Part shown: positions 1 through 51,736 of the stretch, one piece after another
How positions within the stretch are numbered: the first letter of the stretch is position 1
How the letters are laid out: each line of letters starts with the position of its first letter
Notes under the pieces: generated by a model
What the model saw: only the letters and a program-made list of their open reading frames with translations
Database searches by the model: none
Told to the model about the DNA's origin: nothing
Position numbers and translations under genes: made by a program
Source of the DNA: an uncultured Myxococcales bacterium
GTDB taxonomy: Bacteria; Myxococcota_A; UBA9042
NCBI GenBank assembly: GCA_903869075.1
Contig: CAIPXZ010000676.1
Span: 1-51,736 of the forward strand
Direction: 5' to 3'
DNA: 51,736 bases

Positions 1-1
1 A

Positions 2-520
2 CAACTGCTGCAGGGCGCGCCGGCTGCTGCTGCGCCTGCCGTGGCCCGCAACGTACCGCCCGCGCCGCCGGTGAAGGCCGTGGTGCCGCCCACGCCCGCG
101 CGCGTGCCGCCTGCGCCGCCGCCGGTTGTCACGCCACCGCCGCCGCCGCCCGCGCCGAACCGCACGGGCTTGATCGCCGGGCTTGTCGTGGCCGGCATCG
201 TCGTCATCGGTGGTGGTGCCTTCCTGGCCCTGCGTGGCGGCACGCCCGCCGCGCCTGCGCCTGCGCCCGCGCCGCCTGCGCCGCCGCCGCCGGCCGAACC
301 GGACGTCGTGTCGACGCCCGACGTGCCGCCCGCGCCCGACATCCAGCCTGACGTGCCGCCGGACATCCCGCCCGCGCCGGACGTAGCGCCGGACGTCGAG
401 AAGCCCAAGGCCAAGCCGCCGGTGCACAAGCCCGACGTCAAGCCCGAGGTCAAGCCGGCGACGCCGGAGACCAAACCGCCGGAAAAGAAGCCGGATCCCA
501 ATCGCCCGCCGGTTTTCTGA
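2..520 (+). CDS. 3' part of a Pro-rich single-pass membrane protein (5' truncated by window edge)
   Basis: The frame of ORF 41..520 is open back to base 2. It has one hydrophobic helix (GLIAGLVVAGIVVIGGGAFLAL) flanked by Pro/Ala-rich and PDV/KP-repeat low-complexity segments. Confidence 0.7.
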   Translation, partial: QLLQGAPAAAAPAVARNVPPAPPVKAVVPPTPARVPPAPPPVVTPPPPPPAPNRTGLIAGLVVAGIVVIGGGAFLALRGGTPAAPAPAPAPPAPPPPAEPDVVSTPDVPPAPDIQPDVPPDIPPAPDVAPDVEKPKAKPPVHKPDVKPEVKPATPETKPPEKKPDPNRPPVF

Positions 521-532
521 GAGCCATCGCCG

Positions 533-1147
533 ATGCCCGACGCCTATTTTTCCCTACCGCGTTCGCTCAAGCCCGCGGCTTTTTTTGAGCGCCATCTGCC
601 GACCCTGCCGCTGCGCTTGCCGGCGATTTCGCTGCCGGATCGCGTCGTCTACCACGTCGTCGGCGGCGGCGCGTGGTCGGTGGCGCTTGTGGACGGCAAG
701 CTGGACGTGCAGCCCGGCGTCGTCGGGCCGATTGGCCTGCAGATCACCGCGACCGAAGCGCATTTTCGCGAAGCGGTGACCGGGGCGCTGCGCGAGCGGC
801 AAGTCGCGGTGCTCCAGCGGCTGCGGCAGCCGGTGGAAGTGCCGGATCTGCGTGGGCTGCGCGTCGACCCGGCGCGGATCCGCGCGGCGATCGCCGTTGG
901 CGGCAGCCTGGCGATCGTCATCCATGACCGCGAATTTGACGACCGCTATCGCTACGTGCTGACCATCGGCGCCGGTCCGGCGGCGTATGACAAGGCGACG
1001 ACGACGATCGAGGTCGATGCCGACGACCTGGTGGCGCTGGGCGCGGCGCGCACGCCGCCGATGGCGGTGCTCGTCAGCGGTAAGCTGCGGCTCGCCGGCG
1101 ACATTGGCCTGCCCGGCAAGCTGCTGCGGACGCTGCTGGGCCAGTAA
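533..1147 (+). CDS. SCP2 sterol/lipid-binding domain protein, apparently two SCP2-like domains
   Basis: Two segments resemble SCP2 (GGGAWSVALVDGKLDVQPG...ITATEAHF and TTIEVDADDLVAL...SGKLRLAGDIGL). Starts 12 bp after the upstream stop. Confidence 0.6.
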   Translation: MPDAYFSLPRSLKPAAFFERHLPTLPLRLPAISLPDRVVYHVVGGGAWSVALVDGKLDVQPGVVGPIGLQITATEAHFREAVTGALRERQVAVLQRLRQPVEVPDLRGLRVDPARIRAAIAVGGSLAIVIHDREFDDRYRYVLTIGAGPAAYDKATTTIEVDADDLVALGAARTPPMAVLVSGKLRLAGDIGLPGKLLRTLLGQ

Positions 1148-1153
1148 ATCCGC

Positions 1154-1903
1154 TTAGTGAACGACCACTTGCCGGCAGATGGTGCGCAGCGCGCTGGCGT
1201 CCGCCGCCGCCAAGCCCGCCGGCGTCCACGTCACGGCGCTGGCATCCACGTGGAACAGCGTCACGGCAAAAACGCACGCCGCGAGGTACGTGCCCGCCAC
1301 CTGCGGATGCGAGCCATCGGGCTGATACAGCGCAATTTCAGGGTGTTGCGTGAGCGCCAGCTGCCACGCGTCGCCCACCGGCACGCGCACGCCGCCCGCG
1401 CGCGTCGCCGCCTGCTGGTAGCCGTCCCGCAGCTTTTGGCCCAGCGCCGGCGCACTGCCGCCTGACCACGGCTGTTGGTACACAGCATCGCCCGGCTGCC
1501 GCGGCCAGGTCTGGTAGAACGCCACCGCCGCGCCGGTTTTGTGCACGGCGTCCGCCAGCGTCTGCGCCGCGGCGAGGAACGGCGCGCGGTCAGCGGCCGG
1601 CTCCAGCGACTGGCCCTGCAGCACCACGTGGCTCCAGCCGCCCTGGGCGATTGTCGCCAGCGCCGCTGTCTGGCCCAGCAGCCCGGCCAGCGTCGCGCCG
1701 CCCAGCGTCACCGAGGCCTGCCGCACCTGCGCGCCGCCAGCCTCGGCAAAGCGCACGGTCATCGCCGGCAAATCGTTGACAAAAGTGTAGCTGTTGCCCA
1801 AAAACAGCACGTTCGCTGGCACTTGCGGCCGGGCGACGTCGGGCGTCGTCGACGGCTTGTGACACGCGGCCAACAACGTCAGCGTCAGCAGCCAGCGCGC
1901 CAT
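1154..1903 (-). CDS. SGNH/GDSL-like hydrolase lipoprotein
   Basis: Lipobox LLAAC, block I VLFLGNSYT and C-terminal DGSHP (DxxH). ATG at 1903 overlaps the upstream stop (TGATG). Confidence 0.8.
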   Translation of the reverse strand: MARWLLTLTLLAACHKPSTTPDVARPQVPANVLFLGNSYTFVNDLPAMTVRFAEAGGAQVRQASVTLGGATLAGLLGQTAALATIAQGGWSHVVLQGQSLEPAADRAPFLAAAQTLADAVHKTGAAVAFYQTWPRQPGDAVYQQPWSGGSAPALGQKLRDGYQQAATRAGGVRVPVGDAWQLALTQHPEIALYQPDGSHPQVAGTYLAACVFAVTLFHVDASAVTWTPAGLAAADASALRTICRQVVVH

Positions 1904-4062
1904 CAGTAGTCCCGCTCCCGCGCCGCGCGGAACACCTTGCCGGCGTTCTTGCACTCCTGCCGCGCCGCGAATTCAAGGTGCCGCGTTGCCAGCGGCTTGT
2001 CCTCCGCCGCCGCCTGGTACGCCGCGCGCAGCACCGCGTTCTTGATGTGGCCGCCGGACAGCTCAAAACGCTCGCCCAAATCGTCCCAGTCGACGTCGTC
2101 ATCGACCGGACACGCCTTGGGAATCAGCGTTTGCCAGATGTGCGCGCGGTATTCGCGCTCGGGAAACGGGAAGTGGATCTTGAAGCCGATGCGCCGCTGG
2201 AACGCCTTGTCGATGTTCTTTTCGAGGTTGGTCGTCAGCAAGACAATGCCCTCGAAGTTCTCGATTTCCTGCAGCAAAATGTTGGTCGCCATGTTGCTAT
2301 ACCGGTCGACCGAGCTCTCGACCTTGGTACGGCTGGCGAACAGCGAGTCGGCCTCGTCGAACAGCAAAATGCCGTGCGAGGCCCGCGCCGACTCGAAGAT
2401 TTTCTCAATGTTCTTCTCGGTTTCGCCGATCCACTTGCTGACAACGCGCGGGATCGAGATCTGGAACAGTTGCTGGTCCAGCTCATGCGCCAGGATCGTC
2501 GCGCACAGCGTCTTGCCGGTGCCCGGCTCGCCGGAGAACAGCGCGATGAGGCCCTTGCCGGTGGACATCTTCTGGCCAAAACCCCAGTGATGCAGCACGG
2601 TTCCGCGGTGCTTGGCGGCGGTGAACAGCTCCTCGATGTCCTCGCGCGTCTCCGGCGGCACCACAAGGTCGCCCAGCGTCAGGTCGTACTTGCGGCGCAC
2701 CGCGTACTCGTCCAAGGACGCGCGGATCTGCTCGTGGCACGCCCGCCGCAGGATTTCATGCGTAATCACAGGATGTTGCGGATCGGCCGCCATCGCACGG
2801 TTGACCGCCACCTGCATGGCGTTGCGGATCAGCGCGCCCGGGAACGCATACTGGCCAGCCAGCGCCTCGACGTCGCAGTCCGCGGCGATCGCCACGCCAT
2901 CGGGCTTGTGCAGGCGGAAAATGCGCGCCCGCTCCGCCGCCGCCGGCGTCTCCAGCACCAGCCGCTGCACCACGAAGCGGTCGACAAGCGCGTCCAGCGC
3001 GCCGGTATCGCGGGACGTCAGCACCACGATTCCGGCGTGGCTGGCGAACGCGTCCTGCAGCAGCCCCAGCCGCGTCGAGCCCTTGCCGCACAGGTTGTCC
3101 ACGCCGTCCAGCACGAGGATCGCGTCGCCCAGCCGCGCCTGGTCCAGCGAGCTGTACAGGTTGCGCGCTACGTCCGCGTCCGGCTGCTCGGCCAGCCGCA
3201 CCGCGTCCAGCTCCAGCAGCGGCTTGGCCAGGTGCCGCGCCAGCGCGTGGACGAGCATCGTCTTGCCGGTGCCTGGCGGCCCGGAAATCTCGACAACAAG
3301 CGCCGCCGGCAGGGCAAACGGCGAGGCGTCGTGCGGCTGCGCGGTGCGCGCGTTGTGCTGGCGCAGCAGGCTCAGCAGCGGCTCGATCTGCCCCGCCGGC
3401 AGCACGACCGCGTCCAGCGTCACTGTCGGCCAGGAAAACGCCGCCATGCCGGCCATCGACGTGTCCAGCAGCCCCTGCTCGCCCAGCAGCAGCTGCATCG
3501 CCCGCGGCGCCGGCACGATCTCCTGGCCCAGCAGGTTGTCCGCGGTGCCGCCCGGCGGCCGATCCAGCGCGATCAGCCGCGCCGCCCGCAGCGGCCCATC
3601 CGGGGCAAAACGCGCGCGCACTGCCAGCCGCTCGACCGGATCTTGCACAAGGAATTCAAGGCACAGCCGCACGTCCACGGTGTTGGCAAGCAGGTTGTCG
3701 TTGAACCGCGCGATCGCGTCGCGCAGATCGACGTCGACGTGCGGCGCCACGGCCAGCGTCAGGATCTCGCGATCCAGCGCGTCCAGGCCGTGCTGCGCCG
3801 CCAGTGCGGCGATCGGCAGCTGCAGGTCCAGCGCCGCGGCTTCGGCTTCCACGCGCGCCAGCGCGTCGGCCAGCACGCGCACGTCGGCGCGCGCGGGATC
3901 GGCGGACTGCAGCGCCTCGTCCTCGGTCAGCCCGGCGGCGCGCGCTTGCCGCACTTGCGTCGCCAGGCTCAGCCGCGTGCGCAACAGCCGGCACGCCGTC
4001 GCCAGCCACTGCAGGCACAGGCGCAGGCGGGTTTGGGCGTCGGGCGCGGTCGGTAAGGGCAT
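1903..4062 (-). CDS. Two-domain AAA+ ATPase with helical N-terminal domain (Afp15/Pvc15-like architecture)
   Basis: Walker A motifs GPPGTGKT and GEPGTGKT; Walker B LVLDGVD (degenerate) and LLFDEAD; pore loop VVSKWIGETEKN; TTN and AFQRRI motifs; ELSGGHIKNA. Confidence 0.85.
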   Translation of the reverse strand: MPLPTAPDAQTRLRLCLQWLATACRLLRTRLSLATQVRQARAAGLTEDEALQSADPARADVRVLADALARVEAEAAALDLQLPIAALAAQHGLDALDREILTLAVAPHVDVDLRDAIARFNDNLLANTVDVRLCLEFLVQDPVERLAVRARFAPDGPLRAARLIALDRPPGGTADNLLGQEIVPAPRAMQLLLGEQGLLDTSMAGMAAFSWPTVTLDAVVLPAGQIEPLLSLLRQHNARTAQPHDASPFALPAALVVEISGPPGTGKTMLVHALARHLAKPLLELDAVRLAEQPDADVARNLYSSLDQARLGDAILVLDGVDNLCGKGSTRLGLLQDAFASHAGIVVLTSRDTGALDALVDRFVVQRLVLETPAAAERARIFRLHKPDGVAIAADCDVEALAGQYAFPGALIRNAMQVAVNRAMAADPQHPVITHEILRRACHEQIRASLDEYAVRRKYDLTLGDLVVPPETREDIEELFTAAKHRGTVLHHWGFGQKMSTGKGLIALFSGEPGTGKTLCATILAHELDQQLFQISIPRVVSKWIGETEKNIEKIFESARASHGILLFDEADSLFASRTKVESSVDRYSNMATNILLQEIENFEGIVLLTTNLEKNIDKAFQRRIGFKIHFPFPEREYRAHIWQTLIPKACPVDDDVDWDDLGERFELSGGHIKNAVLRAAYQAAAEDKPLATRHLEFAARQECKNAGKVFRAARERDY

Positions 4063-4130
4063 GGCATCCTGACGGGCGTCTCGCGCCCTCGCGGCAAGCG
4101 TAGCGCATGCCGCAACCTGCCGTCACGCCT

Positions 4131-5114
4131 TCAGCCCGGCGTCTCGCTGCGAGGCGGAACCTGCCGCGGGATCGGCGGCGGCGGTGGCGCCTTGGGCAGC
4201 GTGTTGAGCTGGTTCATCGCCATCATCTCACGCATCTGCCGCTGCATGCCCTCGGTCGAGCCGTCGAGGAAGATCACGTTGCCCTTGCCCTGTTCGGCAA
4301 AATGCTTCAGCGATTCCGTCCACATGAAGAACAGCAAAAAGCCCGGGTCCAGCCCCGCCGCCTTCATCTGCTCCACGGACTGCCGCACACCCTTGGCCAT
4401 CTCCTCGCGGAACTGCGCCACGCCCTGGCCTTGCAGCTTGCTGGCCTCGCGCTGCGCCTCCGCCGAGATCTGGATCGCGCGGCCTTCCGCTTCCGCTGCC
4501 TTGGTCTTGGTGATCAGCAGCGCCTGGCCCTCGTTTTCCGCCGCCGCGCGCATGTTCGCCGACGCCACGACCTTGGCCATGGACGTCATGATGACCTCGT
4601 CAAAAACGATGTCGTTCATCTGCAAGTCGATGAGATGATAGCCCCAATCTTCCAAGCTGGCGTCCAGCTGCGACTTCACTTCGTGCACGATCTCGCGGCG
4701 CAGGCTCAAAATCTCCGACTGCCGCTTGGTCGCCACGAACGAGCGCACGCTGCCTTCCACCGTCCGCACCAGCGCCTGCATGAAGCTGCGGTCGTCGATG
4801 AACTTGAACGCGACGTTCTTGATCGTCTCCTCGTCGTGGTTCAGCACCGCATAGAGCAGCATCGCCTTGAAGCCGACGGTCGCCTGGTCCGAGGTAATGG
4901 CTTGGAATTCAAGCTCGACCGAGCGGTTCTGGATCGAGATCCGCCGGTAGATCGACTCGACAAGTGGCAGCTTGATGTTCAAGCCCGGGCGCAGCACGCG
5001 GCCGTATTTGCCGAACATCGTGACGACGGCGACGGTGCCCTGGCTGACCGTCACGAACGACGAAAACAGCACGATCAGGCCGATGAAGATCGCAAAACCA
5101 AGCAGCGGAACCAT
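4131..5114 (-). CDS. SPFH/band 7/prohibitin domain membrane protein
   Basis: N-terminal TM helix, then FGKYGRVLRPGLNIKLP and a coiled-coil KAAEAE region. ATG at 5114 has GGAGG 5 nt upstream. Confidence 0.9.
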   Translation of the reverse strand: MVPLLGFAIFIGLIVLFSSFVTVSQGTVAVVTMFGKYGRVLRPGLNIKLPLVESIYRRISIQNRSVELEFQAITSDQATVGFKAMLLYAVLNHDEETIKNVAFKFIDDRSFMQALVRTVEGSVRSFVATKRQSEILSLRREIVHEVKSQLDASLEDWGYHLIDLQMNDIVFDEVIMTSMAKVVASANMRAAAENEGQALLITKTKAAEAEGRAIQISAEAQREASKLQGQGVAQFREEMAKGVRQSVEQMKAAGLDPGFLLFFMWTESLKHFAEQGKGNVIFLDGSTEGMQRQMREMMAMNQLNTLPKAPPPPPIPRQVPPRSETPG

Positions 5115-5263
5115 GGCGCCTCCCGAGTGATGTGGGCAACGCCGCGATCGTACGCCGCTTGCGGGGCGATGGCAAAACGCAAGCGGCGACCGCCCAGGGG
5201 AGCACAATCCCGGGCGGTCGCCGCTTCACCTCGACGGGCGAGGCCATTTTGTCAGGGCAGCTG

Positions 5264-5989
5264 CTACGGCAGCGTCGCCTTGACGTCGATCTTGAGCACC
5301 ACGCCATCGCGGATCAGGTCGTTGGGCATGCCCGCGAACACGATGCCGAAGTCCTTGCGGTTGATGGAGAATTCCGTCTTGCCGGTCACGTCCTTGCCGG
5401 CCACCGCGATGGTCGCCGCGAACTCGATGTCCTTGGTGACGCCGCGCAGCTCAAGCTTGCCCTTGACCACGTGCGTCGCGCCTTTCTCGCCCGCCTTGGC
5501 GGTGATTTCGCTGGACGTGAACGTCGCGGTCGGGAACTTGGCGACGTCAAAGAAGTCCGGGCTCTTCAGGTGGCCTTCCAGCTTTTCTTTCATCGGGTTG
5601 GCGTCGGTCTCGGTGAGGCTGGCGGTCTGCACCGTGAAGTTCAGGCTGCCGCCCTCCGGCTTGCCGTCCTTCAGCGCGACGGTGCCCTTCCAGTCCTTGA
5701 ATTCGCCGGCGTGCGAGCCGGTGACCTTGGAGCCGATGAAGCCGATGGTGCCGGTGAGCGCGACGCCGTCGGCGGCGGGCGCGGCGGTCGGCGACGGCGC
5801 AGCGGCGGGGGCAACGGTCGGCGAGGCGGGCGCGGGCGGTTCCGCCGGCTTCTCTTCGGGCTTGGCTTCCGGCGCGGGCTCCGAGACCTTGGCCGCGGGC
5901 GCGTCCTTGGACGGGTCCTTGGCGCAACCGGCGAGCGCGGTCAGCGCGGAGAGAGAGGCCACGAGAATCAAAGAGCGGTACAGCGACAT
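5264..5989 (-). CDS. YceI family lipid/polyisoprenoid-binding lipoprotein
   Basis: Lipobox LAGC, Pro/Ala linker, HLKSPDFFDVAKFPTATFTS, GKLELRGVTK and INRKDFGI. Confidence 0.9.
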   Translation of the reverse strand: MSLYRSLILVASLSALTALAGCAKDPSKDAPAAKVSEPAPEAKPEEKPAEPPAPASPTVAPAAAPSPTAAPAADGVALTGTIGFIGSKVTGSHAGEFKDWKGTVALKDGKPEGGSLNFTVQTASLTETDANPMKEKLEGHLKSPDFFDVAKFPTATFTSSEITAKAGEKGATHVVKGKLELRGVTKDIEFAATIAVAGKDVTGKTEFSINRKDFGIVFAGMPNDLIRDGVVLKIDVKATLP

Positions 5990-6080
5990 GAAAGATCTCC
6001 GAATGATTGGGCAAAAGCCACAGGTTGCTGGGACTCGCGTGCGGCCAGTCGGCGCGCAACCTCACAAATCAGCGGGTGCA

Positions 6081-6108
6081 AAGATAACGCACTGCGTCGT
6101 AGAGGCAA
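6081..6108 (-). promoter_or_regulatory. Putative sigma70-type promoter of the YceI gene
   Basis: Minus-strand TTGCCT-N16-TATCTT about 90 bp upstream of the ATG. Confidence 0.35.
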
Positions 6109-6163
6109 GGGCCAATGCGCGAATTCAGCGTTTCTATTGGCGAACAATCGTGACGCAGCGCGC

Positions 6164-6961
6164 TCAGCGGCCGGTAAACTGCGGTGGTCGCTTGGCCAGC
6201 AGCGCGGCGACGCCCTCTTTGGCGTCGTCGGTTTCAACCGTCGCAGCTTGGGCAAAAGCCTCGCGCCACGCCGCAGTTCGCGCGTCCCAGCCCACGCCCT
6301 GGTAGATCGACTTCTTCATCATCCGCACCGCGATCGGCGCGTTCTGGGCGATCTCGTGGGCCAGGCGCATTGTTTCCGCCAGCACCTCAGTCGCTGGCAC
6401 CGCGCGCAGGAACAGCCCCAGATCGACGCCCTCCTGGCCAGAGAACAGCCGCCCGGTGAACAGCAGCTCGCAGGCGCGCGGCACGCCTACAAGCCGCGGC
6501 AGCAGGTAGCTGATCGCCATGCCGGCGTGCAGCCCGAGCTTGGCAAAATTGGCGCCGTACTTGGCGTCGGTGGCGACGATGCGGATGTCGCTCATCAGCG
6601 ACAGGCCAAAACCGCCGCCGACGGCATGGCCTTGCAGCGCACCCAGCACGGGCACCTCGACGTCGCCCAGCGACAGGAATGGCTCGTACATCGCCGCCGA
6701 CCGCTCCGGCGACGACAGGTGCGCGCCGTCCCGTTGGATTTGACTGCGAAAGTCCGCGCCGGCGCTGAAGCAGGCGCCGCTGCCCGTCACCACCACGCAG
6801 CGCACGTCCGCCAGCGCGCGCACGTCGCGCACGGCTTGGGCAAAAGCGTCCAGCAGCTCGGGCGTCATGCTGTTGCGGTTGTCCGGCCGGTTCAGCTGCA
6901 GGATCGCCACCGCGCCGTCCTGCCGCAGCAGCACCGCCGGTTCGTTGGGGCTCTGGGGCAT
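6164..6961 (-). CDS. Enoyl-CoA hydratase/isomerase (crotonase) family protein
   Basis: LNRPDNRNSM, CFSAGAD, GHAVGGGFGL and APIAVRMMKK motifs. Start placed at ATG 6961. Confidence 0.9.
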   Translation of the reverse strand: MPQSPNEPAVLLRQDGAVAILQLNRPDNRNSMTPELLDAFAQAVRDVRALADVRCVVVTGSGACFSAGADFRSQIQRDGAHLSSPERSAAMYEPFLSLGDVEVPVLGALQGHAVGGGFGLSLMSDIRIVATDAKYGANFAKLGLHAGMAISYLLPRLVGVPRACELLFTGRLFSGQEGVDLGLFLRAVPATEVLAETMRLAHEIAQNAPIAVRMMKKSIYQGVGWDARTAAWREAFAQAATVETDDAKEGVAALLAKRPPQFTGR

Positions 6962-6971
6962 CGTCACGGCC

Positions 6972-7571
6972 TCACTCGGTCTCAAAATCGTGGAAGAAGC
7001 CGGCGGAGGTCGTTGAATCGCAGCCGGACATGGTCGCCGCCGGATCGCCCTCCAGCACCAGGTGGAACGTGGCCATCACGCCGTCGCAGTCCTGATCGCC
7101 GTAAGCCGACATCGTGGCATTGGCGGCGCTGAGCGTCCCGCTGCCCTGGAACGCGTATTGGTAGTAGTGCTGCGCGGCGAGGCCAAAGCCCAGCGCTTCC
7201 CACACCGGCACGTCAAAAGCGTGCGGGTCCTCGTCGCAGCGGCCATCGGCGTCCTTGTCCACCGTCGAGTCACAGCAGGACGCGGCGATGGGTGTGATGC
7301 CGACGCCGGGCGGAAACTGGCACGGCACGCGGGTTCCGTCCGTGAGCGTGCGCGGCGAAGAATAGTAGATGGTCGCGCCCTTTTTCATCACGTCCAGCAT
7401 CAGCGTAGCCTCCGCCGTGCGGGCCATGCGCATGTGGTGCGTGAATTGCGGTACCGCGACCGTCGCGAGGATCGCGATGATCGCCACGCTGACCATCAAC
7501 TCCAGCAGCGTGAAACCGCGCGCGGCGCGGCCGGGGGCAACAGGTCGGGTCTGTGGCAGGCGCGTGCGCAC
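6972..7571 (-). CDS. Type IV pilin (PilA-like)
   Basis: Class III signal ARG|FTLLELMVSVAIIAILATVAVPQF with E5, AEA helix, Cys residues and C-terminal GDQDCDG. GTG start with GGAG upstream. Confidence 0.85.
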   Translation of the reverse strand: MRTRLPQTRPVAPGRAARGFTLLELMVSVAIIAILATVAVPQFTHHMRMARTAEATLMLDVMKKGATIYYSSPRTLTDGTRVPCQFPPGVGITPIAASCCDSTVDKDADGRCDEDPHAFDVPVWEALGFGLAAQHYYQYAFQGSGTLSAANATMSAYGDQDCDGVMATFHLVLEGDPAATMSGCDSTTSAGFFHDFETE

Positions 7572-7607
7572 GGGCGGATCTCCAAACGACGGGTGGTCAT
7601 GTACAAG

Positions 7608-7635
7608 AGTGTAGCGCGCCTTGCGCTCTTCGCAA
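7608..7635 (-). promoter_or_regulatory. Putative sigma70-type promoter of the pilin gene
   Basis: Minus-strand TTGCGA-N16-TACACT, 36 bp upstream of the GTG start. Confidence 0.4.
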
Positions 7636-7718
7636 AATGCCGGGCAAAATACTTGTGAATTGGCGGCGGCGTGGTGTTTGCGTTAAGCTGCGTTCCGCTT
7701 GAGCGAAGGAGTGTTGCG

Positions 7719-8768
7719 GTGGTAGCTGGCGTCTGCATCGATTGCGGTCACCCTGTTGGGTCTGGCAAACGGCCTTGTCCGGAATGCGGCTGCCCGGAGC
7801 CGATGCCCACCAAGGCGCGGCACAAATGCGCGGCGTGCGGCAATGGCGTGATGACCATCAAGCAGCCGTGCACGCACTGTGGCGCGCCAGACCCGCTGGA
7901 TCCTGGCCCGGTGATGCCCGCGGTGATCCGCTGCGCACAGTGCGGCAACCCGACCCACGTCGCCGCTGCGCAGTGCCGCAAGTGCCGCACCGCCAGCGGC
8001 AGCTTTGTCGCCAACGCCGCTGCGCCGGCCTTTCGCGAGTCCGCCGAGATGAGCCGCGCCGCCGCCGAAGCGCGCGGTGTAGCGGCGGCGCAAGGTCGTC
8101 CGACGTCCGCTGGCCACCCAGCCCAAGCCACGCCGCTGGCTGCGCCGCTGTGGGACCCGACCAAAGTGCGCCCGGAGTCCGCCGCCGTCGCGCCGGTTCC
8201 GCCACGCCGGCCGCCGAGCGAAGCCGCCGTGGTGTTTCCGCGCGCCGCCGAGTCCGAGCCCGACCCGCTGGCGCCGCCGACCGCCGCCGTCAGTAACCGC
8301 ATCCCCTGTGGCCGCTGCGGCGAGCTCCAGCCGCGCGGCACCGCCAAGTGCGTGCGCTGCGGCGTGGACGACCCGATCAATGCCGAGTCGTTGGCGCGCC
8401 GCAAGCCCTTGTTCGGCTTTGTGAATGTGCCGACCTTGCCGGCCGTGGTGACCTTGCTGGGCCTGCTGGGCTTGGGCGCGCTGACGATTTATACGCACGT
8501 GGTCAAGGAAGAGCAGCGCAAGCAGCGCGTCTGGGAGGCGCTCGGCTCGCGCGCTTCCGAGGAAAAAGTGGCGGCGCTGGAGAAAGAGGCGGCGGACATC
8601 GGCGTGTCGACCGACGTGTTGCTGCGCATCCGCTTTTATTGCCTGCACCGCGAGCCGCAGCGGCCGTCGTCCGCCGCGCTGCGCCAGACGCGGATTGCCG
8701 CCGAGCGCGATGGCCGCGATCCGGAGACCGCCGTGAGCGACGCGGCGCGCGGCGCGTGCGGTCGGTAG
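7719..8768 (+). CDS. Multi zinc-ribbon (CxxC repeat) membrane-anchored protein
   Basis: Eight CxxC pairs (CIDC, CPEC, CAAC, CTHC, CAQC, CRKC, CGRC, CVRC), Pro-rich linker and one TM helix. GTG 7719 follows GAAGGAG. Confidence 0.75.
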   Translation: MVAGVCIDCGHPVGSGKRPCPECGCPEPMPTKARHKCAACGNGVMTIKQPCTHCGAPDPLDPGPVMPAVIRCAQCGNPTHVAAAQCRKCRTASGSFVANAAAPAFRESAEMSRAAAEARGVAAAQGRPTSAGHPAQATPLAAPLWDPTKVRPESAAVAPVPPRRPPSEAAVVFPRAAESEPDPLAPPTAAVSNRIPCGRCGELQPRGTAKCVRCGVDDPINAESLARRKPLFGFVNVPTLPAVVTLLGLLGLGALTIYTHVVKEEQRKQRVWEALGSRASEEKVAALEKEAADIGVSTDVLLRIRFYCLHREPQRPSSAALRQTRIAAERDGRDPETAVSDAARGACGR

Positions 8769-8774
8769 CTGCCG

Positions 8775-10478
8775 TCAAATCCCTTCGGAAATCAGCAGGA
8801 TCAGCGCCACGCGACCGTCGTCCCGCTGCGCTGCCGCCACGCCCAGCGAGCGCGACGCCGTCAGCTTGACCGCCTCCGGCCAGTCCAGCTGGTCCAAATC
8901 GCCGGTGAGCGCCGTCCACACCCGCAGCCGGCCGTGCACCGCGTGCCGTTCCTGCGCCAGCGCCAGCGCGCGGTTCGAGGCGTTGGCCAGCTCCTCGTGC
9001 AGCGCCAGCTGCAGCGCCGTGTCAGCGACGTCATCCAGCGCCGCATTCGCCGCCAGCTCCGGCAGGTCCAGGTCGCGCCGCAGCATCGCCAGTCGCTGCC
9101 GCACCTCGGCGATCGCCGCCGCTGGCGTCCAGTGCGGCGTCGGCCGCGCGAACAGCTGCGTCAGCCACCAGCGCCGCCGGCCCTGATCATCCTCCGCGCC
9201 CGCCACGCCGACGCCGACGTGCGTCATCTGCGGGTCGAGGATGTTGCGGCGGTGCCCCAGGCTGTGCATCAGGCCGAGTTCCGCCTCGAAAATCGACGGG
9301 TTGTGCGCGACGTTCTCCGCCGACGCCGACGCCAGATAGTGCGCCTTGGCCAGCCGGTCCGGGTGCATCCCCGTCGTCGGCGAAACGTGGCCAAAAAAGC
9401 CGTTGTCGCGCATGTCCGCGCTGTGCTCGCGCGCAATCGCCGCCAGCTGCGGGTCCCACGCCAGCAGCGGCAGGTGGTGCCTGTGGCGGTCGGCGTTCAG
9501 CAGCTGCATGGCGTACGCCGCGGCCTTGTCGGCCGACTGCAGCGGCGTCTCGTCCGGCGCCAGCGTCGTCTGGTACTGCGTCGGCAGCGGCTGGCCGACG
9601 ACGACGCGCACCTGCACAAGCTTGCCCGGCCCGCCTGGACCCTCGCCCACCACCTGCAGCTCGACCTCGCCCGGCTGCGCCTCGCCCGGCACCGCCACGA
9701 CAAGATCCGCGCCGTTCACCGTCACCGCCAGCGTCGCCAGCGTGCCGTCCGGCCGCAGCTCCAGCGCCTCCAGGTGCCGCCATGGCGTGCGCATCCGCCC
9801 GCGCAGCTGCCACGCTTCGCCCACCGCCACGCGCGACGCCAGCGGCACAACGTCGATGTCCAGCCGCGTCGCCACCGCGCCGATGTGCCGCGCCAGGCTC
9901 GCACCCGGCTGGTAGACCTCGCCGACGCCGACGTGCAGCAGCCCCGCGCCCGCCGCCGCGCCGTCCAGCACCGCGCGGATCGCCTGCCGCAGCGCGCCCT
10001 CCGCGTCCGAGTTGCTGCGCAGGTGCTGGAACACCGTGTCGCCGGCGATCGCGCCCGACGACGCCGTCAAAAACGTCCGCACATCCGACGGCGGGTCCAT
10101 GCCCAAATTACTGTATTGATAGACAAATTCCCGCGCCGCGCGGCCCAGCGACGGGTCAAAAACCGCCTTGCCGCGGCTCTCCTCGCGCACCAGCTGGCTG
10201 TAGAACTCGTCGCTGCCATCGGTTTGCGCGCTCAGGTAGCGCTGCGCCGGCGGCTCGACAAGCGCGATCGTCACCGCCTGGCCCGGGGCAAAATCCGGCG
10301 GCCGCGGCGCCGGCGTGTCGACCGGCTCCGGACCCGGCTGGGCGACCGGCGGCGGCGTGTAGCTGTGCGCGCGCGGCGACGGCGCGGACACCGACGGCGG
10401 CGTCGGCAGCCACAGCCGCGCCATGAGCAGCACCACAAGTCCCAGCGCCACGATCGCTACGCCCCACCGCCGCACCAT
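8775..10478 (-). CDS. CAP (SCP-like extracellular) domain protein
   Basis: N-terminal signal/TM; LLNADR, AREHSADM...FFGH, AENVA and SLGHRRNIL...HVGVG CAP motifs; a second degenerate CAP-like segment at the C-terminus. Confidence 0.85.
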   Translation of the reverse strand: MVRRWGVAIVALGLVVLLMARLWLPTPPSVSAPSPRAHSYTPPPVAQPGPEPVDTPAPRPPDFAPGQAVTIALVEPPAQRYLSAQTDGSDEFYSQLVREESRGKAVFDPSLGRAAREFVYQYSNLGMDPPSDVRTFLTASSGAIAGDTVFQHLRSNSDAEGALRQAIRAVLDGAAAGAGLLHVGVGEVYQPGASLARHIGAVATRLDIDVVPLASRVAVGEAWQLRGRMRTPWRHLEALELRPDGTLATLAVTVNGADLVVAVPGEAQPGEVELQVVGEGPGGPGKLVQVRVVVGQPLPTQYQTTLAPDETPLQSADKAAAYAMQLLNADRHRHHLPLLAWDPQLAAIAREHSADMRDNGFFGHVSPTTGMHPDRLAKAHYLASASAENVAHNPSIFEAELGLMHSLGHRRNILDPQMTHVGVGVAGAEDDQGRRRWWLTQLFARPTPHWTPAAAIAEVRQRLAMLRRDLDLPELAANAALDDVADTALQLALHEELANASNRALALAQERHAVHGRLRVWTALTGDLDQLDWPEAVKLTASRSLGVAAAQRDDGRVALILLISEGI

Positions 10479-10487
10479 CTGCCTCCG

Positions 10488-11468
10488 TCAGCGCACTTGC
10501 AGGATGATTTTGCCAATGTGCGCGCCGGCCTCCAGCCGCGCATGCGCCGCCGCCGCGTCCGCCAGCGGAAACACAGCGTCGATGACCGGCACGACCGTCC
10601 GCGCCGCCAGCAGCGGCCACACGTGCGCCTGCAGCTGCGCGGCGATCGCCGCCTTGAACGCCGGTGGCCGCGACCGCAGCGCCGAGCCGGTGATGGTCAG
10701 CCGCCGCCGCAGCACCTCCATCGCCGGGATCGTCGCCTTGTTGCCGCCCAGCGTCGCGATGATCACCACCCGGCCGTCGTCGGCCAGGCACGCGATGTCG
10801 CGCTCCAGGTACGGCCCGGCGACCATGTCGAGGATCACGTCCACGCCGCGGCCGCCGGTCACGGCCTTGACCTCGGCGACAAAGTCCTCGGTGCGGTAAT
10901 CGATGGCCCGCTCGGCGCCCAGCGCCACGCACGCCGCGCACTTGGCTGCCGTGCCCGCCGTCACAACCACGCGGCTGCCCAGCGCCTTGGCCAGCTGGAT
11001 CGCCATGACGCCGATGCCGGAGCTGCCGCCGTGAACCAGCAGCCACTCGCCGGGCTGCAGCCGGCCGCGGTCAAAAACGTTGCTCCACACCGTGAACGCC
11101 GTCTCCGGCAGGCCCGCGGCTTCGACGAACGACAAGCCCGCCGGCACCGGCAGGCACTGGCCCGCGGGCACCACGCAGCTCTGGGCATAGCCACCGCCGG
11201 CCAGCAGCGCGCACACGGCGTCGCCCACCTGCCAGCGCGTCACGCCCGCGCCCAGCGCGTCGATGACGCCCGCGACCTCCAGACCCAGCACGTCCGTCAC
11301 GCCCGGCGGCGGCGGATACAGGCCCTTGCGCTGCAGCAGATCCGGGCGGTTCAGGCCGGCGGCGTGCACGGCAATGCGCACTTCACCCGCCGCGGGCACC
11401 GGCTGCGGCCGCTCGGCCAGCGCCAGCACCGACGGCTCACCCGGTTCACGCGCCACGATCGCCAACAT
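10488..11468 (-). CDS. NAD(P)H-quinone oxidoreductase, PIG3/zeta-crystallin (MDR) family
   Basis: AGLNRPDLLQRKGLYPPPPG, GLEVAG, HGGSSGIG and HIGKIIL. ATG 11468 preceded by GGAGG. Confidence 0.92.
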   Translation of the reverse strand: MLAIVAREPGEPSVLALAERPQPVPAAGEVRIAVHAAGLNRPDLLQRKGLYPPPPGVTDVLGLEVAGVIDALGAGVTRWQVGDAVCALLAGGGYAQSCVVPAGQCLPVPAGLSFVEAAGLPETAFTVWSNVFDRGRLQPGEWLLVHGGSSGIGVMAIQLAKALGSRVVVTAGTAAKCAACVALGAERAIDYRTEDFVAEVKAVTGGRGVDVILDMVAGPYLERDIACLADDGRVVIIATLGGNKATIPAMEVLRRRLTITGSALRSRPPAFKAAIAAQLQAHVWPLLAARTVVPVIDAVFPLADAAAAHARLEAGAHIGKIILQVR

Positions 11469-11580
11469 CCGCACCCCCTCCGCGTGCAAAATAGCACGTC
11501 TCGCGGCATTGCGGCGCGTGGGCTGCTTGTCGGCGGATTCTGCTACAGTGCGCGCGTCGCACCGTTGTCCCGGAGGCCGC

Positions 11581-12765
11581 ATGTCGCCCGTTGTTTTGCG
11601 CTGTTGTGCCGTCCTCGCCAGCGCGCTGGTTGCATGCAGCGACCGTCCGCCGCCGTCCGCCGCCGCGGCCGTGCCCGATGACGCGGTGGCCGACGCTTTC
11701 ACCGCCACGGATGCCGCTGACGTCGCGCTGCCGGACGTCGCCGTCACCGAGACCGCCGCCAGCGTCTGCACGCCGGGCGCCACGACCTGCGCCAGCGGCA
11801 CGACGCTGAAGACCTGCGCTGCGGACGGAGCCAGCTGGCTCGCCAGCGCTTGCGGCTACCAGACCATCTGCACCAACAACGCGTGCTTGCCGATCCTCTG
11901 CACGCCCGACGCAAGCAGCTGCGACGGCCCGGACAAGGTCCTGTGGTGCAACGACACGGGTACCGCGCTCCAGCAGACGGGCACGTGCGACCCGGCCAGC
12001 ACCGGGGTCTGCGTCGACGGCCACTGCGCGCCGATCGTCTGTAAGATCGGCGAGAAGACCTGCATGGACGCGGCGACTGTGGGCGTGTGCAAGGCAGACG
12101 GCACGGGCTTTGCCGGCCAGGCGTGCGATGACGGCGACGCCTGCACCATCGACGCCTGCGAACTCGCCGGCAGCTGCACCGCGACGGTCCTGAACTGCGA
12201 CGACGGCGATGCCTCAACCATCGACAGCTGCAACAAGGTCCAAGGCTGCGTGCATATTCAAAGCGGCTGCTGGTATGACAGCACCTGCGACGATCAGGAC
12301 GACTGCACGCTGGACACCTGCGTCGGCGCCACTGCCACCGTCCCGGGCACGTGCAAGCATGAGCAGACCTGCACCTGCAACGTGCTTCCCGCCATCGCCT
12401 GCGGCGCCAAGTTGTCCGGCGCGACCCAGTCGGGGGGCAGCTCCAAATTCCTCACCACGTGGGTTTGCCAGGACGGCACGGTCACTGGTGAGCTCGGCTA
12501 TGAGCACGTCCAGCAGTTCATCCCCGCCTGCACCGGCGCGATGACAGCCACGCTCACCGCCCCGCTCAGCCACCTCGACCTGTTCCTGCTCGACGGCACC
12601 AAGGACTGCTGGGACAACGCCTGCCTCGTCCACGCGCTGGGCACCACCGGGCAGGCAACGCTGACGGCCAACGTCACCGCCGGCACTGTCTACAACCTCG
12701 CCATCGACGGCAGCAGCTACACCGGCGGGACGTATACGCTGGACATCAGCTGTGGCTGTCCCTGA
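11581..12765 (+). CDS. Cysteine-rich repeat lipoprotein with C-terminal PPC-like beta domain
   Basis: Lipobox LVAC; three CxPG...CxxDG units; three CDDxDxCT(I/L)DxC repeats; C-terminal DLFLL...TVYNLAIDG...YTLDISC. GGAGG upstream of ATG. Confidence 0.8.
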   Translation: MSPVVLRCCAVLASALVACSDRPPPSAAAAVPDDAVADAFTATDAADVALPDVAVTETAASVCTPGATTCASGTTLKTCAADGASWLASACGYQTICTNNACLPILCTPDASSCDGPDKVLWCNDTGTALQQTGTCDPASTGVCVDGHCAPIVCKIGEKTCMDAATVGVCKADGTGFAGQACDDGDACTIDACELAGSCTATVLNCDDGDASTIDSCNKVQGCVHIQSGCWYDSTCDDQDDCTLDTCVGATATVPGTCKHEQTCTCNVLPAIACGAKLSGATQSGGSSKFLTTWVCQDGTVTGELGYEHVQQFIPACTGAMTATLTAPLSHLDLFLLDGTKDCWDNACLVHALGTTGQATLTANVTAGTVYNLAIDGSSYTGGTYTLDISCGCP

Positions 12766-12772
12766 GCGCCCA

Positions 12773-12959
12773 GCGCTATCCTCCCAAGCGCTGCGACGTG
12801 TCCACCCGACAGCCAGGACCTATCCAGGCGACACATCAGACCTATCGCTTGGATACCTCGGACCGCTCGATGCGACACCTTGGAGCTGTGCAGCCGACAG
12901 CATGTACCTATCCGGCGGATACCTGCGACCTGTGTGGGGGATAGCTTGCACCTGTCCAC
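12773..12959. repeat. Degenerate 22-bp tandem array of palindromic units (consensus GACCTRTC-N5-GAYAS-N4)
   Basis: Seven full units at 12795, 12817, 12839, 12861, 12883, 12905 and 12927: gacgtgtccacccgacagccag / gacctatccaggcgacacatca / gacctatcgcttggatacctcg / gaccgctcgatgcgacaccttg / gagctgtgcagccgacagcatg / tacctatccggcggatacctgc / gacctgtgtgggggatagcttg. A half unit (cacctgtccac) starts at 12949 and a decayed unit at 12773. Confidence 0.9.
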
Positions 12960-13415
12960 CTAAGGCTGGGCCGGGCCCTTGGTGCCGTGCGGCGCCGACT
13001 TGCCCATGAACTTGGTCAACGGCGCGAACATCGCCGCCAGCTCCGGGTGGTGCTTGACCTGGCCCTTGAGCATGTCATTCACCTGCCGCAGCTGGTCCCA
13101 GCACGCGGCATCGGCCAGCAGGTTCTCCTCCTGCACCATCCGCGTCACGACCTGCAGCGCCGTCAGCACGCCGTTCAGGCCGTCCGACCGCGCGCCCGCC
13201 GCCACAAGGCTCTTGGCCGTGATGCCCTGGGGCGGCGTGAAGGCGGTGCCGGCGTTGGTCAGCGCCGTCGCCGTCTCCTGCGCCGCGAGGCCAATGCCGG
13301 CGGGCGCCTTGGGCAGCCGCTTGATCGCGTCGGGCGTCAGCTTGCCGGCCTTGTCCGACAGCGCCAGGGTGTCATCGACGACGAGCGTCACGGGACCGTG
13401 GGTCATCTTTGCCAT
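12960..13415 (-). CDS. Uncharacterised 151-aa, probably alpha-helical protein
   Basis: ATG 13415 with strong SD AAGGAG and GC3-rich codons. No signal peptide. Sequence includes LTPDAIKRLPK...FTPPQG...EENLLADAACWDQLRQVNDMLK. Confidence 0.8.
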   Translation of the reverse strand: MAKMTHGPVTLVVDDTLALSDKAGKLTPDAIKRLPKAPAGIGLAAQETATALTNAGTAFTPPQGITAKSLVAAGARSDGLNGVLTALQVVTRMVQEENLLADAACWDQLRQVNDMLKGQVKHHPELAAMFAPLTKFMGKSAPHGTKGPAQP

Positions 13416-13635
13416 GGGATTCTCCTTGGGGAATGCGCGAAATCGCGTGGGCCAAGGATGAAAGGACCGGCGCGACAGCGTCAACGGCCGACTGTCATGG
13501 CCGTGTCAAACCGGGCGCGGCGGGGTTGTGTGACATTTTGCCGTGTGGCGCGGAAAAAGTTGGCGGGGAGCGAGAATCTGGTCCCACCCTCTTTGACGGG
13601 CGGGCTCTATCTGGCCGCCGCCGCCGTCCCAGCCG

Positions 13636-15687
13636 CTACTTCACCAGCGGATACGCCGGCTTGTCCTGGCCCTGCGTCAGCTTGACAAGGTAGTTCGCCC
13701 GCACGTTCGTCCACGTCTGGGTCGTCAGGCTGCCGTCTGGCCAGCGCACTTTCACCGCGTCGATGGCGCACGCCGCGCCCAGGCCAAAGTGCAGCGTCAA
13801 GTCGTTCTGCTGGCCAAAAAGCCCGTAGCCGCCGCCGACTTCTGCCATCTGCGTCACGCCGCCCGCGGTCACCCAGACGTGCGCGCCGATGGCGGAGGCG
13901 TTGCTGCCGCCGGTGCCGACCAACTGCAGCTGCACGTAGTTGCCCTGCGGCATGTTGTTCTGGAAGACGTGGACTTCCTCGGTCGGGTAGCACTCCGCCG
14001 GCGACAGGTTGCAGCGCATCGTGCTGCTGCCCAGCACCACGTCCAGGTCGCCATCGCGGTCAAAATCGGCGACGGCGGCGCCGTGCGCGTGCTTGTGGTC
14101 GATGCCGAGGTCGATCGGCACCTCCTCGAACGTGCCGTCCGGAAGCTGGTGGTAAATCAGCGCGTGGGTGCCGGGGTAATCCGACGAGGCGATCAGCACG
14201 TCCAGCCGGCCATCGTTGTCAAAGTCGAACACCGCGCCCGCCATGTCGCCGACGTCGTTCTGCTGGTCCAGCGGCCGCAAGCCGTTGTCGGCGGCGTGCA
14301 GCGTCGTGAACTGCGGGATATCGTTGGTCATGCCGTCATTGCGGACGATGCGCGTCGGGTCCGACGACGTGCCGACGTCCGGGTGGACGATCGTGCCCTG
14401 CAGCAGGTCCAGGTCGCCGTCGTTGTCGATGTCGGCGCAGGTCAACAGCCCGGTGTTGCCGCCCAGGCGGTACGGCTTGCGGTCGGTCGGGTGGTTCCAG
14501 CGGTACGTGCCGCCAAACGCCGCCTTGAGCTGCACGCAGTCGACCTGCGGCGGTCCGCACTTGTCGCACTCGTCGGCGGTCGGGTTGTCGTGGCAATAGC
14601 ACTGCGCGTTCCAGTTCGTGGTCCAGTCGTCGTCGTCGTCGCGGTCGAGGTGCGACTCGTGCATCTGCTGGACAAAGCGCGTGCTGCCGTCGCCCTTGAA
14701 GCCGCCGCGCCAGAAGGTGTTGAAATCGCGGCCATAGCTCGCGGTCAGCAGGTCCGGCTCACCGTCGTTGTCGACGTCGCACGCCGCGGTGCACCAGGTG
14801 TGATGCGGCGCCGAGCCATCCTCCACGTGCGCCTGCGTGTAGGTCGTCGTCACAACGCCTTCCGCCGCCGAGACAGCCAGGAAGTTGCCGGCGCCGTCGC
14901 CCTGCACGAGCTGGTCGGGGATCGGCACGCCCGCGGCGCCCCAGGTCATGTAGCCCAGCCAGAGGTCCAGCTTGCCGTCGCGGTCATAATCGGTGAATGA
15001 CGCCGCGCCGAGCGAGCGCCGCAAGTCCTTGGTGGCAAACGAGGCAGTCGTCGGCAGCGCGAAGTGCCCGGTGCCGTCGTTCAGCATCAGCTCGGAGCTG
15101 TCCTGCTTGAAGTTGTCCTTTGTCTGGTCGGTCAACATGCTGTCGCCGCAGAACATGTCGACGTCGCCGTCGTTGTCCACGTCGCCAAACACGACGATCT
15201 GCATCTGCCGGCCATCGGCGCCGTCGCGCGTGGTGGTCAAGCCCGACGCCTTGGTGACGTCGCTGAACTGCATGCCCTTGGTAGTTGTCACGTTTTTCAG
15301 CAGCCAGATCGCCCGCTTGCCCGGCGTCCAGTCCTCGCGCTTGCCTTGGCCGGACGAGCTGCGGACGCTCAGGTCCGGCAGCGCGTCGCCGTTGATGTCG
15401 GCGGTGGAGATGCTGACGCCGGTGACCCGGGTGACGTCGACGGAGAATGCCAGCGGCGTGACGTCGGCGAAGGCCTTTTGGTTGCTCCAGACGGTGCCGG
15501 TGCGGCAAATCGCCGGCGGCGCGCCCTGGAACGGATCGGTGGCGTCGGCGTCATCGCTGTCGGCAAGCGTGCTGGCGGCGTCGGTGGCGGCCTGGCTGTC
15601 CGCAGTGTTGCTTGTGCTGGTGGCGGCCTGACCGCAGGCCGTCAGGCTGAGCAAAAGGCCGGCGAGCTGGCAGATCGGAGTACGCAT
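13636..15687 (-). CDS. CRTAC1-family lipoprotein (FG-GAP/VCBS repeats plus ASPIC/UnbV domain)
   Basis: Lipobox LTAC, multiple DxDxDGxxD repeats, and C-terminal SNASAIGAHV...LHFGLG...VRWPDG. Confidence 0.9.
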   Translation of the reverse strand: MRTPICQLAGLLLSLTACGQAATSTSNTADSQAATDAASTLADSDDADATDPFQGAPPAICRTGTVWSNQKAFADVTPLAFSVDVTRVTGVSISTADINGDALPDLSVRSSSGQGKREDWTPGKRAIWLLKNVTTTKGMQFSDVTKASGLTTTRDGADGRQMQIVVFGDVDNDGDVDMFCGDSMLTDQTKDNFKQDSSELMLNDGTGHFALPTTASFATKDLRRSLGAASFTDYDRDGKLDLWLGYMTWGAAGVPIPDQLVQGDGAGNFLAVSAAEGVVTTTYTQAHVEDGSAPHHTWCTAACDVDNDGEPDLLTASYGRDFNTFWRGGFKGDGSTRFVQQMHESHLDRDDDDDWTTNWNAQCYCHDNPTADECDKCGPPQVDCVQLKAAFGGTYRWNHPTDRKPYRLGGNTGLLTCADIDNDGDLDLLQGTIVHPDVGTSSDPTRIVRNDGMTNDIPQFTTLHAADNGLRPLDQQNDVGDMAGAVFDFDNDGRLDVLIASSDYPGTHALIYHQLPDGTFEEVPIDLGIDHKHAHGAAVADFDRDGDLDVVLGSSTMRCNLSPAECYPTEEVHVFQNNMPQGNYVQLQLVGTGGSNASAIGAHVWVTAGGVTQMAEVGGGYGLFGQQNDLTLHFGLGAACAIDAVKVRWPDGSLTTQTWTNVRANYLVKLTQGQDKPAYPLVK

Positions 15688-15691
15688 TGCG

Positions 15692-16420
15692 TTAATCCTT
15701 CAAGGAAAAGGGCGTAAAGGTTGTGTCGGTATCGAAGAAATCTTCATTTTCAGCGCGTTTCAAGAAACCCACCACTGCGTAGGTCACGGGCGTCATCACG
15801 ACCTCGACGGCGACCTTGAACGCCCACGCCGAGGCGATGACCGCCAGCAGGTTGGAAGTCGGCCACAGCGCCGCGAAGGCAATCGGATAAAACAGCGCAC
15901 TATCCACGCCTTGGCCGACGATCGTCGAGCCGATCGTGCGCGTCCACAGCCACTTGCCCTGCGTGCGCAGCTTCATCTTGGCCAGCACCAGGCTGTTGGC
16001 AAAATCACCGGCCCAAAAGGCGATCATGGACGCCAGGACGATGCGCGGCGTATTGCCAAACACCGTCTCCAAACCCGGCTGAATCACTGCGTTATACGGC
16101 ACTTCCGGGTCGACGGGCAGGTGGATGACGACCCAGCTCATCAGCGTCATGAACGCCATCGCGCCAAAGCCCGCCCAGATGACCTTGCGGGCGCGGGCGT
16201 AGCCGTAGACCTCGGTCAGCACGTCGCCGAACACGTAGGAAACCGGGAAGAAAATGTTGCCGGCGCCGAATGGCACCTTGAAGCCGGCGATGGTCACGAA
16301 CGACGCCTTGCCGGGGCCGATCATGTTGGAACACAGCAAAACCGTGACGAAACCGGCGAGGATCAGGTCGTAGTACCGGTAGTGGCGGCCGCGGACGGGG
16401 TGGCTGGGCGCTGGGTGCAT
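15692..16420 (-). CDS. yhhQ: Queuosine precursor transporter (YhhQ/VUT, DUF165 family)
   Basis: FFPVSYVFGDVLTEVYGY, PRIVLASMIAF and LWTRTIGSTIVGQGVDSALF motifs; multiple TM helices. Confidence 0.85.
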   Translation of the reverse strand: MHPAPSHPVRGRHYRYYDLILAGFVTVLLCSNMIGPGKASFVTIAGFKVPFGAGNIFFPVSYVFGDVLTEVYGYARARKVIWAGFGAMAFMTLMSWVVIHLPVDPEVPYNAVIQPGLETVFGNTPRIVLASMIAFWAGDFANSLVLAKMKLRTQGKWLWTRTIGSTIVGQGVDSALFYPIAFAALWPTSNLLAVIASAWAFKVAVEVVMTPVTYAVVGFLKRAENEDFFDTDTTFTPFSLKD

Positions 16421-16562
16421 CGGCAAGTCTCCGGATCGCTGGACCCGCATGGTGCCGCATGTCGGCCAGCGCGACAAACGGCCGCCCGGCAGGCGCGCGT
16501 TGCGACGGCAGTTTCCTTGGCGTAGCATGGCCGCGCGCAGCCTTGCGCAACCGTCGTCCGCG

Positions 16563-16952
16563 ATGTCACAAGCCAAACGCCCGCGTATTTTGGTGATTGA
16601 CGATGAGCCGCTCATCGGCTGCCTGATCGTTCGCGTGCTGGGCCGCGGCTACGACGTCGCGACGGTTGTGCATGGCCAGCAAGGCCTGGACGTGCTGGCG
16701 GCGGATGACAAGTTCGACCTCGTGCTGTGCGACCTGATGATGCCGGGGCTGACCGGCATGGACGTGCACGCAGCGCTGGCGCAGCGCGGTTCGCGTCAAG
16801 CGGCGACGATGATCTTCCTGACCGGCGGCGCGTTCGTTGGCCACGCCGGCGAATTCCTGGCGCGCGTGCCCAATCCGTGTCTTGAAAAGCCGTTTCTTGC
16901 CGAAGAGTTGCGCGCCGCGGTCCACAACGCACTGGCGTCGCCGTCGCGCTAG
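16563..16952 (+). CDS. Single-domain response regulator (receiver)
   Basis: ILVIDDE, DLVLCDLMMPGLTG (phospho-Asp), FLTGG and LEKPF. Confidence 0.9.
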   Translation: MSQAKRPRILVIDDEPLIGCLIVRVLGRGYDVATVVHGQQGLDVLAADDKFDLVLCDLMMPGLTGMDVHAALAQRGSRQAATMIFLTGGAFVGHAGEFLARVPNPCLEKPFLAEELRAAVHNALASPSR

Positions 16953-18509
16953 CTACTTGCCCAGCGCCGTCTCGATCGCCTGAATCGCCGCCTGCACGGC
17001 TGGATCGGTCTGCACAAGCCAGTCGATCTTTTGGCATGCGTGAATCGCCGTCGAGTGATCGCGGCCGCCAAACGCGCGGCCAATCTCCGGAAACGACGCC
17101 TGCGTGTGCTTGCGCGTCAGCCACACTGCGACCATGCGCGGCACCACGACGCCGCGGTGGCGCTTGGCGCCCTTCAAATCGGTGACGCGCAGGCCATAGT
17201 GCTGCGCCGTGACGCGCTGGATGACCTCGACCGTCAGGTGCCGCGACGGCAGCTCGATGATCGGCCCCAGCGCCGCGCGCGCCAGCGCCAGGTCGATCGG
17301 CCGCTTGCCCAGCCGCGCGTGGGCGTAGAGCTTGTGCAGCGCGCCTTCCAACTCACGGACATTGTTGCGCAAATGATCGGAAAGGTAGTAGATGACGTCC
17401 AGTGGCACGTGCTGGTTCTGCGCTTCGCCCGCGGTCTCGCCCGGCTGCTTGCCGGTGCCGGGCGTCTGCTGCGCATGCTGGGCGGCGCGCTGGCGCAGGA
17501 TCGCCACGCGCAGGTCGCGATCCGGCGGCGAGATCCCGGCGGTCAAGCCGTTCTCAAAGCGCGATCGCAGGCGCTCGTGGAAGTCGTGCAGCTCGGACGG
17601 AAAGCGATCGCAGGTCAGCACGATCTGCTTGCCAGCCAGGTACAGCGCGTTGAAAGTATGGAAGAATTCTTCCTGCGTCGCCGTCTTGCCCTGCAGAAAC
17701 TGCACGTCGTCCAGCAGCAGCACGTCCACGTTGCGGTAGAACGCGCGGACGTCGACGCGCACCGAGGCGTCGCGCGAGCGCATGGCGGCGATCGTGTCGT
17801 CGGCAAAAGTCTCCGCCGGCACGTAGCGCACGCGCAGGTGCGGGTGGCGCGCCGTGATCGCGTTGCCGATCGCGTGCAGCAAGTGGGTTTTGCCCAAGCC
17901 GACGCCGCCGTAGAGAAACACCGGATTGACGGTCTCGCCGGGATGCTCGGCGACGGTGCGCGCCGCTGACAGCGCGAGCTGGTTGGACTCGCCCTCGACG
18001 AAGTTGCCGAACGTGAAGCGCGGCACCAGCGAACTGCTTGTCTCCAGCGAGTTGGCGACGTCCAGCGTGTCCGCCGGCGCGGCGTTGGCAAAGCGCGGAT
18101 CGGCGGCAAACAGCGGATCGGTGGCGTACGTCGCCTGCACGGCGAGGTGCGCGGCGGCAGGCGGCGGCTCCAGCTCCAGCGCCTGGCTGTCGTCGGCAAC
18201 GCGCAGCTCAATCGGCGGCTGACCCAGACCATTGGCCTCGATCGCCCGGCGCAGCGGCGCAAGGTGCTGCTGGGCGATGACGTCGCGGAAGTGCTCATCG
18301 GGCACTTCCAGGATGAAGCCGTCGGGACCGGCGGCGTGGGCGATCACCTTGTCAAACCAGGCATCGACGACGGAGCGGCGGGTGATGGTGCGCAGCTGGC
18401 TCAGCGTTTGCTGCCAAATCACGCGCACTTCCAGCGCATCCGCCGCCACAGCGCTGCCATCGCGCAGCGGCGCGGCAGTCTCAGTCGGTTGGGGCGTCGT
18501 CGGCGGCAT
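16953..18509 (-). CDS. dnaA: Chromosomal replication initiator protein DnaA
   Basis: FTFGNFVEGESN, NPVFLYGGVGLGKTHLLHAIGN, LLLDDVQF, QEEFFHTFN, RLRSRF, NVRELEGA and domain IV GGRDHSTAIHA. Start set at ATG 18509. Confidence 0.97.
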   Translation of the reverse strand: MPPTTPQPTETAAPLRDGSAVAADALEVRVIWQQTLSQLRTITRRSVVDAWFDKVIAHAAGPDGFILEVPDEHFRDVIAQQHLAPLRRAIEANGLGQPPIELRVADDSQALELEPPPAAAHLAVQATYATDPLFAADPRFANAAPADTLDVANSLETSSSLVPRFTFGNFVEGESNQLALSAARTVAEHPGETVNPVFLYGGVGLGKTHLLHAIGNAITARHPHLRVRYVPAETFADDTIAAMRSRDASVRVDVRAFYRNVDVLLLDDVQFLQGKTATQEEFFHTFNALYLAGKQIVLTCDRFPSELHDFHERLRSRFENGLTAGISPPDRDLRVAILRQRAAQHAQQTPGTGKQPGETAGEAQNQHVPLDVIYYLSDHLRNNVRELEGALHKLYAHARLGKRPIDLALARAALGPIIELPSRHLTVEVIQRVTAQHYGLRVTDLKGAKRHRGVVVPRMVAVWLTRKHTQASFPEIGRAFGGRDHSTAIHACQKIDWLVQTDPAVQAAIQAIETALGK

Positions 18510-19119
18510 GGTGCTTCGGCAGGTGAGAGGGTCGTTGCGGATGCCCCGCCAATACGCCCGCCGGCCCTGGGGCGCGGTCGACGTCGGGTTGGGGGCTGAC
18601 GGACGCGATAGGTATCGCGCCGCCCGCGGGCCGACAAGGGGAGAGCGCAAGATTGCCCGTCGGCGGCCGGTCATTCATCTCCAAGGTCATGACAATACAG
18701 GGTAAGTTGCATCCGGTTGACATTTCACAGAGTCAGCCGTTGACACTTCCAGCCGCAGCAAGGGAGGTAACCCCCTGATGCGCGGCACAATTGCCGGCTT
18801 GTTTGCTAACCCTATGAAAACAAAATGTTTTGCCAGAACCATTGAATATCAGCAACTTGTCGCAGAGTTGTTGCAGTGGCGTCGCCGCGCGATCGCTGAC
18901 CGACCGGTCACCCGCCGCGCGGATCGATCGGCGCATCGGCCGACCGGCGGGCGGACGCGACAAGGGACTCGCATTTTCCGCAACTTGGTGTAAACTGCCG
19001 CGCCCGCTGCTTGTGCAGACGTGCGCGAAATGACGGTTCCGTGGGTGTCTCCCAGAGCGCGCACAAGCCCCATCCGCCACGGCACCCGCCGCGACAACCC
19101 CTGAACCGAGGAACGTATC
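18510..19119. other. dnaA-rpmH divergent intergenic region, candidate oriC
   Basis: About 610 bp non-coding with an AT-rich tract near 18800-18860. Gene orientation switches here. Only mismatched DnaA boxes were seen, e.g. TTTTCCGCA at 18974-18982. Confidence 0.5.
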
Positions 19120-19266
19120 GTGAAGAAAGGTCTTGGTAATCCCAGCAAAATCTCCCGCCTCCGCACCCACGGCTTTCGCGCCCGCATGGCCACCAAGAAC
19201 GGCCGCGCTGTGCTCAACCGCCGCCGCGCCAAAGGTCGCCTGCGCATGACGGTCTCCACGAAGTGA
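19120..19266 (+). CDS. rpmH: 50S ribosomal protein L34 (absent from the ORF track, 48 aa)
   Basis: Manual translation from GTG 19120: [54 protein letters not shown]; lies before rnpA. Confidence 0.97.
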
Positions 19267-19679
19267 TCGCGTCGCCGCCGTCTGCCGCGCCGCACATTCC
19301 GGGACCGCCGGGCGTCCTGCCTGACCCCCGTGGGTTGTTGCGTCGTCGCAGTCGGCTGCAGCACAAGTCCGCGTTTGACTTGGTGTTTCAGCGCGGCCGG
19401 CGTGCCCAGGGCCGCCACTTGAGCCTGATCGCGTGCCTGCAGCGCGGCCCGGATGTCCAGCCGCGCATCGGCCTCGCAGTGGCCAAGGCCGTCGGTCACG
19501 CCCCCGCGCGCGCCCGGTTGCGGCGGCTGACGCGGGAAGCGTTTCGGGCCCTGCGGCCCGGCCTGCAGCGGCCGTTTGATCTGGTGGTCAGCGCCCGCCA
19601 GCCTTGGCCGGATGCGCAACTGCGCGATGTTGTTGAGGAATTGCTGTTCCTCAGCCAGAAACTGCGCCTGCTCGGCTGA
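19263..19679 (+). CDS. rnpA: Ribonuclease P protein component
   Basis: [26 protein letters not shown] and [14 protein letters not shown] (RNR-like motif). GTGA overlap with rpmH. Confidence 0.92.
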
Positions 19680-19694
19680 ACGGAGCCAGCTACT

Positions 19695-20042
19695 TTGACG
19701 ACCGCGCCCTTTTCGCCACCGCTTGTCTCGCGCGTCGGTCGCTTGGACTACTGGCTGGCGTTGCCGTTGCTCGCGCTGATTCGCCTGTACCAGCGCACGT
19801 TGTCGCGGATCCTGCCGCCGGCGTGCCGCTTTACGCCCAGCTGTTCGCACTACGCCGCCACGGCGCTGCAGCAGCACAGCCTGCCGCGCGCGCTGGGTTT
19901 GACAACGTGGCGCCTGATGCGCTGCCAGCCGTTCTGCCGCGGCGGCCACGATCCGGTGCCGCCGGGTGCTTGGCACGGCCGCTGGCCGGTTACGCCACGC
20001 CACGATCTCTCCACCAGTTCGCCCAGTGAGACCTCCCAATGA
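19695..20042 (+). CDS. yidD: Membrane protein insertion efficiency factor YidD
   Basis: LIRLYQRTLS, CRFTPSCSHYA and RCQPFCRGGHDPVP; synteny. Confidence 0.95.
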   Translation: MTTAPFSPPLVSRVGRLDYWLALPLLALIRLYQRTLSRILPPACRFTPSCSHYAATALQQHSLPRALGLTTWRLMRCQPFCRGGHDPVPPGAWHGRWPVTPRHDLSTSSPSETSQ

Positions 20043-21859
20043 CGGCCATTCGAACCAGTTTCCTGATGCTCTGTGCAGTGTTGGCGATCCTGCCGGCAAA
20101 ATCGGCGCTTGCCGATCTGCCCGCCGCCGTCACGCCGACCGCCGCCGCAGTGACCAAGCCTGCCGGTCCGTGCCGGCCGGGTACGCCGGGCGCGACGCTG
20201 AACAGCGGCGATGCGCTGTGGACCGTGTCGCCGTGCTCCGGCGCGCTGCAGGCGGTGCACCTGTCCAGCCCGCAGTTCCACATCCGCGCGCGCGGTGAGC
20301 CCGCGGGCCTGCCGGCGTGGGCCAAGTCCAAGTATTCGGAAGGTCAGCTGGATTTGGTGCCGACGTGGGACGCGCCCTGGGACCCGTTCCAGGACACGAT
20401 TGTGCAGGCGCTCGTCGCCGGCCAGACGTCCGTGAAGATCCAGCGGCGCGAAGGCGGCGCGACGACGACGCAGACGGTGCCGAGCCTGCAGGCGCTGCAA
20501 AAAGCCGAGCCGCAGTGGACCGTGCTGCGCGCGGACGCGGCGCAAGTCACGATGATCTGGCCGGATCCGCGGCAGATCCAGGCGCCGCTGTACTTGGTCA
20601 AGACCTGGAAGCCGGCGGGCAAGACCGCCGCGGGCGTCGCGCAGCCGCTGTCCCTGGACGTGGAGCTGGCGGTGTGGAACGTCAGCGGCCAGGCCGTGCA
20701 GCTGACGCTGCAGCAGCAGGTGAGCAGCTTCCAGGACCCGAACGCCGGCTCGGGCGGCATGTTGGCGATGTTCTCGGCGCCGCCGGACAACAAAGGCGCG
20801 GGCTTTTGGCAGGCCGGCGCGCTCGTGCACCAGGACCTCGCCGGGCTGTCCAAGGCGGATCTGGCGGATCGCCAGCGCACCGGCAAACCCGAGTGGTTTG
20901 GCGTGGATTCCCGCTACTTTTTGCTGGCGGCGATCCCGCTGGACGGCTACGACGCCAAGTCGACAGTGACGCTGGTGCCGCGCGGCACCGGCGGCGTGCA
21001 GGCGCAGCTCGTGACCAGCGCGACGACAATCCCCGCGGCGACGTGCATGCCCAGCTGGTACCAGGTGAACTGGGGCGGCGTGGCGTGCGGCAATGACAAC
21101 GGCGCGGGTAAGAGCTGGAAATACTTGACCTATGCCGGTCCCAAGCAGCTGGACATGCTCAAGGAAATGGACCATGAGCTTGTGGGCAGCGTCGACTTTG
21201 GCTGGTTCACCGTCATCGCCAAGCCGATGCTGCTTGTGCTGCGCTGGGCCCACGACATCACCGGGCTGTGGCCGCTGGCGATCCTGATCCTGACGCTGCT
21301 GGTCAAGGTGTTGCTGTGGCCGGTGACGTCCAAGTCGATGAAATCGATGAAGAAAATGCAGCAGCTCAAGCCGGAACTGGACAAGGTCCGCGCCGAGCTG
21401 GAAGCGCGCGCCAAGAAGCTGGGTCAGGACAAGCCGGACCCGCAGGAGCTGAACCGCGCGACTTTTGATCTGTACAAAAAGCACGACGTCAACCCGCTGG
21501 GTGGCTGCTTGCCGATGCTGCTGCAGATGCCGGTGTACATCGCGCTGTACCGAACCATCAATAGTTCCGTGGAGTTGTTCAACCAGCCGCTGTTTGGCTG
21601 GGTGACCGATCTGACGGCCAAGGACCCGTACTACGTGCTGCCGCTGGTGCTGGGCGGCGTGATGTTTGCCCAGCAAAAGCTGACGCCGCAGGCCGGCGGT
21701 GACCCGGCGCAGCAGAAGATGATGCTGTATTTCATGCCGATTTTGTTCACGGCCATGATGCTGCAGCTGCCGTCCGGCCTGACCCTGTACATTTTGGCCA
21801 ACACCGTGTTGAGTGTGCTGCAGACGGTGTACGTCAACCGCTCTGCCAAAGCCGCCTGA
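20039..21859 (+). CDS. yidC: Membrane protein insertase YidC
   Basis: YAGPK, VDFGWF, SMKKMQQLKPE, NPLGGCLPMLLQMPV, DPYYVLP and PSGLTLY; synteny. Confidence 0.97.
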   Translation: MTAIRTSFLMLCAVLAILPAKSALADLPAAVTPTAAAVTKPAGPCRPGTPGATLNSGDALWTVSPCSGALQAVHLSSPQFHIRARGEPAGLPAWAKSKYSEGQLDLVPTWDAPWDPFQDTIVQALVAGQTSVKIQRREGGATTTQTVPSLQALQKAEPQWTVLRADAAQVTMIWPDPRQIQAPLYLVKTWKPAGKTAAGVAQPLSLDVELAVWNVSGQAVQLTLQQQVSSFQDPNAGSGGMLAMFSAPPDNKGAGFWQAGALVHQDLAGLSKADLADRQRTGKPEWFGVDSRYFLLAAIPLDGYDAKSTVTLVPRGTGGVQAQLVTSATTIPAATCMPSWYQVNWGGVACGNDNGAGKSWKYLTYAGPKQLDMLKEMDHELVGSVDFGWFTVIAKPMLLVLRWAHDITGLWPLAILILTLLVKVLLWPVTSKSMKSMKKMQQLKPELDKVRAELEARAKKLGQDKPDPQELNRATFDLYKKHDVNPLGGCLPMLLQMPVYIALYRTINSSVELFNQPLFGWVTDLTAKDPYYVLPLVLGGVMFAQQKLTPQAGGDPAQQKMMLYFMPILFTAMMLQLPSGLTLYILANTVLSVLQTVYVNRSAKAA

Positions 21860-21873
21860 GCAAAGAGGAAATC

Positions 21874-22512
21874 ATGTCTGAGCAGGAACTGACTGCGACC
21901 GAAGCGACCGCTGGTGCCGACGACGATGCCTCCGAGGAGAGCAGCGCGCCCAAGCAGCACGTGTCGCTGGCTGAGAAAGTGGCGATCGCCGAAGTGACCG
22001 CGCGGCGGCTTTTTGAGCTGCTGGGCGCCAAGATCCCGGGCGTGGAGTGCCGCGCTGACGAGGATCAGGTCATCGTGCAGCTCTCCGACCTCGACGCCGC
22101 GCTGCAGCCGCAGGGCGACACGCGGGTGCTGGAGTCGATGCAGTTCATCTTGAACAAGGCGATCAACCGCAACTCGCTGGACCGCACGCGGCTGTCGCTG
22201 GACACCGACGGCTTTCGCCGCCGCCGCCCGGAAGGCCTGGACAAGGTCGCGCAGGCGCTGGCGGACAAGAGCAAGCTGCTGGGCAAGTCGCTGGCGATCG
22301 GCCCGCTGGGCCAGGGCGACCTGCGCTTTCTGACGGCGCAGCTGTCGCGCACGCCGGGCATGACGCTCGTGCACCACGGCGCGCCGGAGCGGCGGCGGCT
22401 GATTCTGGCGCCCAAGGCGCTGGTGATGGATGCGCCGCGCCAGCACGAGGCGAACGGCGACGACGCGCCCGGTCAGGGCGGCGGGCATCGGCGGCGGCGG
22501 CGGCGGCGCTAG
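21874..22512 (+). CDS. jag: Jag/EloR/KhpB-like protein (degenerate KH-R3H)
   Basis: Directly after yidC. LESMQFILN...LDTDGFRRRR...LADK...GAPERRRLIL aligns by eye with Jag KH and R3H regions. Confidence 0.75.
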   Translation: MSEQELTATEATAGADDDASEESSAPKQHVSLAEKVAIAEVTARRLFELLGAKIPGVECRADEDQVIVQLSDLDAALQPQGDTRVLESMQFILNKAINRNSLDRTRLSLDTDGFRRRRPEGLDKVAQALADKSKLLGKSLAIGPLGQGDLRFLTAQLSRTPGMTLVHHGAPERRRLILAPKALVMDAPRQHEANGDDAPGQGGGHRRRRRRR

Positions 22513-22524
22513 CCGCGGCGGCGG

Positions 22525-23043
22525 TTACTTCTTGAGGTCGCCGAGGTAGGTCGACAGGTCATTGACCAAGCCGCTCATGGACTTACCAAACTTCTGGTCG
22601 TCCTCGCCCCACTGCACAATCGCCTGCTCGCGCTCGTCTTCCTTGGCGGACTTGAGGCGATCGACGAGCTTCGCGGTGCTCTCGGCATACCGGCTCAGCG
22701 TCTGCTGCAGGCCCTGGTGGATGTCGCCCAGCTTGCCGTTCGGCACTTTTTCTTCGTTCGCCGCCTTGCTCAGCTCTTCCACCCGCGGCAGCAGCGCGTC
22801 GCGAAACAGCGGCAGCATCTGCTCGGGATCGTTGACCTGGTACAGGTCCTCGCGGGCCTTGTTCATGCCCGTCAGCGCCGGCTTGGCCTTCTCGAGGAAC
22901 AGCTTATACTGCCGCACGTCGTCGAATTCGTGGCTGCCGCACGCCGCCAGGCTCAGCAGGCTGAGCGTGAACAGCGCCAGCAAGATGCGGCGAGCGAACG
23001 TAAAGTGCGTAGACCGACCGGTCCAAAAGGTGCGATTGTGCAT
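22525..23043 (-). CDS. Hypothetical helical lipoprotein
   Basis: Lipobox LAAC after a hydrophobic stretch; amphipathic helices. Start uncertain (23043 or 23088). Confidence 0.7.
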   Translation of the reverse strand: MHNRTFWTGRSTHFTFARRILLALFTLSLLSLAACGSHEFDDVRQYKLFLEKAKPALTGMNKAREDLYQVNDPEQMLPLFRDALLPRVEELSKAANEEKVPNGKLGDIHQGLQQTLSRYAESTAKLVDRLKSAKEDEREQAIVQWGEDDQKFGKSMSGLVNDLSTYLGDLKK

Positions 23044-23188
23044 GTTGTCATCCGCGCGGACTTGCGTTGGCGCCCGCCCATGGTCCAAGTTACCTTAGCC
23101 CAGCGCTGCTTCCGTGTCGAGCGAGCGCACCTGTCCCCTGTGCGCTTTTTGCGCGCCCCACCTGCTGAACCGTTCCAGGAGTCTGACG

Positions 23189-23608
23189 ATGGCCGTCCCG
23201 CCCATTTCGCCCTTTGGCATTCATCACATGGCGATCCAGTGCTTTGACCTGCCGGCCATGGCGCGGTTTTATGAAAAAGTCCTGCGGCTGCACGTGGAAA
23301 GGCGCTGGCCGGCGGAGGACGGCAGCGATCGCTCGGTGTGGCTGCGATCGGGCAATTCCGTCATCGCGCTGGAGCGTTGCGCGCTGACGCCCGCGCCGGA
23401 CGAGTGGCAGTCCGACGAGCCCGGGCTGCACCTGCTGGCGCTGGAGATCGCCTGGCAAAACCGCGATACGTGGCTGAAATGGCTGGCGCATCAGGAAGTT
23501 GCCGTGGTGTTCGAGTCGGCCTGGACGATCTACGTCCATGACCCGGAGGGCAACCGCGTTGGCCTGTCGCATTTCCCGTTCACGGCGGATGGCCAGCGCA
23601 CCGCGTAG
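23189..23608 (+). CDS. VOC/glyoxalase family protein
   Basis: IHHMAI, ARFYEKVL, GLHLLAL and IYVHDPEGNRVGL. AGGAG SD before ATG 23189. Confidence 0.9.
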   Translation: MAVPPISPFGIHHMAIQCFDLPAMARFYEKVLRLHVERRWPAEDGSDRSVWLRSGNSVIALERCALTPAPDEWQSDEPGLHLLALEIAWQNRDTWLKWLAHQEVAVVFESAWTIYVHDPEGNRVGLSHFPFTADGQRTA

Positions 23609-23713
23609 CGAAGAAGTCGTCGATTGCTTGCCGTTTTCGGTAACGCGCCCCTATGATACCCTGCCCGAGCCACTGACTGGCACGGTACCAGTTGCCCCCG
23701 GAGGACCTGTCGC

Positions 23714-26386
23714 ATGACAGATCGGCGGATCGCCCAACGTTTCAGCGTGCATGCCACTCTCGAAGAGGGCAAGCTTGGAACCCTGTTTTGGACGCAAGAT
23801 GAGGAGCGGGGCGCGCCAGCGTTGCTGTTGCTGCTCGCTGCGGCCACGCGTTCGGACGACGCGACGTTGGCGGCCATTGTCGCCGACCAGCAGCCCGGCC
23901 CGCACGTTTTGGCGACCTACGCCCATGGCCGGTGCGACGAGGGCGCCTGGCTGGCGACCGATGCCAGCGGCACGATCGCCGAAGCCTCGACCCTGGAAGC
24001 GGTGCTCAAGCGCCGCGATCGCCTGGAGCTGAGCCACATCCTGCGGCTGGCCGTGGCGCTGTCACGCGCGGTGGACGCCCTGGGCACCGCCGCCAAGCAG
24101 CACCTGGACATCCATCCCAACCGCGTGTGGCTGGCCTCGGGCGCGTTGGCGACCGGTGCGCCGCAGCTGTTTGGCATCGGTTGGTGGCGGCTGCTGCCGG
24201 CGTACCAGAGCGGCGCCCCGGCGGAAGCGTTCTATGGCAACCCGGAATACCTCGCGGCGGAGCTGTGCAAGGGCCTGCCGGCGACGGCGACGGCCGACGT
24301 GTACGGCGCGGCGACGACGCTGTGGGCGGTCGCGGCCGGCAAGCCGCCGTTCCCGTCGAACCAGCCGCTGATGGCGCTGAAGCGTCAGGCGGTGGAGAAG
24401 CCGCTGCGGCTGGATCTGGTCAAGCCGGCGCTGGCTGGCGTCAAAGACCTGCAAGCGATCGTCGCCGACGCGTTGGACAAGGAGCCGACCAAGCGGCCCG
24501 CACCGGCGGCATGGCGTACGGCCGTGGAAGGTTTGGCGGCGCAAAAAGCGGCCGATGTCCTGCAGCAAACCGCGCCTGCGCCGGCGGTCGCATCCGTACC
24601 CGCACCCGCACCCGCACCCGCACCAGCGGCGCTTGACGATGCCGCCGATTCGCACGCCACGCTGCAGTTCTCTGGCCCCGCCGTTGCCGCCGCGCTGGCC
24701 GCCGCTGCCCAACCGGCTGAGCCGACGCCGGCCGCCGCGCCGATGGATGACGCCACGGCCTTGGCCTCGCTGCCCGACGCGCCCGCCGACGGCGATGAGG
24801 ACGACGAAGGCGCCGAAGGCACTGGGTCGCGCCAAGGCCGCCGCCGCGAACGCCGTGAACGCCAGACTGTGGCCGGCATTGGCATTGCTGCAGCATTGGC
24901 TGAGGCCAACCTCGCTGATCAAAAGCCTGGCGGCGCCGGTCTCGCCGGCCTGACGCCGCGCACCACCCCGACGCTGGAAGGTCTGACGCGCACGCCTGCC
25001 GCCGCGTCAGGCAGTGCGCCGTCGCGTCCGGCGCTGAGCCCGCTGTCGCCGGTGGCGCCCGCTGCTGGTCGCGGCGATTCGGCGCCGCCCAAGCGCCCGG
25101 AGTCGTCCGGTGGCCCGCGTGTCATCGTCAATCAGCCGGCCAAGCCGGCGTCCGGGGCCGCTGTGGCGCGCACCGGCCGTTCGCTGACCGCGGAGATCGC
25201 CGAGGGCGCGTTCTTTGAGGAAGATCCGTCGGCAAGTGGCGCCGCGGTCGATCTGGGTGACCAGTCGCCGCCGACGCCGCCCAAGGAGTCGCTGAATCGC
25301 AAGGCGCTGCTGGCGATCCTCGGTTTTGCCGTGCTGATGCTGGGCGTCTCGACCTGGATGTCGCAGCGCCCCTCGGCGCCGGAGACGCCGCCGGCTGAGC
25401 CCGCACCCGCTGCTGAGGAGCCCGCCGTCGAGGCCGCTGCCGATGCGACGACTGCCGCTGCGCCCGCGCCAGCTGCCGTGACGCCGGTTGCCGCGCCGAT
25501 CGCACCGACGCCGGCCGCTGCGCCACCTGTGGTTGTCCCTGCGGCTGTTGCGCCCGACGCCGGGGCGACCGTCGCTGCGGCGCCTGTGCCTGCGGTGGCT
25601 GCGGCCGCCGTGGATGCCGGTGCGACCGCTGCTGCCGACGTCAAGGTTGCCGTGGCGCCGCCGCTGTCGCCCGCCGAGGCGGCGCGCCAGACCGAAGTTG
25701 TGCGCTTGGTGGCGGAGGGCAACTCCGCGTTGGCGACCAAGGATCCGGTGACGGCGCTGGCCAAGGCGCAAGACGCGCTGAAGCTCAATCCGGGGCATGC
25801 GCCGGCGCAGCTGCTCAAGGAGCAGGCGCAGCGCGGCGTGGAAGCGGCGATCGTCGAAGCCAAGGCCGCGGAGGCCAAAGCGGTCGAGGCGAAGGCCGCC
25901 GAAGCCAAGGCTGCGCAGCCGGTGCGTCTGGATGCCGTCGCCAGCCGCGAGGGCAAGCCGGCCAACAAGCGCGAGGCGCAAAAGGCCGCGGCCAAGCGCG
26001 CCCAGGCGCAAAAGGCTGAACGTGCGGCTGCCGCCAAGGAAGCTGCGGCGGCCAAGTCCAAGGCAGCGCGGGAGCGTGCTGCCGCCAAGAAGGCCGAAAA
26101 AGAGGCTGCGGCCAAGAAGGCCGAGAAAGAAGTGGCCAAAAAAGTCGCGCCGGAGCCGCCGCCGCGGCCGGCCCGTCCCGAGGCGCGGCCGGTGGAAAAG
26201 CCGGCAGAAGAGAGCGGCTCGGCGACGCAGGAAGCCAGCAAGTTCGCGGCGTTGGCGCAAAAAGCCAGCAAGGCCAAGCTCAAGGTGCTGTACCTGCAGA
26301 AGGCCGTCAAGATGGATCCGGGCAATGCGGGCTATAAGGCCCAGCTCAAGGCCGCGGAAGAACAGCTGAAGACGGAAGGGCCGTAA
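23714..26386 (+). CDS. Membrane-spanning Ser/Thr protein kinase-like protein (probable pseudokinase) with C-terminal TPR-like and Ala/Lys-rich regions
   Basis: HLDIHPNRV, GNPEYLAAE, ADVYGAA...GKPPF and KEPTKRP subdomains; TM helix ALLAILGFAVLMLGVSTW; GGAGG SD. Confidence 0.8.
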   Translation: MTDRRIAQRFSVHATLEEGKLGTLFWTQDEERGAPALLLLLAAATRSDDATLAAIVADQQPGPHVLATYAHGRCDEGAWLATDASGTIAEASTLEAVLKRRDRLELSHILRLAVALSRAVDALGTAAKQHLDIHPNRVWLASGALATGAPQLFGIGWWRLLPAYQSGAPAEAFYGNPEYLAAELCKGLPATATADVYGAATTLWAVAAGKPPFPSNQPLMALKRQAVEKPLRLDLVKPALAGVKDLQAIVADALDKEPTKRPAPAAWRTAVEGLAAQKAADVLQQTAPAPAVASVPAPAPAPAPAALDDAADSHATLQFSGPAVAAALAAAAQPAEPTPAAAPMDDATALASLPDAPADGDEDDEGAEGTGSRQGRRRERRERQTVAGIGIAAALAEANLADQKPGGAGLAGLTPRTTPTLEGLTRTPAAASGSAPSRPALSPLSPVAPAAGRGDSAPPKRPESSGGPRVIVNQPAKPASGAAVARTGRSLTAEIAEGAFFEEDPSASGAAVDLGDQSPPTPPKESLNRKALLAILGFAVLMLGVSTWMSQRPSAPETPPAEPAPAAEEPAVEAAADATTAAAPAPAAVTPVAAPIAPTPAAAPPVVVPAAVAPDAGATVAAAPVPAVAAAAVDAGATAAADVKVAVAPPLSPAEAARQTEVVRLVAEGNSALATKDPVTALAKAQDALKLNPGHAPAQLLKEQAQRGVEAAIVEAKAAEAKAVEAKAAEAKAAQPVRLDAVASREGKPANKREAQKAAAKRAQAQKAERAAAAKEAAAAKSKAARERAAAKKAEKEAAAKKAEKEVAKKVAPEPPPRPARPEARPVEKPAEESGSATQEASKFAALAQKASKAKLKVLYLQKAVKMDPGNAGYKAQLKAAEEQLKTEGP

Positions 26387-26604
26387 GGCTGGCGGCGCCA
26401 ACGGCCGCGCTGCGCGCACTTGCATCCGCTGCCGGCGATGTTCACCATGAAGGCCGCTACCGCCGTGACAAGGATGTCAGGTGGCGCAACGGGCAACCGC
26501 CTCGCCGGACGGGTCTGGATGGCTGATCGAGCGCGTCGCACGCAGGGAAAAACGCTGAAAAATCAGCAGACTACCCGTTGTGTACACGATCAGGTGGCGG
26601 ACGC

Positions 26605-26620
26605 TGGCACGCTTCATGCA
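26605..26620 (+). promoter_or_regulatory. Sigma54 (-24/-12) promoter
   Basis: TGGCACGCTTCATGCA has exact GG-N10-GC spacing and one mismatch to TGGCACG-N4-TTGCW. Confidence 0.65.
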
Positions 26621-26647
26621 CCCACTGACGATGGCCCAGCGTCGCGG

Positions 26648-27133
26648 TTGACGCGGCGCGCCTGGTGGTTGAACGTGTGGTCCGCCTGCATGCTGACAAG
26701 TTGTGTCGTCTTGCCGCCGACAGCGGATGCCCCGGTCGCGGTGCCGCCCATGCTGCGCGTGACGAGCGTCAACCCGGATGAGCTGATCCCGGTGACGATC
26801 AACGACCCGAAAAATGGCCATGAATTCAAGATTGAAGGCGTGGCGACGCAGAACGTCGACAACGCTGGCTTGCACTACTACTGGTATTTTGACTGGGACG
26901 GCAGCAGCACGGTGCTCGATATCTCCGCGATTTGTCAGAGCAAGCCGACGTGCACGATCGCGCTGTGCGATCGCCCGAACAATACCAAGGAGGCGCATAC
27001 CCTGTTGGCGGTTGTCAGCTCGGCGGCGCTGCTGGACGGCGCAGTGAAGCCCATGGAATTTCCGACGAGCACGGTTGCCGACACGGTGCAGTGGAATATC
27101 GACAACAAGGGCAGCTGCGTCAGCGTTCCCTGA
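26648..27133 (+). CDS. Hypothetical lipoprotein
   Basis: TTG 26648 gives MTRRAWWLNVWSACMLTSC (lipobox) and fits the sigma54 promoter position. The longer ORF start at 26420 looks non-coding. Confidence 0.65.
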   Translation: MTRRAWWLNVWSACMLTSCVVLPPTADAPVAVPPMLRVTSVNPDELIPVTINDPKNGHEFKIEGVATQNVDNAGLHYYWYFDWDGSSTVLDISAICQSKPTCTIALCDRPNNTKEAHTLLAVVSSAALLDGAVKPMEFPTSTVADTVQWNIDNKGSCVSVP

Positions 27134-27214
27134 GCGCGACAAAACTGGATCGCCCGGCGGCGATCCGTAGGCTGCCGGCGGGCAGCAGTGAGGCGAGGCG
27201 TGGTGGTGAACGGG

Positions 27215-28942
27215 ATGCAGCGGCAATGGCAGTGGACGAGCGTGCTGGCGTGCGCGCTCGGGCTTGCCGTTGCTGGCTGCGCGGCTCCGGATGCGCCAGC
27301 GGGCGAATGCACCGTGGACAAGGACTGCGTTGCTGGGCTGAAGTGTTACGAGGCGCGGTTCTGCGTCGCCGCGAGCGTCGCCGACACACCGGTCGTCGTG
27401 CGCGTATCACCGCCTGCTGACAGCGGTTTTGTGGTCGAGCAGTTCAAGCTCACCTTGACCGGCGCGACGCAAAACGAGGCGCGCAAGCTGGTGCTGACCG
27501 AACCGGCGGTGATCCGCGGTACGATTACGCAGAAGGCCAACCAGCTGGCGGCTTCGATCCCCGGCACGCTGCTGGCCACCGCGCCGGGCGACGTCGCCGG
27601 CCGCGAGCTGACTTTTCAGGCGACCTCCTACATCGGCCTCAAGCAGTTTCCGGGCAGCCAGAGTGAGCAGGGCTACGAGCTACGCGTGCAGAAGGGCCAG
27701 AGCTACGCGCTTGCATTTTGGCCGCAATCTGAAGAGATTCCTCCGCATTATTCAACACTTACGGCGGGTGACTCGATCGACCAGTGGAACCTGGTGCTGC
27801 CGGCGGCGTCCGAGCTGCGCACGCTGAGCGGCCGGATCTACGCCGGCGACAACCAGCCGATCGTCGGCCTGCGGGTGTGGCTGCGCGATGCCGCCGGTCA
27901 GGCGTGGTCGACAAGCGGCAAGACCGACGCCAACGGCCAGTACGCCTTCAAGGTCGACCCGACGGCGCCGCCCGCGCGGCTGGTTTTTGGCCCGGATTCA
28001 AGCGCTTCCGCCTACCAGATCGCCGTCCTGCCGTCGGGCGAAGTCGCGCTGCCGCTGCAGGTCACCGCGGTGGCCGACGTCTTGCCGGCGATCCACCTCG
28101 CGGCGCTGCCGACGATGACGACGAGCGTGCTGCACGTGACCGGTCCCGATGGCCAGCCGGTGATGGGCGCAGCCGTTCGCCTGAGCATCAAGCTGGCGGA
28201 TCTGCCGGACGACGTGACGCTGGCTGGGCTGGGGCTGGAGTGGAACGCGCTGACCGACGCCAGTGGCGCCGTGCGGCTGCAAGTACCGACGATGCCTGGG
28301 GATCTGACCGTGACGCCGCCGCCCAAGGCCGTGGCGGCGCGGCTGCAGCAGCTGGCGACGACGCTGGCGCCCGGCGACGTGCAGATCGCGCTGGTGTCGC
28401 GCATCCACGTGACTGGCAATGTCATGGATTTTGCGTCGCACACCGTGCCTGGCGCGACAGTGACGCTGCGCGAGGTCGAGGCCGACGGCGAGGCGCCCGA
28501 CACCGACGGCGACGAGGCGACGTTTGCGGCAACTCCGGATGCGGACGGCAATTTTGCGGTCTGGGCCGACGCCGGCAAGTACGCTGTGTGGGTGGAGCCG
28601 CCGTTGGGCACTTCACTGGCGCGGGTGCTGGCGCGCATCGACGACGTGACCTCGGACACGGCCGCCAACCCGTGGCACCTTGTGCTGCCGCCGCCGATGG
28701 TGCTGGCGGGCGAGGTGCTGACCCAAGCCGGCGTGGCGCTGCTGGGCGTGCAGATCGATGTGCTGGCGGTGAAAGTCCAGACGCCGCAAGGCAGTAGCGG
28801 CAACACCGGCGGCGATGGCCAGCTGGGCACCAACCCGTCGGGGACCGTTGTGCTGGACAGCCACCTGCTTGGCTCGACGCAGTCGACCGCGGATGGCCGG
28901 TTTGAGGTGCTGCTGGCGCCCGGTCAAGTGGCGCCCGAATAG
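27215..28942 (+). CDS. Lipoprotein with repeated carboxypeptidase-regulatory-like (transthyretin-fold) domains
   Basis: Lipobox VAGC, Cys knot CTVDKDC...C...C, and repeated (L/V)xGxV...P(I/V)xG...TDAxGxF/Y units. Confidence 0.75.
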   Translation: MQRQWQWTSVLACALGLAVAGCAAPDAPAGECTVDKDCVAGLKCYEARFCVAASVADTPVVVRVSPPADSGFVVEQFKLTLTGATQNEARKLVLTEPAVIRGTITQKANQLAASIPGTLLATAPGDVAGRELTFQATSYIGLKQFPGSQSEQGYELRVQKGQSYALAFWPQSEEIPPHYSTLTAGDSIDQWNLVLPAASELRTLSGRIYAGDNQPIVGLRVWLRDAAGQAWSTSGKTDANGQYAFKVDPTAPPARLVFGPDSSASAYQIAVLPSGEVALPLQVTAVADVLPAIHLAALPTMTTSVLHVTGPDGQPVMGAAVRLSIKLADLPDDVTLAGLGLEWNALTDASGAVRLQVPTMPGDLTVTPPPKAVAARLQQLATTLAPGDVQIALVSRIHVTGNVMDFASHTVPGATVTLREVEADGEAPDTDGDEATFAATPDADGNFAVWADAGKYAVWVEPPLGTSLARVLARIDDVTSDTAANPWHLVLPPPMVLAGEVLTQAGVALLGVQIDVLAVKVQTPQGSSGNTGGDGQLGTNPSGTVVLDSHLLGSTQSTADGRFEVLLAPGQVAPE

Positions 28943-29066
28943 CCCTTGCCGCCGCCAAGCCTGCGTCCTTTCGTGGACATTGCCGCACCGCCGTTGACGG
29001 TTGGGCGGCGCCATGCCAGAAAGCCGCCCGCGCGCCGTCGTTACCGCGCCGTTACCCGAGGTTGTC

Positions 29067-30029
29067 ATGCACAAAGTCGTCATCATCGGCGGAGGCCCCG
29101 CGGGGCTCACCGCCGCGATCTACACCGCCCGCGCCGATCTGAAACCCATCGTTTTTGAGGGCGGATTCCTGCCGTCCGGCGAGCTGATGATGGCCGGCGG
29201 CCAGCTGATGATCACCACCGAGGTCGAGAACTTCCCCGGCTTTCCCGAAGGCGTGACCGGCCCGGAGCTCGTCGAGCGCTGCCGCACCCAGGCGCAGAAA
29301 TTCGGCTCCGAGCACCGCGATGAAGTGATCCAGGAGGTCGACTTCTCCGGCTTTCCGCTGCGTTTGCGCACGGATTCCGGGTGGTTGGAGACCGCCACCG
29401 TCATCATCGCCACCGGCGCCAACGCCCGCTGGTTGGGCATCCCCAGCGAGCAGACCTACCTGAACCGCGGCGTTTCCGCTTGCGCAACCTGCGACGGCGC
29501 GTTCTTCCGCGACAAAAACGTGCTTGTCATCGGCGGCGGCGACACGGCGATGGAAGAGGCGAATTTCCTGACGCGCTACTGCCCGTCGGTGACCATCGTG
29601 CACCGCCGCGACAGCTTCCGCGCCAGCCGCATCATGGCCGAGCGCGCGCTGAAAAACCCGAAGATCAAAGTGGAATGGAACGCCGGCATCGACGAAATCT
29701 TCGGCGACGGCAAGTTCGTCACCGGCGTGCGGCTGAAGTCCACCGTCGACGGCTCGACGCGCGAATTGCCCTGCCAGGGCGTGTTCGTCGCCATCGGCCA
29801 CCAGCCCAACACGAGCGTCTTTCAGGGGCACATCGACCTGTATGACACAGGTTACGTCAAGTTGCATGGCCTGACCCAGACAAGCGTGCCGGGCGTTTTT
29901 GCCGCCGGCGACGTGGCGGACCAGCGCTACCGCCAGGCGATCTCGGCGGCGGGCATGGGCTGCATGGCAGCGCTGGACGCGGAAAAGCTGATTGAGGAAT
30001 ACGTCAGCGAGGGCAAGCTCGGCCATTGA
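29067..30029 (+). CDS. trxB: Thioredoxin-disulfide reductase
   Basis: IIGGGPAGLTAAIY, GVSACATCDG, GGGDTAMEEA, VHRRD and GVFAAGDV...YRQAISAAGMG. Confidence 0.97.
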   Translation: MHKVVIIGGGPAGLTAAIYTARADLKPIVFEGGFLPSGELMMAGGQLMITTEVENFPGFPEGVTGPELVERCRTQAQKFGSEHRDEVIQEVDFSGFPLRLRTDSGWLETATVIIATGANARWLGIPSEQTYLNRGVSACATCDGAFFRDKNVLVIGGGDTAMEEANFLTRYCPSVTIVHRRDSFRASRIMAERALKNPKIKVEWNAGIDEIFGDGKFVTGVRLKSTVDGSTRELPCQGVFVAIGHQPNTSVFQGHIDLYDTGYVKLHGLTQTSVPGVFAAGDVADQRYRQAISAAGMGCMAALDAEKLIEEYVSEGKLGH

Positions 30030-30078
30030 GCGGACGGCGCCGTGACACCGCTGTCGCAGCCGTGATCGGCGTGTCAGG

Positions 30079-30897
30079 TCAGAGGTCGACGAGCTCGACC
30101 GCCGCTTTGCCAACCGGGAAGAACAGGCCGCCGACGCGGTGGAAGCGCTCGACGGCGTCGGTGGCGAGCAGATCGATGTGGCCGTCGCCCGCCTGCGCCG
30201 GCCCGAGCATGCGCGCCAGCTCCTGGGCGATCGGCTCGGCGGAGTCGACGAGCGCCACGTCGCGGTCCAGCAGCCGACCCAGCACGCGCTTGAGCATCGG
30301 CTTGAACACCGGATAGTGCGTGCAACCCAGCACCAGCGTGTCGATTTTGCGCGCACCGGCATCGGCCAGCCACGGCGCCAAATACGCCAGCAGCGTCGCC
30401 TCCGTCGCCGGGTGGTCAAACCAGCCCTCCTCGGCGAGGCTGACGAGCAGCGGCGTCGCCAGCGAATAGACCCGCGCGTTGCCGTCCAGCGCGGCGCTCG
30501 CCGCCGGGTACGCGCCCGAGGCGACAGTCCGCTCCGTGCCGATGATGCCGATGTGCCCCGAGCGGCTGGCACGCACCGCCGCTTCGGCGCCGGGGTCGAT
30601 CACGCCCAGCACCGGGAACGGATAGGCGTCGCGCAGCGCCGGAATCGCGCACGATGACGCGGTGTTGCACGCCACCACAAGCGCATCCACCGGCACTTCC
30701 ACAAGCTTTTTGGACGCCTGCAGCGCGTAGCGCTCGACCGTCGACGCGCTCTTGGTGCCGTACGGCAGCCGCGCGGTATCGCCCAAAAACCGCAGATCGA
30801 CCCATGGCAGCGCCGCGTGCACCGCGCCGAGCACCGTCAAGCCGCCTACGCCTGAGTCAAAAACCGCAATCCGTCGCCGCTGGGGAGCCGTCGTCAT
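30079..30897 (-). CDS. murI: Glutamate racemase
   Basis: FDSGVGGLTV, GDTARLPYGTKS, VACNTAS and LVLGCTHYP. Confidence 0.97.
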   Translation of the reverse strand: MTTAPQRRRIAVFDSGVGGLTVLGAVHAALPWVDLRFLGDTARLPYGTKSASTVERYALQASKKLVEVPVDALVVACNTASSCAIPALRDAYPFPVLGVIDPGAEAAVRASRSGHIGIIGTERTVASGAYPAASAALDGNARVYSLATPLLVSLAEEGWFDHPATEATLLAYLAPWLADAGARKIDTLVLGCTHYPVFKPMLKRVLGRLLDRDVALVDSAEPIAQELARMLGPAQAGDGHIDLLATDAVERFHRVGGLFFPVGKAAVELVDL

Positions 30898-31014
30898 GGC
30901 CGGCAGTTTCGGCGGCGGGCGATCGACGGTCAAGTTCCCCGCCAGCGCGCTCGACAACCCGCGCCGTGCGTGCTTACTTGAGCGCCGCCGCGGCGGACGG
31001 CGCTGGAGGGTGGC

Positions 31015-32934
31015 ATGGCGCAGCACGACGACGATTTCCTGGACGACGACGCGCTGGACGACGGCGACGATTTTGACCTGGCCGCCGGCTGGGGCGATGA
31101 CGACGACGAGGACGATGCGGACGCGGAGTCGGGCGAGCTGGCGGAAGTCCGCCATGCAGAAGAGGATTTGGAGCCGTGGCTGCCGCAAGCCGGCGATGCG
31201 CCTGACCCGTTCGCCGATCAGCCCGAAGCGCGGCAGCGCGCGCTGGCGCCGTTGCTGGATCGCGGCGGGCGGCACCTGACGTGGTCGTCGCTGCGGTTTT
31301 TGCGCGGCACCGGCGACGAAAAGCTGGACCTGATCTTGTCCCTGCCGGACCCGGCGCGCGCCGTGCAGGCGATGGCGCCGGAAGAATTTGTCTTGCTCAT
31401 CAAGGAGATCGGCCTGACCGACGCCGGCGATCTGCTGGCTTTGGCCTCGCCGCGGCAGCTGCAGGCGACGCTGGACCTCGACGCGTGGCAGTCGGGCGAG
31501 CTGGACACCAAGGCCGTCTCGGAGTGGCTGTTGACCGCCGAGGACGCGGGCAAGGACGTCGTCGATCGCTTCACAGCGGCGCAGGACGACGGCCTGCTGA
31601 GCTTCTATCTAGGCCAGTCGTTGAAGGTCGTGATCGTCACCGAGGACGACATGGAGGGCGACATCCCGGACGACGCCGAGGTGTTCAACTCGCCGGATCA
31701 GGCGTTCCAGCTGATCGGCAATGGCGACGATCCGAACCTGACGGCGGTGCGGCAAGTGCTGGCGTCAGTCTGGCGGCAGTCAGCGGCGCGCGGCCGGGCG
31801 CTGCTGCTGGCGACGCGCTGGGAGCTGCCGGCGCAGCTGGAAGAGGACGTGCTGCAGCTGCGCAACGCGCGGCTGGAAGAGCTGGGTTTCCTGGATCGCG
31901 ACGAGGCGCTGCAGCTGTACGGCTACCGCGACGCCCATGCCTGGAAGCGGGAGCTGCACGCGCGCTACCGCGGCACGGCGACGGCGGAGCCCGAGACGCT
32001 GCAGCCTTACCTGCCGGCCGACGTGCCGGTGCGGCTGGGTCTGGCGCTGCGGGACGTGCGCGATGGCGGCTTTCTCGGCCGGGTGATGGCGCACGTGCCC
32101 GAGGAAGTCGTGACGCGGCTGCGGCTGGGCCTTGTGCGGCTGGGCTACGCGGTGCAGTCGGCGCGCGCTGAGCGGCCCTCGGCGGTAGATGAGCTGAGCC
32201 GCTGGAGCCGCCACGCGCTGCTGACGGCGTCCATGGGCCTCGAATTCCTCGGCGACGGCGACGTGACCTACGCCGGGCTGCTGCTGACCGTTGTGCCGCT
32301 CAAGGAGTTGTTCACCGCCGGCCACAGCTTGGTGCTCGTCGAGGCGCAGCGCGCGCGGACCTTGCGCCACCAGCTGGGCGGCGCGGCGGGTCTGGAGCGG
32401 GTCGAGCCGGCGGACCTGCAGCTGCTGCGCGGCCTGACGCTGCCGTTCCCGCAGTACGGCCACGACGGCCAGAGCGAGCCGGTGGCGGCGCTGGACGAGC
32501 TGGCGACGATCCGCCAGCGGCTGGCGGGCGTGGCGGCGGTGGTGCTGATGGCGCAGACGCTGTCCGGCGGCGACCTGAAGGCGACGGCGCCGTTGCCGCT
32601 GCGGGCGCTTGTCGGCACGGCGATCGCTTGGCAGCTTGTGAGCGGAACGCCGCAGCTGGCGCCGCTGGACCGCTTGAATTTCCAGGCCTTTTTGCAGCGC
32701 GGCTTTGACGGCCCGCCCGGTGCGCGCACGGTGCGCCGTGACCTGCGGCAGGCGCTGATCCGCGCGCTGCTGACGCGGCCGGACGTGGCCGACGACGACG
32801 TGACGGCGCTGACGGCGTTCCTGGAGACGACGCTGGACCGCCTGGGCGAGGAGCTGGGCGGCCTGGATCCGCAGAGCGCGGTCGACTTGCGCTACGTTGG
32901 CGAGGGCCTGCGGGTGGTCAAAGTAGACCAATAA
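31015..32934 (+). CDS. Conserved deltaproteobacterial hypothetical protein (DUF6178-like)
   Basis: Acidic N-terminus; LIKEIGLTDA..LLALASPRQLQ..LDLDAW and ELEE-like...RLEELGF...EALQLY pattern. Family recalled, not searched. Confidence 0.65.
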   Translation: MAQHDDDFLDDDALDDGDDFDLAAGWGDDDDEDDADAESGELAEVRHAEEDLEPWLPQAGDAPDPFADQPEARQRALAPLLDRGGRHLTWSSLRFLRGTGDEKLDLILSLPDPARAVQAMAPEEFVLLIKEIGLTDAGDLLALASPRQLQATLDLDAWQSGELDTKAVSEWLLTAEDAGKDVVDRFTAAQDDGLLSFYLGQSLKVVIVTEDDMEGDIPDDAEVFNSPDQAFQLIGNGDDPNLTAVRQVLASVWRQSAARGRALLLATRWELPAQLEEDVLQLRNARLEELGFLDRDEALQLYGYRDAHAWKRELHARYRGTATAEPETLQPYLPADVPVRLGLALRDVRDGGFLGRVMAHVPEEVVTRLRLGLVRLGYAVQSARAERPSAVDELSRWSRHALLTASMGLEFLGDGDVTYAGLLLTVVPLKELFTAGHSLVLVEAQRARTLRHQLGGAAGLERVEPADLQLLRGLTLPFPQYGHDGQSEPVAALDELATIRQRLAGVAAVVLMAQTLSGGDLKATAPLPLRALVGTAIAWQLVSGTPQLAPLDRLNFQAFLQRGFDGPPGARTVRRDLRQALIRALLTRPDVADDDVTALTAFLETTLDRLGEELGGLDPQSAVDLRYVGEGLRVVKVDQ

Positions 32935-32969
32935 CTCGACAGCCGGGCGGTCCGCGGCACACTTTGGCC

Positions 32970-33899
32970 ATGGACGCAGATATCCAGGCCTTCTTGCGCT
33001 ACATCCAGACCGAACGCCGCCTCTCGGCGCACTCCTTGCGCGCCTATACCCTTGATTTGGAACACTATTATGACTGGTGCACCGTCGCCGATACGTCCAC
33101 GCGCATGGCGACGCGCGAGCACGTGCGCGAGTACGTGATGGACCTGCACGACAAGCTGGCGCCAGCGTCGGTGGCGCGGCGGCTGTCAGCGCTGAAGAGC
33201 TTTTACAAATTCCTGATTCGCTGCAACCGCTTGGACGCGAGCCCGGCCGATGGCCTGCGCGGTCCCAAGCAGCCCAAGCTGCTGCCGCAGATGCTGAGCG
33301 TCGATGAGATGATCGCGCTGCTGTCGCCGCCGCTGACCGGCGAGGAGGGCGATCCGCTGCTGCAGCTGCGCGATCTGGCGATCCTCGAGATGCTCTACGG
33401 CGCCGGGCTGCGCGTGTCGGAGCTGACCGGGCTGGACGTCGTCCACGTGCAACTGGGCGAGCGGCTCGTGCGCGTGCGCGGCAAGGGCAAAAAGACCCGC
33501 ATCGTGCCGTTTGGCAGCAAGGCGGTGGCGGCGATGCAGCGCTATTTGCCGGCGCGGCAGACGCTGCTGGACCGCTGCCCGCTGGGGCTGCGCGCGGACG
33601 CCGAGAAGGCGCTGTTCCTGAACTGGCGCGGCAGCCGGCTGACGGCGCGCAGCGTGGCGCGGATGCTGGAAAAACGCTGTCTGCAAGCTGGGTTGCACAA
33701 GACGACGCACCCCCACGCGCTGCGCCACTCGTTCGCCACGCACCTGCTGGATGCTGGCGGCGATATCCGTGAAATCCAAGAGCTTTTGGGCCATGCGCGG
33801 CTGTCGACGACCCAGCGCTACACCCACGCGTCGATGGGCCAGCTCATGCGCACGTACGACCGCGCGCACCCGCGGGCGGTGGCGGAGGCAAAGCCATGA
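32970..33899 (+). CDS. xerC: Tyrosine recombinase XerC
   Basis: LRDLAILEMLYGAGLRVSEL, VRGKGKKTR, HPHALRHSFATHLL, IQELLGH, STTQRYTH and YDRAHPRA. Confidence 0.88.
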   Translation: MDADIQAFLRYIQTERRLSAHSLRAYTLDLEHYYDWCTVADTSTRMATREHVREYVMDLHDKLAPASVARRLSALKSFYKFLIRCNRLDASPADGLRGPKQPKLLPQMLSVDEMIALLSPPLTGEEGDPLLQLRDLAILEMLYGAGLRVSELTGLDVVHVQLGERLVRVRGKGKKTRIVPFGSKAVAAMQRYLPARQTLLDRCPLGLRADAEKALFLNWRGSRLTARSVARMLEKRCLQAGLHKTTHPHALRHSFATHLLDAGGDIREIQELLGHARLSTTQRYTHASMGQLMRTYDRAHPRAVAEAKP

Positions 33900-35209
33900 A
33901 GCGGCTGGTATTCGGCGCGCTGTGCCTGTGCGTCGCATGGCCGGCGTGGGCGGCGCCGGAAGTTCCTGAAATCGATGGCGGTTTTGATATCGGTCTCGGC
34001 GTGCTGGACAGCGACTTCTACGTCGCCGCGGACGCCTACGCCGCCTACCGTTCGCCGCAGCTCGACCTCGTCGGCCAGGTGCCGCTGCGGCTGATGCTGA
34101 CCGGCGACGACGGCGTGCGGATCCGCCGCCAGGACTGGGACGAAGCCTCCGATTTTACTCGGCTTTTGCGCCAGCTTGACTGGCGGCCGAGCGACGCGTT
34201 CCGCCTGCGCTTGGGCGAACCGACTGGCGTGACGCTGGGCCACGGCGCGATTGTCGACCACTTTTACAACGCCACCGACCTCGACCACTACAAGACCTCG
34301 CTGGCGGTGCGCTGGCAAAACCTGCGCTACGGCGCCGAGTTTTTCAGCGATGACGTTGTGCACTGGGAGATCCTGGCGGCGCGTGCTTTCTACCGGCCGC
34401 TGGGCGAAACGCAGTCCTGGGTCCGCGATCTGCAAGTGGCGCTGACCGTGGCGGTCGATCGCGCGGCGCCGACCGGCACGATGATGGGCGTGGACGGCAC
34501 GAACATGCCGATTGCGCTGCGGGCGCCGGTGTGGCTGTACGGCGTGGACGCGGACATCCCGCTGTGGCGCGGCGGGCGGCGGCAGCTGCTGCTGTACACG
34601 GACGTCGTCGGCCTGTCGCATTCGCCGCAGTTCGCTGACGCGCCGGCGCAAAATACCGGCGGCTGGCACTTGGGCCTGACGCTGGAGTTGCCGGCGATCG
34701 CCGCCAAGACCGACCTGACCGTGCGGCTGGAAGGCGTGTACATGGGCCACGGCTATCTGCCCGGCTATTTTGATAACCTCTATGAAGTCGAGCGCTTCCA
34801 GGCACAGGCGGCGCAAAACCCGATGCAGCTGACCAAGCTTGGGTGGGCGGCACAAAACACCGGATCGCTGGGTGTGCGGGCGCGGTTTGATCTGGTCAGC
34901 GACGCGGCGTGGCGGCTGACGGCGCTGCTGGCGTGGCTGGGTCAGGATGGCGTGAGCACGCAGCTGTGGCTGGCGACGCCGGAGGTGAATGGGCTGTCGA
35001 TCCACGCGCACTGGGGCCAGCAGCACCTGCAGGCGGCGGCGGACATGGGCGTGATCGCACGGACCTCGGCGTTGGCGGAGGTGCGCTACCGGATCGGCGC
35101 GGCGTTGTCCGCGGTGCTGCAGGCGGGCACGCGCTGGCAGGCGCTGGACGACGGTTACGCCGCGCGGCGCGAGCTCTACGGTGCGGCGCGGTTGGAGTGG
35201 AAGCTGTGA
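33896..35209 (+). CDS. Exported protein, probable outer-membrane beta-barrel
   Basis: Signal peptide ending AWA, alternating beta-strand pattern and C-terminal ARLEWKL. ATGA overlap with xerC. Confidence 0.6.
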   Translation: MKRLVFGALCLCVAWPAWAAPEVPEIDGGFDIGLGVLDSDFYVAADAYAAYRSPQLDLVGQVPLRLMLTGDDGVRIRRQDWDEASDFTRLLRQLDWRPSDAFRLRLGEPTGVTLGHGAIVDHFYNATDLDHYKTSLAVRWQNLRYGAEFFSDDVVHWEILAARAFYRPLGETQSWVRDLQVALTVAVDRAAPTGTMMGVDGTNMPIALRAPVWLYGVDADIPLWRGGRRQLLLYTDVVGLSHSPQFADAPAQNTGGWHLGLTLELPAIAAKTDLTVRLEGVYMGHGYLPGYFDNLYEVERFQAQAAQNPMQLTKLGWAAQNTGSLGVRARFDLVSDAAWRLTALLAWLGQDGVSTQLWLATPEVNGLSIHAHWGQQHLQAAADMGVIARTSALAEVRYRIGAALSAVLQAGTRWQALDDGYAARRELYGAARLEWKL

Positions 35210-35385
35210 ATCAGGCTGCGGTTCAGCGCGTTGGAAGAGCGGCTGCGGCGGTGTTTGACGCAGTGCGTTAGAACAGGCACCCTCCGGATTTGGGTTGTGG
35301 ACTTGATCGTCCGCGGCCGATCGCGGATGCTTCTGCGCCCAGCGAAGTGCAACACGGGGCGAATACTGGTTTCGGAGGTCTGGAT

Positions 35386-37707
35386 ATGGCGGTTCTTGAG
35401 CGACTGGCAAAGCGCGTTCTCCCTGTATTGGCCGTGACGGCGTGCGTCTTTGGCGCGGCGTCCGCGTGGGCGGCGGAGCGGGCGGAGGCGCTGCTGTACG
35501 TGCTGACCCAGGTGGATCTCGGCGGCGTGACTGTGCCGATGATCGTGCCGGAGCCGCAAAAGCAGCTGACGGACTCGGGCATGGCCAACCGGCCGCAGAA
35601 GGCCTTCGAGATGCTGCGGGCGCGCTCGCCCAAGGCCTATGGCGCGACGAGTTTGCGCATCAATTCAGCGACTTCGGCGACGATCGTGCTGGACAAAGTG
35701 GCGGACGCGGACCAGGTGCTGGCGGAGGCGTTCTGGACGCTGGGCGCGCAGGGCTACTCGGACCTGACGGCGCCGCCGGATGTGCAGGGCCCGGTCACGG
35801 CCGACAAGCTGAGCTACGGCGCGGCGACGCCGGTGATTTACCCATGGGATTTGCTGCGGTTTCACGAGTCGACGGCCTCGGCGCAGTTTGCCCTGGCGCT
35901 GATCGGCGGCCAGGCGATGCCGGCGTCCGAGGCGCTCAAGCGGCTGCAGCGCGGTGACGTGGCGGCGCGCAAGGATCTGCAGGCGGCGGTCGAGGGCGCG
36001 GCGATGCGGCCCAAGCTCGCGATTTTGGAAGCGATTGCCGACGGCGCGACGCGCACGGCGTTCAAGCTGAAGGCCGAAGACGCGCTGGCGGCGCTCAAGG
36101 ATCGTTCGGTGCAGGTGCGCGGCGCGGCGCTGGACGCGGTAATCGCCGCGGGCTTTACCGGCCAAAAGACCGTCGTGACGGCGCTCGAGGCGCTCGTCGA
36201 GAACGACACCGACGTGGAGCTGAAGCTGCGCGCGGTCAAGGCGCTCTCCAAGAACGGCACGACCAAGTACGCGGATTTGTTGGAGTCGGAGAAGCTCAAG
36301 ACCGGCACGGCGCAGGAAGCGCTGGACGCCGTGCACAAGCTGTCCAAGTCGACGCAGATCAAGATCGCCGCGCCGGCGCTGGTTGGCGCGCTGTCGCACT
36401 CGGACGGCGTTGTGCGCGATGCGGCGTTCGCCGGGCTCGTCGAGCTCAAGCAATTCGACTTGCTGTACGGGGCGTTGGACGGCGATCAGCTGTCGGCGAA
36501 GATGCGCGAGCAGATCGCCAAGGCGCTGGTTGAGAACGGCTCACCGGCGGCGCAGGACGCGTCGCTGGTTTACCTCATCACCAAGGGCAGCGCGGACGGC
36601 GCGATCCTCGCGGCGGAGACTTACGGCAAGCGCGGCGCCAAGACCGCGTCGCCGCAGCTGATTGACGCGCTCAAGCACGATTCGGCGGAAGTGCGCGGCG
36701 CGGCGGCGGGCGCCCTGGCGCTGCTCAAGGACGAGCGGGCGATCGTGCCGCTGGCGGACGCGGCAGCGGCCCGCGCCCGCGACAAGGAAGTGATGATGAA
36801 GGCGGCGGTCGAGATCCTCGGCAGCTTGCGGCTGGATCAGGTCAAGCAGCTTGTTTCCAGCAAAAACACCGATGTGCGGCAAATGGCGATCCGCGCGCTG
36901 GCGGAATTTGCCAAGGGCAGCCGGCCGAAGCCGGACGTCGTGGCGCTGCTGCAGGAAGCGCGCAAGGACACGGACGCGAACATCAAGCGCTCGGCGGTGT
37001 ACGCGCTGGCGCGGCTGCAGGACGACGGCATCGCGCGCGATTTGGCGGAGATGAAAAAGGATCCGGACAGCGACATCCGCCTGCAGGTGGCGATCGCGCT
37101 GGGCGCGGCGACGGCCAAGTACCCAGAAGCCGATGATGTGCTGGCGGAAATGGTCAAGGATACCGACAAGAAAGTGCGCATCGAGGCGATCAACGGCCTG
37201 TCCAAGCGCCACGCCGCGGCGGCGGTGCCGGGGCTGATGGGCCTCGTGCAGCAGCCGGATCCCGAGGTGAAGCGCGCGGTGTTCAACGCCCTGCTGAACC
37301 TGCGCGACGGCGGCAACGCCGACAAGATGCGGCCGCTGTTCCGCAAGGGCATGGAATTCAAGGATTCGCAGGTGCGCGGGACGTGCGTGCAGGCGCTGGC
37401 GGACAAGGTCACGCTGGACGACATCGAGGCGCTGCGCCAGGCGGCGTTCGACCCGTCCAAGGACGTCAAGATCGCGGCGATCGCCGCGCTGGCTTCGACC
37501 AAGCGTCCAGAAGTGATGGATCCAATTGCGAATTTCTTCTCGGACAACGACATGACCGTGCGCGAGAAGGCCATCGAAGCGCTGTGCGGCATCAACGCCG
37601 GCGAGTCGGCCAAGGCCAAGCGGACGTACCTGAAGGACGCGATCGACTCCGCCGACATGCCGGACGCGCTGAAGAAAAAAGCCGAAGCCTGCCAGAAAGG
37701 CCTGTAG
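35386..37707 (+). CDS. Exported HEAT-repeat protein
   Basis: Signal peptide ending ASAWA; many LxDxDxxVRxxAxxAL repeats; GGAGG SD before ATG 35386. Confidence 0.85.
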   Translation: MAVLERLAKRVLPVLAVTACVFGAASAWAAERAEALLYVLTQVDLGGVTVPMIVPEPQKQLTDSGMANRPQKAFEMLRARSPKAYGATSLRINSATSATIVLDKVADADQVLAEAFWTLGAQGYSDLTAPPDVQGPVTADKLSYGAATPVIYPWDLLRFHESTASAQFALALIGGQAMPASEALKRLQRGDVAARKDLQAAVEGAAMRPKLAILEAIADGATRTAFKLKAEDALAALKDRSVQVRGAALDAVIAAGFTGQKTVVTALEALVENDTDVELKLRAVKALSKNGTTKYADLLESEKLKTGTAQEALDAVHKLSKSTQIKIAAPALVGALSHSDGVVRDAAFAGLVELKQFDLLYGALDGDQLSAKMREQIAKALVENGSPAAQDASLVYLITKGSADGAILAAETYGKRGAKTASPQLIDALKHDSAEVRGAAAGALALLKDERAIVPLADAAAARARDKEVMMKAAVEILGSLRLDQVKQLVSSKNTDVRQMAIRALAEFAKGSRPKPDVVALLQEARKDTDANIKRSAVYALARLQDDGIARDLAEMKKDPDSDIRLQVAIALGAATAKYPEADDVLAEMVKDTDKKVRIEAINGLSKRHAAAAVPGLMGLVQQPDPEVKRAVFNALLNLRDGGNADKMRPLFRKGMEFKDSQVRGTCVQALADKVTLDDIEALRQAAFDPSKDVKIAAIAALASTKRPEVMDPIANFFSDNDMTVREKAIEALCGINAGESAKAKRTYLKDAIDSADMPDALKKKAEACQKGL

Positions 37708-37813
37708 CGGCACAGCAGACGCGCGCGATTCCGTGGACTTGGCCGCCGGATCGTGACCGCGCGGCGGGCAAACCGTACACTGCGCGCCCGGCGGAAACCG
37801 CCTTCGGACCGGT

Positions 37814-40492
37814 ATGCACGACCTCGGTACCGCGCTTCTCTACTGCGCTTTCCTCGCCACGCTGGCGACTGGCGTCTTGGCCTACGGCGGCGCTGCGCTG
37901 CGCTCCCCCGGCATGCTCGCTGCCAGCCGCCACGGCTTGCGCACCACCTGGCTTGTCTGGCTGGCGATGGGCGCGTGCTTGTTTTACGGCCTGCTCAGCC
38001 ACGATTTTGCCAACAAATACATCGCCGCCTACACCGACCAGGACATGCCGCTGGCGTACCTGATCGCCGGCTTTTGGGGCGGCGAGAAAGGCGCGCTGCT
38101 GTTCTGGACGATCGCGCTGACGACGTTTTCGGTCGTCGCTGTGCTGCGCAACCGCACGCAATCTCAAGTCTTTCTCGGCTGGGTCACCGGCATCCTCGCC
38201 ACGTCGATCCTGTTCTTCGCCACGCTCATGGTCTTCGAGTCCAACCCATTCGAGATCTTCCAGGCCGGCGCCGGTCCGGACGACGGCAAGGGCATGAACC
38301 CGCTGCTGCAGAACCCGCTGATGGCGATCCACCCGCCGAGCCTGCTGACCGGTTACATCTCGTTCACTGTGCCATTCGCCTTTGGTTTCGCGGCGTTGAT
38401 CACCGGCCAGCTGGACAGCCAGTGGCTGCGCGACACCCGCAAATGGACGCTCGTGTCCTGGCTGTTCCTGTCGCTGGGGCTGATTCTCGGCGGCGCGTGG
38501 GCGTACGAGGAGCTCGGCTGGGGCGGCTTCTGGATGTGGGATCCCGTTGAAAATGCTGGACTTATCCCGTGGTTCACGGCGACGGCCTTCCTGCACAGCG
38601 TGATGATCCAGGAGCGCCGCAACATGCTCAAGCGCTGGAACGCGGTGCTCGTGTGCCTGACGTTCTTGCTGACGATCTTCGGCACGTTCCTGACCCGCAG
38701 CCAGCTGATCGACTCCGTACACGCGTTTGCCGACTCGACATTGGCCGGCTATTTTCTCTGGTACATGGCTGTTATCACAGTCGTTTCGACGATCGCCATC
38801 GCCATCCGCTGGAAGGCGTTGCGCGCCGACGCCGAGCTGGACTCCGTGATGAGCCGCGAGGCGTTCTTTGTCTTCAACAACGTGCTGCTCGTTGGCTGCG
38901 CGTTCGTCGTGCTGTGGGGCACGCTGTTCGGGCAGATCTCGGACGCCAAGCCGGTGCAGCAGCTGTACAACGCTTTTGCCAGCGCCGTCGGGCACTTGGG
39001 CCTGCACCTGCAGCCGCTGACGCAAAAAGTCCAGCTCGGCGAGCCGTGGTTCAACCAGGTCATGACGCCGCTCGGTCTGGCGATCCTGCTGCTGACCGGC
39101 GTCGGGCCGCTGATCTCGTGGCGACGTGCAACCCGCAAGAATTTCGAGAAAAACATCGCGCGGCCGCTCGTTGCCTCGGCGCTGATCACGCTTGGCGTCG
39201 CGCTGTGGTACCTCGGCCGCGGCACATGGATCGCCATGGGCGCGCGCGCGCGCGACTTCCCGACGGCGGCGCGCGAAGTGCTCGCCGACCTCGGCTCGCG
39301 CGAGTGGTACGGCGCGGCGACGATCTGGTTCGCGGCGTTCGTATTTTGGGCGATTGCGTTGGAATTCCACATCGGTACACGCGCCCGCCAGCGCGTCCAC
39401 GGCCAGAGCTACCCGATCGCGCTTGTGCTGCTGACCCTGCGCAACAAGCGCCGGTACGGCGGCTACATCGTGCACCTGGGCGTCGTGTTCTGCTTTTTGG
39501 CGTTCGCCGGCAACGCGTTTCGCACCTACCAGCCGGAGATCGCGCTGCATCCCGGCGACAAGGCGGAAGTGGGCGATTACACGCTGACTTTCGCCGCTGG
39601 AAGCGACTACTACGAGCCCGATGGCGCCTACGCCGCGCACCGCGCGACGATGCTGGTGATGACGCGCGATGAAGCGGTGCCGGAGCCGGCGATCCGCGCG
39701 GTGGAGGCGCTGCTGCCGCCGGGCACGCGCGTCGAGACGTTTCCCGGCCAGCCGCGCGTGGCGGTGACGTTTGCCGACGCGGCGGCGGGGCGCAAGTTCG
39801 CGTCGCGGCAGTTCGTCGGCGCGCTGGGTCCGGCGATCGCGATCCGCGGTGCCGACAAGGCGGATCCGCGCGTGCTGCACCTGCAGCTGGGCAAGCCGCT
39901 GCTGGACGTCGCGGCGATCACGCCGCAGGTCGTTATGGCCTTTGTCGGCGAGCTGCGCGACTGGGCCACGGATGCGGCGCCTGAAGCCGTGGAAGTCCGC
40001 ACCACGCCTGGACAAATGACGTTCGACCTGGCGTTTGCCACGCCCGCCGGCCTGCAAGCGTTCCTCGCCGACTGGCGCGCCGGGCCGTGGCCGGGCATGC
40101 GCTACGTCGGCGTCAACAGCCACGCCACACTCGCCAGCGGCGTGCGCGTGGACTGTGTGCCGTTTGGCGTCGGCACGGTGCTGCTGCCAGAAGTGCGGTT
40201 CTACAAAAAGCACGCATCGCCAACGACGGAAGTGGCGATCCAGTCGGCGTTTTCGCACGACCTGTACCTGGCGATGCGTCCGGCGCAGGGCCAGAAATTC
40301 ATTCACCTTTTGGCAGTCGTCTTCCCGTTCGTGTCGTTCCTGTGGCTGGGCGCGATCACCATGCTGTTCGGCGCCGTTGTGGCGATGCTGCCGGCGCGGC
40401 GCAAGCCCGAGGAAGGCGGCGACGACGCTACGGCAGGCCCCGCTGAACCGTCACCCGCCGCAGCTGCTGCGACCGCGCCGGCTGCTGGCTGA
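37814..40492 (+). CDS. ccmF: Cytochrome c heme lyase CcmF/NrfE family, enlarged
   Basis: FWGGEKGALLFW, GMNPLLQ...IHPP, WAYEELGWGGFWMWDPVEN, FLTRS...SVHAF, YGGYIVHLG and TTEVAI...DLY. Confidence 0.93.
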   Translation: MHDLGTALLYCAFLATLATGVLAYGGAALRSPGMLAASRHGLRTTWLVWLAMGACLFYGLLSHDFANKYIAAYTDQDMPLAYLIAGFWGGEKGALLFWTIALTTFSVVAVLRNRTQSQVFLGWVTGILATSILFFATLMVFESNPFEIFQAGAGPDDGKGMNPLLQNPLMAIHPPSLLTGYISFTVPFAFGFAALITGQLDSQWLRDTRKWTLVSWLFLSLGLILGGAWAYEELGWGGFWMWDPVENAGLIPWFTATAFLHSVMIQERRNMLKRWNAVLVCLTFLLTIFGTFLTRSQLIDSVHAFADSTLAGYFLWYMAVITVVSTIAIAIRWKALRADAELDSVMSREAFFVFNNVLLVGCAFVVLWGTLFGQISDAKPVQQLYNAFASAVGHLGLHLQPLTQKVQLGEPWFNQVMTPLGLAILLLTGVGPLISWRRATRKNFEKNIARPLVASALITLGVALWYLGRGTWIAMGARARDFPTAAREVLADLGSREWYGAATIWFAAFVFWAIALEFHIGTRARQRVHGQSYPIALVLLTLRNKRRYGGYIVHLGVVFCFLAFAGNAFRTYQPEIALHPGDKAEVGDYTLTFAAGSDYYEPDGAYAAHRATMLVMTRDEAVPEPAIRAVEALLPPGTRVETFPGQPRVAVTFADAAAGRKFASRQFVGALGPAIAIRGADKADPRVLHLQLGKPLLDVAAITPQVVMAFVGELRDWATDAAPEAVEVRTTPGQMTFDLAFATPAGLQAFLADWRAGPWPGMRYVGVNSHATLASGVRVDCVPFGVGTVLLPEVRFYKKHASPTTEVAIQSAFSHDLYLAMRPAQGQKFIHLLAVVFPFVSFLWLGAITMLFGAVVAMLPARRKPEEGGDDATAGPAEPSPAAAAATAPAAG

Positions 40493-41444
40493 GCGCCTCG
40501 ATCACGTCCAGCTCCTGGCACAGGCCAAACGGCAGCTCGCGGTCATCCGCCCACGGCGCCGGCTTGGCGAACAGCGCGATCTGCGACGACGCGGTGTTGG
40601 CCTGGCCGAGCGTCACGAACGACAGCATCCCCGGCTTGTCGTGCCGCACGTCGCGGCGCAGCACATCGGCGACGTGAAATCCGGCGCCGCCCGGGCCGCG
40701 CTGGCTCCGATCGCCGGTGACCGCCCAGATGCCCGTCAGGGCGCGGTGAAAGCTGAGGCCGTCGTAGAACGGCGTGGTTTGCCAGCTGCCGCCCGGGCTG
40801 CGCCACGCCCGCTTGCCGCGGGCCAAGCCGACAAAATGGCTGACGAGCTCCGGCACCTCATGCTCCAGCAGCAGGCAGTGCACCGTACCCTGGCTGGTCT
40901 CCAGCACCGCGTACAACGCGCCGGTACCGGTCAGCTCCGTCGTCGCCTCCGCCAGTGAAATCGCGTGGTTGTGCGGATTGACCGGTCCCGGATCGGCCGC
41001 GTGCCACGCCGCCGTGTTCGCCGCGTCCAGCCGCCAGTGGCCGTCCTGCAGGTAGAACCACGCCGTCAGGTCCACGCCCTTGTGCGTGCTCAGCAGCGCC
41101 GCGCGGCCACCCGCCAGCTCCACGCGGCTGAACGGTCCCGCCAGCTGCGCCTGCAGCGTCACCGGCAAAATCGCCAGCGCGCCGTTGGGTTGCCGCAGCT
41201 GCGCGACCGAGGCCGGTGTCAGCAGCTCGGTGACCGTCGCCATGCCCGCCGGCGTCGCCCGCGCCCGCAGCGCCGCCACCACTTGCCCGAGCGGCTCTTG
41301 CGCCGGCGGCTCCGTCTGGGTCACTGCCCACGGCAGCGCGACGCTCGCCGGCTGCGGCGCGGGCACATCGGGCGGCCGCGGTGGCGGCGTCCGTTGGCAG
41401 CCCAGCGCGCACAATCCCAGCAGCAGCACGAGGCGGTGGTTCAT
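40428..41444 (-). CDS. Cyclophilin-type peptidyl-prolyl isomerase-like lipoprotein
   Basis: Lipobox ALGC; LETSQG, FVGLARG, PFYDGLSFHR, HDKPGMLS and NTASSQ. Extra N-terminal domain. Confidence 0.8.
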   Translation of the reverse strand: MNHRLVLLLGLCALGCQRTPPPRPPDVPAPQPASVALPWAVTQTEPPAQEPLGQVVAALRARATPAGMATVTELLTPASVAQLRQPNGALAILPVTLQAQLAGPFSRVELAGGRAALLSTHKGVDLTAWFYLQDGHWRLDAANTAAWHAADPGPVNPHNHAISLAEATTELTGTGALYAVLETSQGTVHCLLLEHEVPELVSHFVGLARGKRAWRSPGGSWQTTPFYDGLSFHRALTGIWAVTGDRSQRGPGGAGFHVADVLRRDVRHDKPGMLSFVTLGQANTASSQIALFAKPAPWADDRELPFGLCQELDVIEALSQQPARSQQLRRVTVQRGLP

Positions 41445-41519
41445 CGCCTGAAGGTACGACCGCGCGGCATTCTGTGCAACGCAACCGGCGCGGTGTAGGC
41501 TCAGCGGCTGGAGGCAGGC

Positions 41520-42080
41520 GTGGCGGCAACCCAGACAGTGCTGGCGATCGATCCGGGCTCGCGCAAGCTGGGCTGGGCCGTCGTGCTGCGGCGCGGCCAG
41601 GCGCTGGAGCGGCTGGCGAGCGGCACGCTGCGGCTGGACGTCAAGGCGTCGGTGCCGGAGCGGCTGGGGGCGATTTTGCTGCAGCTGACGGTGCTTTTTG
41701 ACACCTACAAGCCGGACGCGCTGGCGATCGAGGCGGCGTTCGTCCACGAGAACCCGCATACCGCGCTGGTGCTGGGCCAGGCGCGCGGCTTGCCGATCGC
41801 GCTGGCGGCGTCGCGCGGCCTGCCGGTGGCGGAGTACCCGCCGGCGACGGTCAAGCGCATGGTCGTGGGCAGTGGCCGCGCCGAGAAGAACCAGGTCCAG
41901 GAAATGGTCAAGCTGACGCTGCAACTCACTGAACTACCACAGGAAGATGAGGCGGACGCGCTGGCCGTGGCGATCACCTACCACCGCCAGCCGGCGGCCC
42001 TGGCGGCGGGCGGCGAGCTGACGGCGGCGCAAAAGGCGTGGCTGGCGGCGACCCAGGCCAGCAAACGGAAGTCCGCATGA
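41520..42080 (+). CDS. ruvC: Holliday junction resolvase RuvC
   Basis: LAIDPG, AIEAAF, LGQARG, EYPPATVK, GRAEKNQV and DEADALAVA. Confidence 0.96.
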   Translation: MAATQTVLAIDPGSRKLGWAVVLRRGQALERLASGTLRLDVKASVPERLGAILLQLTVLFDTYKPDALAIEAAFVHENPHTALVLGQARGLPIALAASRGLPVAEYPPATVKRMVVGSGRAEKNQVQEMVKLTLQLTELPQEDEADALAVAITYHRQPAALAAGGELTAAQKAWLAATQASKRKSA

Positions 42081-42685
42081 TCGCATGGCTCTCAGGCATC
42101 ACCCGCGTCCAGGGCGGCGATCACGTTGTCCTCGACGTCCACGGCGTGGGCTACCAGGTCTTTGTCCACGAACGCGACGCCGAGCGTGCGCGGCTGGACG
42201 CGCCGCTGGTGCTGCACATCCGCATGACGGTGCGCGAAGATGCGCTGACGCTCTACGGTTTTGCCAACCCGGCGGATCGCGATGTCTACGACGCGCTGAC
42301 CGCCGTGCCGGGCGTGGGTCCCAAGGCGGCGATGGCGCTGCTGTCGACCTGGACGCCGGGCCAGCTGGCGAGCGCGATCCACCGCCAGAACGCCGCCGAT
42401 CTGACCAAGGCCAAGGGCGTGGGCAAGAAGCTGGCGGACCTGATCTTGCTGAAATTGAAGGATAAACTGCCGGTGGCGCTGGAAGACATCGCGGCGATCG
42501 CGGCCAAGCCGGTGGCGGGCGCGGATCCGGTCGTCGGCGAGGTGCTGAGCGCGCTGCAGAACCTGGGCTACCGTCCGAACGTGGCGCAAGAAGCGGTGAC
42601 GCAGGCCCGCGCGCTGCAGCCGACGGCGAATTTTGATGCGCTGCTGCGGGTGGCGCTGGCGTCGCTGCGGCGGCCGGTCGGCTAA
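42077..42685 (+). CDS. ruvA: Holliday junction branch migration protein RuvA
   Basis: MIAWLSG, DVHGVGY, VREDALTLYGF, VPGVGPKAA, GVGKK and ALQNLGY. ATGA overlap with ruvC. Confidence 0.96.
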   Translation: MIAWLSGITRVQGGDHVVLDVHGVGYQVFVHERDAERARLDAPLVLHIRMTVREDALTLYGFANPADRDVYDALTAVPGVGPKAAMALLSTWTPGQLASAIHRQNAADLTKAKGVGKKLADLILLKLKDKLPVALEDIAAIAAKPVAGADPVVGEVLSALQNLGYRPNVAQEAVTQARALQPTANFDALLRVALASLRRPVG

Positions 42686-42697
42686 AGGCGGGGGAAA

Positions 42698-43741
<1,044 letters not shown>

Positions 43742-43742
43742 A

Positions 43743-44054
43743 ATGGCGACGTCGCACCCAGCTGTGAGCGGCAAGGACGGCGACGTGCGCCTGGCGGTGC
43801 GCGCGCAGCCGGGCGCCAAGGTCAGCCAGGTGCTGGGGCTGCACGGCGACCGCCTGAAGATCGCCGTGCAAGCGCCGCCGGTGGATGGCAAGGCCAACGC
43901 CGCGCTGTGCGCGTTCGTCGCCGCGTGGCTGGGCGTTGGCAAGCGCGCGGTCGTGGTGGGTGCGGGCGAGACGTCCCGCGACAAACGTCTGGATATCGCC
44001 GCGGATTTGGCGCTGGTGCTCGCCAAGGTGGCGCCCCACAGCGCGCCGCCGTAG
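43743..44054 (+). CDS. DUF167 (YggU) family protein
   Basis: VRAQPGA, LKIAVQAPPVDGKAN and GETSRDK. Confidence 0.9.
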   Translation: MATSHPAVSGKDGDVRLAVRAQPGAKVSQVLGLHGDRLKIAVQAPPVDGKANAALCAFVAAWLGVGKRAVVVGAGETSRDKRLDIAADLALVLAKVAPHSAPP

Positions 44055-44126
44055 CCGTTCCGCCGCGGGCCGGTCTGCGCACTTCCCCAAGGGCCGCAGC
44101 CAAGCTATACTCCCGCCTCTGAGACC

Positions 44127-46031
44127 GTGCGCGAGGTGCCGTTCGTGACCAGCCAGCTTGTGAACCTGACCCGCCACTTCCCGCGATGGGCACGCTTGTG
44201 CCTGCTGGCTGTCGCGCTGAGCGCCGTGCTGGCGCCGGTTTTTGCCGTCCCCGCGCTCGCGCAGGGCACGCGCGGACCGGCGATCCAGAACCCCGATGTG
44301 GCAGCCGCCAAAGAGCTCGTGACCGACGAGCGCTACTACGACGCCTTTTCCAAGCTCGCCGATCTGGTGCCGACGCTGGCGCCCGACGACCCGGACAAGG
44401 CGCTGGGGCAGTTCTTGCTGGCCCGCGCCCTGTTTGGCCTGAACCTGTACCAGTCGGCGCTGCGGGCGTTTGACGCCGTTGTGGTGACGCCGGATCACCC
44501 CCTGTACCGCGAAAAAATGCGGTATTACCTGCAGATCCAACGCAGCGTCCCGGGTGACCTGGCAACCGTTGAACGGCTGATCGACGCGCCGGAAGGCACG
44601 CTTCGCAAGGACGACGCCGACGAAGTGCGGTTTTTGGTGGGTCGCTACTATTTCTCGATTGGCGAGCAGAGCTACATGCTCGGCCACGGCCAGTGCAACG
44701 AGCAGTGCAAGGACTCGTTTGGCAAGGCGATTGGCCACTTGTCGGCGCTGCGGCCCGCCGCCGGTGAGACCTACCTGAAGGCCAAGCACCTGCTGGGCGT
44801 GACTTTCGTGTACCTGAACCAGGCGCAGCCGGCGCTGGAAGCGTTCAAGGACCTGCTGCGCTTTGAGGAACAGGTCGGCAGCCCGAAATACTACAAGCAA
44901 TACAAGGATCTGGCGTCGATGTCGCTGGGCCGGCTGTTCTACTCGATCGGCCAGTACGACACCGCGGTCAAGTATTACGATCGCGTGGAGGAAGGCACGT
45001 CGCAGTGGCTGGACTCGCTGTTCGAGCTGGGCTGGACGTATTTTCAGCTGAACCGCGTCGACCGCGTGCTCGGCTCGCTGCACACGCTCAACTCGCCGTA
45101 TTTTGAGGATCGCTACTATCCGGAAGGCCAAGTGCTGGAGGCCTTGATTTTGTTCAGGACTTGCCGCTTCAAGGAGACGCTCGTCACCGTGCAGCGCTTC
45201 TTGCGCGACTACAAGCCGCTGAAAAAAGAGCTGGATGCGCAGCTGTCCGGCCAGCGCTCGGACGCGGAGTTCTACGACTATCTGGCGGCGCTGGCGGGAC
45301 AAAAAGCCAAGCTTTCCGTGCAGTTGCGGCGGATCTTCAACGCCGCGTTGAACGACAAGCGGCTGCAGCGATCGTTTGGTTCCGTGCTGCTGGCGAACAC
45401 CGAGCTGGAAGGCCTGGAGAAGCTGGAGCGCAACACGACGGCGTCGACCGCCGCCAAGCAGCTGTACGAGGACATGGGCCGCATTCGCGCCGTCATGGTG
45501 TCCGAAGCCGGCGGCCAGGCGCGGGCGCGGCTGACGCGCGTGCGCGAGGATCTCACGGAAATCATTCGCCAAGGCTTGCGTATCAAGTACGAGTCGATGA
45601 AGGCGGGTCGCGGCTCGATCAGCGCCAGCGTGCGCAAGGACATGGCGGAGACCGCGTTGGCCGTCAGCGAGCCGCGCGAAGAAGACGCCGAGCACGTGAT
45701 GTGGCCGTTTGACGGCACCTACTGGAAGGACGAGTTGGGCGGCTACACGTACGACACCAAGTCGCGCTGCACGTCGAACGAGATGCCGAAGGAGAGCGCC
45801 AACGCCTCGAAACCCAAGGGCAAAGGCGGCGCTGCGCTGAAGAAGGCTGGCGCCACCGGTGCGGACAAAGGCGAAGCGGCGGCGCCCGCCAAAGCTGAGG
45901 CGCCCGCCAAAGCCGAAGCGCCAGCCAAAGCTGACTGGGGTGAGGAAGCGGCGCCCAAGGCGGATGCCGCGCCGACCCCGGAAAGCGCGCCCTCAACGCC
46001 CGACGCTGCCCCGAAGACGGAGACGCCGTGA
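44127..46031 (+). CDS. Exported TPR protein, GltC/NfsC-like (gliding motility complex)
   Basis: Signal peptide ending PALA; TPRs; LGSLHTLNSPYF...YPEG and EHVMWPFDGTYWKDELGGY motifs recalled from GltC. Confidence 0.7.
   Translation: MREVPFVTSQLVNLTRHFPRWARLCLLAVALSAVLAPVFAVPALAQGTRGPAIQNPDVAAAKELVTDERYYDAFSKLADLVPTLAPDDPDKALGQFLLARALFGLNLYQSALRAFDAVVVTPDHPLYREKMRYYLQIQRSVPGDLATVERLIDAPEGTLRKDDADEVRFLVGRYYFSIGEQSYMLGHGQCNEQCKDSFGKAIGHLSALRPAAGETYLKAKHLLGVTFVYLNQAQPALEAFKDLLRFEEQVGSPKYYKQYKDLASMSLGRLFYSIGQYDTAVKYYDRVEEGTSQWLDSLFELGWTYFQLNRVDRVLGSLHTLNSPYFEDRYYPEGQVLEALILFRTCRFKETLVTVQRFLRDYKPLKKELDAQLSGQRSDAEFYDYLAALAGQKAKLSVQLRRIFNAALNDKRLQRSFGSVLLANTELEGLEKLERNTTASTAAKQLYEDMGRIRAVMVSEAGGQARARLTRVREDLTEIIRQGLRIKYESMKAGRGSISASVRKDMAETALAVSEPREEDAEHVMWPFDGTYWKDELGGYTYDTKSRCTSNEMPKESANASKPKGKGGAALKKAGATGADKGEAAAPAKAEAPAKAEAPAKADWGEEAAPKADAAPTPESAPSTPDAAPKTETP
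45882..45935 (+). repeat. In-frame 18-bp tandem repeat x3 (APAKAE/D)
   Basis: gcgcccgccaaagctgag / gcgcccgccaaagccgaa / gcgccagccaaagctgac. Confidence 0.8.
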
Positions 46032-49000
46032 TGCGCAAGAACTGCTTTCGCCTCATGGGCTTGGCTCTCGCTGGCTTGCTGGCGCTGCCGGCTTTGGCGC
46101 AGACACCCGGCAAGACGGCGACCAAGGACGAGGTCACGACCTTCAAGCGCGCGCCCGATCCGCAGGCGGAAGCCGCGAAGATCGAGGACAAGAAGAGCCC
46201 CGGACCCGGCGCGCCGGAACAGCGCCGCGCCAAGGAAAACAAGACGATCCAGGACATCGAGGACGAGCTGGCGATTCTCGGCGAGCTGCTGGACATCGAG
46301 CGCGGCTCGGACACCGAAGCCGATACGCTGCTGGAACTGAGCTACGTGCTGTGGGATCGCGCCGAGGCGTACGAAATCGACGCGCACGACGAGGAGATCG
46401 AGGTCGAGATCTCGCGCTGCGAGGCCAACGGCGACAAGCCGACCTGCCGCCGGCTGAAGGTGCAGCAGGACCAGCTGCTGGAGAAGTCGCGCGCCGCCAA
46501 GCTGGACGTGATCAACCACTTGAAGCGCATCGAGCGCACGTTCCCGCGCTACGCCAACCTCGATGAAGTGTTGTATTCGCTGGGCTTTCACCTGGCGGAG
46601 ATCGACCGCGCCGGCGAGTCCGTGGACGCGTACATGCGGCTTGTGCGCAAGACGCCAAAGTCGAAGTTCCTGCCGGACGCCTACCTCGGCATCGGCAACT
46701 ACTACTACGGCAAAAACCAGGGCGACGAAGCGCTGCGCTGGTACAACAAAGTCATCGAATTCCCGGACGCCAGCGTCTTCGGCTGGGGCCTCTACTACAT
46801 CGCCTGGGTGTACTACAACCAGCAAAAGTGGGAGACCGCGGTCAACAAGTTCCTGCGGGTATTGGACTATTCCAAGAAAGAGGCCAACGGCCGCGTGACC
46901 TTTACCGAGGACGCGACAAAGTACCTCGTCAAGTCCTGGGCGGAATATGGCAACCCCAAGAACGCCAACGCGTTTTTCCACAAGGTCGCCGAAGGCTCGG
47001 AAGTGCTGCTGATGGAAGCGCTGGCGCGGCACTACATCGACGTCTCGGAATTCACCAAGTCGAACATCGTCCTGGACGACCTGATCGACGTGGCAAAAGA
47101 CGACAAGCGCCTGATTACCTTCATGGTTCTGCGCCTGGACAACAGCTACAAGCTGCACGATCTGGACGCGACCGTGTTCTCGGCGACGCTGGTTGGCAAC
47201 ACCCTGCGGCAAGGCGCCGAGCCGCCGGCGCGGCTGGAGCTGCTGATGGCGGAGATCGCCTCGACGCTGCACTCCGAGTACGAAAACACCTTGAATATGC
47301 CGACGTTGGAATCAGCGGAGAAGATCTACCGCGTCTACAGCGAGCACTTCAGCGGCGGCGAGCACGGCTACGACATGCTGTACAACCACGCGTTGGCGCT
47401 GTTCCAGCTGGCGGACAAGGCTTCACGCGACACGGAGAAAGCGCGCAAGGGCAACCAGACCGCGCAGGCGGCGGCGCTGCAGGCGCGCGCCAACGAGTAC
47501 TGGGAGCTGTCGGCGGGCGCGTATGAGAAGGTCATCGACAAGGACGCCAACGGCAAGTACGCGGAAGCGGCGGCGCACCGCGCGTTTATCGCCTACTACA
47601 AGCTGGAGCGGCTGAATTCGGAAGTGGCGTCCAAGAGCCTGGACGACACCGATCTGCGGCCCGAGGCGCTGAACGCCAAGGAAGCGCGCGTGGCCAGCGC
47701 GTGTGAGCGCTACATCACGATCGCGCTGAAGCACAAATCCACCGAGGACGTGCCCGAGGCGCTGTTTGTCGCCGGTCGGCTGTGGTACCAGCATAATTTC
47801 TTCCAGAAATCCGGCGACTTGCTGGCGACGATGCTGGATCGCTACCCGGACCACGAGCTGGCGTGCGACGCGGCGCGGCTGGCGCTGTCGTCGTTCAACC
47901 TGAACCAGGACGGCAAAAAGCTGATCTTCTGGACCGACAAGCTGCTGACCGGCAAGTGCAACACCGGCAAGCTGGCGGTGACGCTGACCGAGATCAAGTC
48001 CAACGAAGAGTACAACAAGTGCATCGAGCTGAAGGACCAGCCGGTCCAGGCGGCGCAGTGCCTGGTGAAGTACCAGCAGACCTTCCCGGATGCCGTCTCG
48101 GCGCCGCGCGCGCTGATTGGCGCCGCCAAGTTCTACCGCCAAGCCAAGCGCGAGGACGACGAAATCGCCACGTACCAGAGCTTTGCCAAGGCGTATCCCA
48201 AGGACGAGCGCGCCGGCCAGTCGACGTTTGAAATCGGCGAAATCTATCGTGAATCCGCGGCGTTCGAAGACGCGGCGGCGGCGTACGAAGCGTTTGTCAA
48301 GGCGTACCCGGAGCACAAGGCTGTGGCCGAGGCATTGGACAAAGCGCAGGCGATCCACGAGAGCCTGGGCGCGTACGACAAGGTCGTCGAGAGCGGCGAG
48401 CTGTTCCTCGCCCGCTGCGCCAAGGATGCCAAGAACAAGGGCTGCGATGACGCCGCGCGCGCCGACGTGGCCTACAAGCTGACGGTGCAGTACCAGCAAA
48501 AGGGCGACTTCAAGGGCGTCATCCACGCGTCGGAGAAATTCCTGAAGCGCGGCCTGAACGTGCCGGATCACTTGGCTTTTGCGGCGATGGTCAACACCGG
48601 CGCGGCGCAGTACAAGCTGGGCCAAGGCGACCGCGGCAAGAAGCTGTTTGACGAAGTGCTGGCGCGCGCCAAGGCGCTGGCGGACGCCAACAAGATGGCG
48701 ACGCTGGACCCGATCGGCAAGGACGCTGTGGCGCAAGCGGTGTTCATGCTCGGCGAGCTGGAGTTCGACAAGGTCAAGGCGATCAAGACCAAGGCCAACA
48801 ACGTGCAGGCGGCGGCGACGCTGGTGGCGACCAAGGCCAAGGCGGCGACGGTGGCGGACGGCTTCTACATCCAGGTCGAGGATTCCAAGAATCCGCGCTG
48901 GGTGGCGGCGGCGGCGAGCCGGCGCGGTCGGATCCACCAGGACATCGCGACGTCGATCACCGAGCTGCCGGCGCCGCCGCAGTTCGCCAAGAGCGAAGAG

Positions 49001-49993
49001 CTGAAGTCCGAATGGGCGAGCCAGCTGGCGGAAAAAGCCGCGCCGCAGAAGGTGATTGCCACCGAGCGCTACCGCGAGGCCCTGAAGAAGGCCGCGGAAG
49101 TGTACGCGTTTGACAACTACTGGGCGGAAGCGCGTGACAACCTGAAGACGCTGGACACCAAGTTCGCGGAAATCTCCGACATCAAGGAGCTGACCGTCGA
49201 CTTGACGCCGTACAAGTGGAGCGACCCGCAGAAGCCGGCGGATGCGATCCTCGCGTCGCGCAGCAAGCTGTATGAGCTGGGCGCCGAAGCCGAGAACGCG
49301 AAGTCGGCGATCGCTGTGGAGCCCGCCGCGGGTGATGTGGTCGTGGCGGACGCGCCGGCGGGTCCCTCGCCGCTGGCCAAGGCCTATGAGCGGCTGGCGT
49401 TGGCGCACCACGCGCTGGGTCAGAACCGCAACGCGATCCTGGTTGGCGCCGTCGGTATGGCCAAAGTGCCGGAGCTGAAGAACTCGGCCGTGCTGCAAAA
49501 TGCCTTGGGTTTGGCGCACTTGCAGCTGGGTGAAACGCAAAAGGCGCTGGAGAAATTCCAGAAGGCCGCGGAAGTCGATCCGAAGGCGACCGAGCCGCTG
49601 CTGAATGCCGCGTCGGTGACCGTGAAGAACCTGGGCTTTGAGAAGACCGTGACGCTGCTGACCGAAGTGACAAGCCGCGATCCGTACAACTATTGGGCGC
49701 GCATCACGCTGCCGGTCGCGACGCGGCGTGTCACCGACGACATGAGCAAAATCAAGGACTCGCTGCAGACGGACTTTGACTCGATCGCCGGCGACCCGGC
49801 CAACGAGCCGCGGCCGGAGTGGCGCTACAACCGCTGCGTCATCGCCCAGGCGGTGCTGACGACGGGCAAGAAAGAGCTGCAGCACGCGCTGGATTATTGC
49901 AACGACGCGCTGAAGAATCCGCCCAAGGGTATGCAAAAAGAGCTGCAAAAGCGCGTGGATGGCTTGAAGGCCACCATCGAGTTCGCCCAGTAG
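46028..49993 (+). CDS. Large exported TPR protein, GltD/AgmU-like with GltE/AglT-like C-terminus
   Basis: 1321 aa with signal peptide ending PALA, many TPRs (DEVLYSLG, PKSKFLPDAYLGIGNYYY) and WVAAA motif. Overlaps the gltC-like stop. Confidence 0.7.
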   Translation: MMRKNCFRLMGLALAGLLALPALAQTPGKTATKDEVTTFKRAPDPQAEAAKIEDKKSPGPGAPEQRRAKENKTIQDIEDELAILGELLDIERGSDTEADTLLELSYVLWDRAEAYEIDAHDEEIEVEISRCEANGDKPTCRRLKVQQDQLLEKSRAAKLDVINHLKRIERTFPRYANLDEVLYSLGFHLAEIDRAGESVDAYMRLVRKTPKSKFLPDAYLGIGNYYYGKNQGDEALRWYNKVIEFPDASVFGWGLYYIAWVYYNQQKWETAVNKFLRVLDYSKKEANGRVTFTEDATKYLVKSWAEYGNPKNANAFFHKVAEGSEVLLMEALARHYIDVSEFTKSNIVLDDLIDVAKDDKRLITFMVLRLDNSYKLHDLDATVFSATLVGNTLRQGAEPPARLELLMAEIASTLHSEYENTLNMPTLESAEKIYRVYSEHFSGGEHGYDMLYNHALALFQLADKASRDTEKARKGNQTAQAAALQARANEYWELSAGAYEKVIDKDANGKYAEAAAHRAFIAYYKLERLNSEVASKSLDDTDLRPEALNAKEARVASACERYITIALKHKSTEDVPEALFVAGRLWYQHNFFQKSGDLLATMLDRYPDHELACDAARLALSSFNLNQDGKKLIFWTDKLLTGKCNTGKLAVTLTEIKSNEEYNKCIELKDQPVQAAQCLVKYQQTFPDAVSAPRALIGAAKFYRQAKREDDEIATYQSFAKAYPKDERAGQSTFEIGEIYRESAAFEDAAAAYEAFVKAYPEHKAVAEALDKAQAIHESLGAYDKVVESGELFLARCAKDAKNKGCDDAARADVAYKLTVQYQQKGDFKGVIHASEKFLKRGLNVPDHLAFAAMVNTGAAQYKLGQGDRGKKLFDEVLARAKALADANKMATLDPIGKDAVAQAVFMLGELEFDKVKAIKTKANNVQAAATLVATKAKAATVADGFYIQVEDSKNPRWVAAAASRRGRIHQDIATSITELPAPPQFAKSEELKSEWASQLAEKAAPQKVIATERYREALKKAAEVYAFDNYWAEARDNLKTLDTKFAEISDIKELTVDLTPYKWSDPQKPADAILASRSKLYELGAEAENAKSAIAVEPAAGDVVVADAPAGPSPLAKAYERLALAHHALGQNRNAILVGAVGMAKVPELKNSAVLQNALGLAHLQLGETQKALEKFQKAAEVDPKATEPLLNAASVTVKNLGFEKTVTLLTEVTSRDPYNYWARITLPVATRRVTDDMSKIKDSLQTDFDSIAGDPANEPRPEWRYNRCVIAQAVLTTGKKELQHALDYCNDALKNPPKGMQKELQKRVDGLKATIEFAQ

Positions 49994-50075
49994 CCACCCG
50001 CTGTCCCCAACAATTGCTGTTGAATTTCAAGATCTTGCGGCCTAGACACGAATGTGAAGAAGTTTGAAGCTCGCC

Positions 50076-50104
50076 TTGCGATCGCCGCGGGCGGTCGCTA
50101 GTTT
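50076..50104 (+). promoter_or_regulatory. Putative sigma70-type promoter
   Basis: TTGCGA-N17-TAGTTT about 80 bp upstream of ATG 50186. Confidence 0.45.
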
Positions 50105-50185
50105 GGTCAGGAGCGGGAGCCGCCGTGTGGCGGGCGGGGAAGTCAGTCGTCCATTTCGCGCCTTGGCGCCCAGTCGGAGTTTTTC

Positions 50186-50909
50186 ATGCAGATGCGCAGC
50201 CAGTTTCTCGTTCGTTCGCTTCTCGCCAGCGCCTGCGCGCTTGGTATCGCCGCGTGCGGCTCCAACACGGCACTGGGCGGCAGTGGCGGCCACGGGCGCC
50301 GATGCGCTGGACAATGACGGCGCGCTCAGCGGTTCCGACGCGACCGCGGGTGATGGCACGACCGCCGGGGACACCGCCGGGGCGGATGCTGCCGGCACCG
50401 ATGATGCGGCGGCCGATGTGGCGCCGGATGTGGCGACGGACACCGGACCGTCCATCGACAACCTGCCGTGCCCGTCGGGTCAGACCTACAAGGGCGGCTC
50501 CAGCAATGACATGGAGCCCGGCAACACCTGCATCCAGTGCCACTCGCAGGGCGAAGGCCCCACCTACACGCTCGCCGGCACCGTGTTTCGCAACCTGATC
50601 ACCAAGACCGGCTGCTACGCCAGCGGCACCGCCAGCAGCGTGGTACCGCCCGCCAGCTACACCGTGCAGATCACGGACGCCAACGGCAAAGTGTTCAAGG
50701 CGACGACGTCGACCCTGTCCGGCAACTTCCACTTCAGCGGCAAGTCCGTCTCTGGCTTTACGCCGCCGTACAGCGCCGAGGTGCAAGATAGCGCTGGCAA
50801 TGTCCGCAAGATGGCCACCAAGCAGACCAACGGCGACTGCAACAGCTGCCACACCGCGGTGGGCGCCAATGGCGCGCCGGGCCGCATCGTCGCGCCGTCG
50901 ACGCCCTGA
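50186..50909 (+). pseudogene. Diheme c-type cytochrome lipoprotein interrupted by a +1 frameshift near 50291 (true lesion or sequence error)
   Basis: ATG 50186 (GGAG SD) encodes MQMRSQFLVRSLLASACALGIAAC-GSN and stops at 50317. The next frame carries CIQCH and CNSCH. Removing one base in ggcggccacg joins them. Confidence 0.75.
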
Positions 50910-50981
50910 AGCGTCCGCCCGTGTCTTGCGTTGTGCGTGGAGGTCCGCTAAGCAGCCGCTCCCCGTCTGCGTGAGGTCGCC

Positions 50982-51736
50982 ATGGTCCGGTTCCCGTTTG
51001 CCCGCTTCGCCGTCGCGCTGCTCGGCTTGTCGCTGGTTTCCTGCGCCGAGCTGACGCAGCTTGAAAAAGAGCTCGGTCCGCTGGGCCAGGCGGCGCAGGG
51101 CGTCAAGCCGCTGTTGCCCAAGGTGACGTACCAGGACGCGACGCTTGTCCAGGCGCCGTCGCGGCAAATGCTGGCGGCGTATTTTTGCCCACAGGTTGTG
51201 CCGGATCCTTTTGGCGTGCCCGGCGTGGCGGCGCTGGCGTGCCGACAGGCGTTTGGCCCGCCGCCGAGCGCGCAGCAGATGACCGTCGCGTTCGATCTGC
51301 GCTTTGTCGTCGACAACCCGAACCACTTTCCGATTCCGGTCGCGGAGATGCTGACGGCGGCCACGGTTTTTCCCGCCAACACGAACACCGCGCTCGGCGC
51401 AGCGTGCGTCACCTTTTGCGGCGCCAACCAGCCCGGCTGCACCGGCCATCCGGGGCCAAATTCCTGCAAGGCCTCGAGCCACGACATCCGCTCGCTGCAG
51501 GACTTCCAGAACGCCGCGGTCAACTTCCTCGTCGCGGCGGGCATCCACGCGCTGGCGGGGCAAAAGCCGTCGTTCACGCTGCCGCAGGTGGTGTCCGACG
51601 GCCACATCCAGTTCACCGCGCGCTTTGCCTTTGGCCCGGACGCGCTGCTGGCGACGCTGCGGCAGGTGGCGAAGCAGGCGATCGGCGAGTTCAGCGCTGG
51701 CAAACAGGTGCAGTTCGAGATCCCGTACCGGCCGAT
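50982..51736 (+). CDS. Hypothetical lipoprotein, LEA_2/WHy-like (3' truncated; absent from the ORF track)
   Basis: ATG 50982 with GAGG SD; MVRFPFARFAVALLGLSLVSC lipobox; FDLRFVVDNPNHFPIPV motif; open to the window end. Confidence 0.7.
   Translation, partial: MVRFPFARFAVALLGLSLVSCAELTQLEKELGPLGQAAQGVKPLLPKVTYQDATLVQAPSRQMLAAYFCPQVVPDPFGVPGVAALACRQAFGPPPSAQQMTVAFDLRFVVDNPNHFPIPVAEMLTAATVFPANTNTALGAACVTFCGANQPGCTGHPGPNSCKASSHDIRSLQDFQNAAVNFLVAAGIHALAGQKPSFTLPQVVSDGHIQFTARFAFGPDALLATLRQVAKQAIGEFSAGKQVQFEIPYRP

Follow-up and report, generated by a model that had tools for sequence, protein, structure and literature searches.

The results presented here indicated that a 151-amino-acid (aa) orphan protein gene and an adjoining array of 22-bp repeats were inherited together as one unit. 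Homologues of the gene tended to lie beside helically phased arrays, each array that was tested had a sequence of its own, the protein matched no known family, and it was predicted to form a homodimer. From these observations we infer an explanation that has a real chance of being right and that we hold tentatively: a dimer of the protein would coat its own array, with one dimer per two helical turns. The binding, the stoichiometry, and the function all belong to that proposal. The features of the locus, which lies in the 51,736-nucleotide stretch that was analyzed (the window), were as follows.

11263-12765, plus strand: convergent neighbor, a Cys-rich protein with Dicty_CTDC repeats; outside the module, and synteny between module and neighbor was absent in the congener G001
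12771-12792, no strand given: decayed terminal unit, with CTATC still in phase in the 22-column layout
12793-12968, no strand given: eight phased 22-bp units, from the column layout and autocorrelation
12960-13415, minus strand: 151-aa orphan protein gene, with ATG at 13415 and TAG at 12962-12960, from the open reading frame (ORF) and the Shine-Dalgarno sequence
13416-13508, minus strand: leader upstream of the gene, conserved and containing AAGGAG and a TTGACA hexamer, from homology with the congener at 12796-13508
13636-15687, minus strand: upstream neighbor, an FG-GAP/ASPIC protein; outside the module, and the start of synteny with five congeners

In the 22-column layout, plus-strand units began at positions 12793, 12815, 12837, 12859, 12881, 12903, 12925, and 12947. 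Each had the anatomy GACCTRTC-N5-GAYAS-N4, and there were zero indels between units; the consensus in the sense of the gene was AGGTRTC-N4/5-GGAYAGGTC-N2. The autocorrelation of positions 12793-12962 was 0.58, 0.56, and 0.60 at lags of 22, 44, and 66, respectively, and about 0.25 elsewhere. In a second test, of positions 12793-12968, the lag-22 score was 0.56, a value that none of 2,000 shuffles attained at lags between 5 and 49. Tandem Repeats Finder, at a score of 30, returned no row for the 22-bp array because the units were too diverged. Since the convergent ORF ended at 12765, the array occupied the entire intergenic gap. These results agreed with an initial annotation of this DNA, which had described the gap between the convergent genes as filled at an exact 22-bp period without indels and had listed seven 5-nucleotide (nt) spacers that matched the sequence exactly. 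The annotation had also placed the start of the array at the TAG of the 151-aa gene; the TAG indeed lay inside the first unit in gene sense, which overlapped the stop codon and the last two codons. Its description of the half-sites STRTC and GAYAS as reverse complements was correct in part: TRTC and GAYA were paired as inverted half-sites, but the inverted portion was only 4 bp and was flanked by noncomplementary GG.

When the units from the genome of the window (G000) were combined with those of G001, 17 units aligned without gaps. Columns 1 to 7 and 12 to 20 were conserved and columns 8 to 11 and 21 to 22 were free; T6 and T19 were invariant, and A14 was present in at least 90% of the units. 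The two conserved blocks were about 11 bp apart within the 22-bp unit, and the 17 units held their register with zero indels, though a third of the positions had changed. In the DNA contigs of four sequencing runs, no length variant of the array was seen, and the only contig to bridge it was probably the source itself; this result was uninformative with respect to expression and copy-number variation.

The sequence AAGGAG was located 7 nt upstream of the ATG at 13415, in line with the strong Shine-Dalgarno sequence noted in the initial annotation, and homologues of the protein aligned from the same Met. A TTGACA hexamer, which was a consensus match only, was found on the minus strand at 13504-13509, 94 nt before the start; position 13508 was also the upstream limit of homology with G001.

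The window covered the region of the chromosomal origin, with dnaA at 16956-18674 (minus strand), rnpA at 19263-19676, and yidC at 20039-21856, and the minimum of the cumulative GC skew was located at about 12 to 15 kb of the window, at the array, which is separated from dnaA by about 4 kb. This closeness was not conserved: in G093, a complete genome, dnaA was at 6.77 Mb and the modules were at 1.09 to 1.46 Mb and 8.02 Mb, and the modules of G001 and G029 were on contigs other than that of dnaA. Linkage to the origin was rejected, as the array was near dnaA in G000 only. We also rejected a reading of the units as DnaA boxes: by eye, TGTCCACC was found only in the two end units, and the box was not covered by the conserved columns.

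To examine whether the protein and the array formed a unit, we collected homologues via whole-genome searches (relatives, class, phylum, and one other order), a word-indexed protein search, an exhaustive profile search, and two collection scans. The exhaustive profile search yielded 164 representative clusters at E ≤ 1e-3 and 123 at 1e-10. After duplicates were dropped (L046-L049, which were the G029 loci; L058, a G093 locus; and L059, a G018 locus) and the partial gene L033 was set aside, 27 distinct loci were available. A uniform detector (88-bp window, best lag of 7 to 69, and threshold of 0.58) was applied to all of them, and an array was counted if it was located no more than 500 bp from the gene.

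Arrays with a fundamental period of 21, 22, 65, or 66 bp were found at 16 of the 27 loci. Nine were downstream, at or near the stop codon (the window, G001, both G029 loci, G093a, G093b, G403a, L050, and L060), and seven were upstream (G018, G093c, G093d, G093e, L051 from Byssovorax cruenta, L054, and L056). Thus, the idea of a protein-plus-array unit was supported by the homologues, and the expected downstream location held for 9 of the 16 arrays; the other 7 were located upstream of the gene. Three more loci (L044, L045, and L052) had decayed arrays directly 3' of the stop codon, whose lag-22 scores were reached by 17, 67, and 1 of 2,000 shuffles, respectively; with these included, 19 of the 27 loci had an array. 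The remaining eight had none (G003, G287, L042, L043 [with no more than about 160 bp of flanking sequence], L053, L055, L057, and L061), indicating that the protein can persist without an array. The number of units per array ranged from about 6 to 17; the upstream array of L051, from B. cruenta JCM 12614, had about 14. A homologue was also present in a Polyangium sp. In the case of L054 and L056, the 66-bp arrays consisted of three different 22-bp subunits beside one gene.

In G093, all five paralogues of the family had an adjoining 21- or 22-bp array. The background was low. Across the 6.27 Mb of the window's own genome, the same detector found three arrays with a period of 22 (this array, a weak one on contig C467, and one on contig C442), and an evenly spaced 400-kb sample of G093 contained one. 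The locus counts overstate independence because the loci are phylogenetically related, and no formal P value was assigned to the linkage for the same reason; nevertheless, chance was not tenable as an explanation of the linkage between gene and array.

Unit sequences differed among loci and among paralogues, and the five paralogues in G093 had five different units. A genome-wide motif scan showed that the window motif clustered nowhere else in its own genome. Similarly, the two G093 units that were tested were found only in their own arrays, save for one stray site with 2 mismatches. The motif cluster of the window was thus confined to its own locus and the two tested G093 units were locus private, which is not the pattern of REP/BIME-type dispersal; the possibility that the array was a dispersed repeat unlinked to the gene, raised at the outset, could be set aside.

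The private units were nevertheless related. Specifically, 15 of 153 pairs in sense orientation shared at least 15 of 22 positions, and 7 did so in antisense orientation (null 99th percentile, 14). The units of G000 and G001 shared 18 of 22 positions, the paralogues L017 and L018 shared 16, and G000 and L054 shared 16. L050 and L051 had 17 of 22 positions in common, with the former array downstream and the latter upstream of its gene. Because related genes had recognizably related arrays, gene and array diverged together, and the array diverged faster. Among homologues with 61 to 77% identity, L044 and L045 had different motifs and L042 had no array; such motif changes among close homologues demand either fast coevolution of specificity or low specificity. 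Dyad symmetry of the whole unit was significant in some arrays only.

We then compared the locus with its relatives. In a comparison of 17 kb of the window with 16 kb of G001, the sole homology was at 12796-13508 (73% over 731 bp). The stretch common to G000 and G001 consisted of the array, the gene, and the 93-bp leader, and the two proteins were 70% identical. The region from 13634 to 17045 (the FG-GAP gene and rightward) was syntenic in five congeners in which the module was absent, and three of the five were without the protein family. Synteny with the five congeners stopped exactly at 13634, the stop of the FG-GAP gene, which places the module at a rearrangement breakpoint; four congeners had in common a further 1.5-kb flank that was missing from the G000 assembly. 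The family was patchy: it was present in 11 of 401 sampled genomes of the phylum and in 1 of 18 genomes of the order of G093, the five copies in G093 notwithstanding. Mobile and defense genes were in excess among the neighbors (IS91-type, Mutator, IS481, and DDE transposases, BrxL/PglZ, Uma2, MmeI, a type ISP methylase, HepT, and HNH), and the locus neighborhoods otherwise had nothing in common. Repeats of about 125 bp that resembled IS91 ends flanked the G093 copies.

The module loci were chromosomal, including loci on a 9.29-Mb chromosome, and no match to the family was found in viral contigs, 72,556 plasmid records, or phages. Most homologues are known from short metagenomic contigs; 9 of 10 family clusters that were looked up (among P0010-P0080) were found only on contigs of about 0.9 to 8.4 kb, which are likely to be short because repeats broke the assemblies. 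Proteins with 100% and 91% identity to those of the G029 loci (L046-L049) occurred in Myxococcales and Chloroflexota metagenome-assembled genome (MAG) records of one series, and the arrangement of the G018 locus (L059) recurred in a record titled uncultured Enterobacteriaceae. These cross-phylum records were likely to be binning or labeling artifacts.

Other tandem arrays were also observed in these genomes. The surroundings of the five G093 copies (L020-L024) were rich in arrays with periods of 26 bp (1.2 kb long), 21, 27, 39, 42, and 45 bp (for example, L023:5184-6397, 6397-6667, and 10498-10697), and IS91-family transposases with repeated ends of about 125 bp were also present. About 19 tandem arrays in G000 had a period of 41, 42, or 43 bp, or about four helical turns (for example, C708:978-1232, C596:1777-2069, C237:801-1068, C658:446-667, C352:1114-1388, C50:6-240, C721:1469-1733, and C432:8985-9205). 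They mostly lacked a coding-like GC3 contrast, C721 and C432 shared units, and the flanks of the arrays of about 42 bp contained neither a recurrent small gene nor a remote homologue of the 151-aa family. At C442:2776-2900 of G000, four 22-bp direct repeats (GGTGATCGGCTTGSTCCGANA) were located directly upstream of an ORF that we take to be an IS21/IstA-like transposase, a name based on the N-terminal motif of the protein. The C442 repeats look like IS21-type multiple terminal repeats that are unrelated to the module.

Members of the protein family were about 140 to 160 aa long and carried the pattern L(T/S)P..E..RLPKA, which fitted the suggestion in the initial annotation of an uncharacterized family with an LT(P/A)xE/DxxxLPK-like pattern. 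No family match was found in Pfam, NCBIfam, PHROG, or PADLOC. A comparison of 66 members with Pfam at E ≤ 10 gave no recurrent family and no ribbon-helix-helix (RHH) family, and the best E value in a PDB sequence profile search was 0.18. The matching clusters in the ESM Atlas were all named hypothetical, and by this lead the range of the family possibly extends beyond the Myxococcota. The long hits P0121 and P0126 were rejected as fusions, as they were low-complexity or coiled-coil matches.

The AlphaFold2 model of the monomer, based on 14 sequences, had a pLDDT of 84.8 and a predicted fold with an unstructured N terminus, short helices, a helix at residues 41 to 58, and a long helix at residues 67 to 119. 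Foldseek found nothing at E ≤ 0.001 in the PDB or BFVD, and the best matches in a wide structural search (Z of 5.9) were generic helical hairpins. In homodimer prediction, the ipSAE was 0.82 versus 0.00 for the best control, with about 310 contacts and a partner pLDDT of 89, and the prediction runs agreed in at least 91% of contacts. In calibration, 20 of 30 homodimers and 1 of 23 monomers with solved structures attained the mark that was used, counts that are only rough because our own alignment was used for prediction. Residues 6 to 14 were part of the predicted interface, as were antiparallel contacts, for example 73/105 and 80/98. Thus, the modeling supports, and does not prove, a helical hairpin that forms a symmetric intertwined dimer.

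No DNA-binding domain was detectable in the family by sequence or fold. The family was not basic (median pI of 6.4 and median net charge of -1), and its only conserved basic feature was a short R/K patch at residues 33, 36, 38, and 39. A conserved N-terminal motif, G-x-V-T-V-x-I-P-D-x-L, was located within the predicted dimer interface, and we take it to resemble the strand of RHH proteins. No RHH match was found by Pfam in the 66 members or among the fold matches of the monomer model, and the N-terminal strand was ordered in the dimer only. The RHH resemblance is a lead only.

An array that begins at a stop codon might act as RNA, that is, as mini-hairpins or protein-binding repeats in a 3' untranslated region or 5' leader. 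Such repeats would control how stable the mRNA is or how it is translated, or they would act as a sponge for an RNA-binding protein, which might be the one encoded here. The nine strong and three decayed downstream arrays started at the stop codon or within about 100 bp of it, and no intrinsic terminator was found in the gap between the convergent genes, so these arrays would be cotranscribed; in addition, many units had short inverted repeats with a 5-nt gap. However, on neither strand did the array show more folding than its dinucleotide shuffles (z of +0.91 in gene sense and -0.72 in antisense), and the stem was only 4 bp. The R and Y positions of the half-sites varied independently: for the 5-pair hairpin in the 17 units of G000 and G001, the covariation score was reached by 427 of 500 shuffles and the paired fraction by 467 of 500. 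Seven arrays were upstream of the gene, and three of them (G093c, G093d, and G093e) ended 34 to 274 bp before the best TTGACA hexamer, a consensus match only, and were thus clearly upstream of the putative promoter. The best Rfam 15 matches over positions 12000-14000 had 17 to 23 bits, versus gathering scores of 50 to 78, and a period of 21 to 22 fits the DNA helix and follows no RNA rule. The mini-hairpin alternative offered in the initial annotation was therefore not supported, and we consider an RNA role quite improbable. The null folding and covariation results, the upstream arrays, the 21- to 22-bp period, and the register without indels together favor a role as double-stranded DNA with selection on helical phase, as judged from sequence.

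If the array does act as DNA, its user need not be the adjacent protein. It could be used by a nucleoid factor of the host, block the polymerase, or act as curved DNA, or it could be a largely neutral, hitchhiking minisatellite. The protein's lack of a nucleic acid-binding signature would fit these ideas, as would the near-identical units of the G093 and G029 arrays, which look like recent slippage expansions, the many further tandem arrays in these genomes, and the eight loci that kept the gene without an array. Yet a host factor predicts a common motif, which the five different units of the G093 paralogues do not have, and a neutral minisatellite would neither hold a 21- to 22-bp period across proteins that are only 25 to 40% identical nor stay free of indels with column-specific conservation while its spacers drift; moreover, period-22 arrays were rare elsewhere. 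We regard this group of explanations as unlikely. The array might instead belong to a small nonautonomous mobile element, as its end or as a site of recombination, with stacked sites for a transposase or recombinase encoded elsewhere, with the gene as cargo or an accessory. This idea draws on the different contexts of the module in congeners and its position at a synteny break, its patchy spread, the transposase- and defense-rich neighborhoods, the IS91-end-like repeats around the G093 copies, and the C442 array, the other 22-bp array of G000, which looks like the terminal repeat set of the IS21-like transposase. On the other side, each module had a single array and no second end, no transposase was beside the G000 or G001 copy, and a nonexhaustive search found no target duplications or inverted ends at the homology limits. 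An enzyme acting in trans would also need common sites, and the arrays were private; we give this idea little credence. Indeed, the private arrays of the five G093 paralogues were the strongest argument against any shared trans-acting factor.

The explanation that we favor, coating of the array by the adjacent protein, would run as follows. The 151-aa gene, a short promoter region, and the 22-bp array would together make up a single module that is complete in itself, moves horizontally, and is about 715 bp long. The protein would form a long, intertwined dimer with two-fold symmetry, the core of which would be two antiparallel helices of about 50 residues each, and dimers would bind the neighboring array as double-stranded DNA, one per 22-bp unit. 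With two contact blocks about 11 bp apart, all dimers would be placed on one face of the helix and would form a continuous nucleoprotein coat. The dimer might act as a ruler that would fix the period while the sequence drifts. We infer a match in length between helix and unit, as long helices of about 48 to 53 residues would span 72 to 80 Å (1.5 Å per residue) and 22 bp about 75 Å; these values come from secondary-structure ranges and not from a distance measured in the model. Each paralogue would have its private array, like cognate protein/iteron or protein/centromere pairs. The position of many arrays directly at the stop codon would be convenient for a cis-acting protein that binds the DNA closest to its gene, and a comparable cis route to the neighboring origin has been proposed for RepA of plasmid R1. 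Candidate purposes of the coat include autoregulation, a transcriptional roadblock or insulator between convergent or divergent neighboring genes, and an anchoring or centromere-like site.

A bolder reading, which is possible but which we rather doubt, is that these loci represent an undescribed class of minimal module. An orphan "ruler" protein and its private, helically phased array would move among the Myxococcota, and possibly other phyla, would duplicate into orthogonal pairs, and would form a filament without a motor, replicase, or nuclease, serving as a stand-alone chromosomal "address tag" or insulator. No description of the family or the array was found in the literature searched, which was covered at the level of abstracts. 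If coating does occur, the protein would represent a new fold that binds DNA in a sequence-addressed manner, and the module would provide natural orthogonal protein/array pairs, five of them in one genome, that could be useful as insulators or as tethering or labeling tags. It would also uncover a hidden side of the biology of chromosomes or mobile elements in myxobacteria. Whatever the mechanism, the adjoining array is now a testable partner for an orphan family that comprises at least 164 sequence clusters.

Among known systems, CRISPR and TIGR-Tas loci also combine an adjacent gene with an alternation of conserved and variable blocks. CRISPR repeats are about 23 to 55 bp long with unique spacers of similar length, and TIGR units are about 36 nt long and carry two guide spacers, with a Tas protein that has a Nop domain. 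In contrast, the whole unit of the module is 22 bp with only 5 + 4 variable bases, which is too short for guides, and many module arrays, such as those of G093, had identical "spacers." No cas or Nop-domain gene was found by Pfam in 34 of the 36 called window ORFs (the other two were 11859-12236 and 50660-50887) and the Dicty_CTDC ORF or among 54 neighbor ORFs of other loci. The short units, the many identical spacers, and the absence of these genes among the scanned ORFs upheld the earlier conclusion that the array is neither CRISPR nor TIGR. Indeed, the module matched no known system in any membership test that gave a clear outcome, except in having phased repeats beside a gene.

The closest parallels were found among DNA-binding proteins with repeated sites. 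Operator arrays of RHH proteins include the 21-bp operators of Arc/Mnt, the operators of CopG, and the heptads of omega. The module is similar in its symmetric dimers (here predicted), subsites about 11 bp apart, and a conserved N-terminal strand-like motif in the interface, but in the monomer model the helices after the strand were off the RHH pattern. In the case of replication iterons, the gamma origin of R6K has seven 22-bp iterons, and every replicon has iterons of its own sequence. As with iterons, direct repeats of about 17 to 22 bp in phase beside a gene were present in the module, with tandem repeats at a 22-bp period next to the gene of the presumed binding protein. The 151-aa, all-helical predicted protein is, however, half the size of a Rep initiator and had no Rep family match; neither an AT-rich unwinding element nor a DnaA-box set was seen in the module, and it was present in five copies on one chromosome without residing on an autonomous replicon.

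Plasmid centromeres of types II and Ib include the 11-bp iterons of R1 parC and the 20-bp repeats of pSK41. The module resembles ParR-parC in having a small dimeric protein (here predicted) whose gene adjoins tandem repeats in phase, binding sites that would share one helix face, and putative cognate private pairs. It resembles ParB of pCXC100 in that both proteins are without a sequence-detectable DNA-binding motif, as reported for ParB (PMC3074162). Unlike partition cassettes, the module had no ParA, ParM, or TubZ NTPase among the neighbors scanned, and, unlike ParR-parC, it was chromosomal rather than on known plasmids or phages, its array often abutted the 3' end of the gene, and the predicted monomer fold of its protein gave no RHH match. 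By analogy, the module would work most like the small centromere- and iteron-binding proteins that act on phased arrays, as in ParR-parC, Rep-iteron pairs, and RHH operators.
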